A stretch of 64,000 nucleotides of DNA from Promethearchaeota archaeon (GTDB taxonomy: Archaea > Asgardarchaeota > Lokiarchaeia > Sigyniarchaeales > SOKP01), in contig SHMW01000007.1 in NCBI GenBank assembly GCA_008080735.1, positions 21,315 through 85,314 of the forward strand, in the 5' to 3' direction. The position numbers and the translations under genes were made by a program. The notes beneath the pieces were generated by a model. That model searched no databases. It was given only the letters and a program-made list of their open reading frames with translations, and was not told where the DNA came from. The first letter of the stretch is position 1, and every line of letters starts with the position of its first letter. Shown here piece after piece: positions 1 through 64,000 of this stretch.

Positions 1-980
1 ATCGCCGAGAGATTTTTTATAATCACACCTCTTTTTGCCATTTCTAGCACGCCCGTAATAAGAACAAGAGTTACTAATAATGGTAGATTAACGGGAAACA
101 CATTTATCGCTCTGATTAGAGCATTGGAAACAATATCAATAACCGATATTTCGATAATCTCAGTTAGTAATAAAATACTTTTATAAGTGATTAAAATTGT
201 AAGCAGAATTATTGCTATTATCCCTAAAATATATCCTAATCGATTGAGCTTTTTTGTGAGAGGTATTTGCTCAAGTGTCCCCATTTGATTTAATGATTCT
301 GAGATATGTCCGATTTCTGTTTGAGCGCCGGTATATATTACCATTATTTTCGCTCGACCGGTATGCACAAAAGTTCCCATGAAAACCATATTTTGCTGTT
401 TTTGAATGGGAAGATCGGTATTTTTCAAGGTTGAATCAGACTTTTCCACAGATTCACTTTCTCCCGTCAATGGTGCTTCATTTATTGATAAATTCACGGT
501 GGAGAAAATTCTTCCATCTGCAGGTACTTTATCTCCTTGACTGAGTAATACAATATCACCGGGAACGATTTTTTTAGTGGAGATTTCTTGTTCTTCTCCA
601 TCTCTGAGAATATTAGCTTTTAATGCTGCAATTTCTTGTAAAGATTCTAGCGCCTTCTGAGCACGGTATTGTTGAAATATCGCAGCAAATGAATTTATGA
701 AGATTACGATGAAGGTTATTATCGTTTCCTCGATTGAACCAAATACAGAGATTATGATACCCGAAATGATGAGGACCACGATTAGAAAATTAAATAAAGG
801 AGCAAGATAAACTTTCCAGATGGATTTATCGATCTTGGGCAATTCATTTTTTCCATATCTCTCTAATCTGCTTTGTGCTTGTTCTTGAGTGAGACCATTT
901 TTTAAGTTCGTTCCAAGTGTCTTGCTTAAATCCTCGGGAGGTAAGCTATATGGGTTCTTTATATCTTCTGTTATGCTCAT
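1..980 (-). CDS. P-type ATPase, type II-like (5' part; runs off window start)
   Basis: Manual translation from ATG at 980: MSITEDIKNPY..GLTQEQAQSRLERYGKNEL..GDKVPADGRI..INEAPLTGES..NMVFMGT; actuator TGES motif. TM4 reads FPVNLP. Not in ORF track because it is truncated. Confidence 0.93.
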   Translation of the reverse strand, partial: MSITEDIKNPYSLPPEDLSKTLGTNLKNGLTQEQAQSRLERYGKNELPKIDKSIWKVYLAPLFNFLIVVLIISGIIISVFGSIEETIITFIVIFINSFAAIFQQYRAQKALESLQEIAALKANILRDGEEQEISTKKIVPGDIVLLSQGDKVPADGRIFSTVNLSINEAPLTGESESVEKSDSTLKNTDLPIQKQQNMVFMGTFVHTGRAKIMVIYTGAQTEIGHISESLNQMGTLEQIPLTKKLNRLGYILGIIAIILLTILITYKSILLLTEIIEISVIDIVSNALIRAINVFPVNLPLLVTLVLITGVLEMAKRGVIIKNLSA

Positions 981-1017
981 AAGCAGACCTTATTCACTTA
1001 TAAAACTTTAATTTCAT

Positions 1018-1629
1018 CTATTTCATCTCATGGTTAATCTCTTGCTTGGCTTCTTTATAAAACGCCTCAACTATTCTTAAGCGTTTTGTCGCTAATTCTT
1101 TAGATTCGTCTAAAAATAATTTTTGGTCCAACTTCAAGATTTTATTATCCAAGTGTTCTATTACCTCATTAAAACTTCCCTTATTCTTAACCGTAAATCC
1201 AATCGTTCTATAAAGTCCAATGGCGCCTAATGCGTCCAATTTATCCACATCGGACAACACCATTGCCTCCAATGTTTCCGGTCTAAGATTATATGAAAAT
1301 GAGTGCGCTTTTATTGAATGTATAATATTTTCTATCTCATTCTCTTTTAGTTTGATATTTCCATTCTTAAAAAACTCAAGGGCCATTTCTGCAGAGATTT
1401 CAGCATGATTTTTTACTGAATTTTCATCTTCTTTGGTTCGACCGATATCATGCATTAAGGCAGCTATTCTAAGTATGAATAGATCTGCTCCAACTGTTTT
1501 TCCAATTTTGAGGGATAAATTGCAAACTCGCTTAGTATGTTTAAAACCGTGGATATCATCCTTGAAGGAATTATCAGAAGAGAATTGCTCGACTCTTTTT
1601 AGGATTTTTTTTCTTTCTGATTGTTCCAT
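1018..1629 (-). CDS. HD-domain phosphohydrolase
   Basis: H..H (HGFKH), AALMHDIGR, NHAEISA, DVDKLDALGAIG motifs. Confidence 0.9.
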   Translation of the reverse strand: MEQSERKKILKRVEQFSSDNSFKDDIHGFKHTKRVCNLSLKIGKTVGADLFILRIAALMHDIGRTKEDENSVKNHAEISAEMALEFFKNGNIKLKENEIENIIHSIKAHSFSYNLRPETLEAMVLSDVDKLDALGAIGLYRTIGFTVKNKGSFNEVIEHLDNKILKLDQKLFLDESKELATKRLRIVEAFYKEAKQEINHEMK

Positions 1630-1795
1630 ATTATTCTAAGCACCGAAATGATAATAGATCTAATATATATGAATAATTCATTACTCGTTTAATCTATAAC
1701 TATTGATTGCTCAATAGAAATATTTAGATAAAGGATCTCTTAATGTTGCTTTTAAAAAGCTGGATAGCGTTTAAAGGAAGCAAATTAAGTGAAAG

Positions 1796-2740
1796 TTAAA
1801 ACTTTTCATTGAATCCATCAAATTGGTCTATTAATAAATCGGAATCTTTTCTATATAATACATTTAGCGCATAAGCCTGATTCGACAAATAGGTTTCTCC
1901 TAATAGTAGAGATACTCGTATATGATGGTCATTTTCACTAAATATTGGTACAATTGAATCCCATTTAGAAAAAAAGGAATAATTTTTGGTCAACTCTAAA
2001 GTTTTATCAAGAAGAACCATTTTTTTGGAATTTTTATCGATTTGAGTATCAATTAATTTCTGTTTTTGATTTTTAAAATAGGATTTTTTGAATAATTGGT
2101 ATCGTATACAAGACTCTTCGTTAATGTATTTGTAAATATAATAATCAAATGGATATAATCCGGGAATATATTTGGAATTCTTGGATAACTTGAATTTGAA
2201 TATAATTTTGGATACAAATTTATTGAGAAAATATATTGAATAGAACAACACAAAGCTGGGAAATAGATAAAAAAGTAATATGAAAGGATTTAAAAACCTA
2301 AAGAAAATTGAGACAATAAGAATACCTATTGAAATGAACATTAAGAAAGGATTTACCGCTCTATCAATGAAAAAGCGATATTTCTTCTTTGAAAAAGGAT
2401 ACACGATTGGAATCTTTGAGGCAGTGAGAAAATCAAAGAAAATATGGAGAAAATAAAATGCAGTCCCGATAATCCAAGTAGCAATTAAATCTGCTCCCAT
2501 TAGAAAAAAAAGAAATACACTAGGGAAGAATGAAATTAGAATAGCACCCACAATAGAATGAGAAACGCCTTTATGCGATAACAATTTAGAATTCCTAAAT
2601 TTGGGGATTATTTCAAGAAAAACATCCAAATCAGCTAAAATTGCCATAAATACCGCGTAGTAAAAAAAAACTATATCCATTCCTTTTAACAGATAACTAG
2701 CGAATAAAATAGCAATAATAAAGTGCGAAAAAAAGTCCAT
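1796..2740 (-). CDS. Membrane-bound metal-dependent hydrolase (YdjM-like)
   Basis: MDFFSH, DLD, HKGVSHS, HIFFDFLT motifs within hydrophobic helices. Confidence 0.8.
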   Translation of the reverse strand: MDFFSHFIIAILFASYLLKGMDIVFFYYAVFMAILADLDVFLEIIPKFRNSKLLSHKGVSHSIVGAILISFFPSVFLFFLMGADLIATWIIGTAFYFLHIFFDFLTASKIPIVYPFSKKKYRFFIDRAVNPFLMFISIGILIVSIFFRFLNPFILLFYLFPSFVLFYSIYFLNKFVSKIIFKFKLSKNSKYIPGLYPFDYYIYKYINEESCIRYQLFKKSYFKNQKQKLIDTQIDKNSKKMVLLDKTLELTKNYSFFSKWDSIVPIFSENDHHIRVSLLLGETYLSNQAYALNVLYRKDSDLLIDQFDGFNEKF

Positions 2741-2908
2741 ATCTCATTTAGGAAAATTGATATAAGAATTTTAAGTTAGTTCTAATATCTTATAATAATT
2801 CAGCACAGAAAATTTAGAATTAATAAAAAAATTTCTCTTATGTATTTCAAAACAAATATTCAAGCAGATTTCAAAACATTTTACGCTTTTTGACTTTGAA
2901 ATCCATCT

Positions 2909-3340
2909 TCAATATGAGATATCCCGGTCCTCTAAAAACGATTTAATTTTTTCTTCAAGTTCATCCCGTGCAGATCTAAATCGTTCAATTCTTTCTTCCT
3001 CAGAACCTTCAAATGCAGCGGGATCTTCAATATTCCAAAATAACCTCGTGCTCACTCCTGGCAGGGTGGGACATAATTTTTCAGCCTTTTGACATACGGT
3101 AATAACAATCCCGAAATGCTTCTCTCCTAAATATTGATCCAAATCTTTAGAGTAATGATCACTCATATCATATCCCTTTTCTTCCATAACTTTTTTAGTA
3201 AGAGGATGAATTTCCTTTGGCTCAAACCCCGCGCTGAATACATTGAAATAATCTCCAGCAAGTTTGTCCAAAATCGCTTCTGCCATCTGACTTCTTGCTT
3301 GATTATGAGTACATAAAAAAATTACACTCGGCTTTTTCAT
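2909..3340 (-). CDS. arsC: Arsenate reductase, LMW-PTP / thioredoxin-coupled type
   Basis: CTHNQARSQMAE P-loop, TVC..CP resolving pair, WNIEDP. Confidence 0.88.
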   Translation of the reverse strand: MKKPSVIFLCTHNQARSQMAEAILDKLAGDYFNVFSAGFEPKEIHPLTKKVMEEKGYDMSDHYSKDLDQYLGEKHFGIVITVCQKAEKLCPTLPGVSTRLFWNIEDPAAFEGSEEERIERFRSARDELEEKIKSFLEDRDISY

Positions 3341-3441
3341 AAATCAATCATCATTGAATTTAATTTAAAAATTACTTCTATATAATATATATTTTTAGGC
3401 GATTTACTCAATACAAAAATTTTTGAGGAGGCGATCCTCAT

Positions 3442-3477
3442 GTCGATCTCTTACTAAGATTTATTAAGAGATTTCAT
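3442..3477 (-). promoter_or_regulatory. Candidate SECIS element (eukaryote/Lokiarchaeal-like core)
   Basis: Minus strand ATGAA-ATCTCTTA-ATAAATCTTAG-TAAGAGAT-CGAC: UGAN/NGAN core, 8-bp perfect helix, AAA in the apical region. Starts 12 nt after the TAA of the read-through frame. Lower helix is weak. Confidence 0.5.
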
Positions 3478-3489
3478 TCATTTTTATTA

Positions 3490-3942
3490 TTAATCAAAAT
3501 AATGTCCAAAGTGTTCGTGGTTTTTTCCATATCTTTTATCTAAGCTATTTTTAAATTCAGCAATGTCTAACCTTTCCCGAATCTTTTCTCATCAACAACC
3601 AGGGTCAAGTTGAATATTAATGTCACTCTCTGGTATTAAGGAATAATCGGGATTTTCATGTAAAGGCATAAATTCTCTATTAGGGCCGTAGGCCATTATT
3701 CCCACATCATCATATATTTTATTGGTTTTCGGATTCCAGATTAATTGTAAATAGTTATAAATATATCCTTCGAAAATGGGGAAGATACAATCTTCTGGAT
3801 TATTTTTTATGTATTTGTCGACTTTAGCAATGGCTTCAGCTAGATTCGCATCGTCTTTAATTTGGACATTAAAAGATTTTCCTTGAGACAACCCACTATA
3901 GGGCATGCTTATACTAATTTTGATGGTTTTAAATTCAATCAC
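3490..3942 (-). CDS. MoaD/ThiS-like beta-grasp protein; putative selenoprotein with tandem UGA-UGA (GC-U-U), 150 aa if read through (116 aa to first TGA)
   Basis: GTG start 3942; ...CCT GGT TGT TGA TGA GAA AAG ATT..., then 32 open codons (EKIRERLDIAEFKNSLDKRYGKNHEHFGHYFD) to TAA TAA TAA; SECIS-like hairpin directly downstream. Confidence 0.55.
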
Positions 3943-4005
3943 CTTAAAGTTTCTTGGAATTCAAATAATTCTGTTTCTTTAACAAGTAAATAAAACTAAT
4001 TAAAA

Positions 4006-4431
4006 CTATTTGCTTGACCATAATTTGACCTTACTTTCTATTTGGTCACGTATTTTTCTAAAAAAAGCCAATTTTTCCTCCTCGGAGCCTTCAAACGCTG
4101 CGGGGTCTTCGAAAGGCCAATGTAATTCTTCTTGTACACCCAGAATAGTGGGGCAGGATTCTTTAGCACTCGAACAAACAGTAATAACAATATCAATATC
4201 AATTTTCTTCATTAATTCTCTTATATGCTTTGAGTTATGACCACTCCAATCGAATCCTGCCTCTTCGAGCACTTTTATAGTATATGGATGTATGGGATGC
4301 GGTTCTGTTCCTGCACTATAGGCATTATATCTATCATTTCCATATTTATTGATAAATGCTTCCGTCATTTGACTCCTGCATGAGTTCCCCGTACATACGA
4401 CTACTATATTTTTTTTACCCATTTGAATCAT
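4006..4431 (-). CDS. arsC: Arsenate reductase, thioredoxin-coupled type
   Basis: CTGNSCRSQM, TVCSSAKESCP, HWPFEDP. Confidence 0.93.
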   Translation of the reverse strand: MIQMGKKNIVVVCTGNSCRSQMTEAFINKYGNDRYNAYSAGTEPHPIHPYTIKVLEEAGFDWSGHNSKHIRELMKKIDIDIVITVCSSAKESCPTILGVQEELHWPFEDPAAFEGSEEEKLAFFRKIRDQIESKVKLWSSK

Positions 4432-4462
4432 CTCTCGTTGAATGTAATTTTGGGGGTATGTT

Positions 4463-4741
4463 TTAATTTATGAATCCTCTTTCCTTTAAAATCTTGGGTA
4501 ATTGTTTTTTTAAAGCATAAACTGAGGATATTTTTTTTTTTTCATCAATTATAATACATTTTTGAAATAATTTCATCTTCGCAGCTTTTTTGGAATGTAA
4601 TGATTTTGTATCGTGTTCAATATATTTTATATATGGTGTAAGGACTTCAAAAACGCGATTCATAAAATTTTCCCATTCACATGCACAAACTTGAAGCGGA
4701 ACATAAATATCTACTTTAACTTTTTCATTCTGGTTTGACAT
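4463..4741 (-). CDS. Small Cys-motif protein (CxC), possible thioredoxin-like/metal chaperone
   Basis: VDIYVPLQVCACEW strand-CxC-helix pattern; inside ars/hgc operon. Confidence 0.55.
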   Translation of the reverse strand: MSNQNEKVKVDIYVPLQVCACEWENFMNRVFEVLTPYIKYIEHDTKSLHSKKAAKMKLFQKCIIIDEKKKISSVYALKKQLPKILKERGFIN

Positions 4742-4768
4742 AAAAATCCTTCTTATGAATAATTAAAA

Positions 4769-5104
4769 TTAACAACAACATTCATTATTATTTTTCTTCG
4801 AACGTTTTCTAGCATCCCATAAGCACCCACACCCTTTTTGTTCTTGCATTATTATCGCGTGGGTTGGACAATTTCTCTCACATGCACTACATTCAGTACA
4901 TTTTTCAGGCTCACCGATATTATATGTCCCATCGTTTTCCTCTTTTAGAAGTCCAAATGGGCATATCTCCTCACACAAACCGCAACCGATACATTTTGAG
5001 GGATCTATAGCTATCTTTAAGTTTAAATTCTTCAAAAAACCTTCAATAACACTGCTAGAGTCACAACAGCTATTGTTTTTTTCTAATTTTGTCATTTTTC
5101 TCAA
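4769..5104 (-). CDS. hgcB: HgcB-like 2[4Fe-4S] ferredoxin
   Basis: CIGCGLCEEICP and CTECSACERNCP, GCGC, C-terminal CCC; directly downstream of HgcA-like gene. Confidence 0.8.
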   Translation of the reverse strand: MRKMTKLEKNNSCCDSSSVIEGFLKNLNLKIAIDPSKCIGCGLCEEICPFGLLKEENDGTYNIGEPEKCTECSACERNCPTHAIIMQEQKGCGCLWDARKRSKKNNNECCC

Positions 5105-5121
5105 AACATTATAGATTCTTA

Positions 5122-6786
5122 TTATAATATTATTATACTCAAAAGGGTAAGAAATAACCCAACACAGAGTAAAATGTAATTTAATTTTTTAAATAATGGA
5201 TATTCATTTCTAATTTCTCTTGGGTTTGTTGACATAGTATATCCGCTAAAAGACATTGTAGTGAAGAATCCAATCCATAGAAAAAAGATTAAATTTAGAA
5301 TAACGTAGTATAACGAAAAACTAAGAAACCACGTAACTATTCCAAGGGAAATTGTATTAATAATACCAAAAAACATACTTTTTAGAACAAAATTACGCGT
5401 AAAGTTAGAGAGAGGGTAAAGGAGAATTAATAAAAGATTTGGAAAGAGTATCCAAATTAAAAGATCGGCAGCCATCCAAGTTTTATTGATGATATTCGCA
5501 AGATCTAGGGCAAAAAGGATAAAAAATAGAATAATTAATGGAAGAAGAAATATTTTTCTCAAAAGAAATGTCGTATGTGTTATTCCCGCAGGAATCCGAT
5601 GTCGGAAAGTAAATTTGGCTCTCTTCATTTGCTTAGACTTCTTCTTTGGTTTTTTAATAAGGTATTCCTTCAAGTACCGTGACCATACTGGACCATATTC
5701 AATCTTAAATGGAAATATTTCTGAATGCTCTGGTAAATTGGGTTTTGAAAGCCCTCCGGCAGAAAGCTGGGGTAAAATGATAGTATTATTGTCAGTAATA
5801 TGTTTCACGCCTGTCGCTTCAACCGCTTCAAGTAATTGTTCATTACCAAAATCATCTCCTCTCGCAGCACACCAGACATTAATACCATTAGAGTCAATAC
5901 ATAATATCCATGCATCAATACCTTCTAAATCTCTCATAACTTTAATAAAAGTATATGCATAATTAGCAGTTGCAATAATCGGAGAATAATTATTTGGATT
6001 ACCCGATTTATATAATCCAGGTTCAATCGGAACATTATCAACCTGACCTGTCAATAGGCATCTCCAAATTTTTAGTTGTGATGAAATACCTTTTATTTTT
6101 GGTTTTTCTGGTTTATAATAACCCGGTTCATTCTTTTCTTCTTCAAATGATTTTTCTAATTCTATAGCTTGAATTGATCCGTGAGTCCATTTTTTTATGT
6201 CGGCTATTTTGAAACCAATCGGTTCTAAATAATCTTCAAAATACTCTAAAGGATTAGTTCTCTCAAGTTTTAATCTTCTTAATTTTTTATTATATAACCA
6301 CCTTTTCACCCAGAATGGAACCTTCCAAACTCCAGAGGGAATAAACTCTGCTGCAATTATTAATCGACCATCAGATTTTAATGCTTTCCACGCATTACGA
6401 AGAAAGATTTGTTGTTCCAACGGTCTTAGTTCTGATAACATAAAGGTACTAATGATTAAATCCTGAGAATCCTCTGGAACTTTCAAATCTTTAATTGTAC
6501 CAATTTGATATAGCAAATCTATATTATCTTTTTTTGGCATATTTTTCAAAGCATAGCTAATCATCTGATAATTTTCATCAAGAGCTCTGACTTTAGCGCC
6601 TTTTAACGCAATCTTTAAAGCCAAAATCCCAGTGCCGCACCCAACTTCTAAAACAGATTGATCATATTCAATCTTTTCTAAGATCCAGTTCTGAATTTTA
6701 ATATTTACTCCTTTTGTGAGATTAGTAAACTTTGAATCGTAATTTGCAGGTTCCTGCTCCAATTTTTGCATGTAAGTAACAGCCAT
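5122..6786 (-). CDS. Class I SAM methyltransferase fused to HgcA-like corrinoid-binding and transmembrane domains
   Basis: N-term VLEVGCGTG. Middle PIEPGLY..SPIIATANY..DAWILCIDSNGINVWCAARG..ILPQLSA..YGPVW. C-term TM helices with TMSFSGYT..TNPREIRNEY. Confidence 0.88.
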   Translation of the reverse strand: MAVTYMQKLEQEPANYDSKFTNLTKGVNIKIQNWILEKIEYDQSVLEVGCGTGILALKIALKGAKVRALDENYQMISYALKNMPKKDNIDLLYQIGTIKDLKVPEDSQDLIISTFMLSELRPLEQQIFLRNAWKALKSDGRLIIAAEFIPSGVWKVPFWVKRWLYNKKLRRLKLERTNPLEYFEDYLEPIGFKIADIKKWTHGSIQAIELEKSFEEEKNEPGYYKPEKPKIKGISSQLKIWRCLLTGQVDNVPIEPGLYKSGNPNNYSPIIATANYAYTFIKVMRDLEGIDAWILCIDSNGINVWCAARGDDFGNEQLLEAVEATGVKHITDNNTIILPQLSAGGLSKPNLPEHSEIFPFKIEYGPVWSRYLKEYLIKKPKKKSKQMKRAKFTFRHRIPAGITHTTFLLRKIFLLPLIILFFILFALDLANIINKTWMAADLLIWILFPNLLLILLYPLSNFTRNFVLKSMFFGIINTISLGIVTWFLSFSLYYVILNLIFFLWIGFFTTMSFSGYTMSTNPREIRNEYPLFKKLNYILLCVGLFLTLLSIIIL

Positions 6787-6810
6787 TTAAACCTCTCTGA
6801 TGTATCTAAA

Positions 6811-7875
6811 TTATTTTTTATTTATCCTCCAAAAGCCTTTTCTTCCGAGGAATTTCCCTATATATACAATGGAGAGCATTATTGGAATCTCCCAAAAAAG
6901 CCCCATAGTTGTCCCAAGGGCAGCTATGCTTCCAACCCCGTATAATCCCACTGCAGTTGCGATTGCAATTTCAAAATGCGACGATGAACCTATTATTACG
7001 CTGATTATCGCCTCCTTATAAGCGAAGCCCAGAATTTTCGTAACCATGATGTTGTATAAGACAACGATAAAAAATCCCACCAACAAGGGGATAGAAACGA
7101 TGACCATTAATTGGGGATTGTTCAATAATACTTCTCCATTTAAGGAAAACAGAATAATTAATGTTGTCAATAAGGCTACGATAGAGATCTTTCCTACAGC
7201 AGGTTTATAGGTATTTTGAAACCAACTTTCACCTTTCGATTTTATTAAAAATTTTCGTGAAAGAATGCCTATTAAAAGTGGAAGTCCAATGAAAACTATT
7301 CCAGAAATTAGAAGTTGAGTCCAATCAATAGGGATATTCTGTATTCCCGTCAATAAAGACACCATAGGTACATATCCAATTATTATTGTAATCGTGTTTA
7401 TGCTAGTTGTCAATACATTCTGTTCTTGATTTCCTTTTGCCATCCAACCCCAAACTAGGACCATCGCGGTACATGGAGAACTGGATAAAAGAATTATTGC
7501 AACAATGAGCTGCTGATCCACTAAAAAAATGTTAGCCATTGCCAATCCGACAAATGGGGCAATTAACCAATTTGAAACTAACGTGGCGATGACGGGTTTT
7601 GGATCTCTTCCTATCTGTTTTAATTCTGAGTATTGAAAATTTAACATCGCAGGATACATCATCAAAAATAAGCAAATGCCTATAGGAATTGAGATCCCAC
7701 CTATTTTGATTGATTCGATGAATTCTCCTATTCCTGAAACCACTTGAGAAAGTAAAATCCCAATGAATATACATAGAGCAACCCACGCAGGAAGAAACTT
7801 TTCAAAATAGCCAAGTTTTTTTTCTCTTTCTTTTAGCTCTTCCTCAATAGTTACTGAATTTCTTTTTTCAGACAT
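6811..7875 (-). CDS. acr3: Arsenite efflux transporter Acr3
   Basis: LFLMMYP, SNWLIAP, SPCTAMVLVW, SSSHFEIAIA; about 10 TM segments. Confidence 0.95.
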   Translation of the reverse strand: MSEKRNSVTIEEELKEREKKLGYFEKFLPAWVALCIFIGILLSQVVSGIGEFIESIKIGGISIPIGICLFLMMYPAMLNFQYSELKQIGRDPKPVIATLVSNWLIAPFVGLAMANIFLVDQQLIVAIILLSSSPCTAMVLVWGWMAKGNQEQNVLTTSINTITIIIGYVPMVSLLTGIQNIPIDWTQLLISGIVFIGLPLLIGILSRKFLIKSKGESWFQNTYKPAVGKISIVALLTTLIILFSLNGEVLLNNPQLMVIVSIPLLVGFFIVVLYNIMVTKILGFAYKEAIISVIIGSSSHFEIAIATAVGLYGVGSIAALGTTMGLFWEIPIMLSIVYIGKFLGRKGFWRINKK

Positions 7876-8094
7876 AATTTTTTCAGATTTTCGATATATA
7901 TTTTCTGTTTATGAGTTTCATATTAGGTGAATTTATGCTCAGATTTAAATCTATCGATTTGAAATACTTGAGAAACTATAATGTTGAATATTTTAATCTA
8001 TGGTACTTATTCAAGAATAGTAAGAGCTAAGGTTAAAAAATACTCCATTATCAAACAGCAATTGAGGGAAAACGATCTATTGATAATAGGATTC

Positions 8095-8880
8095 TTATTC
8101 TAAATGAGAATGTGGAGATCCGAGAGGAACCAATGTATAATCGCCTCCAGATTCAAGTAAACCTTTTTTAAGGAGTTCTTCACAGAAGGGATTACCATAA
8201 AGATTTATATACAAATTTTTATTATGAATATAAGGGAGGATATCATCAGGGTTTGCGAGGAGATTACTTGAGAGTTCGACGGTGAGAAGATTTGGATGGC
8301 TAGTAAGATCGGGAAGCCGAGTTATTTGATTATTGAAGAGTAAAAGCTCATATAAATCAGGGAGAGAATAAATTTCACGAATTTTATCTATCTTATTACA
8401 ATTTATAGAGAGAGATCTTAGCTTTTTCAGTTTTTCAAGTCCTTCCATTTTAATAATATTATTCCAACCTAATGAAAGTCCTTCTAAATTTATATTTTTT
8501 TCTAACCCTTGAATAGTTCTAACTTGATTTAATTGGAGGGATAATCTTTTCAGTTTTGTTAGATTTTCGAGTCCTTTAATTTTAGAGATCTTATTTCTTC
8601 CTAAATTAAGAACTACAAGATTTTTGAGATGATTGATTCCTTTAATCTCACTGATTTGATTGTTACATAAACTTAGATATCTTAAGTTAGAAAGATATTT
8701 AATTCCTTGGATTTTAGATAACTTGCATCCAGAAATATCAATTCTTTTTAATTCAGTTAGACTTTCAAGCCCTTTTATTTCTGTAATATCTTTAAGTGTC
8801 GGAGAATTATTTATTATTAGTGAATTATTGCTAACATAGAATTTTTGACCATCAAACTCTACACACTGATTTTCTGTCAT
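8095..8880 (-). CDS. Leucine-rich repeat protein (SDS22-like)
   Basis: Repeated LxxLxLxxNxIxxIxGL units. Confidence 0.92.
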   Translation of the reverse strand: MTENQCVEFDGQKFYVSNNSLIINNSPTLKDITEIKGLESLTELKRIDISGCKLSKIQGIKYLSNLRYLSLCNNQISEIKGINHLKNLVVLNLGRNKISKIKGLENLTKLKRLSLQLNQVRTIQGLEKNINLEGLSLGWNNIIKMEGLEKLKKLRSLSINCNKIDKIREIYSLPDLYELLLFNNQITRLPDLTSHPNLLTVELSSNLLANPDDILPYIHNKNLYINLYGNPFCEELLKKGLLESGGDYTLVPLGSPHSHLE

Positions 8881-8985
8881 TTTATATTAAAAGAAAGAAA
8901 AATGTGTATTTAAAAATACTCTCTGTGGAATTTTTTAATTTATGATTGCTCGATTATATTGAATAATCAGAAAAAAAATCTCTGT

Positions 8986-9429
8986 TTAATTCTTAATTAT
9001 AGAGACCCCACCATAAATTGCTGCATAGGTGCCTAAAAAGGACATAATTTGCATTAATGTCGCTATCGCCATTAAACTCATAAATTTAATAATCGTTTGC
9101 TGAGAAGGTTCAACTTTTTTTATGTCTTTACATTCATATCCTCCTACTTTAGAAATCACCCAGTTCATCGAGGCAGCACAGCAATCAATCGCATTATTTA
9201 AATTATATTCCAAAGTGTTGAAAAATTTATATTGGGGAGAGTTAGGATTTGTCCAATGTTCTCTCCATCCATCTTTTGTTGTAGCAGCCGAAAAGAAAGT
9301 GTCACGAGCAACCTTAAATGTTAGAGTCTCTGGATTCCAAAATTTAGTATTTAATAGATTAGGTAATATTTTTTGAGAAGGAATATTAGCGAAAAAGTAT
9401 AAAAATCGAAAATTTGTGATATTCTTCTT
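8986..9429 (-). pseudogene. Probable 5'-truncated gene remnant or gene with non-standard start
   Basis: The frame of the 75-aa ORF stays open upstream to 9429 (..KFWNPETLTFKVARDTFFSAATTKDGWREHWTNPNSPQYKFF..) with no ATG/GTG/TTG before 9213; hydrophobic C-terminus. Confidence 0.35.
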
Positions 9430-9594
9430 TTATCAAAATTTTGTGTGATTTGAAATCTTTAAAATATTCTCCTAAAATTTATCGATTCGGATTCATCATG
9501 GTCAATCTGAAATCTATAATTACTTTATAACACTATATTGATATAGAGAAAGGAATATTGGTGATTTAATATAGATAGAGAAAGAAAAAAAGAA

Positions 9595-9984
9595 GTGATG
9601 AATACTTTAGAGAGTTGCGTGGATATGGAGGGTGTTAATATGGTCCAATATTTTAATGAATTGAGGGAATTAGGAAAATCTATTCAAAAAAATAAAAAGT
9701 TTAGAGAAGTCTTGGACTTCTGCAACACTCTGGGCAATGAAGAACGTTTAAAAATCGTTGAGAGTCTTAAAAAGCAAGACCATTGTGTATGCGAATTAGA
9801 GGTTATTTTAGACAAATCTCAACCAACCATTTCCCATCACTTACGGGAACTGGAAAAGATTGGACTCATACGAGGCTGGAAAAAAGGAAAATTTACTCAT
9901 TATGATATTGTTGATGAGAAAATGGAGCATTATATAAGTTTATTGACATCACGTTTTAAAGAGAAGGGAAAATCCTCTAATTAA
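9595..9984 (+). CDS. arsR: ArsR/SmtB family metalloregulator
   Basis: LGNEERLKIV, HCVCELEVIL, SQPTISHHLRELEKIGLI; CVC As(III)-type site; divergent from the acr3 operon. Confidence 0.88.
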   Translation: MMNTLESCVDMEGVNMVQYFNELRELGKSIQKNKKFREVLDFCNTLGNEERLKIVESLKKQDHCVCELEVILDKSQPTISHHLRELEKIGLIRGWKKGKFTHYDIVDEKMEHYISLLTSRFKEKGKSSN

Positions 9985-10049
9985 AATTTGAAGTAGCATT
10001 CTTAGTTATTATTATAAATTGGAATAGAATAATATAAGTATACATAATA

Positions 10050-10589
10050 ATGTCTGAAATTAATATTAGTAAAGAGGATATCTCGTTCTTCGGAAATGAG
10101 GTACCTCAAGAGAAAGATATTATATTTAGTGGTTATGCACTAATTGCAAATAAAGTCGGCAGGATATATAGATGGCATTCACCCATTTTTATTACAACGG
10201 AAGAGATTATATTTTATCAACCTCTCCATTCTCGATTTAAAGAGGGGATAAATAAAGTAGAGCTCTATAAAACTCACGTATTTAAAAATTATAAGCATCT
10301 CTATGTTTCTTCTTGGGATATCCGACCGAAATATAATGAACGATCACCTGAAACAAAAGAGGAGTTTAAAGCACGATGGAAAAGGTTTCAAAAAACGGTC
10401 CTCCCTCATGTAATTAGGAGTATGAAGGAACATTTGAAATTCATCGAAGTAAATAAGGATGATCCTGAATTTTATAATGATAAAGATAATATGGAAATGC
10501 CTTGGTTTGGGACTGAAAAAAAATTAGAAACACATATTCAAAAAACATTGCCTAAACTCGAAAAAAAGTTAGCAAAAATTTCTAAATAA
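10050..10589 (+). CDS. Hypothetical protein
   Basis: 179-aa ORF with typical composition; no recognised motif. Confidence 0.65.
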   Translation: MSEINISKEDISFFGNEVPQEKDIIFSGYALIANKVGRIYRWHSPIFITTEEIIFYQPLHSRFKEGINKVELYKTHVFKNYKHLYVSSWDIRPKYNERSPETKEEFKARWKRFQKTVLPHVIRSMKEHLKFIEVNKDDPEFYNDKDNMEMPWFGTEKKLETHIQKTLPKLEKKLAKISK

Positions 10590-10616
10590 TATCTAAAAAC
10601 AAGAAGGTGGAGCGGA

Positions 10617-11393
10617 ATGGAAAATAAGTTAGATCAACCACTTTGGCTGATTGTTTGTCAATCTGATTTAATTGCCAAAGCTAACCTTGCTTCAGAGCTT
10701 AATCAGAATGATCTTACACTAGATTCATATTTTAATTTTGATATGTCTATTTCAGAGATATACAAAGGTACGGATATGCCAGAGCTCATCCCAATGAGAC
10801 AATATATTTACGAAGACACACACTTTCCTTTACAAAAAATGAAAAGTAATGATATAATCATTTTTGCGATAGATTATCGCCATGATAAATATAATAAGTG
10901 TTTTTACTTCACGGAAAATAACAATAATCCTTCTTTTATAATTTTTGATGATAATGTCGTACAAAAAATCAGATCGGAATTAGATCTGCAAAATAGATTG
11001 CTAAATAACTTTCTGGAGAATCCTAAGAAAGTTCCAAACGAAGATAAGATAAAACAATTCATCACGAATATTCTTAATCCAGAAAAAGCAGAAGAAACGT
11101 ATGAAAAAATTGAATCATTTAATTCAAAAGATGTTCCCGCACTGACTAAGCATATGAATGATCGACGGGAATTACCAATTCAACACATTCAATTAGCCAA
11201 CAAAAGTGAAAACGCATTCGAGGCATATCGACATTATAGTCCACAGCAAGTTATTGATCTTATCGCAGCTATTCTCAATCATATCACGGGTATGACATTT
11301 GGGTTTATTTATAACGGTGAAATCAGCTCAGAACGAGATAAAACCTATAAAAAATGGATTATTTGGCTTGAGAGACAAAACTTCAAAAACTGA
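10617..11393 (+). CDS. Hypothetical protein
   Basis: 258-aa ORF with purine-rich leader; no recognised motif. Confidence 0.65.
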   Translation: MENKLDQPLWLIVCQSDLIAKANLASELNQNDLTLDSYFNFDMSISEIYKGTDMPELIPMRQYIYEDTHFPLQKMKSNDIIIFAIDYRHDKYNKCFYFTENNNNPSFIIFDDNVVQKIRSELDLQNRLLNNFLENPKKVPNEDKIKQFITNILNPEKAEETYEKIESFNSKDVPALTKHMNDRRELPIQHIQLANKSENAFEAYRHYSPQQVIDLIAAILNHITGMTFGFIYNGEISSERDKTYKKWIIWLERQNFKN

Positions 11394-11403
11394 AATGGAA
11401 CTC

Positions 11404-12240
11404 TCACAAATTTTCTTCAATTTTTCTAAATTCTTTATTAACCAGTCTATCTATCCACCTTTCGGGTAAAATTTTGATTAATCGATATTTCAAGGTGCTG
11501 GGAGCAATCAAATAGCGTAATTTGGGTTTCTTTTTAATTAATGCTTCATAGACCACCTTACCAACTTCTTTTGGATTTAATCCTTCACTCTTTCCTTTTT
11601 CAATGGCGTGTTCTCCCAGTTTTTTAGCATACGGAGTGAAGATTGAGTTGGTTTCCCGTTTTAATAATTTCTTTCCTTTATCCCAAATAGGAGTGGCAAC
11701 TCTTCCTGGCTGAATAAGAATCACTTTCATATCGCAGAGGAGTAACTCTCGTCGTAATGAATCGCTATAACCTTCCAATGCAAATTTACTCGCGCAGTAG
11801 GGACCGAAAAACGGAGTCGCAAAAAACCCACTATCACTACTCATCATAATTATTCGCCCCTTTGACTTTTCCAGCAGAGGAAAAAATGTTTTAGTCACCA
11901 TATGAATTCCAAATAAATTTACTTCAAATTGTTCCCGAAGATCTTGAATTGGAAGATCCATAAGTGGTCCTGCACGAGCGATACCAGCATTGTTTACGAG
12001 GCCATAGAGCCCCGTTTTTTGTTCTTTAATATTATTAAATGCGTCTTGAATTGTCTTTTCAATAGTAACATCGAGATATATCGGGGAGATATTTGGAATA
12101 TTTACTAACTCTTGAAAGTCTTTACCATCCCGGACCCCACCATACACAGAAAACCCGTTATATGCAAGACATTCTGCTGTTGCGCGCCCAATACCGCTAC
12201 TCGCTCCTGTAATTAATATCGCCTTTCGATTTTCATTCAT
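11404..12240 (-). CDS. SDR family oxidoreductase (retinol/17beta-HSD-like)
   Basis: TGASSGIG, GLVNNAG, YCASK. Confidence 0.93.
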   Translation of the reverse strand: MNENRKAILITGASSGIGRATAECLAYNGFSVYGGVRDGKDFQELVNIPNISPIYLDVTIEKTIQDAFNNIKEQKTGLYGLVNNAGIARAGPLMDLPIQDLREQFEVNLFGIHMVTKTFFPLLEKSKGRIIMMSSDSGFFATPFFGPYCASKFALEGYSDSLRRELLLCDMKVILIQPGRVATPIWDKGKKLLKRETNSIFTPYAKKLGEHAIEKGKSEGLNPKEVGKVVYEALIKKKPKLRYLIAPSTLKYRLIKILPERWIDRLVNKEFRKIEENL

Positions 12241-12432
12241 AATTAGCCTAATTTCTTTTAATTATGTATTTTATCAATCTTTAACTAATGAATGAATCGC
12301 TATATATGAGCTCTATTGATGAATAGCTAAAAAGAAATAGAAAATGAATATTTAAAATAAAAATTGAAAATAAGCGAAATAAAAAAAACTTTAAATTAAA
12401 ATAAAGGAGATTTTGTTAAACATTCTGTTTTA

Positions 12433-12519
12433 CTATGTAAGACCATACTTAATTAGGATTATAATTATCACAACTATTATTAAAACTAATACACCTATAA
12501 AGATCCAGAATGGGTCCAT
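12433..12519 (-). CDS. Putative 28-aa single-pass membrane peptide
   Basis: MDPFWIFIGVLVLIIVVIIIILIKYGLT; clean ATG-TAG in an otherwise empty gap. Confidence 0.45.
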   Translation of the reverse strand: MDPFWIFIGVLVLIIVVIIIILIKYGLT

Positions 12520-12800
12520 TTTAGCTATTCAACTCTAATTGATTTCTATGTAGTAATATTTAAATTCTCTATAAATACTTTTTCAAAGTCCACTTTCCGA
12601 TCTAATGAAAAAAATGAAAAAACTTCAGATGGTTAGAATTGCCAAAATCTAAAATTTGATTTATATGTATAGATTATAAACTATTTCTTGAGATTCCCTT
12701 AATTTAGGAACTGTTTTTTAGAAAACCCTTATAGAGTGAAGAGATAAGATATATTTAATTAGATCGACACATAACACTAAAACCAAACGAGGTGTAAATT

Positions 12801-12917
12801 ATGCCTAAGGTTGAATTGGAATGTCCTATGTGTGATGCGACTTTTACTGGAGATACCGAAGAAGAGGCGAGGAGAAAAAAGAAGGAGCATGGTAGGACTC
12901 ATCACAGGAGTAAGTAA
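12801..12917 (+). CDS. Small zinc-finger protein (CxxC..H..H, DUF1059-like), 38 aa
   Basis: MPKVELECPMCDATFTGDTEEEARRKKKEHGRTHHRSK; GAGGTG RBS at 12789-12794. Confidence 0.8.
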   Translation: MPKVELECPMCDATFTGDTEEEARRKKKEHGRTHHRSK

Positions 12918-13147
12918 TTAGTTTTTTCATAAATACTCCCTTCTTTTATATTTTTTAAGGAAGAATCTAATTTTTTTTATTTACAATAATTAACTCATCT
13001 TAGAAATAGATTCTATTTTATTCTAATTTCATAAAATATGGAAACTCCCTTCCTTTTTATAGGGTAGAACAAGAATACATTTATTATGATGGATTTCCAT
13101 AAAATTAATGTTGAACCAATTTTTATCTTATTCGGGGAGATACCACT

Positions 13148-14413
13148 ATGAACGATTTTAACCGCAAAAAGAATTTAATAAAGTTTCTGAATATAATCAA
13201 CCCATCAGAAATTAATATTAAGAAGGAAGAGATATTTTATCGGGAAAAGTATAAAGAAATCATTAATTATTTGAAGTTAATTTTAACGGAATCCAAGGAT
13301 TTGGAAATTTATAATTATGTTAACCCAAAAGGATTAGTATTAATTCACGCTCATCCAGGAATTGATTTATTAGATTATCTAAAATTAATTTGTTCAAACT
13401 TTTATATTCATTGCGTACAATTTAAAGAATCTGAAATTGCCGAAAATCCTAAGGAATTTTTAGAGGATTTTACTAGTATTTTTAACTATTTTGATGAGAT
13501 TCTAATAGAAGAATCGGGCAAACAGAGTAAGGATAAAAATCAAAAGGAAGATAATTCAAAAGAAATTAATAATCAAAAACTACTAATAGTGAATCAAAAC
13601 CAGCGTTTGGAACAGCTTGTAGGGGTTAATAATTTGCTCCAGAAGTTCTTGTTTTATTATCAAGAAGAGGATAATTTAACTAAAATAATAAAAAATAATC
13701 TGGTAATCATATGGGTTATTTATAATTATGAAGGCATTTTAAACGTTTCAGACCAAATTTACAAAGTGTTTGATTTTATAATTAGAGTTCCGATATTAAA
13801 TAAGATGGAGCGACAACAGGTTTTTAGGGAATTCATGGAAAAGAATCCAAAAATCTCATTTGATATTAATAAACTTGTTGAATTGACAGAAGAATGGGAA
13901 GTTGAGGAGATTAATCATTTACTTAGAACGGGGATCTTAAAGCATCATATAAATGCCGATTTGAATACAACTAGCAATGAAATCACGGATATCATTATAG
14001 ATTTAGTGGAGTCCAGAGAATTTATTCCATATGGTAAAAAACACCTTGAAAAGAACAAAAAAGAACAAAAAAGCATCCCAGAAGGATCTTCTACAGAGAA
14101 AAACATAACAGAACGAGACTTGAAAGAACACATACCGATAGAGTCAAAAGAAGAGATTCTTAATCAAATTAAATCTGAAAATTATTCTGAGTTTATGCTC
14201 AACCAATTATATGAAAACGCTGCTTCGGAAAATTATAATGAATTGGTTTTGATTATTGATAAATTAGACAAAAAAGAACCTTTGGAAGATAACGATAGGA
14301 AATTACTGTCGAAATATCCATTTATATTAAATAATTCTCCATCCCGAGCCCAAATATTTCTCGAGAAAGCAAAAAAAAGAATTGATATGATTACCAAATC
14401 ATTCGGAAAATAA
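13148..14413 (+). CDS. Degenerate (likely inactive) AAA+ ATPase-like protein
   Basis: NPKGLVLIHAHPGIDLL aligns with classic PKGVLLYGPPGTGKT but lacks GKT; VFDFIIRVPILNKMERQQVF..DINKLVELTEEW resembles the AAA lid. Confidence 0.6.
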   Translation: MNDFNRKKNLIKFLNIINPSEINIKKEEIFYREKYKEIINYLKLILTESKDLEIYNYVNPKGLVLIHAHPGIDLLDYLKLICSNFYIHCVQFKESEIAENPKEFLEDFTSIFNYFDEILIEESGKQSKDKNQKEDNSKEINNQKLLIVNQNQRLEQLVGVNNLLQKFLFYYQEEDNLTKIIKNNLVIIWVIYNYEGILNVSDQIYKVFDFIIRVPILNKMERQQVFREFMEKNPKISFDINKLVELTEEWEVEEINHLLRTGILKHHINADLNTTSNEITDIIIDLVESREFIPYGKKHLEKNKKEQKSIPEGSSTEKNITERDLKEHIPIESKEEILNQIKSENYSEFMLNQLYENAASENYNELVLIIDKLDKKEPLEDNDRKLLSKYPFILNNSPSRAQIFLEKAKKRIDMITKSFGK

Positions 14414-14431
14414 GATAAGAGTAGATATTAA

Positions 14432-17400
14432 ATGAGTGATAATTCTAAAGAGACCATGGAAATAGGGAGGAAAAATCCATTGGAGAGACCAGTTCATATC
14501 CAGAAAGTCATTTTAGAAAACTTTCTCTCATTTAAAAAAGATGAAGTAAATATTGGAGATAATAAATTTATTATTATAATCGGACCAAATTGGAGCGGTA
14601 AGACATCAATATTTCAAGGAATAAAATTTGCGCTCGGAAGTAATGAGCGAGGAGAACGTTACCCCAAATGGTCAGATTTTATACGCCATGGACAAGACCA
14701 TACGATGGTTGAGATACATATTTTAGATAATTCTAACTTATTAAAAATCAGAAGAACTGTTGTAAAAGGTCATTCTCCGTTTTTCGAATTGAAAACACCT
14801 AAAGATAAAGAATTTAGAAAAGTTAAAGCCAGTGAAATTCAAGAGATCGTTTCAGAGCTACATTATAATCCTGATAATCAATTTGCGTTTGTGAGTCAAG
14901 GAAAGATCGATGCTATCAAGGATCTCAAACCTACTGAACTTTGTACTTTTCTTGAAGAAGGAATCGGATTGATTGGATTAAGAAAGGAAATTTTACAAAA
15001 AAAGGATGATATCGAGATTCTAAATTCAGAATTATTATCTCTAAACACAAAAAAGAATTCTTTAAATATCAATTTAGAGCTCTTGAGGCCAAAATTAGAA
15101 AGATTAGAGGAGAAAAAGAAGCTAGAGAAGAGAAAACGAAACTTTGAGGATGAGTTGTTATGGGCGAACCGTCAAAAATTATTATTGGAAATTGTGGATC
15201 TAACAGATGAGGTTAAAAAACTAAATTCTATGATACATACGGTTGAGACTCAAAAGCAAGAAAACCTCGAAGAAGCTGAATCATTATCAAAAGAAATTGA
15301 ACAAATAGAGGACGAAATTAATAAAATATCAAAAGAACTTGGGCAAAATGAATATCGTAAACAAGATTTAGTAGGGAAAATTAAGAGATGGCAGAAAGCA
15401 AAGGTTCAAATGAAAGAAGAACTGGACAGAATTTCTGAAAAAAGAAAAATTCAAGAAAAAAAGCTAGAAAACCTTCAAAAACAGAAAGTAAGCATTCACA
15501 GCAATTTATCTGCGGTAGATAAAGAGGTTTCTGATATTGAAGAGAAAATTGAAGAATTAATTAAAGAACAAGCGGAATTATCAGATAAAATCGAGGAAAA
15601 TAAAGTATTTTTAGAACAATATAATCAATTAGCCTCTGAAATAAAGCAAAAAGAAAGACAAATTGAAAAGAATAGAACTATAATACAAGATCTTGATAGC
15701 CAAATTAATCAACTGTTTCAAAGTTTCAAAGATATCAAACATAAACTGGATAAAAACAAATGGTTTTTAGAAAATCCAACTAAAAATTTATTAAAAGAGC
15801 TTGATGTAAAATTAGAAAAAACTTCATCGAGATTATTCGCTATTGAAGAGGAATTAAAGAAATTAGAACATGAAAAATCACGGAAAATTAATGAATTTAA
15901 GCGTTTGAGAGGATCCTTGGACGAAAGGAGAATTGTATTGCCAACGAATATAAATATTCTGAAAGATGAAATCAGAAAAAGAGATTTGGCTGTTAAGGGG
16001 CCTATTATTGAATATATTAAATATGATGATAAATTAAGTTATGCAATTGAATCTGTATTAGGGGAAAAGCTCCTATATAGTTTTGTTGCCTCCGATTGGG
16101 ACACATTAGATCTTTTAAAGAGGTTAAAAGAAAAATATAAAGCCTATTGTAATATCTATGTTCCTAAATCAGCAAATATTCACCCTTTAAGAACTTTTGA
16201 AGCCGAAGGGGCTGTTGGATATTTAGCAGAACTTATAAAAACCAATGATATTGAGATCAAAAAGGTAATTTACTCTAAAGTTAAAAATTGCTTGGTGGTG
16301 AAAGACTACAGAAGCGGGAAAGATATGTATAAGAAATATAATTTCAAAGGGAAATGTGTCACGCTTAAGGGAGAACAGATTATTTCATATAAATATGTCT
16401 ATGAGACTCCATATCGTAAACAATTAAAAGGATTATTGAGCGCAGGAACTCAAAAGGAGCAAGCAGATAAGTTAGAAAATCAGATAAAGCGTCTTACAGA
16501 TAATATTTCAGATTTAAAAGTGCAAGCATCAAAATTGGACAATATCCAAAAAGATATTTACAATAAAAAGCGTGCATTCAATGACCTCCTCTACAATTTT
16601 AACCAGAAACAGAGAATCACTTCAAAGAAAAACCAATTATATGAACAAAAGGCGAATTTAGAAGAACTAAACACTCAACTTTCTAAAGAGATTGATATTC
16701 TTAAAACTGAATTGAAAGAATTAGAAAAAGAAAAATCTCCCGATTTCTTCAAATGGAACGAACGTTTAAACAAAATACCTAACCAATTAAAAGATTTGAA
16801 TAAGGAAAAGAAAGAATGGAACAAAAAACTTGCCGAAAGTAGGGAAATATATTCTGCTGTTGACGCGAAAATAAGTAAGGTCGATAGCAAAATAGAACTC
16901 TTGAGTACAGAGTTTGAGACTAAGCAAGAAAACTTCCAAAAGGCGGATAAAGAAGCGTTTGAGATCTATCGGGAATTAGATGATGTTGAAACAAACATCA
17001 ATGAACTTAATGAGAAGATTTACAACTTAAAAGAAAAAAGAAAAGAGAAACTAGCGGACAAATCAATTTTAGATAAGAAAAGAATTGAATTAGAGTTAAA
17101 AATTGAACAAGAAACCATAAACTTAAAACATACTAAACAAGAACTTAATTCTAGAAATGAAGACTTGGCGCGTGTCGATAGGGAAATTGGTGGAGAGAAA
17201 AAGGAGGAGGAAATCGAAACACGACCCGTTCAAGAAATTAAAGACGACATCTTCCAAATAGACAAAGAATTATTGAAATATTATGATGTAGATGATTCTA
17301 TCTTAGTGGAGCGCGACCAAATTATGTCATCACTTAAGAAAATCGCAAAGAATCAGAAAGATTTGGAAAATGATATCAATGCTGCAAAAGATACGGAAAA

Positions 17401-17893
17401 TAAGTTAGAAAGTACCTATTATCGAAAGTTTGAGTCCGTCTTAGAGGAATTGGAATCAAAAATCAATTATAAATTTGAGGCATCTGAGATTAATGTCTAT
17501 TGTGCCTTAGAACTCATCGGAAATTTTGAAGAATTGGGAGTCGATATAAAAGCGGCGACTTCGAATAAACCTCTAATATCATGTACTGCTTTGAGCGGAG
17601 GGCAAGTCTCGATGGTATCCATCGCATTAATATTATCACTTCAAGAAATGCGACCATCACCCTTATGCATGTTTGACGAGGCTGCGATGTTTTTGGATGA
17701 TAAAAACGCCGAAATTACATATGAACTAATAAAATCGACCTTAGAACACAATCCTATTCAAATGATTATGTTTCTTCCCAAATCTTCTAATGCGTTATAT
17801 AAATTAGCTGAGCAATTAATTGGAGTCGCTCGAGTGGGAAAGGAAGAAGTATCAACAATATTTAAACCTAAAATAGTTGAACATAAAGGCTGA
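14432..17893 (+). CDS. SMC-family ATPase, Smc5/6-like
   Basis: LENFLSF, GPNWSGKTS, Q-loop PDNQFAFVSQGKI, long coiled coils, hinge VKGPIIEYIKYDDKLSYAIESVLG, LSGGQ, SPLCMFDEAAMFLD. Confidence 0.9.
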   Translation: MSDNSKETMEIGRKNPLERPVHIQKVILENFLSFKKDEVNIGDNKFIIIIGPNWSGKTSIFQGIKFALGSNERGERYPKWSDFIRHGQDHTMVEIHILDNSNLLKIRRTVVKGHSPFFELKTPKDKEFRKVKASEIQEIVSELHYNPDNQFAFVSQGKIDAIKDLKPTELCTFLEEGIGLIGLRKEILQKKDDIEILNSELLSLNTKKNSLNINLELLRPKLERLEEKKKLEKRKRNFEDELLWANRQKLLLEIVDLTDEVKKLNSMIHTVETQKQENLEEAESLSKEIEQIEDEINKISKELGQNEYRKQDLVGKIKRWQKAKVQMKEELDRISEKRKIQEKKLENLQKQKVSIHSNLSAVDKEVSDIEEKIEELIKEQAELSDKIEENKVFLEQYNQLASEIKQKERQIEKNRTIIQDLDSQINQLFQSFKDIKHKLDKNKWFLENPTKNLLKELDVKLEKTSSRLFAIEEELKKLEHEKSRKINEFKRLRGSLDERRIVLPTNINILKDEIRKRDLAVKGPIIEYIKYDDKLSYAIESVLGEKLLYSFVASDWDTLDLLKRLKEKYKAYCNIYVPKSANIHPLRTFEAEGAVGYLAELIKTNDIEIKKVIYSKVKNCLVVKDYRSGKDMYKKYNFKGKCVTLKGEQIISYKYVYETPYRKQLKGLLSAGTQKEQADKLENQIKRLTDNISDLKVQASKLDNIQKDIYNKKRAFNDLLYNFNQKQRITSKKNQLYEQKANLEELNTQLSKEIDILKTELKELEKEKSPDFFKWNERLNKIPNQLKDLNKEKKEWNKKLAESREIYSAVDAKISKVDSKIELLSTEFETKQENFQKADKEAFEIYRELDDVETNINELNEKIYNLKEKRKEKLADKSILDKKRIELELKIEQETINLKHTKQELNSRNEDLARVDREIGGEKKEEEIETRPVQEIKDDIFQIDKELLKYYDVDDSILVERDQIMSSLKKIAKNQKDLENDINAAKDTENKLESTYYRKFESVLEELESKINYKFEASEINVYCALELIGNFEELGVDIKAATSNKPLISCTALSGGQVSMVSIALILSLQEMRPSPLCMFDEAAMFLDDKNAEITYELIKSTLEHNPIQMIMFLPKSSNALYKLAEQLIGVARVGKEEVSTIFKPKIVEHKG

Positions 17894-18552
17894 TGATGAA
17901 AAATATCGACTTTTCAGAGGATATACGAAACAAGATTAGGGGGATTTTTGATAAGGTCCATTCAGGCGAGATTTCTTTACTTAATTATGAATTAGTCCCG
18001 ATTTTTCAAGAATTAAAAGATTCTCTGAATACTTCAAATCTGAATAATTATTCCAAGACCTATGTGGAAGCATGTAATCTTCTCGATAAAAAATTTGAAG
18101 AATTAAAAGAATTACTATACTCATTGGATGAGGAGAAAAAGTTTACAGAATACCTCGAATCAGAACCATCCGATAGTGAAATTTCAGCATTATTTACAGA
18201 TTGTTGGATAAAAACGTTTCATTCTCCGATCTTATCATATAATTTTCTTGAGGAAAGTAAGGATAGATTAATACGAGAAAGAACTTCTCCATTGGTAATT
18301 GAGCATTTACAAGCAGAGAAATCTAATGAGAAATTCATCTTAGAATTACCTAAGCACAAATTTACCGAAAAGATGATGAATTTTTTTGATGCTATTAAAG
18401 ATAAATTACCGTGTTCTTTCTATGAGGTTTTTGAGGAGGAAACCAACCAATTAGAATTATATAAACAGTTTGTCTATCTCTTGCATCTTCTTCAGATAGG
18501 AAAGATTCAATATCAAATGGAGACTAACACACTCTATTTAGGAGGCGTATAA
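17893..18552 (+). CDS. Kleisin-like (ScpA/Nse4-like) subunit
   Basis: TGATG coupling to SMC; C-terminal FYEVF..QFVYLLHLLQIGKIQYQ resembles the kleisin C-terminal winged helix. Confidence 0.65.
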   Translation: MMKNIDFSEDIRNKIRGIFDKVHSGEISLLNYELVPIFQELKDSLNTSNLNNYSKTYVEACNLLDKKFEELKELLYSLDEEKKFTEYLESEPSDSEISALFTDCWIKTFHSPILSYNFLEESKDRLIRERTSPLVIEHLQAEKSNEKFILELPKHKFTEKMMNFFDAIKDKLPCSFYEVFEEETNQLELYKQFVYLLHLLQIGKIQYQMETNTLYLGGV

Positions 18553-18553
18553 T

Positions 18554-19078
18554 ATGAATGAGTTTTCTATATTGATGAATCTCCTTAGTAATAGGATTAG
18601 TAAAAATCAAATAGGTGCCACCAAGCAAGAACTTATGGAAGCTCTAAATTTGAGAAAAGATAAGGATGCATATTATTTTCAAGAATTGCTTTCGCAATTA
18701 TCGAATTATATCGAGCCCCTAGGACTTTATGTTCGGTTCAATCCAGTGGATCATCACTGGTTTATATCCCATGATTTTAAAACCTCTAACCTATTGTCAG
18801 CGAATCCATTTCAAGATAAACCGAAATTAGCTGCAACTTTATTCTGTGTTTTGGTTGCATGCTTGAAAAGCTCGGGTTCCGCGAAAGTAAAGGATATAAA
18901 GGAGTTGCGGAAAAAAAAGGGGGTACTCCGTGATTTAAAGAAATTAGAAGAGGAGGGATATATTTTACTTGACGATGAAGAAAAGCAAGTTATATTAACG
19001 CCATTAATCGGATATCAATTAGATATTCAAAAATTATTTGTTAAGCTCTCTCTCAAATTAAAAGAGGAAAAGGAATAA
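18554..19078 (+). CDS. KITE-like tandem winged-helix subunit (ScpB/Nse1/Nse3/MksE-like)
   Basis: Two WH-like halves (ATKQELMEAL..IEPLGLYVRF; LFCVLVACLKSSG..LKKLEEEGYILL..VILTPL); 1 nt after the kleisin-like gene. Confidence 0.6.
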   Translation: MNEFSILMNLLSNRISKNQIGATKQELMEALNLRKDKDAYYFQELLSQLSNYIEPLGLYVRFNPVDHHWFISHDFKTSNLLSANPFQDKPKLAATLFCVLVACLKSSGSAKVKDIKELRKKKGVLRDLKKLEEEGYILLDDEEKQVILTPLIGYQLDIQKLFVKLSLKLKEEKE

Positions 19079-19103
19079 AAACTATAAAAAATCTTAGCTT
19101 GGC

Positions 19104-19742
19104 TTATTTGACTGAGATTTGTAGGATCATCTCGGCGACATGATCGTTGTAGGTCTGAACATCTTCAAATCCTTCTATTTGCTCGGCGCAAGTTATAAAG
19201 AATTCCTTCACATTGATTTTCCTTTTCGAAAAGAAATCGGTAATTTTTCCTTTCAGCTCCTCTAGTTTTTCATTCCGATTAGGATCATCTTTCAATAAGT
19301 CAAGCTTGTTAATAGCAATATATATATTTTCCGGAAAAAACCTGACATCGTTAAAAAATTTAAATTGTTTCTCAATATCTCTGTCAAGGGCAAATACAGC
19401 TATAATTTGCGTAGCTATTCTGCTAATGGTTATTACGCCCATTTTAATTACTGCACGCGACACGTCCCCGCCCGGAGCAAAGATCGTATGAGCTTTATTG
19501 GTGTCATCTTCCCTAAATACAACACGGTTGGGATGGATTGTTTTTGTTTCTTTCTCATTCAATTTGTTTTCTTTATTTCCACCTGGAAGTGTTGCCTCTC
19601 CCGAAAAGTCCGTTTTTACTACAATACATTTTTTTCCTCCCTCTACATTTTCAATATCTCCTTTATTAAGATACCGGACAAACATACGTAATATAGAGGT
19701 TTTCCCCACACTCACGTCTCCTAATAAGCCAATATTTACCAT
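19104..19742 (-). CDS. Small GTPase with atypical G3 motif (MglA-like)
   Basis: GDVSVGKTS, TKTI (G2), FAPGG in place of DxxG, NKLD, TCA. Confidence 0.8.
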   Translation of the reverse strand: MVNIGLLGDVSVGKTSILRMFVRYLNKGDIENVEGGKKCIVVKTDFSGEATLPGGNKENKLNEKETKTIHPNRVVFREDDTNKAHTIFAPGGDVSRAVIKMGVITISRIATQIIAVFALDRDIEKQFKFFNDVRFFPENIYIAINKLDLLKDDPNRNEKLEELKGKITDFFSKRKINVKEFFITCAEQIEGFEDVQTYNDHVAEMILQISVK

Positions 19743-19791
19743 ACTATTATACCTCCTTTTGTCCTTGTTTTTTTAAGTTTATTTCTTATCA

Positions 19792-20616
19792 TTATAACTC
19801 ATCTCCGAGAAGTTTTCTTAATAATGTCTCATAATCTTCAATGAGAAACTGTTCGAGAAACGCATTGTTATGAGCATGAATGAGCGCGATGAGAACTTCC
19901 TTTAGGTTTTTTGCTTTTTTTACATACTTTACAAGATTTTCTGGAGAAATTTCCCTATCAAATTCTCTTGTGGCTTCTTCGAATCCAAAATTTTCTCTTG
20001 GTGGCAACGAATCGAAAAATCCAAACGCCGTATATCCTTCAAATTGGAAAAATACAAAAAACCTTGATTTGATAGATTTTATAATATTTGTAAGATATAC
20101 TGAGGGATATAATTCTCCCAGAATAAGCTCATCATCTTGTTGGATTACGAAGTAGGGTGAGATCGGAGAGACTTGCTTTCCATACATTTCTTTAGGGGGC
20201 AATGAGATAAAAGGAAGTTTTTCGGAAATTATCGCCCATAAATCTTCTCGCTTTTTTTCAAGTAGAATTTCCTTTACCTCTTGATATGCATAATAAAAAT
20301 CTGATTGTAATGATAATAAAGAACTAAGATATACGGAAAGAGAAGCGAAGGTTGCCTCTAAAAGTGGGCGTCTTCCACTGTCCTTTGCTGAGGGTTTCGC
20401 TGCTCCTTTCCAAGCTCTTAAAGCAGAGTAAGCAAATCCTTGGACGTCGAAGAACCCGCCACTCAGAAAGATAAATGAAGGAGATTCTCCTTCCTCGTCA
20501 GTGAGAATCTCGCTGGCTTTTTCAGTTAAAGCGTTCTCCAAATCGTCAACATTATACTCACTATGTATTTTCGGCATAATTAAGTATGTATCATCTTTTT
20601 TCGCCAAGATAAACAC
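19792..20616 (-). CDS. Hypothetical protein, upstream of the small GTPase
   Basis: 274-aa ORF, GTG start, co-oriented with the GTPase. Confidence 0.65.
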   Translation of the reverse strand: MFILAKKDDTYLIMPKIHSEYNVDDLENALTEKASEILTDEEGESPSFIFLSGGFFDVQGFAYSALRAWKGAAKPSAKDSGRRPLLEATFASLSVYLSSLLSLQSDFYYAYQEVKEILLEKKREDLWAIISEKLPFISLPPKEMYGKQVSPISPYFVIQQDDELILGELYPSVYLTNIIKSIKSRFFVFFQFEGYTAFGFFDSLPPRENFGFEEATREFDREISPENLVKYVKKAKNLKEVLIALIHAHNNAFLEQFLIEDYETLLRKLLGDEL

Positions 20617-20882
20617 AACCTTTAGTGTTAATAGAGTTTATATTTACATTTAATAATACTTTATTGATTTTAAAGAACTTGTATTATTTTGATTAAACAT
20701 AATAATATTATATAAGAAGAATAAAAGCAACTCTATTTAATTTTTATTATCATAATAAAGAATCTAAAACGATTTGCAGCATACCTAAAGCCTTAAAAAA
20801 TCGGAAGCTTAGCATTCACTCATAGTGAAATTTTGAGGGATATTTTTAATTCTAAGTGAGGAGTATGATTAGCATTAAAAAA

Positions 20883-21455
20883 TTAGGTTTCTATCAATTC
20901 TTTCACTTTTTCAGTGATTAAGTCGTAATTTTTTATTGATTTGAGATTATTTACAAGTATTCGCTCGATAATGTCGGTATTCTTAAAATATTGATATTCG
21001 AGAGATAAGTCGGGGTTATTTTCTTTAATTTCCAATAATGCGCCTTTTAAGAATGTTTTGATAAATTTTTCCGAGGTCTCTTGAATGTGGAGATCCTCGG
21101 GGTTCAAGAATTTAATCTCGACTTTATTCATATCAACTAAATTTAATATTGCTAAGAGCTCATCTTTTTGATCTTTATTACAGAATATTTTTCGTTTTAT
21201 CTTCGTACCTTTCATTTTTTCTTCCGGAACAGACTCTGTAAAATAATCATCTGCGGTTTTTGATAAGATTTGATCTGCACTCTTAAATGACTTATCAGAG
21301 ATAACGGTATTGAGATCGTTTAGTATTTCCCGAATTTCTTCAATTTCTTCTTTTAATTCTTCAAGTTGTTCTTTCTTTTTATAATAGAGTTCGCGAAGAG
21401 CAGAAAGCACTTTTGTAAGATGTTCCATCTCGTTATTTTTTTCTTGAGGCAACAT
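20883..21455 (-). CDS. Hypothetical protein with N-terminal coiled coil
   Basis: Heptad-rich LEELKEEIEEIREILNDL. Confidence 0.7.
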   Translation of the reverse strand: MLPQEKNNEMEHLTKVLSALRELYYKKKEQLEELKEEIEEIREILNDLNTVISDKSFKSADQILSKTADDYFTESVPEEKMKGTKIKRKIFCNKDQKDELLAILNLVDMNKVEIKFLNPEDLHIQETSEKFIKTFLKGALLEIKENNPDLSLEYQYFKNTDIIERILVNNLKSIKNYDLITEKVKELIET

Positions 21456-21556
21456 TATCAGTGAATATCCTTTAGTTAAATTAAAAATTTAATTATTTAT
21501 AAAAATACACTTGTAACAAAATAAGTAATTTATGAATAATTTTACCAGTTGATGCT

Positions 21557-22423
21557 ATGAAAAAAACAATGATAATAACGCCCAAACCAGAAGACCCCGA
21601 AGTTCAACTCTTAACGCATGAATTACAGCAAAGAGGATATGAAGTCATTCATTTCATTCCCGCAAACGTAAGAGCTAATATTTACCACTTCCACGAACGA
21701 TTTGAGGATCTTAATCCTCATGCAGCATTGGTACGGGGATTCGGTGCTGCCGCCACGCAAAAGATCTTTTTTCGCCTTGATTTACTAAGTGCAATGGAAG
21801 AGCTTGGAATGCGTTTGATAAATTCCCGTGAATCGTTAGAGATCGCCAGCGATAAGTTCCTCTCGTCAATCTTTCTACAAAACCATCAAATCCCCACACC
21901 AGAAACAATTATTTGTGAAGAAGCCGAGGATGCACTAAAAGGATTTGAAGAATTAGGGGGTGATGTTATTTTGAAACCATTATACGGGTCCAAGGGGATT
22001 GGCATCACTCGTTTAAATGATAGAGCATTTGCTGAGAATGTGATCTATGCATTAAGTGAGCTTAATGAAGTATTCTATTTACAAGAATTTGTGGAACACA
22101 ATAACAGGGACATACGTGTTCTCGTGTTGGGAGATAGAGCTGTTGCTGGGATGTACCGCATAAGTGATAATTGGAAGACCAACATCTATGCAGGGGCTAC
22201 CATGGAACCTATTGAATTAAACAGCGAATTGATAAAGCTTTCAATTAATGCGGCTCAAGCCGTAAAAACGGAAATCGCCGGAGTTGACATTATTGAAAGT
22301 GAGGAGGGGTATCAAGTACTTGAAGTTAATTCGATACCTGGATTTACGGCGCTTCAGAAAGTCACAGATATAGATTTGACAAAGGAAATAATCGATTACT
22401 TTCTAATCCATGCTATAGAATAA
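21557..22423 (+). CDS. RimK-family ATP-grasp ligase (alpha-L-glutamate ligase, MptN/CofF-like)
   Basis: KPLYGSKGIG, YLQEFV, RDIRV, WKTNI, AGVDI, EVNSIPGF. Confidence 0.9.
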   Translation: MKKTMIITPKPEDPEVQLLTHELQQRGYEVIHFIPANVRANIYHFHERFEDLNPHAALVRGFGAAATQKIFFRLDLLSAMEELGMRLINSRESLEIASDKFLSSIFLQNHQIPTPETIICEEAEDALKGFEELGGDVILKPLYGSKGIGITRLNDRAFAENVIYALSELNEVFYLQEFVEHNNRDIRVLVLGDRAVAGMYRISDNWKTNIYAGATMEPIELNSELIKLSINAAQAVKTEIAGVDIIESEEGYQVLEVNSIPGFTALQKVTDIDLTKEIIDYFLIHAIE

Positions 22424-22477
22424 GAGTTTAATTAAAAATAAGAAATAGAGAAAGAAAATAAAAATTAGAGGTTATGT

Positions 22478-22837
22478 TTAAAGTTCATCGATTATACCGA
22501 TAAGCGAAGCGATAATCGTAAGGGCGCAAGCCCAGATTCCCGCCCCGAAAATGATTAGTAGGACGCCGAGAATGAATATGAATAACCAATGAAACGGTAA
22601 AGGGTCATCGGGTTTGATAGCAGTCAAAATAGTCGCAAAACAGACGAGTATACCGATAATTCCAATGACGACCGCACCTATTACATCTCCAAATTGAACA
22701 CCTTGATATATAGGATATAAATTAAATGAAGGCAGTCCAAAAATTGCTGCTAAGGCAAGAATAATCGTGGCAAGGCCAACGAGACCTCCTACAATCATCA
22801 AAAATTTCATTATTCCATCATTTTTATAATGTGCCAT
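22478..22837 (-). CDS. Small membrane protein
   Basis: About four hydrophobic segments. Confidence 0.7.
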   Translation of the reverse strand: MAHYKNDGIMKFLMIVGGLVGLATIILALAAIFGLPSFNLYPIYQGVQFGDVIGAVVIGIIGILVCFATILTAIKPDDPLPFHWLFIFILGVLLIIFGAGIWACALTIIASLIGIIDEL

Positions 22838-22978
22838 ACAAATACCCTCTTTTATTTGAAATCTGTTGTATTATTGAATTTTAAATTTTAAAGACATTTA
22901 AGATTTTCCTTCAAAGAATTTAAATCTTCTTTTTAACATTAATGTATAATCGAATATAATCCTGTATTAGAAATCTTT

Positions 22979-23533
22979 TCATTCATAGAGGCTTTTATTA
23001 ATACGTGGCAAGAGGGCACAAATCACAGCATCTTTTAATATATCAATTCGGTTGATAGCATTTTTGCTCAAATATCCTATAGCGCCATTTTCTCGCTTAA
23101 GATTTTCATTATTAGCTATTTCTCCCATGATATGTCCAATTTCTTTTTTATTGAAAAGAACTTTATTAATTACTTTTTTGGGATATTCAAATCCAATTCC
23201 CGATCCAATAGTAATTTTCCGATGTTCGTCCATAATAACGCAAAATTGAAAATCCATATAATTAGAAGGTGCTATTGGAATCTTAACTAACCCAGCTTCA
23301 ATCCCAATTCCATAATGTGGTGGACTAGCGTTAGAATCCTCTATTAGAGGGGTTAGGGCTTGTTGAGCGCGGTTTTGGGCTCCTAAAAGTATGCTGTCTA
23401 ATCCGATGGGTTGATTGGGAACATTCGATTCAGCCTCAATATAAGATACTCTAAAGTCCTCAAAATAAAGCCCAAAAGCTAGTCTTACCGCATCGATCTT
23501 AACCGGATTAAGAGATCCCACGCAAATATTCAT
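22979..23533 (-). CDS. yjjX: Inosine/xanthosine triphosphatase (YjjX/DUF84)
   Basis: VGSLNPVKIDAV, SNVPNQP, GAQNRA, GIGIEAG, GAIGYLS. Confidence 0.9.
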   Translation of the reverse strand: MNICVGSLNPVKIDAVRLAFGLYFEDFRVSYIEAESNVPNQPIGLDSILLGAQNRAQQALTPLIEDSNASPPHYGIGIEAGLVKIPIAPSNYMDFQFCVIMDEHRKITIGSGIGFEYPKKVINKVLFNKKEIGHIMGEIANNENLKRENGAIGYLSKNAINRIDILKDAVICALLPRINKSLYE

Positions 23534-23553
23534 ATAATTATCAAATGTGTAAA

Positions 23554-24168
23554 TTATATATTATATTTAAATAGATTCACATTAAATTCTTCTTTAAGAA
23601 TTGCGTATAATTTTTGCACAGGTAGCCCAAGAACATTCGAATAGGAACCTTTGATAGATTCTATAAATAAGCTTGCCCTCTCTCTTATTGAATATGCTCC
23701 TGCTCTTCCTTTCCATTCTCTTGTTTTGATATAATCCCATATTTCTTCATCATTCAAATTTAAAAATGTCACTTCTGTCTCATCATAATCTACAATCAGC
23801 CTATTGCTGCCAAGCTTAAGAACCGCCATACCCGTGATAAGGAGATGTGAGCGCCCCATTAATTTTTGCAAAATTGAGAATGCTTCCATATCATCTTGAG
23901 CTTTTCCCATTATATCTTGGCCTAAAACAACGACAGTGTCCGCCGCGATAATGAGAGAATTTTTATTTTCTTTTAAAACCTTTTGTTCGACAGCTAACGC
24001 TTTTTCTTTTGCTAATTTTTGAACTAGTATATAAGGATTTTTGATTTTTTCCTTATAATGAGTTTCGCTAATATTTGATGGAATTATTTTAAAAGGAATT
24101 TTAATCCTTAATAATAATGCTTTTCTATCAATTGAATGTGATGCTAAAATTATGGTTTCAATAGTCAT
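23554..24168 (-). CDS. maf: Maf-family nucleoside triphosphate pyrophosphatase
   Basis: IILAS, AADTVV, GRAGAY, GSYSNVLGLP. Confidence 0.92.
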   Translation of the reverse strand: MTIETIILASHSIDRKALLLRIKIPFKIIPSNISETHYKEKIKNPYILVQKLAKEKALAVEQKVLKENKNSLIIAADTVVVLGQDIMGKAQDDMEAFSILQKLMGRSHLLITGMAVLKLGSNRLIVDYDETEVTFLNLNDEEIWDYIKTREWKGRAGAYSIRERASLFIESIKGSYSNVLGLPVQKLYAILKEEFNVNLFKYNI

Positions 24169-24323
24169 GCCCTTCTGCGTTTATTGTTTATTCTTAGTTA
24201 AGGAATTCCCAAATCTAAATGTTTTTAATTCTCCCATAAAAAACGTTTTACTTATTTGGCAAGGTCAAAAACCAAATATGATATTTAGAAAAAGAATAAA
24301 ACTATAAAATACTGAAAATATGG

Positions 24324-24617
24324 TTATCCTCCGAAATAGATATAAAGAAACGTCAAATCATCACCATCTTGTAAAGTTTTATATAAAAATTTCTCATCTC
24401 GAAAATTATGCCCGTTTACGATAATTGATAAAAATTTACTTAGTTCTTCTTTTTGGTGTTTGTCCCATATGAGCTTTGCAAATTCTTCTCCATATTTTTC
24501 TGTTAAAAAATCAATAAGTTCCTTTATAGTAATTTTTTCATCAAAATCGATTTCCTCCTTTAATTTTTCCGTAAGTTCATTAAAAGGGGGTTCGTAATTT
24601 AAATCTAATGAAATCAA
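24324..24617 (-). CDS. MoaD/ThiS/SAMP ubiquitin-like protein
   Basis: IIVNG..LQDGDDLTF..C-terminal GG. Confidence 0.85.
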   Translation of the reverse strand: MISLDLNYEPPFNELTEKLKEEIDFDEKITIKELIDFLTEKYGEEFAKLIWDKHQKEELSKFLSIIVNGHNFRDEKFLYKTLQDGDDLTFLYIYFGG

Positions 24618-24802
24618 TTTACCTCATCCAATTCGCTAATTTAATTTCTATTTTTAAAAGTTTGTAAAAATTTAAATTTTTTACCTAAATCAGCTATAAG
24701 TTGTTTCGCAGATTTTTTTCTAAATAATCAGTCTTTATTAAGTCCACAATAGACAAATTATAAAACTTAAGGTCATGTAATTAAATAGTTGAAGGTGAAG
24801 AT

Positions 24803-25810
24803 ATGGCAAAAGTATTTTTTGTTTCAAAAGATAATGTCCGGGATGCCTGGCTAAGCGCGATTGGGAAGGTCCTCTTCGAAGGGGATGAGATTAAAACAGA
24901 ATATGACAAACTAGAAGATCCTCCCTCTAAGGATGCAACGGTTCTAATTGAAATAAAAAAGCCCATGAGTAAACCGATTAAACGCAGAGATAAATTAGTG
25001 AAGATTAAATCCAAGTTTGGAAATTCCTACGAGGTCTACGGTTGTATGGCAGATACATATTTAATCGGTTCTATACAGAGTGGCTATATTGAAGAGATTC
25101 TGGAAGGAATTAATGATCATTTCCTCTATGAGTCTGGGTTAAGCTTTCCCTATTCTTATCATGACAGAGTTTTTAATTATGTCCCCTATTCTTTGGAGGA
25201 TACCATTCATATGAATTATGATGTGAGCATAATTGACAAAGATTCGGTTAAAAGACATCAAAAATTACATGAAACTGACAAGATTATAAAAAAGGAAGAT
25301 TCAATCATTTGGAAACTAAAGAACGGATTGGAGTTCGATCTTGGCAAGGAGATTTCTGAACAAATTGGTATTGATAAGATCCCAATAGGAATTTTGAATT
25401 TTCCGAAAGTAAACCAAATGGAGTACATCATAAATAAACTTAAAGAGAAGCCGTATAGTAGAAGGGCTCAAGCGATAACGTGGCGCCCTTTAATAGATCC
25501 ATATCATCACGATCCTCCTTGTCTCCAAAGAATCTGGATGCGAATTAAGAATGAGCGACTTATCATGCAGACTACATGGAGGAGCCGAGATCTATTCCGC
25601 GCTTGGGAAGCAAATGTGAACGGAATGATTCGATTCCAATATATGGTTGCTGATAGATTGGGGGTGGAAATGGGGCATTATTTAGATTTTAGTAATTCAC
25701 TTCACATTTATGGAAATACTATAGCGGAAATTAAAGATATTCTTACAAGAATGCGCAATAAAGATGAATTACCCGAAGAAGTTATTAGATTAATCGAGAA
25801 TAATAAATAA
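24803..25810 (+). CDS. thyA: Thymidylate synthase (archaeal-type) with internal insertion
   Basis: YSYHDR, SRRAQAITW, PPCLQ, RSRDLFRAWEAN, SNSLHIY. Confidence 0.85.
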   Translation: MAKVFFVSKDNVRDAWLSAIGKVLFEGDEIKTEYDKLEDPPSKDATVLIEIKKPMSKPIKRRDKLVKIKSKFGNSYEVYGCMADTYLIGSIQSGYIEEILEGINDHFLYESGLSFPYSYHDRVFNYVPYSLEDTIHMNYDVSIIDKDSVKRHQKLHETDKIIKKEDSIIWKLKNGLEFDLGKEISEQIGIDKIPIGILNFPKVNQMEYIINKLKEKPYSRRAQAITWRPLIDPYHHDPPCLQRIWMRIKNERLIMQTTWRSRDLFRAWEANVNGMIRFQYMVADRLGVEMGHYLDFSNSLHIYGNTIAEIKDILTRMRNKDELPEEVIRLIENNK

Positions 25811-25813
25811 AAT

Positions 25814-26569
25814 TTAGAAGATTCTTGGAAAGACTTTTTTGGTGTTTTTTTCGATTTGCGACTCTAAGACTCCTATATCAATTTTTTTTATAGCGGCAAT
25901 TTTTGCTAATACATCCTTTATCATTTTGGGAGTCCCAATCTGTCCGGAATATTTTACGGGGCCATCACTTTCCAAAAGTAAATGCTTCTGGTCGACTAAT
26001 TCTACAACCTTTTTTACAGGTGGGGAGTATGAGATTGCTGGAGTAATTGAGAAATAATACCCTCGTTCGATACCCAATTTTAACAATTCATCTGGACCAG
26101 AGTACCAATGAATATTAACTTCGGGGAGTTTATAAGAGGATAATAATTCAAAAATTTCCTTTTCCGCTCCTTTCGTATGGAGGTTTACGGGTAATGTAAG
26201 TTCTTGAGCTAAGGAAAGCATTTTTTTAAAAATCTTCGTTTGGATGGGATAAAGAGACCTATCCTTGACGAAATAGTGGTCTAAACCTATCTCACCAATG
26301 GCACATATCTTATTGCTGTTTTCCCTAATAAATTCAATTACTTTATCCAAATTTTGGTCGATTTCCTTATTCATTTTAACCTCTTCGGGATGAATTCCTA
26401 AAGCAGGATAGATCGTATCATAATTCTCAGAGATCTCTATAACTCGAGCCAAGCTCGTTTGACTCATTCCAACAGAAATAATTTTATGTACTCCCGCTTT
26501 TTTAGCGTCTGCCACTATCTCATCTAAATTAAGATACAAATTCGCATGGCAATGGATATCTACTAGCAT
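25814..26569 (-). CDS. tatD: TatD family nuclease
   Basis: DIHCH, GIHP, IGEIGLD, HWYSG, ESDGP. Confidence 0.92.
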   Translation of the reverse strand: MLVDIHCHANLYLNLDEIVADAKKAGVHKIISVGMSQTSLARVIEISENYDTIYPALGIHPEEVKMNKEIDQNLDKVIEFIRENSNKICAIGEIGLDHYFVKDRSLYPIQTKIFKKMLSLAQELTLPVNLHTKGAEKEIFELLSSYKLPEVNIHWYSGPDELLKLGIERGYYFSITPAISYSPPVKKVVELVDQKHLLLESDGPVKYSGQIGTPKMIKDVLAKIAAIKKIDIGVLESQIEKNTKKVFPRIF

Positions 26570-26699
26570 TTTTTACTTTTCGCGTTTTTTTATGATATTG
26601 CTAATGTAGGGTGTCAAATAAGCTTCTACTTAAAAATAATTTAAAAATGGAGAATTAAGTCCTCCTTGAAGGGTTTTGAGTTAGTCTACCTATAAACTA

Positions 26700-27035
26700 T
26701 TAAAAATTATTTACCTTCTCTCGTAATTGAGTAATCTGCATTACGAGTTGAAACTTTTTGCGTTTATTATAATTATTGGTTTCCAAAATATCTCTCAGAT
26801 CATTTAATTGTTTAATGAAATAATTCTTTAAATCTTCCTTGGTTACATGACCTAAAAGCTTAGGAAGGGGTTTTATTTTATCTAACTTTTTTTCTCGCAA
26901 TTGAGAAATTGCTTTTGCCATCTGTGCTTGAATTCCCTTGGAATCTGTTGATTCATTGAGTTCTAAAGAATCAAAAGAGACTTGTAATCCATCTATAAAT
27001 GCTTGAAGATCCTCGATTTCGACCTGATCAGACAT
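26700..27035 (-). CDS. Hypothetical protein
   Basis: 111-aa helical ORF. Confidence 0.65.
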   Translation of the reverse strand: MSDQVEIEDLQAFIDGLQVSFDSLELNESTDSKGIQAQMAKAISQLREKKLDKIKPLPKLLGHVTKEDLKNYFIKQLNDLRDILETNNYNKRKKFQLVMQITQLREKVNNF

Positions 27036-27187
27036 CAGTAATATATTCTTATCAATTAAAATAAATTAAATTTCTTATTTATTCTTAAGAAATTCATTAA
27101 TTTAATTTTTGTTAAATCTAGCTAAAGCCTTTTTTGTCTTTCATAAATCAAAATTAAAGAAATTTTTTTTTTTTTAACAAGAGCGGA

Positions 27188-27925
27188 TTATTGCCGACTA
27201 GCGTTATTATTATCTTTAATTCTCTGTTTTATTTGGGGTATTAATTCGGGAATTTGAGCTACGGAAGGGATGATAAAATCCGGATTATATGCTTTAAATT
27301 TTTTTTCAGAAAACACACCTGTTAAAACTCCAATAGTTATTGCGTCCACCTCTTTTCCCATCTGAATGTCTGTATGCATATCACCAACCATTACCACCCT
27401 ATTTAAAGATGTTTTCATTAATTTAGCCGCTTTAGTTATACTCTCTGGATGGGGTTTTAAATGTTTTACATCTGACCGAGTTATAATCTTCCCATCCAAT
27501 TTATTATATAGGTCAGAAAATTTAGTCAGTCTATCATCTGCCTCATCTTTGGAAGAAGTAGTCGCTATCGCATAATTATAATTATTTTCATCTAAAAAAG
27601 TGAAAAGGTCACTCACGCCATCATATAAATCTACTTTTTTATTCTCTTCTTTGAAAATTTTGGATGAAATATATAGCGCGCGTACTCTTTGAAAAAAATT
27701 CAATCCTAACTTCTTAAAAATTGCCCACATCAATTTGATTCCAAGGTTTTTTCGATTCTCTCCCTGAATAATTTCATAGGTGAGTTCTTCGATTTCTTTC
27801 TCAGTTTGTTTATCAACTTCAATATTGAAGGTTTTATAGATTTCTCTTTCTATCTTATCCCCGATTTCTGTTGAGTTTATGAGGGTTCCATCCAAATCAA
27901 ATACAAAGCTTATTCCATTATCCAT
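27188..27925 (-). CDS. HAD family hydrolase
   Basis: FDLDGTL, KPHP, MVGDMHTD. Confidence 0.92.
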   Translation of the reverse strand: MDNGISFVFDLDGTLINSTEIGDKIEREIYKTFNIEVDKQTEKEIEELTYEIIQGENRKNLGIKLMWAIFKKLGLNFFQRVRALYISSKIFKEENKKVDLYDGVSDLFTFLDENNYNYAIATTSSKDEADDRLTKFSDLYNKLDGKIITRSDVKHLKPHPESITKAAKLMKTSLNRVVMVGDMHTDIQMGKEVDAITIGVLTGVFSEKKFKAYNPDFIIPSVAQIPELIPQIKQRIKDNNNASRQ

Positions 27926-28137
27926 ATTATGACGTCAAAATGTAGTATTTGATTAAAAAATTGCCATTCAATTAGCTAAAGAAATTTCTTACCTTTTTAT
28001 AATATTGAAAATTTAATATGTTAGTCTAAAATTTTAAAAATTTTTAATAAGCATCTAGAATAGTCTAAACTATATTTTCGTATTATTAAAATAGTAATCA
28101 TACAATAAATAACAATTCTTTCGAATATCCTGGTAGA

Positions 28138-28722
28138 ATGCCGGACTTATATAGTATAGGAATGAGATTAACTTTTATAGGAAAATTCAGAAAATTTCCG
28201 GAGCAATGGAGAAATAAATTCAATTGGGGAGATTTAGCTTTAGAAATTGGATGCGGTACTGGGGAGTGGTCTAAGATTCCGAAAGAAAAACATAAGATTG
28301 TAATAGGACTTGAAATTTCTGAAGAATTTTTAGAAACTCAATTAGATTGCAGAAAGAAAAGTGTTAATAATGATTTTTGTGACCATCTCGTATGCGCAAG
28401 CGCCGATTTTCTTCCATTTAGAAATAATTCTATTGATGTGGGCTACAGTTGTGATGTAATTCATCATATACCCATCAAAAGACAAGCAAAATTTTTTAAG
28501 GAATGTAAAAGAGTAATTAAGAAATATTATATGCCCTTGGAAATGAAATTATACGGATTTCCACTAGTTTTCACAACTATTGCTGATGAGCTCCAGAAAA
28601 GAATTTGGGGTTATGGTTATAATTATGATCGTTCAATATTCTTAAGCAGCTTTACAATAAGAAATCATACAAAAACTTTCATGTATGACTGGTTTATTGC
28701 TGAATGTAGTGAACATTTATGA
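28138..28722 (+). CDS. Class I SAM-dependent methyltransferase
   Basis: LEIGCGTG, LPFRNNSID, VIHHI. Confidence 0.88.
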   Translation: MPDLYSIGMRLTFIGKFRKFPEQWRNKFNWGDLALEIGCGTGEWSKIPKEKHKIVIGLEISEEFLETQLDCRKKSVNNDFCDHLVCASADFLPFRNNSIDVGYSCDVIHHIPIKRQAKFFKECKRVIKKYYMPLEMKLYGFPLVFTTIADELQKRIWGYGYNYDRSIFLSSFTIRNHTKTFMYDWFIAECSEHL

Positions 28723-28767
28723 AATAATTTCTCTATCTAATCTATATAAGCCTTCAGCTTTTCTTCA

Positions 28768-29541
28768 CTATTGATTTACAATATCATTGACTAAAACTTT
28801 AGATATTCTTTTAAGCACTTGTTTTTGAAGTCTCAAATTATGGACTCTAATTCTATCGGAAAATTCAATTTGGATAGTCTGGTTGTGATCTATATTTTGA
28901 ACCCCATATTTTTTGGTGATAAAACCTCCTTTAAGAACATATTCCCTTCGTCGAGGATGACCCGGAGCTATGGGAATGTCAAGTTCTAGTAGATTTTTTA
29001 TTAATCGACCGCGAATATTTTTGTCCCAATCTTTTTTGGGAATCGAATAAGGTATCAAAGATTTTAAATTATTAGTTCCGAATATAACATCAACATCTCG
29101 ATAACCTTTCGGACGCTTTTCAGTTTCGTAACCATGAATATCTAATAGAATTGATCTTCCAAAAGTCTGTATAGAATTGTTGACATAGTCATTTAGTTTG
29201 TTGTGATAAAGATCATAAATTTTTCCCGCCAATTCTGAGGAGCTTAAGAATGCTTTTTCTTTTTTTCTGTTGATATCTATTCGGCTTCTATGAATTTTCG
29301 AGATAACATAATATGGTTTTTTCAGCTCAGAATGTTTTTTTTTAAACGCAAGTTCAATTTCTTTTATTAATTCTTTTCCTAATTGTATTGTGTATTTATC
29401 TATTCCAAGCACTCCATTATTACGCTCAGGTATATCTTTAAGTTTGATTGTACCTCCATGTGGAATAGAAATAATCAATGGAATGGTTCCCTTTTGAAAT
29501 TCAACATAATTAGTAAAATCTGTCATGATCGTCGCAGTCAA
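28768..29541 (-). CDS. N-formylglutamate amidohydrolase-like protein
   Basis: IISIPHGG, RIDINR, LLDIHG, GGFIT, IQIEF. Confidence 0.82.
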   Translation of the reverse strand: MTATIMTDFTNYVEFQKGTIPLIISIPHGGTIKLKDIPERNNGVLGIDKYTIQLGKELIKEIELAFKKKHSELKKPYYVISKIHRSRIDINRKKEKAFLSSSELAGKIYDLYHNKLNDYVNNSIQTFGRSILLDIHGYETEKRPKGYRDVDVIFGTNNLKSLIPYSIPKKDWDKNIRGRLIKNLLELDIPIAPGHPRRREYVLKGGFITKKYGVQNIDHNQTIQIEFSDRIRVHNLRLQKQVLKRISKVLVNDIVNQ

Positions 29542-29580
29542 TAAAGAAGAATTATAAATAAAAAAAGAATTTAACTATAC

Positions 29581-30039
29581 TTACCCAAGAGTAGTATATC
29601 TCCAAATTACAAATACACCCAGCCAGAGAATCACATTTATGATGCCAAAAACGTAGTAAGGCCAAGGAGATTTATGATATCTGAAGAGTAAATGGGCAAA
29701 TACCCAAGAACTGGCCGCTCCAACCGCAACAAATATAATATCCATTACTAAGTTTTGGAGGCTATCCAATCGAAATTCAAATTTGAGTCCTAAATCATAC
29801 AAGATTGTATTTTCAAGAAGCTCCCAAAGTATTCCTATTGCAACTGTTATTATCCAGACTGCCCATAAGGGCAAGTAAACCTGGGAGGTTCCCTCTTCTT
29901 TCGACATTGGAATGGTATATAGTAGAGAAAAGAATAAGAAAATCGCAATTCCCCCACAGAGATGCCCGATTGAAAAAAAATCTATATATGATTGTCCCAC
30001 TTCACCAGGTATTTCTGCGATAAACCAATTTCCGATCAT
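29581..30039 (-). CDS. Membrane protein (D.FS.GH / WE..EN motif)
   Basis: DFFSIGH, LWELLEN, DSLQNLVMD in TM helices. Confidence 0.7.
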   Translation of the reverse strand: MIGNWFIAEIPGEVGQSYIDFFSIGHLCGGIAIFLFFSLLYTIPMSKEEGTSQVYLPLWAVWIITVAIGILWELLENTILYDLGLKFEFRLDSLQNLVMDIIFVAVGAASSWVFAHLLFRYHKSPWPYYVFGIINVILWLGVFVIWRYTTLG

Positions 30040-30180
30040 TTTTTATTTGAAATTATAGATGGTAATTTTAGATTCTAATGTAAAGATTCTCTAATAAATT
30101 TGATTTAATTTCATGGATTGTATTATATATAGTTTTCAAGCATCAAATTCAAAATGATTTATTTAACTGGTTAAAATTAA

Positions 30181-31452
30181 TTGACAAAGAGCAAAATTGG
30201 TTTTGTCGTCTATTATGAAAGAAATTCTCTCTACAGCTTTAATGCTATTGTGGCGGCACTCGAAACCGATGAAAAAACACAAAACGTTGATATATATTAT
30301 GTTAAAAGCTCCGACACCCTCTTGTCAAGTATTAAAATCGCTTTAAATCATAATGGATTTGTGGTGGTTGGATTTTCTATATATTCAACTGAATTTTGGG
30401 AATATAGACAAATATTGAGAAAAATAAAAAGAAAATTCAAAAATCAAGTCTATCTAGTTGCGGGTGGACCTCATCCATCAGGAGATCCGCGCGGTACATT
30501 AAAGTTGGGATTTGATTATGTATTTGTGGGAGAAGCAGAAAAATCAATTATCAGATTCTTTTCCAAACTTCACAATGGAGAAAAACCCAAGAATATTCCT
30601 GGAATCGCTTATATAGATAAAAATGGAAGATATCATTTTGAAAAACACCGAGATCTCATAGATTTAAATGATTATCCTCCATTTCCGCTAAAAAATACAC
30701 AATATGGAGCTATTGAAATAAGCCGAGGATGTCCTTATAAATGTTATTTTTGTCAAGCATCTTATACAATGGGTAGCATGCCAAGATATAGAACGGTAGA
30801 TGAGATTTGCAAATATATTAGAATTTTAGCAAATGAAGATTTAGTGGATATACGATTTATCACTCCAAATGCTTTCTCATATGGCTCTAAAGATGGAAAA
30901 AGCGTAAATCTTGAAAAAATCGAAGAATTGCTTTCACGAGTGAAGCAGATAATCGGAAAAAAGGGACGGATATTTTACGGTTCTTTTCCTTCAGAGGTGA
31001 GACCAGAACATGTGTCGCCAGAAGTTTTAAATCTAATCCTGAAATATGCAGATAATGATAATATCATTATAGGGGGGCAATCGGGAAGTCAGCGAATGTT
31101 AGATATTTGTAATCGTGGACATACTGTAGAAGATATATACAAAGCAGTGAAAATCGTAATAAATTCGGGATTGAATGTGAATGTAGATTTCATTTTTGGT
31201 TTGCCAAAGGAAAATGACCAAGATAGAAAAATGACCCGAGAAGTGATGAAAGATTTAATTGATATTGGTGCGAAAATACATGCTCATACCTTTATTCCAT
31301 TACCTAAAACTCCATTTTCCAATGCTAATCCAAAAAAAATTGATAAACTCACTAAAGAATTCATTAAGAAGAACATGGCTGATATCTATGGAAATTGGAA
31401 AAAACATGAGAAGATCTCATTTCAAATTCAGAAAAAATTAAAATATAGCTAA
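30181..31452 (+). CDS. B12-binding domain radical SAM protein
   Basis: VAGGPHPS, GEAE, RGCPYKCYFC, FPSEVRPE. Confidence 0.9.
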   Translation: MTKSKIGFVVYYERNSLYSFNAIVAALETDEKTQNVDIYYVKSSDTLLSSIKIALNHNGFVVVGFSIYSTEFWEYRQILRKIKRKFKNQVYLVAGGPHPSGDPRGTLKLGFDYVFVGEAEKSIIRFFSKLHNGEKPKNIPGIAYIDKNGRYHFEKHRDLIDLNDYPPFPLKNTQYGAIEISRGCPYKCYFCQASYTMGSMPRYRTVDEICKYIRILANEDLVDIRFITPNAFSYGSKDGKSVNLEKIEELLSRVKQIIGKKGRIFYGSFPSEVRPEHVSPEVLNLILKYADNDNIIIGGQSGSQRMLDICNRGHTVEDIYKAVKIVINSGLNVNVDFIFGLPKENDQDRKMTREVMKDLIDIGAKIHAHTFIPLPKTPFSNANPKKIDKLTKEFIKKNMADIYGNWKKHEKISFQIQKKLKYS

Positions 31453-31478
31453 GATAGAATAAGCTTTACAATTACTAT

Positions 31479-32348
31479 TTACTTGGAAACGATAATTATT
31501 CTATCTTTCATTGTTAAAAACCCCTCTTTTTCTAACTGTGAAACAACCTCATTAATTTTTTTTTTCTCAAAATTTAATTTTTGGTATAGTGCCTCTAAAT
31601 TAATCTCGGATTTTTCCAACACCAATTTTAGAACTTTTCCTCTTAATTGTCTGGTTGAGCCTTTAAATTTTTTTTGTTTACGATAGTGTTTTGAACGTTT
31701 ATTTAATCCGGGATGTGATTTTTTAAGCATAACTCCATAATCCATTAGAGCATAATACCATTTTCGGGGATTCTGAGTATCGGTTGTTTTTTGTAATAAT
31801 TCCATAATTTCTTTATCATCTACATCGTCCCTTCCAGGAAAGAAAAAGTAAATATACACACGACGGATATTTGTTTCGATAAAAAATGTGGGCTTATTAA
31901 ACGCAAACGACACGATGGAAGATGCCGTGTTATGTCCAATTTGGGGAAATGTCTTTAAAATCTTCACTTCTTCCGGAAGTTGTCCATTATATTCATTAAT
32001 TACCATATCAGAGATATTCTTTAGTGCTACAGCCCTTCTGTTATAACCTAATCCTTGCCATTCTTTTAACACATCATCTAACTCTGCGTTTGCTAAAGCA
32101 TTGAAATTTGGGAACTTTTTGATGAAGTCTAAAAATTTTTGAGAAACTCTGCTCGTTTGGGTTTGTTGGAGCATTATTTCTGAAACCAAAACATAATAAG
32201 GTGAGATTTTATCTCTAAACGGAAATTTCCGTCCTTTTTTATGATAATACTCGTATATTATATCTCTAAATTTCTTAATAACTTGATCGGATAACCCTTT
32301 TTGTTTGTACAGATTATGAAATTCTGAGATTAAAATATAGAACACCAC
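31479..32348 (-). CDS. mutY: A/G-specific adenine glycosylase-like (HhH-GPD; no Fe-S cysteines)
   Basis: VSEIMLQQT, WQGLGYNRRA, ETNIRRV. Confidence 0.85.
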   Translation of the reverse strand: MVFYILISEFHNLYKQKGLSDQVIKKFRDIIYEYYHKKGRKFPFRDKISPYYVLVSEIMLQQTQTSRVSQKFLDFIKKFPNFNALANAELDDVLKEWQGLGYNRRAVALKNISDMVINEYNGQLPEEVKILKTFPQIGHNTASSIVSFAFNKPTFFIETNIRRVYIYFFFPGRDDVDDKEIMELLQKTTDTQNPRKWYYALMDYGVMLKKSHPGLNKRSKHYRKQKKFKGSTRQLRGKVLKLVLEKSEINLEALYQKLNFEKKKINEVVSQLEKEGFLTMKDRIIIVSK

Positions 32349-32485
32349 ATTATTTTTTGTTATTAGAAATATGAGTGGAATAATGAAATTTGGTATTATT
32401 TTTTATAACTGGAATAAAAATAAGAAGCGAAGCCAAGGATTAAGTATAAGAATTGAAACTAAAAGAATCCCTAATAGCCTTTAAT

Positions 32486-34396
32486 TCATTCTTTTGTAAT
32501 GTCCATCTTAAATTCAGTCACACCACCCTCAATTCGTCTTACTGTAAGAGGATAATCGGCACTGTCGATAATGTGGAGCATTGCTTTATTTTCTAGTAAA
32601 ATGGTTCCTGTAAAAGCTTTATAGTTTAGTTCTCGAGCGATTTGTACAAGATAATTCAATAAAAATTTTGTTATTCCTAAACCTCGCCAATCTGGATGTA
32701 CGGCAAATGCAATTTCGGCGACAGAAGGTTTATTTGTGCTAAAGAAGCCTCCTTCAGCAATAATTTTTTTCACTTCATTTTTTTCATGGACTCCTACAAG
32801 GATCATACTGGTAGAATAGTCTATGATCACCATAGGAGAAACGGTTTTATGGCGAAATGCCTTTACGGGCGTAAAAAACCGATAATATCTGTCCTTTTCA
32901 TTTAACGAATAGAGTAATTCTTGAATTAGCCGTTCATCTGTCGGCTTGATTGGTCGGATTTTAATAGTTTCTTCGTTAGATAAGTCCAAAGTAGTTTCAT
33001 ATTTTTCGGGATATACACTAATCCGTCCTTCTACTGATTTGGGTAATTTCTGATCTGAATAGATATAATTCCACTCTTTAGCTTTCTGTAATAATTCATC
33101 TCTAAAATCAGGATGGGCAATGTTAATCATCTGTAGAACACGTTCACGAATATTTTTCCCATACAAATAGGCTATACCCCATTCAGTGACGACATAATGG
33201 ACCTCGTGCCGAGGAATAACCACCCCAGAACCGGGTTGGAGATTAGGTACGATCCGAGAGACAATCTCTCCATCTTTAAGTTTTGCTGTAGAAGGTAACA
33301 CCATAATAGGTTTTCCTTCGGGCGCTCTCCCCGCACCGCGTACAAAGTCTGCTTGCCCCCCAATTCCGCTGTAGAATTCATGCCCAATTGAATCTGAGTT
33401 TACTTGGCCTGTGACGTCTACAGAGAGTGCAGCATTGATTGCAACTTGCTTTCTATTTTGACTAATTATGTATGGGTCGTTAACATATTCTACGGGATGG
33501 AACTCAATCATCGGATTATTGTCAACAAAATCATAGAGTCTACGTGAACCCATCACAAACGAACAAATGATTTTTCCTTTGTGTAATGTCTTCTTTTTAC
33601 ATGTAACTATTCCCTCCTCCACAAGGTCCACTACCCCATCAGAAAAAACCTCACTATGAACCCCTAAATCCTTTTTATCCATAAGTGCTTGTGTGACGGC
33701 GTTTGGTATCTGACCGATACCCATTTGGATCGTGGATTCATCTTCAATAAGAGAAGCTACATAGTTAGCAATTTTTTTGGCTATATCGTCGGGTTCATCA
33801 TATGAGAATTCGAGAATATCTCGATCAACAACCACAAACGCGTCAATATCCGCTATATTTATAAAGGAATTTCCTAACGTGCGTGGCATATTTGGATTTA
33901 TTTCCGCAATTACATAGTCCGCAGCTTCCGCAAGAGGTTTAACAATGTCTACATTAATTCCATAACTACAAAAACCATATTGATCCGGAGGAGATACTTG
34001 GATTAATGCTGTATCTAAATGCATTTGACCGCTTAAAAAGAGCTTAGGTATTTCTGATAAAGGCATTGGTGTATAGTCTGCTTGTCCTCGTTGTACTGCT
34101 CCTCTCAAACTCTTCCCGATGAAAAACGCATTATGTCGGAATAAATCTTCGATCCCCCCTGCCTTTTTATAATATTCAAGGTCAGATAAGCTTAAAAAGT
34201 GGATTATTTCAATGTCAGGTAATTCTGGACTTAGTTCGATCAATTTTTTAGTGAGATCCAAAGGCTCTGATAATCCAGAGTCTATGAATATCCGATCTGC
34301 AGGATTAATATAATCTCTAATAGCTTTCTCAAGCGGGACTTGTTTATCTTGATATTTTTTTATATATGAATTACTATCCATTTTCTCAGAAACCAT
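32486..34396 (-). CDS. Acetyl-CoA hydrolase/CoA-transferase fused to C-terminal GNAT domain
   Basis: QMGIGQIP, DLGVHSE, SGIGGQADF, VVTEWG; C-term AEIAFAVHPDWRGLGI. Confidence 0.92.
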   Translation of the reverse strand: MVSEKMDSNSYIKKYQDKQVPLEKAIRDYINPADRIFIDSGLSEPLDLTKKLIELSPELPDIEIIHFLSLSDLEYYKKAGGIEDLFRHNAFFIGKSLRGAVQRGQADYTPMPLSEIPKLFLSGQMHLDTALIQVSPPDQYGFCSYGINVDIVKPLAEAADYVIAEINPNMPRTLGNSFINIADIDAFVVVDRDILEFSYDEPDDIAKKIANYVASLIEDESTIQMGIGQIPNAVTQALMDKKDLGVHSEVFSDGVVDLVEEGIVTCKKKTLHKGKIICSFVMGSRRLYDFVDNNPMIEFHPVEYVNDPYIISQNRKQVAINAALSVDVTGQVNSDSIGHEFYSGIGGQADFVRGAGRAPEGKPIMVLPSTAKLKDGEIVSRIVPNLQPGSGVVIPRHEVHYVVTEWGIAYLYGKNIRERVLQMINIAHPDFRDELLQKAKEWNYIYSDQKLPKSVEGRISVYPEKYETTLDLSNEETIKIRPIKPTDERLIQELLYSLNEKDRYYRFFTPVKAFRHKTVSPMVIIDYSTSMILVGVHEKNEVKKIIAEGGFFSTNKPSVAEIAFAVHPDWRGLGITKFLLNYLVQIARELNYKAFTGTILLENKAMLHIIDSADYPLTVRRIEGGVTEFKMDITKE

Positions 34397-34547
34397 TATT
34401 ATTACTTAATGTATTATAAAAGAAAAATAGCGATTAAACTTTATTTATAGGAAGATTTGGGATTCTTAAAGAAAGGCGTGTATTTCGAATTTAAACCGTG
34501 AAGATATGAAATATCTCAACATTAAAATGAAAAAATGAAAAAAGAAA

Positions 34548-34943
34548 CTATATTTTGTTGAATTTTTTCTTAATCTTTTTTACTCGATTTCTGTTTTTGC
34601 CCCAATCATATCCTCCAATGCGGGATTGTGATCTTAGATGGATTAAGTTATTCTCCTCATCAAAATAGACCTCAACATCATCATCAAATCGGAATAAAAA
34701 TGTGGTGAATTTTGCGCGGAGATAATTTTCTTTATTCTCTAAAATCTCCGTACGGCTCATTGAATTAATAACTTCAAGCATTTTTTCCTTCGCCTCCTCT
34801 ATCGATGTATTTAAGGAGAGCGGTTCAATATAGTGCTTTTCATCGTCTTTTGGTGCTTGAGTTGACACGCATACATGTTTTTCTGGACAAGGGTAAAATT
34901 TTCCATCTTCCACTAGCCCTACTTTTCTCTCTTCAGAAGGCAT
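34548..34943 (-). CDS. DUF1499-like protein
   Basis: CPEKHVCVSTQ, FRFDDDVE, RSQSRIGGYDWGKNRNRV. Confidence 0.85.
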   Translation of the reverse strand: MPSEERKVGLVEDGKFYPCPEKHVCVSTQAPKDDEKHYIEPLSLNTSIEEAKEKMLEVINSMSRTEILENKENYLRAKFTTFLFRFDDDVEVYFDEENNLIHLRSQSRIGGYDWGKNRNRVKKIKKKFNKI

Positions 34944-35119
34944 ACTAATATGTCATCTCTAAATTGGATTGATATTAATTAACTTAGGCAGATATTAAAG
35001 ATTTGAGTCTTTAAAAAATAAACTTTTAATAAATTTTTTCTATTTTATAAAAATTAGGTTTAAGTAAATAGGGGAGATAATTTTAATAATAAGTATTTAA
35101 CAGATGGAAACTGAGTTCA

Positions 35120-35593
35120 ATGAAAGATAAATTTGATATGGTCGGAACTAAAATAGAAGAGTTTTCATTGCCAAATTCACGTGGAGAGAAATTAAATATC
35201 CGAGACCTTCAAGGAAAGAATGTAGTAGTGGTCTTGCTGAGAGATATTAAGTGACCGTATTGTAGATGGCATATCGGGCATCTTCGCAGAGATTATGACA
35301 AATTCCAAGACAAAAATACCGAATTATACCCTATTTTAGTAGACGAGGAAGAAAACGCTCAAAAGATGGAAGAAAAATATGCACGTAATAAATATCCCAT
35401 TTTTTACGATAAGGAAAACCAAGTTGCGGAAATGTTAAACCAAGAGAAAAAGCTATTGAAGTTGGGGAGATTACCCGGATTACTCATACTCGACAAGGAA
35501 AATGTCATACAATATGCATATTATAGCGATTCAATGAAAGATATTCCAGAAAATGAGGAACTTTTTGAAGTTATAAATAATTTGAATGAATAA
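35120..35593 (+). CDS. Peroxiredoxin-like (AhpC/TSA) selenoprotein, UxxC, 157 aa
   Basis: ATG 35120: MKDKFDMVGTKIEEFSLPNSRGEKLNIRDLQGKNVVVVLLRDIK-TGA(35252-35254)-PYCRWHIGHLRRDY..PGLLILDKENVIQYAY; TGA sits at the CxxC first-Cys position. Confidence 0.88.
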
Positions 35594-35763
35594 CCGATTT
35601 GGAGGGAATAAAGAAAAAAATGCTGGTCTTTATTCTTAAAAGTTAGCCACACTTACCAAATTAATCCTTTTTTTTTTAATTTCTTACCATACCTTCCTTT
35701 CCCAATATTATTAGGCGAGCGATTAAATCACTATATTAAAGAAGTAAAAATAGGAGATTAAAG

Positions 35764-36561
35764 ATGCCGATTTTCCACTATAACGATATCAAAATCAATT
35801 ACATCGATAAAGGAGAGGGAGTGCCGTTAGTGTTATTAATGGGATTTGGAACACAGATGCGTGCATGGACTTTCCAAATCACGTATTTTAAAAAACGAGT
35901 GCGGGTAATTAGCTTTGACAATCGTGGAACGGGAAGAAGTTCGCGACCCGATTATCCCTATTCGATGGAGATATTTGTTAAGGACTTGGATTATTTATTA
36001 AAGCACCTAAATGTAAATGAGAAGGTTTTTCTCTGCGGAATATCGATGGGTGGGATGATTGCTCAGCAATTTGCTCTGAAATACCCGAAAAGAGTAAAGG
36101 GATTAATATTAATTGCTACCTCTGCGATAGCTGACCCCAAGGATTTGGTGGAAAGAATGAAAATAATTAGCTCCTTCTCTCCAGAACAACAACTCAAAGC
36201 GAGAACTTCCTTATTATATTCTAGATCATTCCAGAAAAGGATTTTTGAGGATGAACAACTCCTAAGGTTCTTTTTGAATGGTATGGATAAAAATAGGACG
36301 ACACTTCAGGATTATCACAACCAAGCGGCAGCTATTAAGAAGCATGATACAAGAAAAAAGCTAGAAGAGATCCCCCATCCTACTCTCATAATTGTTGGAT
36401 CAGAAGATAGAGTGATACCACCCTCACACTCAAAATATTTAGATAAAAACTTGGAGAATTCTAAACTTATTATTTTTGAAGGATTTTCACATGGATTAAT
36501 TGTCGAAGCAGCTCACAAAGTAAATCGAACCATATGGAAATTTATACAAGACTTTGTTTAG
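35764..36561 (+). CDS. Alpha/beta hydrolase
   Basis: DNRGTGRS, GISMGG, GSEDRVIP, SHG. Confidence 0.92.
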   Translation: MPIFHYNDIKINYIDKGEGVPLVLLMGFGTQMRAWTFQITYFKKRVRVISFDNRGTGRSSRPDYPYSMEIFVKDLDYLLKHLNVNEKVFLCGISMGGMIAQQFALKYPKRVKGLILIATSAIADPKDLVERMKIISSFSPEQQLKARTSLLYSRSFQKRIFEDEQLLRFFLNGMDKNRTTLQDYHNQAAAIKKHDTRKKLEEIPHPTLIIVGSEDRVIPPSHSKYLDKNLENSKLIIFEGFSHGLIVEAAHKVNRTIWKFIQDFV

Positions 36562-36725
36562 TGATTTATTTAAACAAGTATATATATTATATTCATCAAA
36601 TTCTTATTTTTACTTGGGTTAATAAATAATTAAGTTTTTTATTCTAAAATGCAATATAAAAGGTAATGAAATCTTTTTAGAAATTTACTAAACAAAAAAT
36701 CTAAAATAAATTTATGTGATGTCAA

Positions 36726-38435
36726 ATGGGACTAAAATTAGCTTCATTTTTATCCGTAACAGCATTATTTGCTCTGGTCTACGCGGTAGTTTTTGCTATT
36801 ATGTTTTGGTTTCTCGGAACTGCGTGGTGGTCATTACTCTTGATGATAGGTTTTACAGTGATGATTATTTTAATCCAATATGCAATATCGCCGTATCTGA
36901 TACAATGGATATATGATATTGAATGGATAGATTATAATCAATATAAGGCACGTTATCCTCATTTAGCCAATACTCTTGATAAAGTTGTTAATATTAACAA
37001 GATTGATATGCCCAGAATGGGAATCATCCACGATAAGAATCCGAACGCGTTTACGTTCGGGCATACGAAAAATAATGCTCGAGTTGTATTAACGCAAGGT
37101 ATCTTGGAATTCTTAGATGAAGACGAACAAAACGCAGTATTAGCTCACGAACTTGGTCATGTTATCCATTCTGACTTTATTCTGATGACCATTGTATTCG
37201 CTATTCCTATGATCCTCTATACCATTGCCCGATGGGCATATTATGCCAGCTTTTTTAGGAGAGGACGTGGTAGCGACAGTGATGAGGCAGCTGCGGTAGG
37301 TTTAGCGCTCATTGCGATTGCGGCTCTTTCTTATCTGGCATATTATATTGGATCTCTTATAGCCCTGATAGTTAGTAGGATTAGGGAATATTATGCCGAT
37401 GAGCATTCTGCAGAACTCTTGGAAAATCCTAATCATCTTGCTACTGGTCTTGTGAAAATTGCTTATGGTTTAGTAGCGGATCAAGGCATAAGTATAGAGG
37501 AACGTAATAAATCACGAGTTCGTGGTTTGAAAGGGTTAGGTATTTTCGATCCGAGTGATGCGAAACACCTTGCTGTTGAATCTGTGGGAAAGGGTGGAAC
37601 CTATTCGATGGATGCGATCGAAGCAGCCGCAGCATGGGATCTCTATAATCCTTGGGCGAAATATTACCAAATATTCAGTACACATCCTCTACCAGCAAAG
37701 CGAATTCAACGTTTAAATCAACAATGCCAAGATTTCGGAATTCAACCAGAAATCGATCTCTCAAAGTCAAAGAAGATTAAAGAAGAACAAGCGGGAAAAT
37801 CGATGGCCGGGGAATTTTTGACCGATTTATTCTTCAAATATCTTCCTACCATCTTATTCATCCTATTCATCTTCTTCACTATATTTTGGTTATTAGATCT
37901 TGTAGGATTGATAGTTCTACCTTTTGGTTTGGGAGTTTCAGTGAATAATTTTCTTTTGATTGCGGGAGTATGGTTTTATGTGATTGGTTTCGGTTATATC
38001 GCACGGACTCAATTCATGTATAGAAGCGGATTCAAACCGATGAAAGTAGTGGATTTAATGACTAAAGTAAAAGCTTCCCCCGTTCGAAGTATACCCGCAA
38101 TTATAGAAGGGAAGATCATTGGGAAGGGAATTCCGGGCTATTATTTCAGCGATGATATATACTTCCAAGATGAAACAGGCCTATTATATATAGATTATCG
38201 TTTTGGAATAGGTCTAGTAGATTTCTTCTGGTCAATCCGGCGTGTTCCTCAACTTATCGGACAGAATGCCCGTATTAAGGGTTGGTTTAGGAGGGGTCCA
38301 TCTCCGTATTTACAAGTGGACACAATAGAGGCAGGGGGTCGAAGTTTTAGGAACTATAGCAAACATCTGACTTATATCGGAGCAGTGATTTGCTTTATTA
38401 TTGGAGCAGTGCTGTTTTATTTCTGGTTTATCTAA
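36726..38435 (+). CDS. htpX: HtpX/M48 zinc metalloprotease with C-terminal extension
   Basis: PNAFTFG, AHELGH, SRIREYYAD, STHP. Confidence 0.9.
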   Translation: MGLKLASFLSVTALFALVYAVVFAIMFWFLGTAWWSLLLMIGFTVMIILIQYAISPYLIQWIYDIEWIDYNQYKARYPHLANTLDKVVNINKIDMPRMGIIHDKNPNAFTFGHTKNNARVVLTQGILEFLDEDEQNAVLAHELGHVIHSDFILMTIVFAIPMILYTIARWAYYASFFRRGRGSDSDEAAAVGLALIAIAALSYLAYYIGSLIALIVSRIREYYADEHSAELLENPNHLATGLVKIAYGLVADQGISIEERNKSRVRGLKGLGIFDPSDAKHLAVESVGKGGTYSMDAIEAAAAWDLYNPWAKYYQIFSTHPLPAKRIQRLNQQCQDFGIQPEIDLSKSKKIKEEQAGKSMAGEFLTDLFFKYLPTILFILFIFFTIFWLLDLVGLIVLPFGLGVSVNNFLLIAGVWFYVIGFGYIARTQFMYRSGFKPMKVVDLMTKVKASPVRSIPAIIEGKIIGKGIPGYYFSDDIYFQDETGLLYIDYRFGIGLVDFFWSIRRVPQLIGQNARIKGWFRRGPSPYLQVDTIEAGGRSFRNYSKHLTYIGAVICFIIGAVLFYFWFI

Positions 38436-38568
38436 CTACTACATTTTTTTTGTTTTTTTTATTTTATCCTTCTATTTTTTTCTCGCCTCGTTTGATTAGA
38501 AAAGTTTCTTCACACCATATTACCTAATATATAGAAAAATTATTCTTTTTAGACAGACTGATCCAATT

Positions 38569-39822
38569 ATGGCACAAAACAAAGATAAGCATGTAGAATT
38601 AATGGCTCCTTTAAAAAATCTGAAGTCATTGAATGCTGTATTGAACTCTGCTAATGCGATATATTTCGGAGTGGAAGATTTAAATATGCGATCATTCGCG
38701 GATAATTTTCAGTTAAAAGATTTAGCTTATATAGTTCAGAAATGCCATGATAATAACCTTAAGGCTTATCTTACTTTAAATACAATCGTTTATGAGAATG
38801 AATTTGACCTTATAGAAAAAATATTAGACAAAGCCGTGGAAGTAGAAATTGATTCGATTATAGTTCACGATATAGGGGTAATTAATTTAATCAAAAAAAG
38901 AGGACTGGAATTTCATATTTCTACACAAGCAAATATTTCTAATTCTTATTCTGCGATGTTTTATGAGCAACTTGGAGCCAAACGGTTGATCCTTGCACGA
39001 GAATTATCGCTTGACCAAATTAAAAAGATCAAATCAAAAGTAAATAAAGCAGAAATAGAGACATTTGTACATGGAGCCCAATGTACCTCAATTTCCGGGC
39101 GTTGTTATTTTTCCGCGGAAATATGCGGTGCACAAGACTATTCAGCGAATCGTGGGAAGTGTGTTCAACCATGTCGCGGCAAATGGAGTGTTTATGATGA
39201 AAATGAGAATGAATTTCTTTATGATGGAGTATTTTTTATTAATACTAAGGATCTGTGTATGATTGAACATATTCCAGAATTAATAGAAGCTAATATTGAT
39301 GCGTTCAAGATAGAAGGAAGGATGCGCGATCCAATTTATATCGAGACCGTTTCTCAATGTTATCGAGAAGCCATAGATGCATATTATAACTCTTCATTTT
39401 CAGAACAAAAAGTCGAGGGCTGGCTAATTAAACTCAAACGAGTGTATAATCGGGGATTTTCCACCGGATTCTATTTCGGTATGCCCGACGGAAAAGAAAT
39501 TGTTAGGGAGAAGCACGGAAATATCTCGGAATATAGAAAAATGCAGATTGGAAAGGTGATTAACTACTTTCCGGAAAAGAAAGCTGCGAAATTATTACTC
39601 CATAGAGGGAAATTGAAATTAGGAGATGAGATCTTCATTATAGGAAAAAATACAGACACTTATCTACATCAAACGATTTCTTCAATTCAGATTAAAAAGA
39701 AAAGAAACCTTGTGGAGACTCCGCCTATATCAAAAGGATCTCATTTACGGGTTGGAATAACTGTTGATGAAGAAGTGAAGAAAAATGACGGAGTATATTT
39801 GTTAACAAACAAAGGAAAATAA
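38569..39822 (+). CDS. U32 family protein (TrhP-like Fe-S hydroxylation family)
   Basis: ELMAP, HISTQAN, LARELS, HGAQC..SGRC, CVQPCR, FKIEGR. Confidence 0.9.
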   Translation: MAQNKDKHVELMAPLKNLKSLNAVLNSANAIYFGVEDLNMRSFADNFQLKDLAYIVQKCHDNNLKAYLTLNTIVYENEFDLIEKILDKAVEVEIDSIIVHDIGVINLIKKRGLEFHISTQANISNSYSAMFYEQLGAKRLILARELSLDQIKKIKSKVNKAEIETFVHGAQCTSISGRCYFSAEICGAQDYSANRGKCVQPCRGKWSVYDENENEFLYDGVFFINTKDLCMIEHIPELIEANIDAFKIEGRMRDPIYIETVSQCYREAIDAYYNSSFSEQKVEGWLIKLKRVYNRGFSTGFYFGMPDGKEIVREKHGNISEYRKMQIGKVINYFPEKKAAKLLLHRGKLKLGDEIFIIGKNTDTYLHQTISSIQIKKKRNLVETPPISKGSHLRVGITVDEEVKKNDGVYLLTNKGK

Positions 39823-39960
39823 GCAACAATAATAAAATTTTTTAAAATTATTTCTTTCTAAGCCTGTTGTATTTTTAAAGATTAATTTATAAATTATTGA
39901 CGATATGAATAAGAATCAATTAGTCCTCTTTATATTCAAAAAAAAGGAGGGAAAGAAAGG

Positions 39961-40785
39961 TTGAATAGTCTTTTTAAAGATTCTATTAGAAAAATTTTAG
40001 ATCTAGATGGGAAAGTAGCTATAGTTACGGGAGGTGCTGTAGGAATAGGAGAAGCTATAGCATATAGGTTAGCAGAACTTAACGCTAAAGTTTTAATTAC
40101 TGATGTTGACGCAGAAAACGGAAAAAAAACAGCTAATAAAATTACTGATAATGGTGGTATTGCCGAATTTAAAATCGTTGATGTAAGCGATTTAAATATG
40201 GTAAGAGATTCCGTGGTTTATTGTGTTGAACAATTTAAGAAAGTGGATATTTTAGTTAACAATGCAGGAATCTTTCCGATGAGACCTATTTGGGATATCG
40301 ATCAGGAGTTATGGGACAGAGTTATGGATATCAATTTGAAAGGATCTTTTTTTTATGCGAAAGAGGTAGCAAAAATGATGAAGAGTAATCAAATCGGAGG
40401 TAAAATTATAAATATAGCCTCTATTGATGCATTCCATCCAACAGGAAGTCTTATTCATTATGATAGCTCCAAGGGAGGAATGATAATGATGACTAAAGCA
40501 TTGGCTCTTGAACTAGCGCCTTTTAAAATTAATGTGAATGCAATAGCTCCAGGTGGGGTCTCCACACCAGGTGCAGATGAGGTCCAGTCAATTGCAAAAC
40601 AACAGATGGAAAAAGCAGGGATGCAAGAACAAGCAATTCAAGATGCATTTACCGCACGCATTCCATTTGGCAGAATGGGTCAGCCTGATGAGATTGCAAG
40701 AGCAGTTATATTTTTAGCCACAGATCTATGTAGTTATGTAACAGGAGAAACTATAATCGTAGACGGAGGATACTTGCTTTCATAA
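39961..40785 (+). CDS. SDR family oxidoreductase (FabG-like)
   Basis: TGGAVGIG, NNAG, YDSSK, VDGG. Confidence 0.92.
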   Translation: MNSLFKDSIRKILDLDGKVAIVTGGAVGIGEAIAYRLAELNAKVLITDVDAENGKKTANKITDNGGIAEFKIVDVSDLNMVRDSVVYCVEQFKKVDILVNNAGIFPMRPIWDIDQELWDRVMDINLKGSFFYAKEVAKMMKSNQIGGKIINIASIDAFHPTGSLIHYDSSKGGMIMMTKALALELAPFKINVNAIAPGGVSTPGADEVQSIAKQQMEKAGMQEQAIQDAFTARIPFGRMGQPDEIARAVIFLATDLCSYVTGETIIVDGGYLLS

Positions 40786-40836
40786 CGTATTGAATCTAAT
40801 AAAAATCGGGATGAAAGCTTTGGAATCAAACAAGTC

Positions 40837-41634
40837 CTATCTTCCCATAAACTTACCAGCTACCTTTCCGACAAATTTCCGGGGTAATAATCGTACGAGA
40901 GTAGTCATGAGTTTGTAGTGCCATCCTGGCACTGAAACGTCATCTCCTCTCATTGTTGCTTTGTAAGCTTTCTTAGCCACTTTTTCAGCATCCATAAGGA
41001 TCAACTCTGTGATAACATTACCAGATTCCGACATAGTTTCCGTCAATTCTGTTCTTACAAAACCTGGACACAAGGTTGTTACGGACACACCCGTTCCTTC
41101 TAGCTCAATACTTAGAGACTCTGAAAAATTAAGAATATATGCTTTTGATCCAGCGTAAACTGAAGTGGTTGGAGTAGGAACTATTCCAGAGATCGACGAA
41201 ACATTGAGAATTCGTCCGAATTTTCTCTTAATCATTTGAGGGACAAGTAATTTCGTTAGTCGGGTGGTTGTTATTATGTGAAGGGTAATCATGTCAAGTT
41301 CTTTTTTCCATCTTGTGGAATGATCAAATTTCCCAAATTCATTGAAGCCCGCATTATTGACTAATATATCCACTCTTAAAGAATTCTTTTCCAATATTGA
41401 AGCTACATCATCCGCCGCTTGAATTGATGCCAGATCTTTAGAGATGATGTATGTATCTGCTCCATAATTTTCTTTGAGATTAGATGCCAGTTTATTTAAA
41501 AGCTGTTCGCGTCTCGCAATGATTATCAAATCACACCCATTTTTCGCAAATATTTTTGCGAGTTCTCTTCCGATTCCACTTGAGGCGCCTGTGATTAAAG
41601 CTCTAGGTTTTATTATGGATCCATTTGAGGTCAT
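40837..41634 (-). CDS. SDR family oxidoreductase
   Basis: TGASSGIG, NNAG, YAGSK. Confidence 0.92.
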   Translation of the reverse strand: MTSNGSIIKPRALITGASSGIGRELAKIFAKNGCDLIIIARREQLLNKLASNLKENYGADTYIISKDLASIQAADDVASILEKNSLRVDILVNNAGFNEFGKFDHSTRWKKELDMITLHIITTTRLTKLLVPQMIKRKFGRILNVSSISGIVPTPTTSVYAGSKAYILNFSESLSIELEGTGVSVTTLCPGFVRTELTETMSESGNVITELILMDAEKVAKKAYKATMRGDDVSVPGWHYKLMTTLVRLLPRKFVGKVAGKFMGR

Positions 41635-41712
41635 TGTAAATTTCTCTCTTGATTTATTAATTTTGGTTTAAAAGTTTAATTATTATACAAATTTCACAAA
41701 AATATGCTAAAT

Positions 41713-42042
41713 TTAAGATTCCAATTTCAAACCTGCATGTTGCCAACCCCTTTTCCCCGCTTTAAAATCATATACGTTTTTATATCCCATCTCAATCAAT
41801 TTCCTTGCCGAATTGGTACTCGAATGACATGAATAGCTAGCACAATAGACTACTATCGGAAAATTTTTATCAAACTTTTTAGGTATAACCTTCTTAATCC
41901 TTTCTTCGGGAATATTGATTGCGCCTGGAATATGCTCCTTTTCATATTGATCTTCGCTAAGGACTTCTACTAAAGCAAAATCTTTATCATTTTCTCTAAA
42001 TTCAATTAGAGACTCAATCGGAATAATTTTTAAATCAGCCAT
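41713..42042 (-). CDS. Rhodanese-like protein
   Basis: HIPGAINIP, VVYCASYSC, GWQHAGL. Confidence 0.9.
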   Translation of the reverse strand: MADLKIIPIESLIEFRENDKDFALVEVLSEDQYEKEHIPGAINIPEERIKKVIPKKFDKNFPIVVYCASYSCHSSTNSARKLIEMGYKNVYDFKAGKRGWQHAGLKLES

Positions 42043-42183
42043 AATTTAACTCCATATTTTTATTTCAAATAATAAGATGGTTTATATAACACTAATCTAT
42101 ATAAATTAGAAATCAAATCTCAAATCAGACTATTATTGTTAGCTTTTTAACATAAAAGTATTAAAAAAATAAGGACAGAATTA

Positions 42184-43077
42184 TTAAAAATCCTTATACT
42201 CGAAAGTTGAGAAGATTTCTTTAATTTTCTCCTTCTCCTCCTTTTCCAACCAAGTAGAACGACTATATTCCCTTATTTTTCCTAATTTGGAAATTTTCGA
42301 AACCCATAAAGGATTATAGGGTAAGAGTTCAATCTTTTTTATTCCCTTTTTTTGGAGATATTCTTTCCAATTATTTAAATTCTGTTCCGTTGCGGTGATC
42401 TCCGGAATTAACGGGATACGTGGTAATAGCTCAATATCCTCTTTTTTTAATATTATTTCAAAATTCTGCAGAATCGTAGTGTTATCCTTCCCGCAATATC
42501 TCTTATGGTCTTTTGAGTCAAAGATCTTTAAATCGAAATATATTAGATCTAAATAGGGTAATATTAATTCGTAAAATTGTTCATAAGCAAAATGTCCACA
42601 TGTTTCCAAGCAAACATGTATCTCATGTTTCTTTACTTTCTTTAAAAATTCATTTAAAAATTTCATTTGCATTGTCGCTTCACCCCCAGACAGCGTGATT
42701 CCACCACCCGAGTTTTTGTAGAAGACCTTATCTTTTAATATCTCATCGAGCAGTTCCTCGACTTCATATTCAAATGCAGTAAATTTTAAGGCGCTTGTAT
42801 CACATACTTGAATGCATTTTCCGCAAAAATCACAGATTTCAATTTGAATAGGATATTTTAAGGAAAAATCGATTGCTCCATTAGGACATTTCTCTTGACA
42901 GCTTAAACAGCTTATACAAGATTCAATATCATAAGTGATCTCTTGTGTCATAGTTTTTGTCTCTGGATTTTGGCACCATACGCATGATAAGGGACATCCT
43001 TTAAAAAAGATTAATGTACGAATTCCCGGACCGTCATCCAGAGCATTACGCTTTATATTTGTTAAGATAGCTTTCAT
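42184..43077 (-). CDS. Glycyl-radical enzyme activating enzyme
   Basis: DGPGIRT, GCPLSCVWCQNPE, ferredoxin-like insert, GGITLSGGE. Confidence 0.95.
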   Translation of the reverse strand: MKAILTNIKRNALDDGPGIRTLIFFKGCPLSCVWCQNPETKTMTQEITYDIESCISCLSCQEKCPNGAIDFSLKYPIQIEICDFCGKCIQVCDTSALKFTAFEYEVEELLDEILKDKVFYKNSGGGITLSGGEATMQMKFLNEFLKKVKKHEIHVCLETCGHFAYEQFYELILPYLDLIYFDLKIFDSKDHKRYCGKDNTTILQNFEIILKKEDIELLPRIPLIPEITATEQNLNNWKEYLQKKGIKKIELLPYNPLWVSKISKLGKIREYSRSTWLEKEEKEKIKEIFSTFEYKDF

Positions 43078-43125
43078 AAATGCATATAAAAAAGAAAATA
43101 ATCTTAAATAAATTAATATTAAAAA

Positions 43126-46101
43126 TTAGTGTGTTTTAAATTCTGTTCGCTCTATGATTTCCATCTGGAGATCTTTATTTAAATCAACAAAATAGGCATT
43201 ATATCCCGAGATTCTGACCATTAACCATCCATAATTCTCAGGATTCTTCATTGCATCCCTAAGAGTATCGGTTGATACCACGTTGAACTGAATTTGCATA
43301 CCCCCCAAATCAAAATAACTCTGCGTATAGCCATAAAACTGATCAATGGTCTCTTCGTGTGTATCATGGGCCCCCGGCACTAATTTGATGTTAAACGCGA
43401 GATTATTTGGCATCTTCACGGTGTCTAATGCAGCTACAGATCGTATGTTTTCTATTAGTACGTCTTTATCACTGGGTACGGGAGTTAGGCCAGGAGTAAA
43501 TGGTTTGTTTGCTTTTCTCCCATTAGGTAGAGCACCCGAGAGAGTTCCGAAGGCAACATGATTAGACATACTCCAAAAGCCCACCAAATATCTGCCTCCT
43601 CGATAATTCTCAAATGAATAAAAATCATCATACACATAATCAATGATATCTTGTCCTAGCGAAATTGTCTCACTATCATCCACACCGAATTTTGGAATTG
43701 ATTGGATTCGCTTAAGAAGTAATTCACCTTCTGGAGTGGAGAAATTATTTGCTACATGTTGGTTTAATTCCGTAAATGAGATTTCCTCATTATCATATAC
43801 CAGAGTTTTAACCACTTTTAATGTATCAATAATATCTGCTAATCCAATCATCGCTACTCCCGATGTATTGTAGATTGCTCCTCCATCCACGAGATCCTTT
43901 CCTTTCTCCAATGGTCCTTCATATAAGGAGCTTAGCAGTGGAGAAGGATGAAGGATTTGATGTGTTGTTCCGAGATAATTATTAATTTCCACACTTTTTT
44001 CTATAATAAAATGAAGTTGTTTTTGAAAAGCATCTGTAAAGGCATCGAAGGTCTTAAAATCAGAAACATCCCCCGTTTGAGGGCCAAATACTAGTGTATC
44101 GCTCACGACGGGATGGATTCCATTATTCAATGTCATCTCCATTGCTGCTACCATATTATACATCATGCTATTAGTATGTCCGAAATGTTTCCCGCAGATA
44201 GTGGGCTCAACGCAACCAGTCGCCGCCCATGTCCTCGCATCCTCTAATTCTATCCCAATCTTGGTCAAAGCCTCTATCATTTTGAGATCATTGTGAATCG
44301 ACGGGGTGGCATGAGTGTTAATATTAACTTCCAAAAGCCGATCTAAATATTCTTTTGAATTTACTCCAGGACAATATCGTGCGTTCATATTCGGATCTCT
44401 CAGCTGGAGCATCTCTGTCACTTTTAGGATGATAAATGTCATATCGCATATTGCTGAATTACCCCTTTTATCGACTCCTCCAACGGTAAGGGCAAAGTCT
44501 TGACTACTGCCTCCGAATAAGTGATTGCCTACGTCTGGGACTAATGGTGCTTGATCGGAGACTCTCATAAAGAAATTACCCATTAATTCTATTGATCGCC
44601 GTACATATTTTTCCTTCTCTTCTTGGGAGGTTATCTTTTTCATATCCGCTTCGAAATATGGCTGCAGCCAGTGGTCTAAGCGCCCTAAAGATAATCCCAT
44701 ATGAGGATTTTCTTGGGTAAGGGCAATCCACATAATCCATATAGAAGTAATAGCCTCTTCCAGCGTTTCTGGGGGTTCGGCTGGCACCCGAGAAAGGACT
44801 GACGACATACGTAAAAGATCCTCTTTTCTCTGTTTCATTCTTTTTGAGGAATTCTCATTAATTTCTTGAGCTTTTTGTTTTGCATGTTCTCCAAGATTTT
44901 TTGAATAGTTAAGTACTCCTTCCAATGCTAATTGTATACCTTTATAAAAATCCTTCTTTTTTCCCTCAGAGGTATGTGCCTCTTTCTCCTCGATTTCTCG
45001 AAGTAATCCACCTACACCTTTTTGTAAAAATGCAGGAAAACCCGGAATCGTGTGCGAGATTGCTTGGGTTTTCCACATAAAGTAAAATACGAAATGTTCA
45101 TCCATACGATGAGAAAGCGCATTATTATCAAGAATTCTGGTATATTCTCTGATATTTCTGTCCATCCAGTAGGGAAATACCTCATAATTGAGAATATCAA
45201 TTGCTTGTTGGTCAATAACATGTGGGTTGAGCTCTCGGGCGTCGATTGAATATAATTCTGGCCAAAAAATAATTGCTCCAAATTCAGGATAAATCATTGT
45301 GCCTAAGGTCTTGGTAGTTGAAGTGCCCGGAAGAATTGACCAGTCTTGGATCATCGGTGTTTTCTCTGATAAAATATAATTTACTATTTTACCCATTTTT
45401 AACCCTGGATGCTCATGATTTCCATCTTCTGGAGTGTAGCCGATTTCTTTGCAGATATCGGTCACAAGTTTCGCACGCTCAGCACATACTTCTAAATCTG
45501 ACATGGAGCGGATATATTTTAAATATTCTAGCTGTTTGAAATCGCTCAGAGTGTATTCGCTCAAATATGGGTCGTCTAAATATTTAACCTTATCAATCTT
45601 ATACCCTAATGATTTATTTTTCATATGTTCTGTGCCATTTTTCCAATTGGAAAACTCTTCTAAATCTATAATGGCCTTCGTTTCCCACTCTTGTTGTCGT
45701 TGATCAAACCCATCCTTATGCCTAAGGAGAATATAACAAAGCAGAAAGAAAAATTTCGCCATATCACTTAAATTACCGATAGTGTGGATTTCATTTTTCA
45801 GCATCATATTAATGACTTCTTCGGGCTTGCTCCGGGGAAGTTTTTTAAAGTCCTTCACTTTCTTATATTTGATCGTCACAGAGGGATTTTCTATTATATC
45901 CTCGATTACTTCCATATTACCATCATTAAAGATGATTGAGACGCTTTCCTCCTCATCCTCCTCAGTAGTAAAAAGGATTCGAGAATTAAAGACGTGCCCG
46001 GTCTCCTCATTATAAATCTCTTTTGTGAAGTTAGGATCCTCATCAAGCGTCTTTTTCATTAACCTAAATACGTTCGCAATTTTCTGTTTTACTCTTGCCA
46101 T
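43126..46101 (-). CDS. Glycyl radical enzyme (PFL2/eliminase-like) with N-terminal SCP2-like domain
   Basis: SLGRLD, TGCVEP (single Cys loop), LMVRISGY; N-terminal about 125 aa SCP2-like (..NPSVTIKY..EIHTIGNLSDMAKF). Confidence 0.9.
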   Translation of the reverse strand: MARVKQKIANVFRLMKKTLDEDPNFTKEIYNEETGHVFNSRILFTTEEDEEESVSIIFNDGNMEVIEDIIENPSVTIKYKKVKDFKKLPRSKPEEVINMMLKNEIHTIGNLSDMAKFFFLLCYILLRHKDGFDQRQQEWETKAIIDLEEFSNWKNGTEHMKNKSLGYKIDKVKYLDDPYLSEYTLSDFKQLEYLKYIRSMSDLEVCAERAKLVTDICKEIGYTPEDGNHEHPGLKMGKIVNYILSEKTPMIQDWSILPGTSTTKTLGTMIYPEFGAIIFWPELYSIDARELNPHVIDQQAIDILNYEVFPYWMDRNIREYTRILDNNALSHRMDEHFVFYFMWKTQAISHTIPGFPAFLQKGVGGLLREIEEKEAHTSEGKKKDFYKGIQLALEGVLNYSKNLGEHAKQKAQEINENSSKRMKQRKEDLLRMSSVLSRVPAEPPETLEEAITSIWIMWIALTQENPHMGLSLGRLDHWLQPYFEADMKKITSQEEKEKYVRRSIELMGNFFMRVSDQAPLVPDVGNHLFGGSSQDFALTVGGVDKRGNSAICDMTFIILKVTEMLQLRDPNMNARYCPGVNSKEYLDRLLEVNINTHATPSIHNDLKMIEALTKIGIELEDARTWAATGCVEPTICGKHFGHTNSMMYNMVAAMEMTLNNGIHPVVSDTLVFGPQTGDVSDFKTFDAFTDAFQKQLHFIIEKSVEINNYLGTTHQILHPSPLLSSLYEGPLEKGKDLVDGGAIYNTSGVAMIGLADIIDTLKVVKTLVYDNEEISFTELNQHVANNFSTPEGELLLKRIQSIPKFGVDDSETISLGQDIIDYVYDDFYSFENYRGGRYLVGFWSMSNHVAFGTLSGALPNGRKANKPFTPGLTPVPSDKDVLIENIRSVAALDTVKMPNNLAFNIKLVPGAHDTHEETIDQFYGYTQSYFDLGGMQIQFNVVSTDTLRDAMKNPENYGWLMVRISGYNAYFVDLNKDLQMEIIERTEFKTH

Positions 46102-46377
46102 TTTAAATGCATCAATATTTATTTTTCTCTATACATAATCTCTTCCAAACGTTTAAATAATTTATTAATTATTCAAATAAGGGATCTTTTCAAAAGGATA
46201 TAAAATCATATCTTAGCCAATGAAGGATATCGGAACGAATTCATCCTCGAATATCTTATCTTCCCTCACCAACCAAAATAAAAATAATTGAACCTACTAT
46301 TCTTCGAACCATTATACATAAATGTAGAATCCCCATATTATCTTGCTTTAAATACCTATTTTCTTATTATTTTATAT

Positions 46378-46635
46378 ATGTCAAAAGAAATTGTCTGTAA
46401 CATCGAATTTTCCGACCCTACAACTAAACAGGTCGAACAAATCATCGGAAAAGTGGATATACCCCAGATCGTTTCTGGGGAAGATGCCTGTATCACGGTC
46501 AAGATAAAAGTCCAAGAAAAAGGTAGCTGGAAGGAAAAAGAAAACGTGTTTCATAAAGATGATATAAGAAAAATTACATTCTATGAAGTTCATTCGCATT
46601 TAGACATGGCATCTTTGAGAGTATCAAATAGTTAG
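46378..46635 (+). CDS. Hypothetical protein (beta-rich)
   Basis: ATG at 46378 preferred to upstream TTG; 85 aa. Confidence 0.6.
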   Translation: MSKEIVCNIEFSDPTTKQVEQIIGKVDIPQIVSGEDACITVKIKVQEKGSWKEKENVFHKDDIRKITFYEVHSHLDMASLRVSNS

Positions 46636-46939
46636 CAGACTCTTCGATAATACTTTAATTTGTAGGAATTTTTAACGTCGAGATCTAAATCAAAAGATTC
46701 AAGCGGATTTTTATCCTTCAAACCATGAAATTTTATTCCAGATTTTATCTACATCATCCCTAGGTTCAGAAAGGTTGATCTCTATCATTAATATAAAACA
46801 CTGCTAAAGACCCAAAGAATGATTACAATTATAAAAATAAATCAACATTATCGCAAGAATGACAGAAATATAAAAAAAAATGAGAATTATTAGTTTGTTT
46901 CATAAACTAATTATACAGCGTAAAGAATTTGACCTATTT

Positions 46940-47374
46940 TTACATCTCATCTAAGATGTCTTCGAAACCTTCCATGGCTAACTCAATAATTTCTTGGAAC
47001 GCCATCGCGTCTTGAAGATTTCCTTCGACGGTAATGTCTCCGGCCATGTAAGCGCTTGTCGCGTCTACTTCACCGAATAACATTCCGAGGCCAACTTCTT
47101 TGGTAGCTGAGAATGTAAAAGATGGATTATCTACATCGCCTTCACCATATTCGAGGTTTCCCTCGCTGGCTTTTACCCAGAACTTTTTGTCGGCGTCAGT
47201 TAAGATCATTTGTACGGCGATATCCATATCTTCCAATTCTTCTTTCAAGTCTTCCATTTCATCAGCGACTTGTTCGAATAATTGAAAGCATTTTAATGCA
47301 TCGTCTGGTTCAGCAGCGGCTGCACCAGCGTCAAATTTCTCTTTTAATTCATTAACTAATGCTTCATCTACCAT
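46940..47374 (-). CDS. SCP2 sterol/lipid-binding domain protein
   Basis: DATSAYMAGDITVEGNLQDAMAF; highly acidic. Confidence 0.9.
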   Translation of the reverse strand: MVDEALVNELKEKFDAGAAAAEPDDALKCFQLFEQVADEMEDLKEELEDMDIAVQMILTDADKKFWVKASEGNLEYGEGDVDNPSFTFSATKEVGLGMLFGEVDATSAYMAGDITVEGNLQDAMAFQEIIELAMEGFEDILDEM

Positions 47375-47991
47375 TTTTAATCAACCTTCTTTTATAATAT
47401 GTGCCAATTAAATTTGTATTGAATTTAATTGTATGTTAATATAACACAAGAACATATAAAAAGCTTAATACGAAGAACGTATGCAGTATTGATCAAATGG
47501 TGATAGAGTTTAAAAGAGTCGACCTCGATGAGCTCCAAAACTGATAATTGGGTAAGGAGAAGATAAATTTTTAGTTAATTGAACAAAAATGATTTATCTC
47601 CACAAAAAAAAGTAAATTCTTTATCAAACCTTCAGAGAATATTATTTCTATAGTCATTATAATCTTGGTAAATTGGTGGGCAAGGGTTTGAGCTTAGTTT
47701 TCTGGTAGCATTGTTGGGCAGCCAAGTCATAGGGTCGGCTGTAATTGCGGCGGGAAGGTTTCTGTAAAGGAAAAAAAGAACACATATTTCTTAGGGATCA
47801 AGAGAGCGTTTTCAATAGCACGGGTATGGGTAATTAAAATAAAAATGTCGCGTTCTAGCTTAGAAGATATTATGATGAGAGTTTTATACAAAATAAACCT
47901 TTTAGATGAGTAAAAGTCCACGGGAAGAATCGGAAAGTTATAATTCTGTTCTATTTTTGCTATAAGTAGTGGAAAATACAAAAATGTCACC

Positions 47992-49317
47992 ATGGTTTTG
48001 GTGAGCTCAGATTTGGATAAAAGAAACCTAAATGAATTGGAATATATGAACTGGACTTTGGGGCAGCCGTACAATATCTCAATGGCAATTACGATACGGG
48101 GATCAGTGGATAAAGCACGCCTTAGAAACGCATTGAATAAAGTCCAAGTCCGTCATCCTCTTCTAAGAGCGCAAGTGCTCGTTGAGGAGAAGTCTGAGCC
48201 ATACTTTATCTGGCCCGATAGCATCGACACTATCCCACTTGAGATAATTACTCGTGAAAGTCCGGAGCAAAAAAAGGGGGTGGTGGAGAGAGAATTTATA
48301 ACACCTTTTGAAACGGGAACCGAATGTCTGAATCCGCTCATTCGCACTAAACTGCTTTATTCGGAGTCTGAATCGGACCTCATCGTTACGATGCTCCATA
48401 TCATTTGCGATGGTTTTTCTATGGTATATCTCATCGGTGACCTCTTGAGCTTTATGGAATTTCCGGACTTAGAATTTGAAATCCTCGAGGTGGTAAAAGA
48501 TACAGAGGATATCCTTCCTCTCTCGTTCCAGAAAAAGATTCCAAAAACTACCATAAGATTCAAACTCATATTCGCTCTGGTCAAATTCATAGTGAGCTTG
48601 AAATGGTTAAAGAACAGATTGTTCAGCAAAGAGCAGTCCCAAAAACAGATGATGATCACAGATGTTGCCGATAAAAACCTCATGACGATTTCGTGGCGCC
48701 TCGACAGGAAAAAAACTACCCAATTAATTAAAAATTGTAAGAATCACAAGATTTCAGTCCACAGCGCCCTCTGCACGGCATTCTTGCGTTTTTTTCCGAC
48801 CATCAATAATCCCGTAAACGTGAGAGATCGATTGGCATATCCTGTGGGAAATTCAGTAGGATTATACGCCAGTGGGGCGGTGATAAAGCAGAAATATAAC
48901 CTAAACAAATCCTTTTGGGAGAATGCAACCAAATATCATAAAAAACTGCGAAAAAAACTTAAAGGGAACGCGGTGTTTACCATCTATAAGACTTTTTCGA
49001 GAGTGGTTCCTCTGGAATCGATTGAAAAGTTCGGGCCCCTCTTTTTGGAGTTAGCAAGCAATAGTCAGCCCTTTGGAGTGACGAATCTCGGCTCATTAGA
49101 TAAATTAAAGATTAATTCCATCTCGAGCGAACTGGACGTGGTGGATCTCTACGGAGGCGTGTCAAGCACTATCGATGCGTTAGTTGCGGTGATATTTACT
49201 ATTAATTCAAGGATCCACTTTCATGTTCATTATTATGAGCCAACTCATACAAAAGACGAAGTCGAGCAATATATTCGAGGTGTAAGAGATATTTTACAAG
49301 AGACCTTACTGGAATAA
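47992..49317 (+). CDS. Condensation-domain / PapA5-like acyltransferase
   Basis: RHPLLRA, HIICDGFS (HxxxDG), PVNVRDRL, VTNLG. Confidence 0.85.
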   Translation: MVLVSSDLDKRNLNELEYMNWTLGQPYNISMAITIRGSVDKARLRNALNKVQVRHPLLRAQVLVEEKSEPYFIWPDSIDTIPLEIITRESPEQKKGVVEREFITPFETGTECLNPLIRTKLLYSESESDLIVTMLHIICDGFSMVYLIGDLLSFMEFPDLEFEILEVVKDTEDILPLSFQKKIPKTTIRFKLIFALVKFIVSLKWLKNRLFSKEQSQKQMMITDVADKNLMTISWRLDRKKTTQLIKNCKNHKISVHSALCTAFLRFFPTINNPVNVRDRLAYPVGNSVGLYASGAVIKQKYNLNKSFWENATKYHKKLRKKLKGNAVFTIYKTFSRVVPLESIEKFGPLFLELASNSQPFGVTNLGSLDKLKINSISSELDVVDLYGGVSSTIDALVAVIFTINSRIHFHVHYYEPTHTKDEVEQYIRGVRDILQETLLE

Positions 49318-49326
49318 AGAAAAAAA

Positions 49327-50100
49327 TTATTGAAAGGAAAACAAGAGTTTTAAGAATCCTCCTAAGCTTTTAATTGGAAAAAGAAACGCTGTTGATTGTA
49401 TATAGTCCAAATGATCATTCCCCTCCCTTTCTGTTAATTCTGTATCCTCGATGGTTCCCATGACATAACATGGGATTAGTTGCATGAAACCCGCAATCAG
49501 AGCGATAAAATTATTCGCAATAATAGCTAACGCAAAGCATCCGAGTGTAAGGGATAAATATAATGGATGTCGTACATAGCTATAAATCTCTCCTCTCACT
49601 ATTGGAGCCTCTTCAGGAAAGATTGAATACATATCCATCCCATGTGTCATCATTTTAAATCCCGCTCGTTCAATACGTAAAGTGACAAGAATAAAAAAAA
49701 TGAAAAGAATAAGTCCAATTACAATGGAAGTCCAAGAAGGAAATACCCATATTGGGAATATTGGCGAGCCCGAAATAAACAGAGGATGGAAGAAGACAGC
49801 ATACCAAGATACGAGAAGTGGTATTATATATCGATAAAAATATTTTTGGTAAGCTATTTTTCCATATTTCTGCTTATAATGGTCGGCTTTTTGAATATGG
49901 AAATAGCCTATCAGACAGACAAGAAGGATCATGAATCCTTGAGATATGAGTGGCATATACCAAGTAATTCGGTCGACAAAATGAAAATACAAAATCGACA
50001 GGCCAACTAATATGAGAATATAGAAGATGGTTAAGATGGCTTTTCCTTTAGAGCGTAATGCAGGGACTTTGTCCAGAAAAATTTCAATCTCTTCTTTCAT
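49327..50100 (-). CDS. ICMT/PEMT-family membrane methyltransferase-like protein
   Basis: GEIYSYVRHPLY, EDTEL; multiple TM helices. Confidence 0.78.
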   Translation of the reverse strand: MKEEIEIFLDKVPALRSKGKAILTIFYILILVGLSILYFHFVDRITWYMPLISQGFMILLVCLIGYFHIQKADHYKQKYGKIAYQKYFYRYIIPLLVSWYAVFFHPLFISGSPIFPIWVFPSWTSIVIGLILFIFFILVTLRIERAGFKMMTHGMDMYSIFPEEAPIVRGEIYSYVRHPLYLSLTLGCFALAIIANNFIALIAGFMQLIPCYVMGTIEDTELTEREGNDHLDYIQSTAFLFPIKSLGGFLKLLFSFQ

Positions 50101-50315
50101 CGTTGATTCATCTTTTTATTGATAAAATATATGATACAATTCTATACAACTACTAAATAAATAGAGTACTCGATTATAAAGCTCATCAAGAATTTTACCA
50201 TAAACTCTGAATGATTTTGAACTATACGAAAAAGTTCGTATAAATGGGAAGAAGTATATTACACAATAAGGAAATTTTAACCCATTTAAGTATTTACCAT
50301 CTGGTTCAAATCATT

Positions 50316-51173
50316 ATGAATTATTCCAAAAATATTAATAAAGTTCTCGGCTGCCTTAAATCGGAAAAAAGGGTGAGGATATTAAAGTGTTTGCTGGATT
50401 CTAAAACTGGCTTGCATTTTAATGAGATCGCAGAAGCATTATCACTCATCCCATCTACCTTAGAATATCATATAAAAACATTATTAAAATTAAATCTTAT
50501 ATCCCATATTGGTGCTATCTATACTACCAATGCCCTTTCACAGCTCTTCTGGAACTTATATAAATCTCTTTCTACACTTGATCCGATAATTCCTTATCTG
50601 AATGGCCATAAATTACCGATAGATGACCCCAATCTCTTTCTGAATTTCCTCAACTCTAATCCAACCATCCTTCCCGATCTAATTTCAATGCTAAATTTGA
50701 TGAAGGATCTGGTTAAGAGCAAGATTTCTAAATTTCGAATTGCGGGATCTTTTAATTTAACCCTAGAGGAGAGGATCATGCAGTTTAGTGAATATGACAT
50801 ACATTTAGATCAATTAGAAATAATCTCTACCTATGAAGAATACCAGAAATTATTAGATTATGAAAATTACGATTATTTTTTCTCATTTACCGATATCTCC
50901 AACATACGATTATTTTTAGTAAACGAATGTAATTTTTATATGGGAATTGGTGAATCATCTCAGGATGTATTCGGAATGTTGTTTCTCCCAGATATAACTG
51001 ATGAGATTGATTTCCAAAAAGCTCTATTGTTCAGAGGGAAGTATAATGTTTTCTGGTTAGATCAAATATTTGAAAGGCTTAAAAAAGATGCGAAACGAAT
51101 TAATATAACAGAGGATTTATTGAACGATAAAAGTCTATTCGAAAAATATCTAAAAGCACTCAAAAATCATTAA
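50316..51173 (+). CDS. Winged-helix (ArsR-like) transcriptional regulator with C-terminal domain
   Basis: KRVRILKCL..FNEIAEALSLIPSTLEYHIKTLLKLNLI; start could alternatively be 50244. Confidence 0.8.
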   Translation: MNYSKNINKVLGCLKSEKRVRILKCLLDSKTGLHFNEIAEALSLIPSTLEYHIKTLLKLNLISHIGAIYTTNALSQLFWNLYKSLSTLDPIIPYLNGHKLPIDDPNLFLNFLNSNPTILPDLISMLNLMKDLVKSKISKFRIAGSFNLTLEERIMQFSEYDIHLDQLEIISTYEEYQKLLDYENYDYFFSFTDISNIRLFLVNECNFYMGIGESSQDVFGMLFLPDITDEIDFQKALLFRGKYNVFWLDQIFERLKKDAKRINITEDLLNDKSLFEKYLKALKNH

Positions 51174-51249
51174 ATAAATCAGAAAAAGAAAAAAAGAAAG
51201 CTTATTAATATATATGAGATCGTGGGCTTAAAATTCTGAAGATTTAGAT

Positions 51250-51684
51250 CTATAAATCTTCGATAGCATCCTCGAAGGCTTCCATGGCCAATTCGATAAT
51301 TTCTTGGAATGCCATCGCGTCTTGAAGATTTCCCTCGACGGTAATATCGCCAGCCATATACGCGCTCGTAGCATCTACTTCACCATAGAGCATACCCGCA
51401 CCTACATCGCTCGTTGCAGAAAATGTAAAGGAGGGATCATCAATTTCTCCCTCACCGTATTCAAGGGCTCCTTCCTTCGCTTTTACCCAGAACTTCTTAT
51501 CGACATCAGTGAGGACCATTTGGACTAATATATCCATATCTTCCAATTCCTCTTTGAGATCCTCACTTTCCTCTGCTAGTTGCTTATAAAGCTCATATAC
51601 CTTTAAAGCATCATCTGGATCCGCACTTTCTGCACCCGCATCAAATTTTTCTTTCATCTCTTTTAATAAAGCTTCATCTACCAA
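51250..51684 (-). CDS. SCP2 sterol/lipid-binding domain protein (paralogue of 46940-47374)
   Basis: Same length and an identical GEVDATSAYMAGDITVEGNLQDAMAFQEIIELAME block. Confidence 0.9.
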   Translation of the reverse strand: MVDEALLKEMKEKFDAGAESADPDDALKVYELYKQLAEESEDLKEELEDMDILVQMVLTDVDKKFWVKAKEGALEYGEGEIDDPSFTFSATSDVGAGMLYGEVDATSAYMAGDITVEGNLQDAMAFQEIIELAMEAFEDAIEDL

Positions 51685-52049
51685 TGTTTTTACACCTATT
51701 TATAACTTTTTGTGTGTTTTGAGTATTTTCAATACTTTCATTTTCAATTTAATTTGAATAACAATTATATGTTCAACTTTTTTGCTTAAAAAGATTTTGA
51801 GAGTTGGAGTTGATGCATAAGATATGGAACTTAATGGATATATCAGCAATTTTTCAAGAAGACCAACTTAAGGTTAGAATTCTGAAGGTAGAATAATAAT
51901 GAAATAGTCCTTCCCAAGTCATTGATTGGATTATAAAGTAGCTATAACATAGCTCTCCTTGCTATTATTCTGTAAACAAAAACTTTTTGTTCAATAGAGT
52001 ACTTTTTAATTGAAATTAAAGATATAATGGACGGATTTTTGTTTGTGAT

Positions 52050-53273
52050 ATGGAATCTCCTGAAGAGCTGAGCTATTGGCGGTTTTGGCCCGTCTTTATT
52101 TTGGCGTTTTTTTATCCCATGAATAATGGTATGATTAATTTGGCAGTCCCAATTCATTATCTTCAAGAGGGATTGAGCACGGGGATCATCGGGATCCTTT
52201 CCGCAGGTACTACAATCTCGTATACGTTTTCGCCAATCCTTTTGAATAAATTCTCTCAGAGAATTAGACGCAAAACAAGTATTACGATCTCCTTAATTGG
52301 GGTATTTTTCTCGGAGATAATCTTCTATTTTACTCTCAATCCCGCGCTATTCCTTATCTCTAGAAGTGTAGAAGGAATATTCATGGGATTATACTGGCCA
52401 AACCTTCAATCTGCCATCTCGGACAATATCTTTCATAAACATAGCTCCTTAACTGCCAAGTACAATATTTCCTGGAATTCCGGAATGCTCAGTGGTTTTT
52501 TATTCGGTGCTCTTCTCTTATTCTCTTTTGGATTTTTAGAGCTCATATTTTATGCTGCACCCATCCTTATCTTTATCAATTTACTCGTTGCGGTTAGTGC
52601 GTTTCAAGAGCCTAAGAAGTTAAATATACATTCGAAGGAGTTTAAAGAATATATAAAAGAGCAAGATATCAATCTTATAAAAGCTGTTGAGATCAAAAAG
52701 GAAAATGATGATTTTAGGAAGCTCTCTTATCCGAGATTATACCCCGTATTAATTATAGTTGCCTACTGCCTCACGCGTGCGTCAGTCAACTTTCTCTACC
52801 CAATCAAATCAGAACTACTCGGATTTGAAGAATATACGGTCTACATTGCCACATTTTTTTTGGCACTATCCCAAGTAATCTCTATGTTTTTGGCCAGTAT
52901 TATGAAACTGCGATATTTTGGACTCGTGCCACCCGTTATGATTGGCATTTTAGTTTTCGTGATTCCAATATTAGCCCTAAATCAAGAGTTTTTCATATTT
53001 ATTATCATGTTTCTCGTGGTAGGATCATGTACCGGTGTACTTTATGGAGTCACTTTGCGAATGATCCTCATGCTCAATATTAAGAACAATACCTCGAAAT
53101 TTTCGGGTATTTTAGAAAGTCTGATAGGAGCTGGGTTTCTGATTACTCCCATCTTTTCAGGATTTATTGCCGCGATAGACCTTAATATTTCCTTTTATGT
53201 ATTGACTTCAATCATCGGGATTCTTTTTGTATTCTCCTTAATTGTTGCCTTCTATAAATTTGAATATAAATAA
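52050..53273 (+). CDS. MFS transporter
   Basis: About 12 TM segments, SQRIRRK loop, RSVEG. Confidence 0.85.
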   Translation: MESPEELSYWRFWPVFILAFFYPMNNGMINLAVPIHYLQEGLSTGIIGILSAGTTISYTFSPILLNKFSQRIRRKTSITISLIGVFFSEIIFYFTLNPALFLISRSVEGIFMGLYWPNLQSAISDNIFHKHSSLTAKYNISWNSGMLSGFLFGALLLFSFGFLELIFYAAPILIFINLLVAVSAFQEPKKLNIHSKEFKEYIKEQDINLIKAVEIKKENDDFRKLSYPRLYPVLIIVAYCLTRASVNFLYPIKSELLGFEEYTVYIATFFLALSQVISMFLASIMKLRYFGLVPPVMIGILVFVIPILALNQEFFIFIIMFLVVGSCTGVLYGVTLRMILMLNIKNNTSKFSGILESLIGAGFLITPIFSGFIAAIDLNISFYVLTSIIGILFVFSLIVAFYKFEYK

Positions 53274-53304
53274 GGCAAGAAAATTGAATAATCATAGAAA
53301 ATAG

Positions 53305-53439
53305 TGGCGCCCGCAGCGGGAGTTCCAAGCGACTTGAAGTAAGTCACAATTTGAACCCGCGTCGGTCTCCTTAACCAGAGCTTCTGGTTTAAACAGGAGT
53401 GACAGTCCCGAATGCTAGACCGGGCTACACTATGCGGGC
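53305..53439 (-). tRNA. tRNA-Asp(GTC) with two non-canonical introns (43/44: 53365-53393; 59/60: 53322-53349), CCA encoded
   Basis: Acceptor GCCCGCA/TGCGGGC, anticodon arm CGGGA-CTGTCAC-TCCTG, T arm GCGGG-TTCAAAT-CCCGC after removing 29- and 28-nt BHB-type introns; 78-nt mature tRNA. Confidence 0.92.
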
Positions 53440-53702
53440 ATCTACTATAAAGTTTATCTTCACTCTGAGTAGATTTGATTAAATCGATTGTACAAAGTAA
53501 AGAAACTTTATAACATTAAATTTTTTAATAAAGTAAAGATTAAAAATTTTCTTATTTTTCTAAAAACCATTCTAATGTTCTAAAAATTCGAATTAATCTA
53601 ATTTTGTTTGAAATGGAGATAAAAAATGCACATCACGAGAAACCCTTACGTGCTAATAAAAATAAAAATAAAAAAAGAATGAAGCTTAGAGTATAAAAAT
53701 TT

Positions 53703-54398
53703 TCACTCTTGTTTGATTACAACTCGTTTGGTAATCCATGTATTCTCAATTTTTTCCTTAAGTTCTTTATCATAAAAAAGCCACTCATCTAATAATCCGG
53801 ATACACCCAAAAAAACCAAACACATGAATCCCAATCGAGCGACACCATATAAAAATATTTGAAATTCATATACTGTAGGAAGACAGCTTAAAACAAACAA
53901 AACAATAAATCCAATCCCAATTTCCACCCCATTTCGAGTTCTTAGTGCGTCCAATAGTAATAGAAATGCTACAGTAAATCCAAATAGATAGATTATCGTA
54001 TCATTATGATTAAGATACAGACAACCTAAAACAATTAGTCCGCTTATGAGTGGAAGTGTGTACAGTATTCGCAAATTCTTTAAATAAGCAAAAAACTGAA
54101 ACATCGCCACAATAACTAAACTAGATATTATGTATCCTATAGTCAAACCTTCTCCTATTACTAAATTGATATATGGATTGAATGCAGATCCCTCACCTTC
54201 AGCAAAATAATTTAATAGGATTGAAGAAGGCGCATTAAATACATAAGTCACTAAAAGGAGGGAAATAAGCATTAGATACAAATTAATATTTATTCTACTT
54301 TTTTTCCAATTTTTATAGGAATAAAGAACAGTTAGTCCTAAAAATAGAAACCATCCAAAATCGAGAATTGAACCGAAGGTTAACGTGATTATTTCCAT
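53703..54398 (-). CDS. Seven-transmembrane protein of unknown function
   Basis: Seven hydrophobic segments by eye; TAATG overlap with the upstream gene. Confidence 0.75.
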   Translation of the reverse strand: MEIITLTFGSILDFGWFLFLGLTVLYSYKNWKKSRININLYLMLISLLLVTYVFNAPSSILLNYFAEGEGSAFNPYINLVIGEGLTIGYIISSLVIVAMFQFFAYLKNLRILYTLPLISGLIVLGCLYLNHNDTIIYLFGFTVAFLLLLDALRTRNGVEIGIGFIVLFVLSCLPTVYEFQIFLYGVARLGFMCLVFLGVSGLLDEWLFYDKELKEKIENTWITKRVVIKQE

Positions 54399-55066
54399 TA
54401 TTTATTACCCCCCGTAGCTTTAAATGGTGTAAAATGGCCTGTGGCAAAAATAATTCCAAAAGCAGAATAACTTAGTGTGATAAGCGCATCAATTATTCCC
54501 ATTATACCCGTTTCATCAAAGAATAAAGTAAGAAACATTATTAAGAAATAAAGCGCGACTCCAAGAGCACCATTATCTTTTAATTTTATTCCGGTATAAA
54601 ATAGAACGACTAAGCTCGCTATTCCACATAAATAAATGAATGGCATTAAAAATATACTTGTCCCCGTATAGAGAAACATTACAAATAATCCAAAAAATAC
54701 GTATAGCGAAGTAAGATAAAAGCTTTCTATTCGATATAGATAAGCGCCTAATACAAGACCTAATGAAACTGCCAAACCTAATCCAAAGTTGTAAAATGAA
54801 AAGTCTTCTGATTCAAACCCAGATAATTCTAAGGAAACGAAAGGCATCTCGTTACCCAATAATTCCCAAATTTCAACCCAGAACACAGAGAGAAAAATAC
54901 AGAGTATTATTAACCGAATATAATTTATTCCTTTTGATCTTCGCGTCTCTTTAATGAATCGTATACTTAAAATTGAAACGATAAGGGGAAATACGATAAA
55001 TACAGAAATATAACGTCCCAGAGATTGTAAAAGATTACTAAACACTAACAAAAATCCTTGGTGCAT
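54398..55066 (-). CDS. Seven-transmembrane protein of unknown function
   Basis: Seven hydrophobic segments by eye; TAATG overlaps on both sides. Confidence 0.75.
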   Translation of the reverse strand: MHQGFLLVFSNLLQSLGRYISVFIVFPLIVSILSIRFIKETRRSKGINYIRLIILCIFLSVFWVEIWELLGNEMPFVSLELSGFESEDFSFYNFGLGLAVSLGLVLGAYLYRIESFYLTSLYVFFGLFVMFLYTGTSIFLMPFIYLCGIASLVVLFYTGIKLKDNGALGVALYFLIMFLTLFFDETGIMGIIDALITLSYSAFGIIFATGHFTPFKATGGNK

Positions 55067-55572
55067 TAAAAGAAACTCCCCCGTGGTTCAAATTCTGATA
55101 AATTAAGTTCATCCCTTTTATCTCTAAATAACTGAGAAAGTGGGAATGATTTACTTCCAATTGTTAAATCTGTTTCTTGATTAAAACTATTATAAATTGC
55201 TTCTTGAAAGTCGATAAAGGTAGGTTCCTCTAAAAGACCATTTTTTCTAAGAAGTCCTATAAATTCTTGAATAATTGCTTTATAGAGGTCAATTTCATCT
55301 TTTTTATTTAATAGAATTGAGAAGGAAAAAAGATCATCTCTCTCCTTCACATTGTCAATAGTAAAAATATACGAGATCATTGTATTTTTCTTATATTTTC
55401 TTTCTATGATATCTCCAGCTTTACAACCAAAAGGTAAGCATTCATTGATCGTTTCTTTCTGATCCTCCGCGTTGCTTATATTAAGTGGGGGATAAGAAAC
55501 AACTAATTCGGGATTTGAATTCACATGTCCTCCTAATTTACATACCACTGATTGTTTAAATCCCATAACCAT
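55066..55572 (-). CDS. uDENN/longin-like protein
   Basis: PELVVSYPP..TINECLPFG resembles the uDENN P.i...fP..i..fcfP.G pattern, followed by beta strands and a helix. Confidence 0.6.
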   Translation of the reverse strand: MVMGFKQSVVCKLGGHVNSNPELVVSYPPLNISNAEDQKETINECLPFGCKAGDIIERKYKKNTMISYIFTIDNVKERDDLFSFSILLNKKDEIDLYKAIIQEFIGLLRKNGLLEEPTFIDFQEAIYNSFNQETDLTIGSKSFPLSQLFRDKRDELNLSEFEPRGSFF

Positions 55573-55727
55573 AATATAAATTAAAATTGTGATTTTAATA
55601 CTTTAAATATGATGATCCAACTATTTTTGTGTGCTATAGTCACGGAAAAAAGACACTAAAAAAAATATCTTAAGGAGTATTGTTTTTACCAAATATAATA
55701 ATATACGAATCAAATTTTCTGATTAAA

Positions 55728-56624
55728 ATGGGTATTAAGAATATATTAAACAAAATTTTATCAAAGGATAAAAAAGTCGTTATTATGGGGTTGGATAACG
55801 CAGGAAAGACGACGATGGTGTCCTTTTTACAAACTGGGACGTTTATAGAACATTCTCCGACAATGGGAAAGCAAGAAACGGTAATGAAGGTTCAAGGTGT
55901 TAAGATTTCAATCGTGGATATGGGTGGACAAAAAGATTTTAGGAGTTTATGGGCAGGAGAATTGGAAGATGCATCGTTTGTAATCTTTATGGTCGATGCG
56001 GCTGATCCACAAAGGTTTGAGGAAGCCAGGAAAGAATTATGGAAGATCTCCCCCTTACTTGAGAAAAAACCATTATTAGTCTTAGCAAATAAATTTGACC
56101 TCAAGGAAGTTGCCTCCATAAATGATATTATGGAAGCAATGGAATTGGACAAATTATCATCTTTTGAGATTATACCAATTTCATGCAAGACGGGATATGG
56201 TATTGTTAAAGCATTTAAAAAGATTTATTTTAAATTAACGGGAAAGGAACTCACAGAAAGTATAAAACCAAAAGCATTTACTATTTTTGACAAAAGTGGG
56301 GTACCATTATCATCCAAATCCAGTGAAGACGTGCTTAAAGGTGGACTTTTTTCAGCGATTACGAATTTCATAAAGGAATCATTCAATACTGAATTAAACC
56401 AGCTAAAATTAGAGGGCCATACCATCATTTTTAGTCGCTCCGAAAATTTACTAGGATCAATCGTGTTAGATAATGCTCAAAAGATAGATCCAAATGAAGC
56501 TGAAGAAAGTTTAAATGAATTGCTCACACACCTCGAGAATATGTGTCCAGAGTTGAAATCGGGAGACGTAGATGGGGATAAAATTTCCTATTTGATGGAA
56601 CAATACGCGACTAACTTAATGTAA
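55728..56624 (+). CDS. Arf-like small GTPase fused to a C-terminal longin/roadblock-like domain
   Basis: MGIKNILNKIL, GLDNAGKTT, PTMG, DMGGQKDFRSLW, ANKFD, SCKTG; C-term FTIFDKSGVPL..LKGGLFSAITNFIKE. Confidence 0.9.
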   Translation: MGIKNILNKILSKDKKVVIMGLDNAGKTTMVSFLQTGTFIEHSPTMGKQETVMKVQGVKISIVDMGGQKDFRSLWAGELEDASFVIFMVDAADPQRFEEARKELWKISPLLEKKPLLVLANKFDLKEVASINDIMEAMELDKLSSFEIIPISCKTGYGIVKAFKKIYFKLTGKELTESIKPKAFTIFDKSGVPLSSKSSEDVLKGGLFSAITNFIKESFNTELNQLKLEGHTIIFSRSENLLGSIVLDNAQKIDPNEAEESLNELLTHLENMCPELKSGDVDGDKISYLMEQYATNLM

Positions 56625-56781
56625 TTCATCACTTATCTTTCTCTCTCTTGTTTTTTTTCTTTTCACTTCTCACTATTCTAGGAACCAGTTATATCTTTTG
56701 CTAAATGAATATGTTTTTATTAAATTATTTATCTATCTTTTCTAAGAAGCATCTTATATTTTATCTAATGACAGACATGAC

Positions 56782-57222
56782 ATGAGTAATTTAAACAATA
56801 TTTATTTCATCCTTAAGAATCTACTTAGCTCAGAAAGCAATAAGTTTAAGCGATATTTAGATAAGTTTTTTGAAAGTATGGTGGAAAAGATAAGCCAAAT
56901 CGAGGAATTCCAGAAAGATTATTCTGATTATGATGATGTATACCAGATATGTATCACAGATATGGATTTTCAATGTTGGTTTCAGATAAGCAGTGGAAAA
57001 CTTAATTATTCAGAGGGATTACATGATACGTACAACATTAAGTTTATAATGGATAGAGAAACACTAGAGAGGATCCTCTCACTCCAAATTCAGCCGTATG
57101 ATGCTTTTATGAAGGGATTTATCAAAATGGATGGCGAAATAATGTATTCCATACGATTTAGGAATTTTACTACTGAATTTATCCAGTATGTCAGGTATTT
57201 CTTGGAAAATGCCTCCTCTTAG
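56782..57222 (+). CDS. SCP2 domain protein (divergent)
   Basis: WFQISSGKL..PYDAFMKGFIKMDGE. Confidence 0.8.
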   Translation: MSNLNNIYFILKNLLSSESNKFKRYLDKFFESMVEKISQIEEFQKDYSDYDDVYQICITDMDFQCWFQISSGKLNYSEGLHDTYNIKFIMDRETLERILSLQIQPYDAFMKGFIKMDGEIMYSIRFRNFTTEFIQYVRYFLENASS

Positions 57223-57338
57223 CGTAAGTAGAGAAAGAATTCCATTTTTGCGTATATATATAAAACAAGATATAGCATTACAATGTCTGAAATGTCTCAA
57301 ATTTCTCTTCAGAAAGTGTCAGATCGTTAAGGAGAAAG

Positions 57339-57453
57339 CGGACCCGGCAGGATTCGAACCTGCGACAGCCCAGACCGGCTCCTAATGGAGTCTCCGAAGG
57401 CGGGTACCCTTTCTGGAGGAAGTTACTCCCTATCCAGACTAGATTACGGGTCC
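57339..57453 (-). tRNA. tRNA-Arg(TCG) with two non-canonical introns (D-loop: 57411-57431; 39/40: 57373-57391)
   Basis: Acceptor GGACCCG/CGGGTCC, T arm GCAGG-TTCGAAT-CCTGC, anticodon arm CCCGC-CTTCGGA-GTGGG after removing 21- and 19-nt BHB-type introns; 75 nt mature without CCA. Confidence 0.9.
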
Positions 57454-57603
57454 ATAAAAAGATTTGAAAACTATATTTATATCGTGCTCTATAGCTAAAA
57501 AAATTTATTGTATAGAACTTGCACCCCTCCTATTTTTAAAATATTTGTTAAATATACGCTCCGAAAAAGAAAAGGAAAAAAGAGCAGAGTAATTGAGTTA
57601 GAA

Positions 57604-58452
57604 TTATTCAGCTCTATTGTGACCCTTCGGCCAATAATAAACCAGAAGAAGTCCCAAAGTAGTGTAAATCAACACCCTACCAATCGAAAGAATAATTTCT
57701 AACCCATAATCCGGAATCATGGCATTAGAGACAAGAGGTTGGAATACATTGTTTGTATAATGAGCAATCATTGCAGGTATGAGAGTTTTAAACTTTACCG
57801 TCATATAAGCTAATACAATGCCAAGACAGGTTGCGAAAAAGACTTGATAAAGCGTAAATAGTGGGTCAGCGCCTACAAACAGATTAATGAGATGAAATAC
57901 CCCAAAAGCAACGCTGTCAATAATAATAGCGTTTTTATTGGAAAAGGTATTCAGAAGCAAAACTAGAATTACTCCGCGAAACGCAATTTCTTCCCAAATT
58001 GCTGGTTGCAAATTGCTTATGAAGGTAAAGTATCCTAGAGCTCCAGTTTCCTGATCGGGTTGTCCAATAATGGTTGATATTTCAAATTGATATGTCCCCA
58101 TTAAGACGTACGGAATCAATGTTGTAAACAATATGATTACTGCGTAAGTTATCCCTATCGAAATATTTCTTAATTTAGGACTGAATTTATTAAGATTTAT
58201 TGAATTGGAATAATCCAATAAGTTCTCGGTGGTTGAGGGCAATTGCAATCCGAATGGAATCAGCAGAAACCATAGGAGGGTTAGTAGAAGCATCTTAGCT
58301 ATCAAATCAACTAATAATAACCAAGGATACGGTAAGGAATAAAATGGAAGCAAGAATACGCGAGGGAGTAACAGAAATCCCCAATAAATTCCGATTATAA
58401 GTGGGATGGTTATTAAAGGTGTGGTTTGTAATTTTTTAATAATAATATTCAT
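57604..58452 (-). CDS. CPBP (CAAX/Abi) intramembrane metalloprotease
   Basis: WEEIAFRG, FGVFH, AHYTNN. Confidence 0.92.
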   Translation of the reverse strand: MNIIIKKLQTTPLITIPLIIGIYWGFLLLPRVFLLPFYSLPYPWLLLVDLIAKMLLLTLLWFLLIPFGLQLPSTTENLLDYSNSINLNKFSPKLRNISIGITYAVIILFTTLIPYVLMGTYQFEISTIIGQPDQETGALGYFTFISNLQPAIWEEIAFRGVILVLLLNTFSNKNAIIIDSVAFGVFHLINLFVGADPLFTLYQVFFATCLGIVLAYMTVKFKTLIPAMIAHYTNNVFQPLVSNAMIPDYGLEIILSIGRVLIYTTLGLLLVYYWPKGHNRAE

Positions 58453-58618
58453 GAATAAATGATAGAGGAAATAGATTTAAAATTTGGGAATAATAAAAAA
58501 GAAGGTATTAATTCCGTTTTTGTTGGAACTTACGCATTTTTCATCCTACCTAATAAGCTAAAAGCACAAAAGTTTTATTTTTTAGAGAAAATGCTATAAA
58601 TATAAAGGTTGAGCGATT

Positions 58619-59038
58619 ATGATAAAAAGTATATATGTGCTCGATGCGGATAACAAACCAATAATTACCTATAAAAAGAAGGAAAATGAACAAATTGAGG
58701 ATAAGATGCTCCTTAGGTTAACAAAATCTCTAAACCAATTTGCAAATGGAATGGGGGATCATCTTAGCGATTTTGTGATGGGAGAGAATAAATTCTTTTT
58801 TGCGAAAAATAGTATGAGTGATACAAAATACATAATTGAGACGGATACAAGAGTATCGAGAAAGGATGTACGTCCGTTTTTAAAAAAAGTACAGAATTTC
58901 TATTTAAATGAATTTATAGGTACTATGACGATGTCAGAACGGGAAATTAAGCAAGCAAAACAAAATATCCGTTCCCAAATTGAAGAAATGATAGATGAAA
59001 CAGGTTTAAAAATAGAAAACTTCTTAAAAAGTATATAA
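58619..59038 (+). CDS. Longin-like domain protein (tandem paralogue 1)
   Basis: MIKSIYVLDADNKPII start and beta-beta-alpha-beta-beta-beta-alpha-alpha pattern. Confidence 0.7.
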   Translation: MIKSIYVLDADNKPIITYKKKENEQIEDKMLLRLTKSLNQFANGMGDHLSDFVMGENKFFFAKNSMSDTKYIIETDTRVSRKDVRPFLKKVQNFYLNEFIGTMTMSEREIKQAKQNIRSQIEEMIDETGLKIENFLKSI

Positions 59039-59222
59039 GGAGCCCCTCAATCAGTATACCTCTTTTCTCACTATTTTTATTGGGATTTCTAGTTCATAAA
59101 AGTATTATCATTCTCTTAAGTCGAAAATTAAGAGGACTATAAATATTTTTAATAGAATATAAACTGAAGAGATATATACTTTATAATATATTGATGATTA
59201 TTAGTGTTGAGGAACGAAATTT

Positions 59223-59642
59223 ATGATAACTAGAATTTATATATTAGAATCAGATAATCGACCTATCATTCAGTATAAAAAGAATGGTGAAAAAAATACA
59301 GATGATAATTTGTTGTTAAGATTGGCAAAATCACTTCAACAATTCGCGAACGGAATGGAAGAAGATCTCAACGATTTTGTTATTGGGGATAAAAAATATT
59401 TTTTCGCAAAAAACGCAATGAGCGGGACCCAATATATTATAGAGACAGAAGCCGAAGTGAAACGGAAGCAAGTATATCCGATCCTTAGAAAGATTCAAAA
59501 TCTCTATATGAACGAATTTATTGGGAGTATGACGATGTCCCAGAAAGAGATCGAAAAGGCTAAAGGACGTATAAAGGAACAGATCGCGTCTAGTTTGGTC
59601 GATAGTAACATGAGAGTAGAAGACTTCCTTAAAACCATTTAA
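59223..59642 (+). CDS. Longin-like domain protein (tandem paralogue 2)
   Basis: Same length (139 aa); shares LLRL.KSL.QFANGM, FFAKN, YIIET, NEFIG.MTMS. Confidence 0.7.
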   Translation: MITRIYILESDNRPIIQYKKNGEKNTDDNLLLRLAKSLQQFANGMEEDLNDFVIGDKKYFFAKNAMSGTQYIIETEAEVKRKQVYPILRKIQNLYMNEFIGSMTMSQKEIEKAKGRIKEQIASSLVDSNMRVEDFLKTI

Positions 59643-59675
59643 TAAAAATGGAAGAACTACCATAAAAAATAAATA

Positions 59676-59975
59676 TCAGACTAACTGCCTTTTCAAATCT
59701 TCTTTTAATTCTACAAATCTTTCAAGCGTAAGGATATTATTTGTTTTTAATATCTTCTCAAGTGTTCGGAGAAACATTTCATATTGAGAAATATTCCTAT
59801 TAAGAGTAGTTATCTCATCAGAAAGATTTGTAACTGTGGTCAGTTTTTTTTGCATTTGATGTTCTAGCTCTGCGATTTTAGTTCGCAATTCGATTAAATT
59901 CCTTCCTTTCACGCGTTGAGAACGCTGTGGTTTCTGCTCTGCCTTGACCCAATCTATTGAAATGATGACCACCAA
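59676..59975 (-). CDS. Hypothetical coiled-coil protein
   Basis: ISIDWVKAEQKP followed by heptad repeats. Confidence 0.6.
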   Translation of the reverse strand: MVVIISIDWVKAEQKPQRSQRVKGRNLIELRTKIAELEHQMQKKLTTVTNLSDEITTLNRNISQYEMFLRTLEKILKTNNILTLERFVELKEDLKRQLV

Positions 59976-60196
59976 TATAAGTTTTGTTTTTTTAATTGAA
60001 TAGAAGAAAATTTGAAGAATTTTAAAATATGCCCTTATATTTTATTCAAAGCTAATGGATGAAGAGATAACTTCGTCGAAAAAATCATTAAAAATCACTT
60101 TTTTTAGCTATTTTATTTAAAGAATGGTGATATATTGAGATATACAAAAGAACGTGAAACTCAGCTTTCACGAAGATCATCCATACAGATTAGAAT

Positions 60197-60680
60197 TTAC
60201 GGGAATTTACGGGTAGATAGATATTCACTTATATGGAGAATTAGAAATGAAACCACGGGCAATATATCGAATAGAAAATTACACATCATCGCAATTCCAA
60301 CAAAAGAGATAAGTGGAGTATAGCTTGGACCGAGTAAGATGATATATTGAACAGGTTTTGGAATGCTCAATATCCATTTTTGATCCAGATTGATTATTAA
60401 TACCCAAGAGATAAAATAAAGAACCAGTCCTATGAGATAAAAGCAAATCCCAATGATCTAAGAAGGATTATCTTGTGGATGAATTATCATAAAAATCGGT
60501 AAAAAAAACACAATCTTTCGCAGGATATTTTCTGGAATTAGGAGCCATCCGCTTGCACCATCCCCAAAATAAAGATGCAATTGGCAATTTCGAAGTTAAT
60601 GTAATATTCCACAATATAAAGGGAAAAATCAATATAAAGCCATTTCTCCAACTAAAAGAAAAACTAAGATACAGCATCAT
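60197..60680 (-). pseudogene. Disrupted membrane-protein gene
   Basis: Coherent hydrophobic protein (..PFILWNITLTSKLP / WLLIPENILRKIVFFLPIFM / YFISWVL..GPSYTPLISFVGI..) only when two frameshifts and an in-frame TAG at 60458-60460 are bridged. Confidence 0.6.
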
Positions 60681-60729
60681 TTATAACTTCTAACAGATGA
60701 TAATGAATATTAAATGAAAGAAGAAAAAA

Positions 60730-61032
60730 TTAATTAATTTTTAGTTGAGCCCGCACAGCATCAGTTAAATTATTGCTTCCCAAGAGTTCCGACCAGAATT
60801 GATTAATTGCCTCATCAGCGTCTAAATAACATTCAATCGCTAATCTTTCCTCACTTGTTCCAGTACCGACGCCGTTTTTATGATTAAAATATTTATATAT
60901 ATTATCAATAAATTCAAAATATTTTTCGGAGATAAGGACTTTATTAATTTCATCAGTATCCAACGTATCCAAATCCCTTTTCTTTCTGAAATATTTTACG
61001 TATTTTCTTATCTCCTCATCTAACTCGTTCAT
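60730..61032 (-). CDS. Hypothetical protein
   Basis: 100-aa ORF with AAGG-type leader. Confidence 0.6.
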   Translation of the reverse strand: MNELDEEIRKYVKYFRKKRDLDTLDTDEINKVLISEKYFEFIDNIYKYFNHKNGVGTGTSEERLAIECYLDADEAINQFWSELLGSNNLTDAVRAQLKIN

Positions 61033-61288
61033 TTTTGTTTACCTTATTTCCCTGTCCTGTTATTTATATAATTAGTCATATATGAGAATGACTAACATCG
61101 AGAAAATAACAATAATAAAATAGACTAAAACTATTTAAATTATTCCATTTCCCATAATTTGTGTGCAAAATGGTGCATTATTTTGCTTAGTTTTTAAATT
61201 ATGTTAAGGAGCGTTGATATGATTAACTGATCATTTAATTAAATAAAGAATTTTTTTAAAAAAGGAATGAAAAAATAATAATTTGGAT

Positions 61289-61840
61289 TTATTCGTGTAA
61301 TCTCGCACCGCAATATTGACAATATGCAGCGTCCTCTTTTGTGATGGGAGTACCACAGTTTGGGCAATAATTTGTCTTGGGTTCTTCACTTGGGGTTTGT
61401 TTAGTACTTGATTGGTTAGGAATCGATTGTGGCATTCCTTTTTGTTGGACTTCGGTGTATTTCATTTGTCCGGTTGATGAAGAAAATCGTCCTCTTAATT
61501 CTCCTGAAGCTTTCAAATCTAAAATGATTGCTCTGACATCTTTGACTGAAATTCCTGTATTTTTACTTATCTCATCTACGGATGCATTAGGATTTTGTAA
61601 GAATTCTTGCTTCACGACTTTCCGAAGCTTACTTCGATTAAAAAGATTGGCAAATTGTCCGCCAATTATCGAGAGACCAATGACAAGCAATATAATTCCC
61701 CACCAATTCCAAATCCACCACGATGGATCGAAGATCCTATTTGTATAGAAATGATTTAACCCCCACCATAAAAATAACGCACCGATTATAAGGGAGCATA
61801 CACTAAAACCTTCCGAATATTGATTCCGTTCGTATTTCAT
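61289..61840 (-). CDS. Membrane-anchored winged-helix plus zinc-ribbon protein
   Basis: Two TM helices, SVDEISKNTGISVKDVRAIILDL HTH, YCPNCG..YCQYCG. Confidence 0.8.
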   Translation of the reverse strand: MKYERNQYSEGFSVCSLIIGALFLWWGLNHFYTNRIFDPSWWIWNWWGIILLVIGLSIIGGQFANLFNRSKLRKVVKQEFLQNPNASVDEISKNTGISVKDVRAIILDLKASGELRGRFSSSTGQMKYTEVQQKGMPQSIPNQSSTKQTPSEEPKTNYCPNCGTPITKEDAAYCQYCGARLHE

Positions 61841-61928
61841 ATTATCATCTCAATTAATGATTATTTCTAACAAAGTAAAATAATTATAAAATAATAAATT
61901 TGAATAGTCCGATTTTTGAAGTCCAGAT

Positions 61929-62285
61929 TTAAGAGGACACGATAGAATTGTTTATAATTTGGAACACAATTCCCAAATCTACTTGATCTTCAAGGAGCAA
62001 AATTACAATTTTTTCTAACACTTTCATACTCAATATGTAAAAATTATCGCTATGGATTAGTGTGAAATCGGGTTGATGGATTCCGATTGCCTCTGTGATT
62101 TCTTCTGCAGATTCATAAGCTTGGGCAATATTCAAACTTATTGCGGACTTATTAAATTCATCCTCATTGATATAGGATTTAATAACTACTCCATTTTTGG
62201 AAGAAATGATGATAAAATATATTTTTTCTCCTAAGTTATCCATTAGATTCTCCAAAATGGAGTCAAGATCTAATCTCACACTCAT
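61929..62285 (-). CDS. Roadblock/LC7-like protein
   Basis: IIISSKNGVVIKS..VDLGIVF roadblock pattern, 118 aa. Confidence 0.75.
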   Translation of the reverse strand: MSVRLDLDSILENLMDNLGEKIYFIIISSKNGVVIKSYINEDEFNKSAISLNIAQAYESAEEITEAIGIHQPDFTLIHSDNFYILSMKVLEKIVILLLEDQVDLGIVFQIINNSIVSS

Positions 62286-62428
62286 TATTAATGATAATAG
62301 TTCTTTTTATTAAAAAAATTTAGTAATTTTTGTATAAATAATCACTTGGAATAACGAATATTTAGAATTTCCAAAGCTAAAAAAAGAATGAAAAAGAAAA
62401 ATTAAAGTTTAAAATATACTAATTTTGA

Positions 62429-63394
62429 TTAAGGAGGATAGCGTAATTCATAGATACTTTTTCCGCCATTCAGCGGTCCTTTCAGATATTTTTTGACCTC
62501 TTTTGGATCTCTTTGAGTTATTCCTTCGATTGGAGGGAGTTCTCCCGGAGGAAATGTTTCTATAATATCATTTACTAATGTTTCCAAATAATCTAAAAGC
62601 GCTTCAATCCCCGGCTTTCCTTTTTCTAATGTTGCCTTACTGGGACATCCAACATTACCTTCTGGATAGGCAGAAACTTCAATAGGGCCAAATCCTACCT
62701 GCCCATACCATTTTATTGGTTTTTGATAAATATTTCCTGCCTTATCGACATGTCCTTCGGGCATCCAGCCTTGAGGCTCATTATCACACGCATCCTTAAT
62801 ATTAATCATTTCTGGAAAAAGAGCCATTGAGAAGGACGTTTCAGCCTCATCTGCATGGATAAACGGTGTTTCAAAGGGTCCTCCATGCTCTTCGTCCATA
62901 CAATGCTGAGGAATTGCGTGGTACCAATTTACATTACAGAGGACAGCTGGTAATTGATAATTTTTAGCCCATTCGTGAATAGCAGAGGGGATCACATATT
63001 CTTGTCCGTGTCCATTTAATAAGATCTGTTTGCGGAATCCCATATTCCATAATCCCGCAATTACCGCACGAATCATCCCTTTAAAGATTTCCTCGGGGAC
63101 AATAATCGAGCCGGGCATTCCCACATGATGATAAGGATGACTTCCATACCAGATGGGTTGGGCTACAGTACATCCCGTTTTTTCGGCAATCAATTCTGCC
63201 ATTCGCGTGACTAAAAATGTATCTTCTCCGATACAAGCTGCTGGGCCGTGGTTTTCTGTGGAGCCAATGGGAACGATGATAACATCATTCTGTTCTAAAC
63301 GCTCATTGATTTCTTTGATTGACATATTTTGTAAATAAATACCGTCTGGCAGATCCATATGTCCTCCCTTGGGAGGAATATTCCATTTTGTCAT
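62429..63394 (-). CDS. iolN: Creatininase-family hydrolase, IolN-like (3-dehydro-scyllo-inosose hydrolase)
   Basis: PIGSTENHG, GEDTFLVTRMAE, NGHGQE, PFIHADEAETS, PEGHVDKAGN; closely resembles Thermotoga-type IolN as I recall it. Confidence 0.8.
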   Translation of the reverse strand: MTKWNIPPKGGHMDLPDGIYLQNMSIKEINERLEQNDVIIVPIGSTENHGPAACIGEDTFLVTRMAELIAEKTGCTVAQPIWYGSHPYHHVGMPGSIIVPEEIFKGMIRAVIAGLWNMGFRKQILLNGHGQEYVIPSAIHEWAKNYQLPAVLCNVNWYHAIPQHCMDEEHGGPFETPFIHADEAETSFSMALFPEMINIKDACDNEPQGWMPEGHVDKAGNIYQKPIKWYGQVGFGPIEVSAYPEGNVGCPSKATLEKGKPGIEALLDYLETLVNDIIETFPPGELPPIEGITQRDPKEVKKYLKGPLNGGKSIYELRYPP

Positions 63395-63621
63395 TTTTAT
63401 TTTTTTTTTTACTAGAGAATTATGTAATAATGAATGGTATCTGCTAAATTCTTTATGATTTGTTCTTTTTCAGATTTAGTTCATCACCTGTAATAAGTTC
63501 GGGTAGCTTTCAAGAACACAAAATCGAAGGAGATTTCATTAGAAATTCTTAAATCTAGATATTATATCAAAAATTTTGGACTGAAATTTAAATTTAAATA
63601 TTAAGAAACCAAAACTTACAT

Positions 63622-64000
63622 ATGTCTCAAAAAAAAATCAAAATAAACAATTCGATACAAACGAGCTTTGGAACACGAGTTGCTTATGCGAATGGGACGC
63701 TTGCTGATAATTTATCACTGCAAAGTTTCTTATTTCTTGGATTTACCTTTTATTACACTGTTATTGACCTAAATATTTATTGGTATGCGTTAGCGTTCAT
63801 TATTTATTCAATTTGGGATGCTATTGATGATCCGTTGATTGGTGTATTATCTGATAGAACAAAAACTAAATGGGGACGAAGAAAACCTTGGATTTACGTG
63901 AGTGCTATACCTTTATGTATTCTAATGATATTAATCTGGACACCACCGACCGGAAATGATATTCTAACATTTATTTACTTGACAATCATATTAATAGTAT
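63622..64000 (+). CDS. GPH/MelB-type MFS sugar transporter (5' part; runs off window end)
   Basis: Manual translation: ..IWDAIDDPLIGVLSDRTKTKWGRRKPWI.. Confidence 0.92.
   Translation, partial: MSQKKIKINNSIQTSFGTRVAYANGTLADNLSLQSFLFLGFTFYYTVIDLNIYWYALAFIIYSIWDAIDDPLIGVLSDRTKTKWGRRKPWIYVSAIPLCILMILIWTPPTGNDILTFIYLTIILIV

Follow-up and report, generated by a model that had tools for sequence, protein, structure and literature searches.

Why should an archaeal GTPase gene of the Arf type lie beside two genes for seven-transmembrane (7TM) proteins and one for a small soluble protein? The question is raised by a locus of a Promethearchaeota archaeon (assembly GCA_008080735.1, contig SHMW01000007.1). 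Within the window, the 64,000-nucleotide stretch of DNA that was analyzed, positions 53703-56624 hold four intact open reading frames: two 7TM genes, a 168-aa gene and an Arf-family GTPase gene. A first-pass annotation had read them as a membrane sensor pair coupled through a DENN-like adaptor to a GTPase switch. We lean, with some reserve, toward a related reading: a GTPase-switch module of four proteins, conserved among Lokiarchaeial families and represented here by one copy, which would act at the cell membrane and consist of an Arf switch, a longin GAP and a 7TM platform.

Three of the genes follow one another on the minus strand, in the order C168 (55066..55572; 168 aa, soluble), TM_B (54398..55066; 222 aa) and TM_A (53703..54398; 231 aa). 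Both junctions, C168/TM_B and TM_B/TM_A, have the sequence TAATG with a 1-nt overlap, just as the first-pass annotation had described the chain. The GTPase gene, ArfRb, lies on the plus strand, beyond an A+T-rich divergent spacer of 155 bp (55573..55727). Although its longest open reading frame begins at TTG 55680, 13 of 14 orthologues open with MG(I/V/L) and the fourteenth with MS, and we therefore place the true start at ATG 55728, giving a protein of 298 aa. With this start, the claimed spacer length and MG start are both correct. The spacer had also been proposed as a shared divergent promoter region; the divergent 155-bp layout is indeed present here, but it is peculiar to this copy. ARAGORN detected no tRNA within 52500-58000, and the 139-aa neighbor proteins gave only chance matches in a PDB search.

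Synteny elsewhere, on which the first-pass annotation had staked the association, was strong. Fourteen genomes of the Lokiarchaeial families f1, f2 and f4 together hold at least 17 modules in which the four families are co-located, and the linkage is not due to chance. The modules occur in three gene orders: C-B-A-G, G-C-B-A (G being the GTPase gene) and the divergent order of this window. In 11 other modules of this copy's own family the GTPase gene is downstream on the same strand, and in two other families it is the first gene of the operon; the spacing of C168, TM_B and TM_A was always -4 to +9 nt in all modules compared. The three families that were searched for were either jointly present or jointly absent. 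All 21 strong TM_B matches in 41 relatives had another module gene on the same contig (C168 in 20, only the GTPase C-terminal domain in G018), and in these relatives no member of the TM_B family lay outside a module. The remaining neighbors in the window (SCP2, MFS, CAAX protease and the 139-aa pair) showed no synteny. Modules duplicate as blocks: C168, TM_B and TM_A of this window each have their nearest relative in the same module (G003b). They are also dispensable, since many related genomes, some reported to be about 100% complete, lacked matches to all three of the searched families.

The G domain of ArfRb (residues 1-182; 55728..56273, plus strand) matched the Pfam Arf family (PF00025) with an E-value of 4.5e-36 and 124.4 bits against a cut-off of 22.3, and it carries the motifs GLDNAGKT, DMGGQ and NKFD; by sequence, ArfRb belongs to the Arf family of small GTPases. 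Its Pfam score against Gtr1_RagA, 23.4 bits with a cut-off of 22, was far below the Arf score, and its match to Pfam G-alpha was sub-threshold (30.7 bits, cut-off 48.8). The closest solved structures were 8oun and 8oum, labelled 'GTP-binding protein' (E 1e-31), followed by eukaryotic Arl2 and Arl3. In a tree, ArfRb grouped with cassette GTPases of other Asgard families (support 96/92), whereas 20 further small GTPases encoded in this genome fell elsewhere. The catalytic Gln is kept (DMGGQ), and, like other Arfs, ArfRb has no arginine of its own. The N-terminal hydrophobic pattern i, i+3, i+4, i+7, i+8 (I3, I6, L7, I10, L11) is conserved in 14 orthologues, which bears out the earlier prediction of an amphipathic N-terminal helix, and Gly2 is kept in 13 of the 14. 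Prenylation of the GTPase via the nearby CAAX protease was considered and rejected, as ArfRb does not end in a CAAX box and synteny does not extend to the protease.

The rest of the gene (56274..56624, plus strand, stop codon included) encodes a C-terminal domain of about 116 aa, which had been described as a fused longin/roadblock-like domain. An extra domain is certainly there, conserved in 19 orthologues, but its longin/roadblock nature is less clear. The match to Pfam Fuz_longin_1 stayed below threshold (best E 0.072, 4 of 19 members), and the Atlas gave a language-model lead to longin with a score of 0.86. Searches with single sequences or profiles found no match among PDB sequences, LokiRag entries included, and hhalign found none to the C168 family. 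These leads weakly suggest that the domain is probably longin-like. As judged from its sequence, ArfRb is Rag-like in predicted architecture and Arf-like in sequence.

The 168-aa protein had been taken for a uDENN/longin-like protein. Its AF2 model (pLDDT 85.5, pTM 0.80) has the topology bb-a-bbb-a-a. The best fold match by VIA was NPRL2 (8fw5_B; Z 13.4, rmsd 3.1 over 144 residues, model 4-159 on chain 6-163), yeast Npr2 scored Z 11.1, and Foldseek matched 8adl_S at E 9.6e-6. With AF2, Foldseek and VIA in accord, C168 is confidently predicted to have a longin fold, and that half of the earlier assignment stands. The DENN half does not: C168 has no cDENN or dDENN, and DENN proteins matched well below NPRL2 (DENND1A Z 8.9 and DENND10 Z 9.8), through their longin part only; Mon1/Ccz1 scored about 8. 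We also rejected C168 as a DENN protein on length, as only a hairpin and one helix follow the longin domain before the chain stops at residue 168. In Pfam, C168 belongs to no family, NPR2, Folliculin and SMCR8 included, and returned only two chance-level matches at E 0.08. Profiles of the C168 family gave only chance matches to PDB sequences and no sequence link to NPRL2, FLCN or SMCR8. The homologues fall into 68 clusters, all labelled 'hypothetical' and all Asgard wherever the source is named, mostly Lokiarchaeota/Promethearchaeota, with Sigynarchaeota and two Hodarchaeales labels.

Conservation within the C168 family centers on one residue, Arg78 (codon AGA, 55339..55341, minus strand). It is invariant in an alignment of 76 close sequences, and together with P47 it is the sole invariant residue in 24 sequences that include relatives of 15-25% identity from other Asgard families. 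In the AF2 model the Arg78 loop sits between strands 63-72 and 80-88, the b4-b5 loop, and we tentatively matched R78 to NPRL2 Arg78 from the loop position and the collinear alignment range (NPRL2 6-163). An invariant arginine in the b4-b5 loop is the hallmark of GAP longins (PMC12290439), and NPRL2/Npr2, FLCN and SMCR8 carry their arginine finger inside the longin domain (PMC12290439; PMC12999518). Another signature of such longins, the GP motif that closes the b1-b2 loop (PMC12290439), reads S19-N20-P21 in the C168 subfamily and, in distant relatives, G-L, or G-P in four sequences. C168 is thus probably a GAP-type longin for the neighboring GTPase, as far as a model and an alignment can indicate, and Arg78 its candidate arginine finger, rather than the GEF-like 'DENN-like adaptor' that was first proposed.

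We considered whether C168 might instead be a longin-type exchange factor or an adaptor, turning the GTPase on or bridging it to the 7TM pair in the manner of Mon1-Ccz1, TRAPP, DENN or Ragulator, with the conserved arginine serving a structural or binding role. Longins act more commonly as GEFs or adaptors than as GAPs, and the characterized longin regulators are mostly GEFs or scaffolds. The GEF longins DENND10, DENND1A, Mon1 and Ccz1 are among the fold matches of C168, spanning Z 7.5-9.8, and the GP motif is inexact. Both NPRL2 and Npr2 nevertheless score above all of these GEF longins, and the invariant b4-b5 arginine points the other way, so we consider this explanation unlikely, if worth keeping in view.

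Topology prediction from hydropathy and the positive-inside rule gave seven helices for each of TM_A and TM_B, with the N-terminus outside and the C-terminus inside, in agreement with the first description of both as 7TM proteins. Their proposed paralogy could not be seen by BLASTP alone (E 1.8, not significant) and emerged from the profiles, which aligned in hhalign with a probability of 97.3% and an E-value of 2.1e-11 over 166 columns; the TM_B profile also matched neighboring TM_A genes at E 5e-8 to 7e-6. The profile comparison shows that TM_A and TM_B are true paralogues. The (K/R)..NG..G motif they were said to share is real, though loosely written: hhalign aligns the loop K163-D-N-G..L-G169 of TM_B with R153-T-R-N-G157...G161 of TM_A. 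Neither protein has a Lys in TM7, as had been pointed out, and a microbial rhodopsin reading was rejected on this basis. A PAQR or alkaline ceramidase reading of TM_B was likewise set aside, since it has no conserved His and lacks a His/Asp/Ser metal site in the membrane core.

Conservation was higher on the cytoplasmic face than on the outer face in both proteins. Information content in TM_A was 2.45-2.64 bits per column in the cytoplasmic loops and 1.32-1.68 in the outer ones, and the family alignment showed L85, Y105, Y113, P116, G157 and W221 to be invariant, the last of these in a conserved cytosolic tail (..E.KI.NTWI.K). In TM_B the most conserved region was ICL3 (2.67 bits), with the conserved K-D-N-G..L-G loop between TM5 and TM6, and the top conserved positions (G169, D164, K163, F215 and R51) all fell in cytoplasmic loops or the cytoplasmic tail. 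The TM_B family is narrow; an exhaustive HMMER search of 1.84 billion proteins yielded 100 representatives.

The first-pass annotation had disclaimed GPCR homology. This is correct for sequence, as neither TM_A nor TM_B matched Pfam at E up to 1 and neither belongs to a GPCR family, but the predicted fold of TM_B is GPCR-like. Its AF2 model (pLDDT 93.7, pTM 0.89) is confident, and the best VIA match was ADGRL3 (8jmt_A; rmsd 3.3, 189 of 222 residues) at Z 16.1, a score that exceeds only moderately what common packing can produce in a helical bundle. Among the VIA matches listed for TM_B, 50 of 50 were 7TM membrane proteins, nearly all of them GPCRs; the Foldseek match was weak (E 0.011). The Atlas model of TM_A resembles generic 7TM receptors, with a TM of about 0.6.

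Such a fold raises the possibility that the 7TM pair is itself the exchange factor, loading GTP onto ArfRb as a GPCR does for G-alpha, with C168 as an RGS-like GAP. Conservation is concentrated in ICL1-3 and the tail, the surface that GPCRs use for G proteins, while the outer loops are variable; the sub-threshold G-alpha match of ArfRb is in keeping with the idea, and the module contains no other GEF candidate. A common fold, however, does not demonstrate a function, neither protein could be placed in a sequence family, and there is no evident ligand pocket, conservation lying in the loops and not in the helical core. We regard this explanation as improbable. We hold as equally improbable the broader proposal of a prokaryotic receptor/G-protein/GAP triad, in which the 7TM pair forms a receptor with direct control over whether the Arf-type GTPase holds GTP or GDP, its arginine-finger off-switch being the NPRL2-like longin; were it true, the triad could share descent with eukaryotic GPCR/G-alpha signaling or with the LYCHOS-GATOR1-Rag nutrient-sensing axis. 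That the membrane proteins serve a separate function such as transport or lipid handling, the GTPase and longin controlling only their placement or turnover or the genes being merely co-regulated, is very unlikely: ArfRb usually lies 125-270 nt from TM_A in family f1, probably with its own promoter, and alkaline ceramidase and Ost-alpha appear low in the TM_B fold lists, but TM_B has neither a conserved His/Asp metal site nor conserved polar residues in the membrane core, its top conserved positions are in loops, its family was always seen with the module in 41 relatives, and the linkage persists through three rearrangements.

In the GTPase-switch module that we favor, the N-terminal amphipathic helix would attach ArfRb to the membrane in its GTP-loaded state. 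C168, as a stand-alone longin of the NPRL2/FLCN/SMCR8 type, would most likely turn ArfRb off by inserting Arg78 into the nucleotide pocket, and its pairing partner may be the probably longin-like domain at the C-terminus of ArfRb, as NPRL3 is for NPRL2. TM_A and TM_B, made by translational coupling with C168, would form a platform, probably a heterodimer, with the conserved loops and tail on the cytoplasmic side as docking sites for the soluble partners. In this way the pair would determine the place at which the switch cycles, or the signal to which it responds.

Other Asgard groups have a simpler cassette, headed by a distant C168-like longin and joined by an Arf GTPase and a multi-pass protein. 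In families f9 and f31 such a longin was followed by an Arf GTPase and then a protein of 6-8 predicted transmembrane helices in 12 of the 20 loci examined, and two more of these loci held a truncated version. The membrane family of this three-gene cassette (A6) did not match TM_A or TM_B significantly in hhalign (1.4% and 12.5%). Gene fusions were also found. In a genome of the same genus (G005) a C168-like longin is fused to the ArfRb C-terminal domain, and a CPxC..CxH domain is fused to the TM_A tail in one case and to a C168-like longin in another.

Asgard Arf-family GTPases have been crystallized and shown to bind membranes in a nucleotide-dependent manner, with their native GEFs and GAPs stated to be unknown (PMC11914678), and Asgard GTPase genes are said to give few operon clues (PMC10933270). 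Here, one locus yields matched candidate partners for an archaeal Arf, a probable GAP with R78 and two receptor-shaped membrane proteins, all of them small. The parts are already known in Asgards; a literature search found no description of the four-gene neighborhood, and the cassette as such appears in no paper that it returned. If the contacts hold, they bear on how eukaryotic membrane GTPase signaling (Arf, Rag/GATOR and perhaps G-alpha/GPCR) was assembled, and on the role of Arf proteins before organelles existed.

The known systems resemble the module in part. The G domain of ArfRb is of the same kind as those of Asgard ArfR (10.1101/2024.02.28.582541) and AArf (PMC11914678), with an N-terminal amphipathic helix, and differs in being followed by the extra C-terminal domain; in the main texts of these two papers, a term search found no mention of neighboring genes, operons or transmembrane proteins. 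Liu et al. (10.1101/2020.10.19.343400) described an Asgard operon in which a DENN protein and a Rab-like GTPase are encoded together with a LAMTOR1-like roadblock protein. It too is a conserved Asgard neighborhood that joins a small GTPase to the longin/roadblock superfamily, but the GTPase is Rab-like, not Arf-like, and no 7TM partner is mentioned in the main text. In the same work, the 'NPRL2-like' longin asCOGs recognized in Asgards are fused to two-component domains, and are not linked to Arf and 7TM genes.

Beyond the Asgards, eukaryotic GPCR/G-alpha/RGS signaling likewise combines a 7TM receptor-shaped protein, an Arf-related GTPase and an arginine-donating off-switch, for which C168 is the candidate in the module; the module differs in having no GPCR-family sequence membership, no G-beta/gamma, and a pair of 7TM paralogues where GPCR signaling has a single 7TM protein. 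Among bacterial systems, MglA-MglB and the actinobacterial conservon pair a Ras-like GTPase with a roadblock partner. The conservon adds a membrane sensor, which is a kinase-like protein and not a 7TM bundle.

Among longin GAPs, C9orf72-SMCR8 and FLCN-FNIP also use an Arg finger, and C9orf72-SMCR8 acts on Arf proteins; unlike C168, they are heterodimers of large longin-DENN proteins. The GP motif, moreover, is N-P in the C168 subfamily. PMC12290439, which describes 14 'FLCN/SMCR8-type' Asgard longins, asks whether Asgard ArfR or Rag proteins partner such archaeal longins, and the gene linkage of C168 and ArfRb offers an answer.

The closest counterpart is GATOR1/SEACIT (NPRL2-NPRL3-DEPDC5), which acts on RagA/Gtr1. 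C168, at 168 aa, lacks the C-terminal domain of NPRL2 and has no detectable sequence similarity to it; the module is without NPRL3, DEPDC5, Ragulator and TOR, and ArfRb is Arf-type by sequence, not Rag-type. In both systems, however, the catalytic subunit, or its candidate here, is an arginine-finger longin, the one in GATOR1 being the best fold match of C168, and the client GTPase bears a C-terminal domain of longin/roadblock type, probably so in ArfRb. Each system also includes a membrane protein of GPCR fold, a predicted one in the module: LYCHOS (GPR155), a GPCR-like lysosomal protein that binds GATOR1, matches the TM_B model at Z 11.0 (VIA).

Four intact genes lie within positions 53703-56624 of the window. 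On the minus strand, C168, a 168-aa longin-fold protein (55066-55572), is followed directly by the seven-transmembrane (7TM) proteins TM_B (222 aa; 54398-55066) and TM_A (231 aa; 53703-54398), and the 1-nt TAATG overlaps reported in the first-pass annotation are present at both junctions. ArfRb, a 298-aa Arf-family GTPase, is encoded on the plus strand (55728-56624), 155 bp from the C168 start. The source genome carries a second, diverged copy of this module on contig C17, and two relatives also have two copies.

With C168 as the query, we searched 41 related genomes and inspected about 12 kb of sequence surrounding each match. The grouping first suggested from the window recurs elsewhere: the four families were co-located in at least 17 modules of 14 genomes, in three families of one order, and their association exceeds chance. 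All 21 strong TM_B matches in the 41 genomes share a contig with another module gene, which is C168 in 20 cases and, in genome G018, only the GTPase C-domain. C168, TM_B and the ArfRb C-domain are jointly present or jointly absent across these genomes, and the spacing of C168, TM_B and TM_A is always -4 to +9 nt. A 4.4-Mb single-contig genome in the search set gave no C168 or TM_B match.

Gene order differs between families. The 11 other modules of family f1 have C168, TM_B, TM_A and the GTPase on a single strand, and in f2 and f4 the GTPase leads a tightly packed run of C168, TM_B and TM_A. The inverted GTPase, divergent from the other three genes, occurs in the window only. The shared divergent promoter put forward in the first-pass annotation therefore fits the 155-bp layout of the window, does not extend to the other orders, and is a local peculiarity. 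Modules have duplicated as blocks, with C168, TM_B and TM_A of the window sharing their nearest relative, one of the modules of genome G003 (G003b). Between paralogous modules, pairwise identity is 20-34% for the 7TM proteins, the fastest-evolving members, and about 70% for ArfRb, the slowest. Single in-frame stops were seen in some copies (TAG in C168 of G014, G014:C9, L019; in TM_B, TAG in G012, G012:C45, and TAA in G024, G024:C1), which may mark copies in decay or reflect errors of assembly.

The other neighbors of the module in the window (two SCP2 genes, an MFS transporter, a CAAX protease and two 139-aa genes) showed no synteny in relatives. The SCP2 lipid-transfer-domain genes flank the module at 51250-51684 (minus) and 56782-57222 (plus), with Pfam E-values of 8.6e-13 and 3e-7; their position next to the module is not conserved in relatives. 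The tandem 139-aa paralogues (58619-59038 and 59223-59642, plus strand) are 55% identical, and neither Pfam nor PDB searches matched them. By eye, their pattern of strands and helices resembles that of longins, and the pair is not syntenic with the module elsewhere. Intron-bearing tRNA genes had been proposed at 53305-53439 and 57339-57453, bracketing the module; ARAGORN found no tRNA over 52500-58000, a search that tRNAs with non-canonical introns could escape.

ArfRb scored 124 bits with the Pfam Arf family (cut-off 22), and its nearest solved structures are 8oun/8oum ("GTP-binding protein"), followed by eukaryotic Arl2 and Arl3. It carries the P-loop GLDNAGKT, DMGGQ and NKFD. The longest ORF opens at a TTG at 55680, and because 13 of 14 orthologues begin with MG(I/V/L) and the remaining one with MS, we take the ATG at 55728 as the real start. 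The MG start noted earlier is thus supported, and the amphipathic N-terminal helix claimed with it is conserved in orthologues together with Gly2. Residues 183-298 form an additional domain that is kept in 19 orthologues. About 1 kb separates the GTPase from an Rce1-like CAAX-type membrane protease (57604-58452, minus strand; Pfam E 8.8e-17); we regard this proximity as coincidence because the GTPase does not end in a CAAX sequence and the protease lacks synteny.

Sequence methods (Pfam and PDB searches) gave no name for C168. Its 68 homologue clusters are all labeled "hypothetical" and are Asgard wherever a source is named, mostly Lokiarchaeota/Promethearchaeota, with some Sigynarchaeota and two Hodarchaeales labels. 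The AlphaFold2 model, built from 76 sequences, was confident (pLDDT 85.5, pTM 0.80) and shows the longin order bb-a-bbb-a-a and then a hairpin and a helix. Its best fold match was NPRL2 of human GATOR1 (8fw5_B; Z 13.4, rmsd 3.1 over 144 residues, model 4-159 on chain 6-163), ahead of yeast Npr2 (Z 11.1), the Lokiarchaeal longin 8yqg (11.0), DENND10 (9.8), FLCN (9.3), DENND1A (8.9) and Mon1/Ccz1 (about 8). Foldseek was in agreement (E 1e-5). Of the "uDENN/longin-like" label originally given to this protein, the longin part stands; C168 is not a DENN protein, because it lacks the cDENN and dDENN parts. A third, weak C168-like match in the source genome lies within a 302-aa ORF (G000:C15:52868-53212, minus; E 7.8e-6).

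Arg78 of C168 (codon 55339-55341), in the loop joining strands 4 and 5 of the model, is invariant in 76 close sequences. When relatives of 15-25% identity from other Asgard families were included, Arg78 and Pro47 were the only invariant residues. The longins NPRL2/Npr2, FLCN and SMCR8 act as GAPs through an arginine finger, and a 2025 paper found that some Asgard longins have this arginine together with a "GP motif" ahead of strand 2, raising the question whether these longins partner with ArfR or Rag GTPases (PMC12290439). Judged by loop position and the collinear alignment range, Arg78 of C168 would be equivalent to Arg78 of NPRL2. The GP-motif column reads N-P in the C168 subfamily (S19-N20-P21) and G-L or G-P in distant relatives.

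Hydropathy and the positive-inside rule predict seven helices in both TM_A and TM_B, with the N-terminus outside and the C-terminus inside. BLASTP detected no relation between the two (E 1.8); profile comparison by hhalign upheld the proposed paralogy (probability 97.3%, E 2e-11, 166 columns), pairing the K-D-N-G..L-G loop of TM_B with R-T-R-N-G...G of TM_A, and the TM_B profile also matched neighboring TM_A genes. Searched exhaustively with HMMER, 1.84 billion representatives yielded only 100 TM_B relatives; the family is narrow and has no name. The model that AlphaFold2 built for TM_B from 84 sequences was very confident (pLDDT 93.7, pTM 0.89). Among the 50 VIA matches listed, all were 7TM membrane proteins and nearly all GPCRs, led by the adhesion GPCR ADGRL3 (Z 16.1, rmsd 3.3, 189 of 222 residues) and including ADGRV1 (13.8), CD97 (13.7), GIPR (12.4) and LYCHOS/GPR155 (11.0). 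Foldseek was weak (E 0.011, TM 0.64), and common packing alone can bring helical bundles to about Z 13, so the modeled likeness to the GPCR fold is moderately supported and is silent on descent or function. For TM_A, the Atlas model resembled taste receptors and 7TM diguanylate cyclases (TM about 0.6).

Conservation in both proteins is concentrated on the cytoplasmic side. Cytoplasmic loops and tail score 1.7-2.7 bits per column in TM_B and 2.5-2.6 in TM_A, versus 0.8-1.5 and 1.3-1.7 for the outer loops, and the most conserved residues (K163, D164, G169, R51 and F215 of TM_B; Y105, Y113, G157 and W221 of TM_A) face the cytoplasm. This distribution is consistent with an intracellular partner that is conserved and an exterior that varies. 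It is at odds with a transporter or a membrane-core enzyme.

Gene fusions were found in the same genus. G005 (92% complete) encodes a 275-aa fusion of longin and ArfRb C-terminal domain without a G domain (L021:5573-6400, minus). Its longin keeps the arginine, it is the sole C168-like gene of that genome, and no TM_B-family gene was found there; the fusion either hints at a pairing of the two domains or is what a deletion has left of the co-directional operon. Two other genomes encode a truncated longin that lacks the arginine and has, fused to its N-terminus, a CPxC..CxHxF.AYVD domain of about 60 aa (L022:6017-6700, minus; L023, about 5800-6481, plus). The same domain, which had no Pfam match, forms a C-terminal extension of TM_A in family f4 (L025, L028, L030; BLASTP E 3e-12) and is therefore an accessory domain common to both. 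A 246-aa 7TM gene about 1.8 kb from a CPxC-longin fusion matched the TM_A profile weakly (hhalign 66%).

A C168-family profile detected weaker relatives (E 1e-10 to 1e-23) in further families of the phylum, and one genome has as many as nine copies. We read 20 such loci. Twelve show a longin with an Arf-type GTPase of 175-190 aa directly behind it, which lacks the C-domain, and then a 268-314-aa protein predicted to have 6-8 TM helices. A truncated form of this arrangement is present at two more loci, and at two loci the longin precedes a pair of membrane genes (6-7 predicted TM helices). The membrane proteins of this recurrent three-gene cassette (L033-L051; families f9 and f31) share the motifs FFRKRTxGT, NRHILxDN, RKRGLQ and YLGWIMPDW..KSWI and have no relation to TM_A or TM_B detectable by hhalign. 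Two of the GTPases, checked against solved structures, matched eukaryotic Arf1 (E about 1e-30). In a maximum-likelihood tree whose outgroups, 20 other small GTPases, all came from the source genome, a long branch (support 96/92) separates the cassette GTPases and the ArfRb G domains from those outgroups. The link between longin, Arf-type GTPase and multi-pass membrane protein is thus old and widespread in Asgards, and the four-gene form, with its 7TM pair and GTPase C-domain, is the Loki version of it.

Building on the linkage, predicted folds, paralogy and conservation established by the analysis, we propose a mechanism in which the module is most likely a membrane-bound Arf switch. The four genes very probably function together. 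ArfRb would cycle on the membrane through its N-terminal helix, and the co-translated TM_A/TM_B pair would serve as a platform whose cytoplasmic face docks ArfRb and C168. We consider it probable that C168 acts directly on ArfRb. A GAP activity through Arg78 is a tentative assignment, to be weighed against roles as GEF or adaptor; C168 may also pair with the putative longin-like C-domain of ArfRb, as NPRL2 does with NPRL3. That the 7TM pair itself is the exchange factor seems unlikely.

The module is real and strongly conserved; its part types have already been reported in Asgards, and the assembly takes its place among small-GTPase regulatory modules. The literature already covers Asgard Arf GTPases and describes their native GEFs and GAPs as unknown (PMC11914678; 10.1101/2024.02.28.582541). 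A 2020 preprint noted NPRL2-like longin families of Asgards fused to two-component domains, as well as an Asgard operon of roadblock, Rab-like GTPase and DENN (10.1101/2020.10.19.343400), and a 2026 preprint mentions 7TM and GPCR-like structural clusters of Asgards. Tran et al. reported that MK-D1 GTPase genes generally lie outside operons with roadblock or longin genes (PMC10933270). Our literature search returned no description of the module as an assembly. It is of high interest because it opens the question of which native proteins regulate Asgard Arfs to direct testing. By sequence, the module proteins fell outside the analogous regulator and receptor families (NPRL2, SMCR8, GPCR). The closest working analogies are NPRL2 (GATOR1) acting on Rag, with LYCHOS; C9orf72-SMCR8 acting on Arf; and GPCR/G-alpha/RGS.
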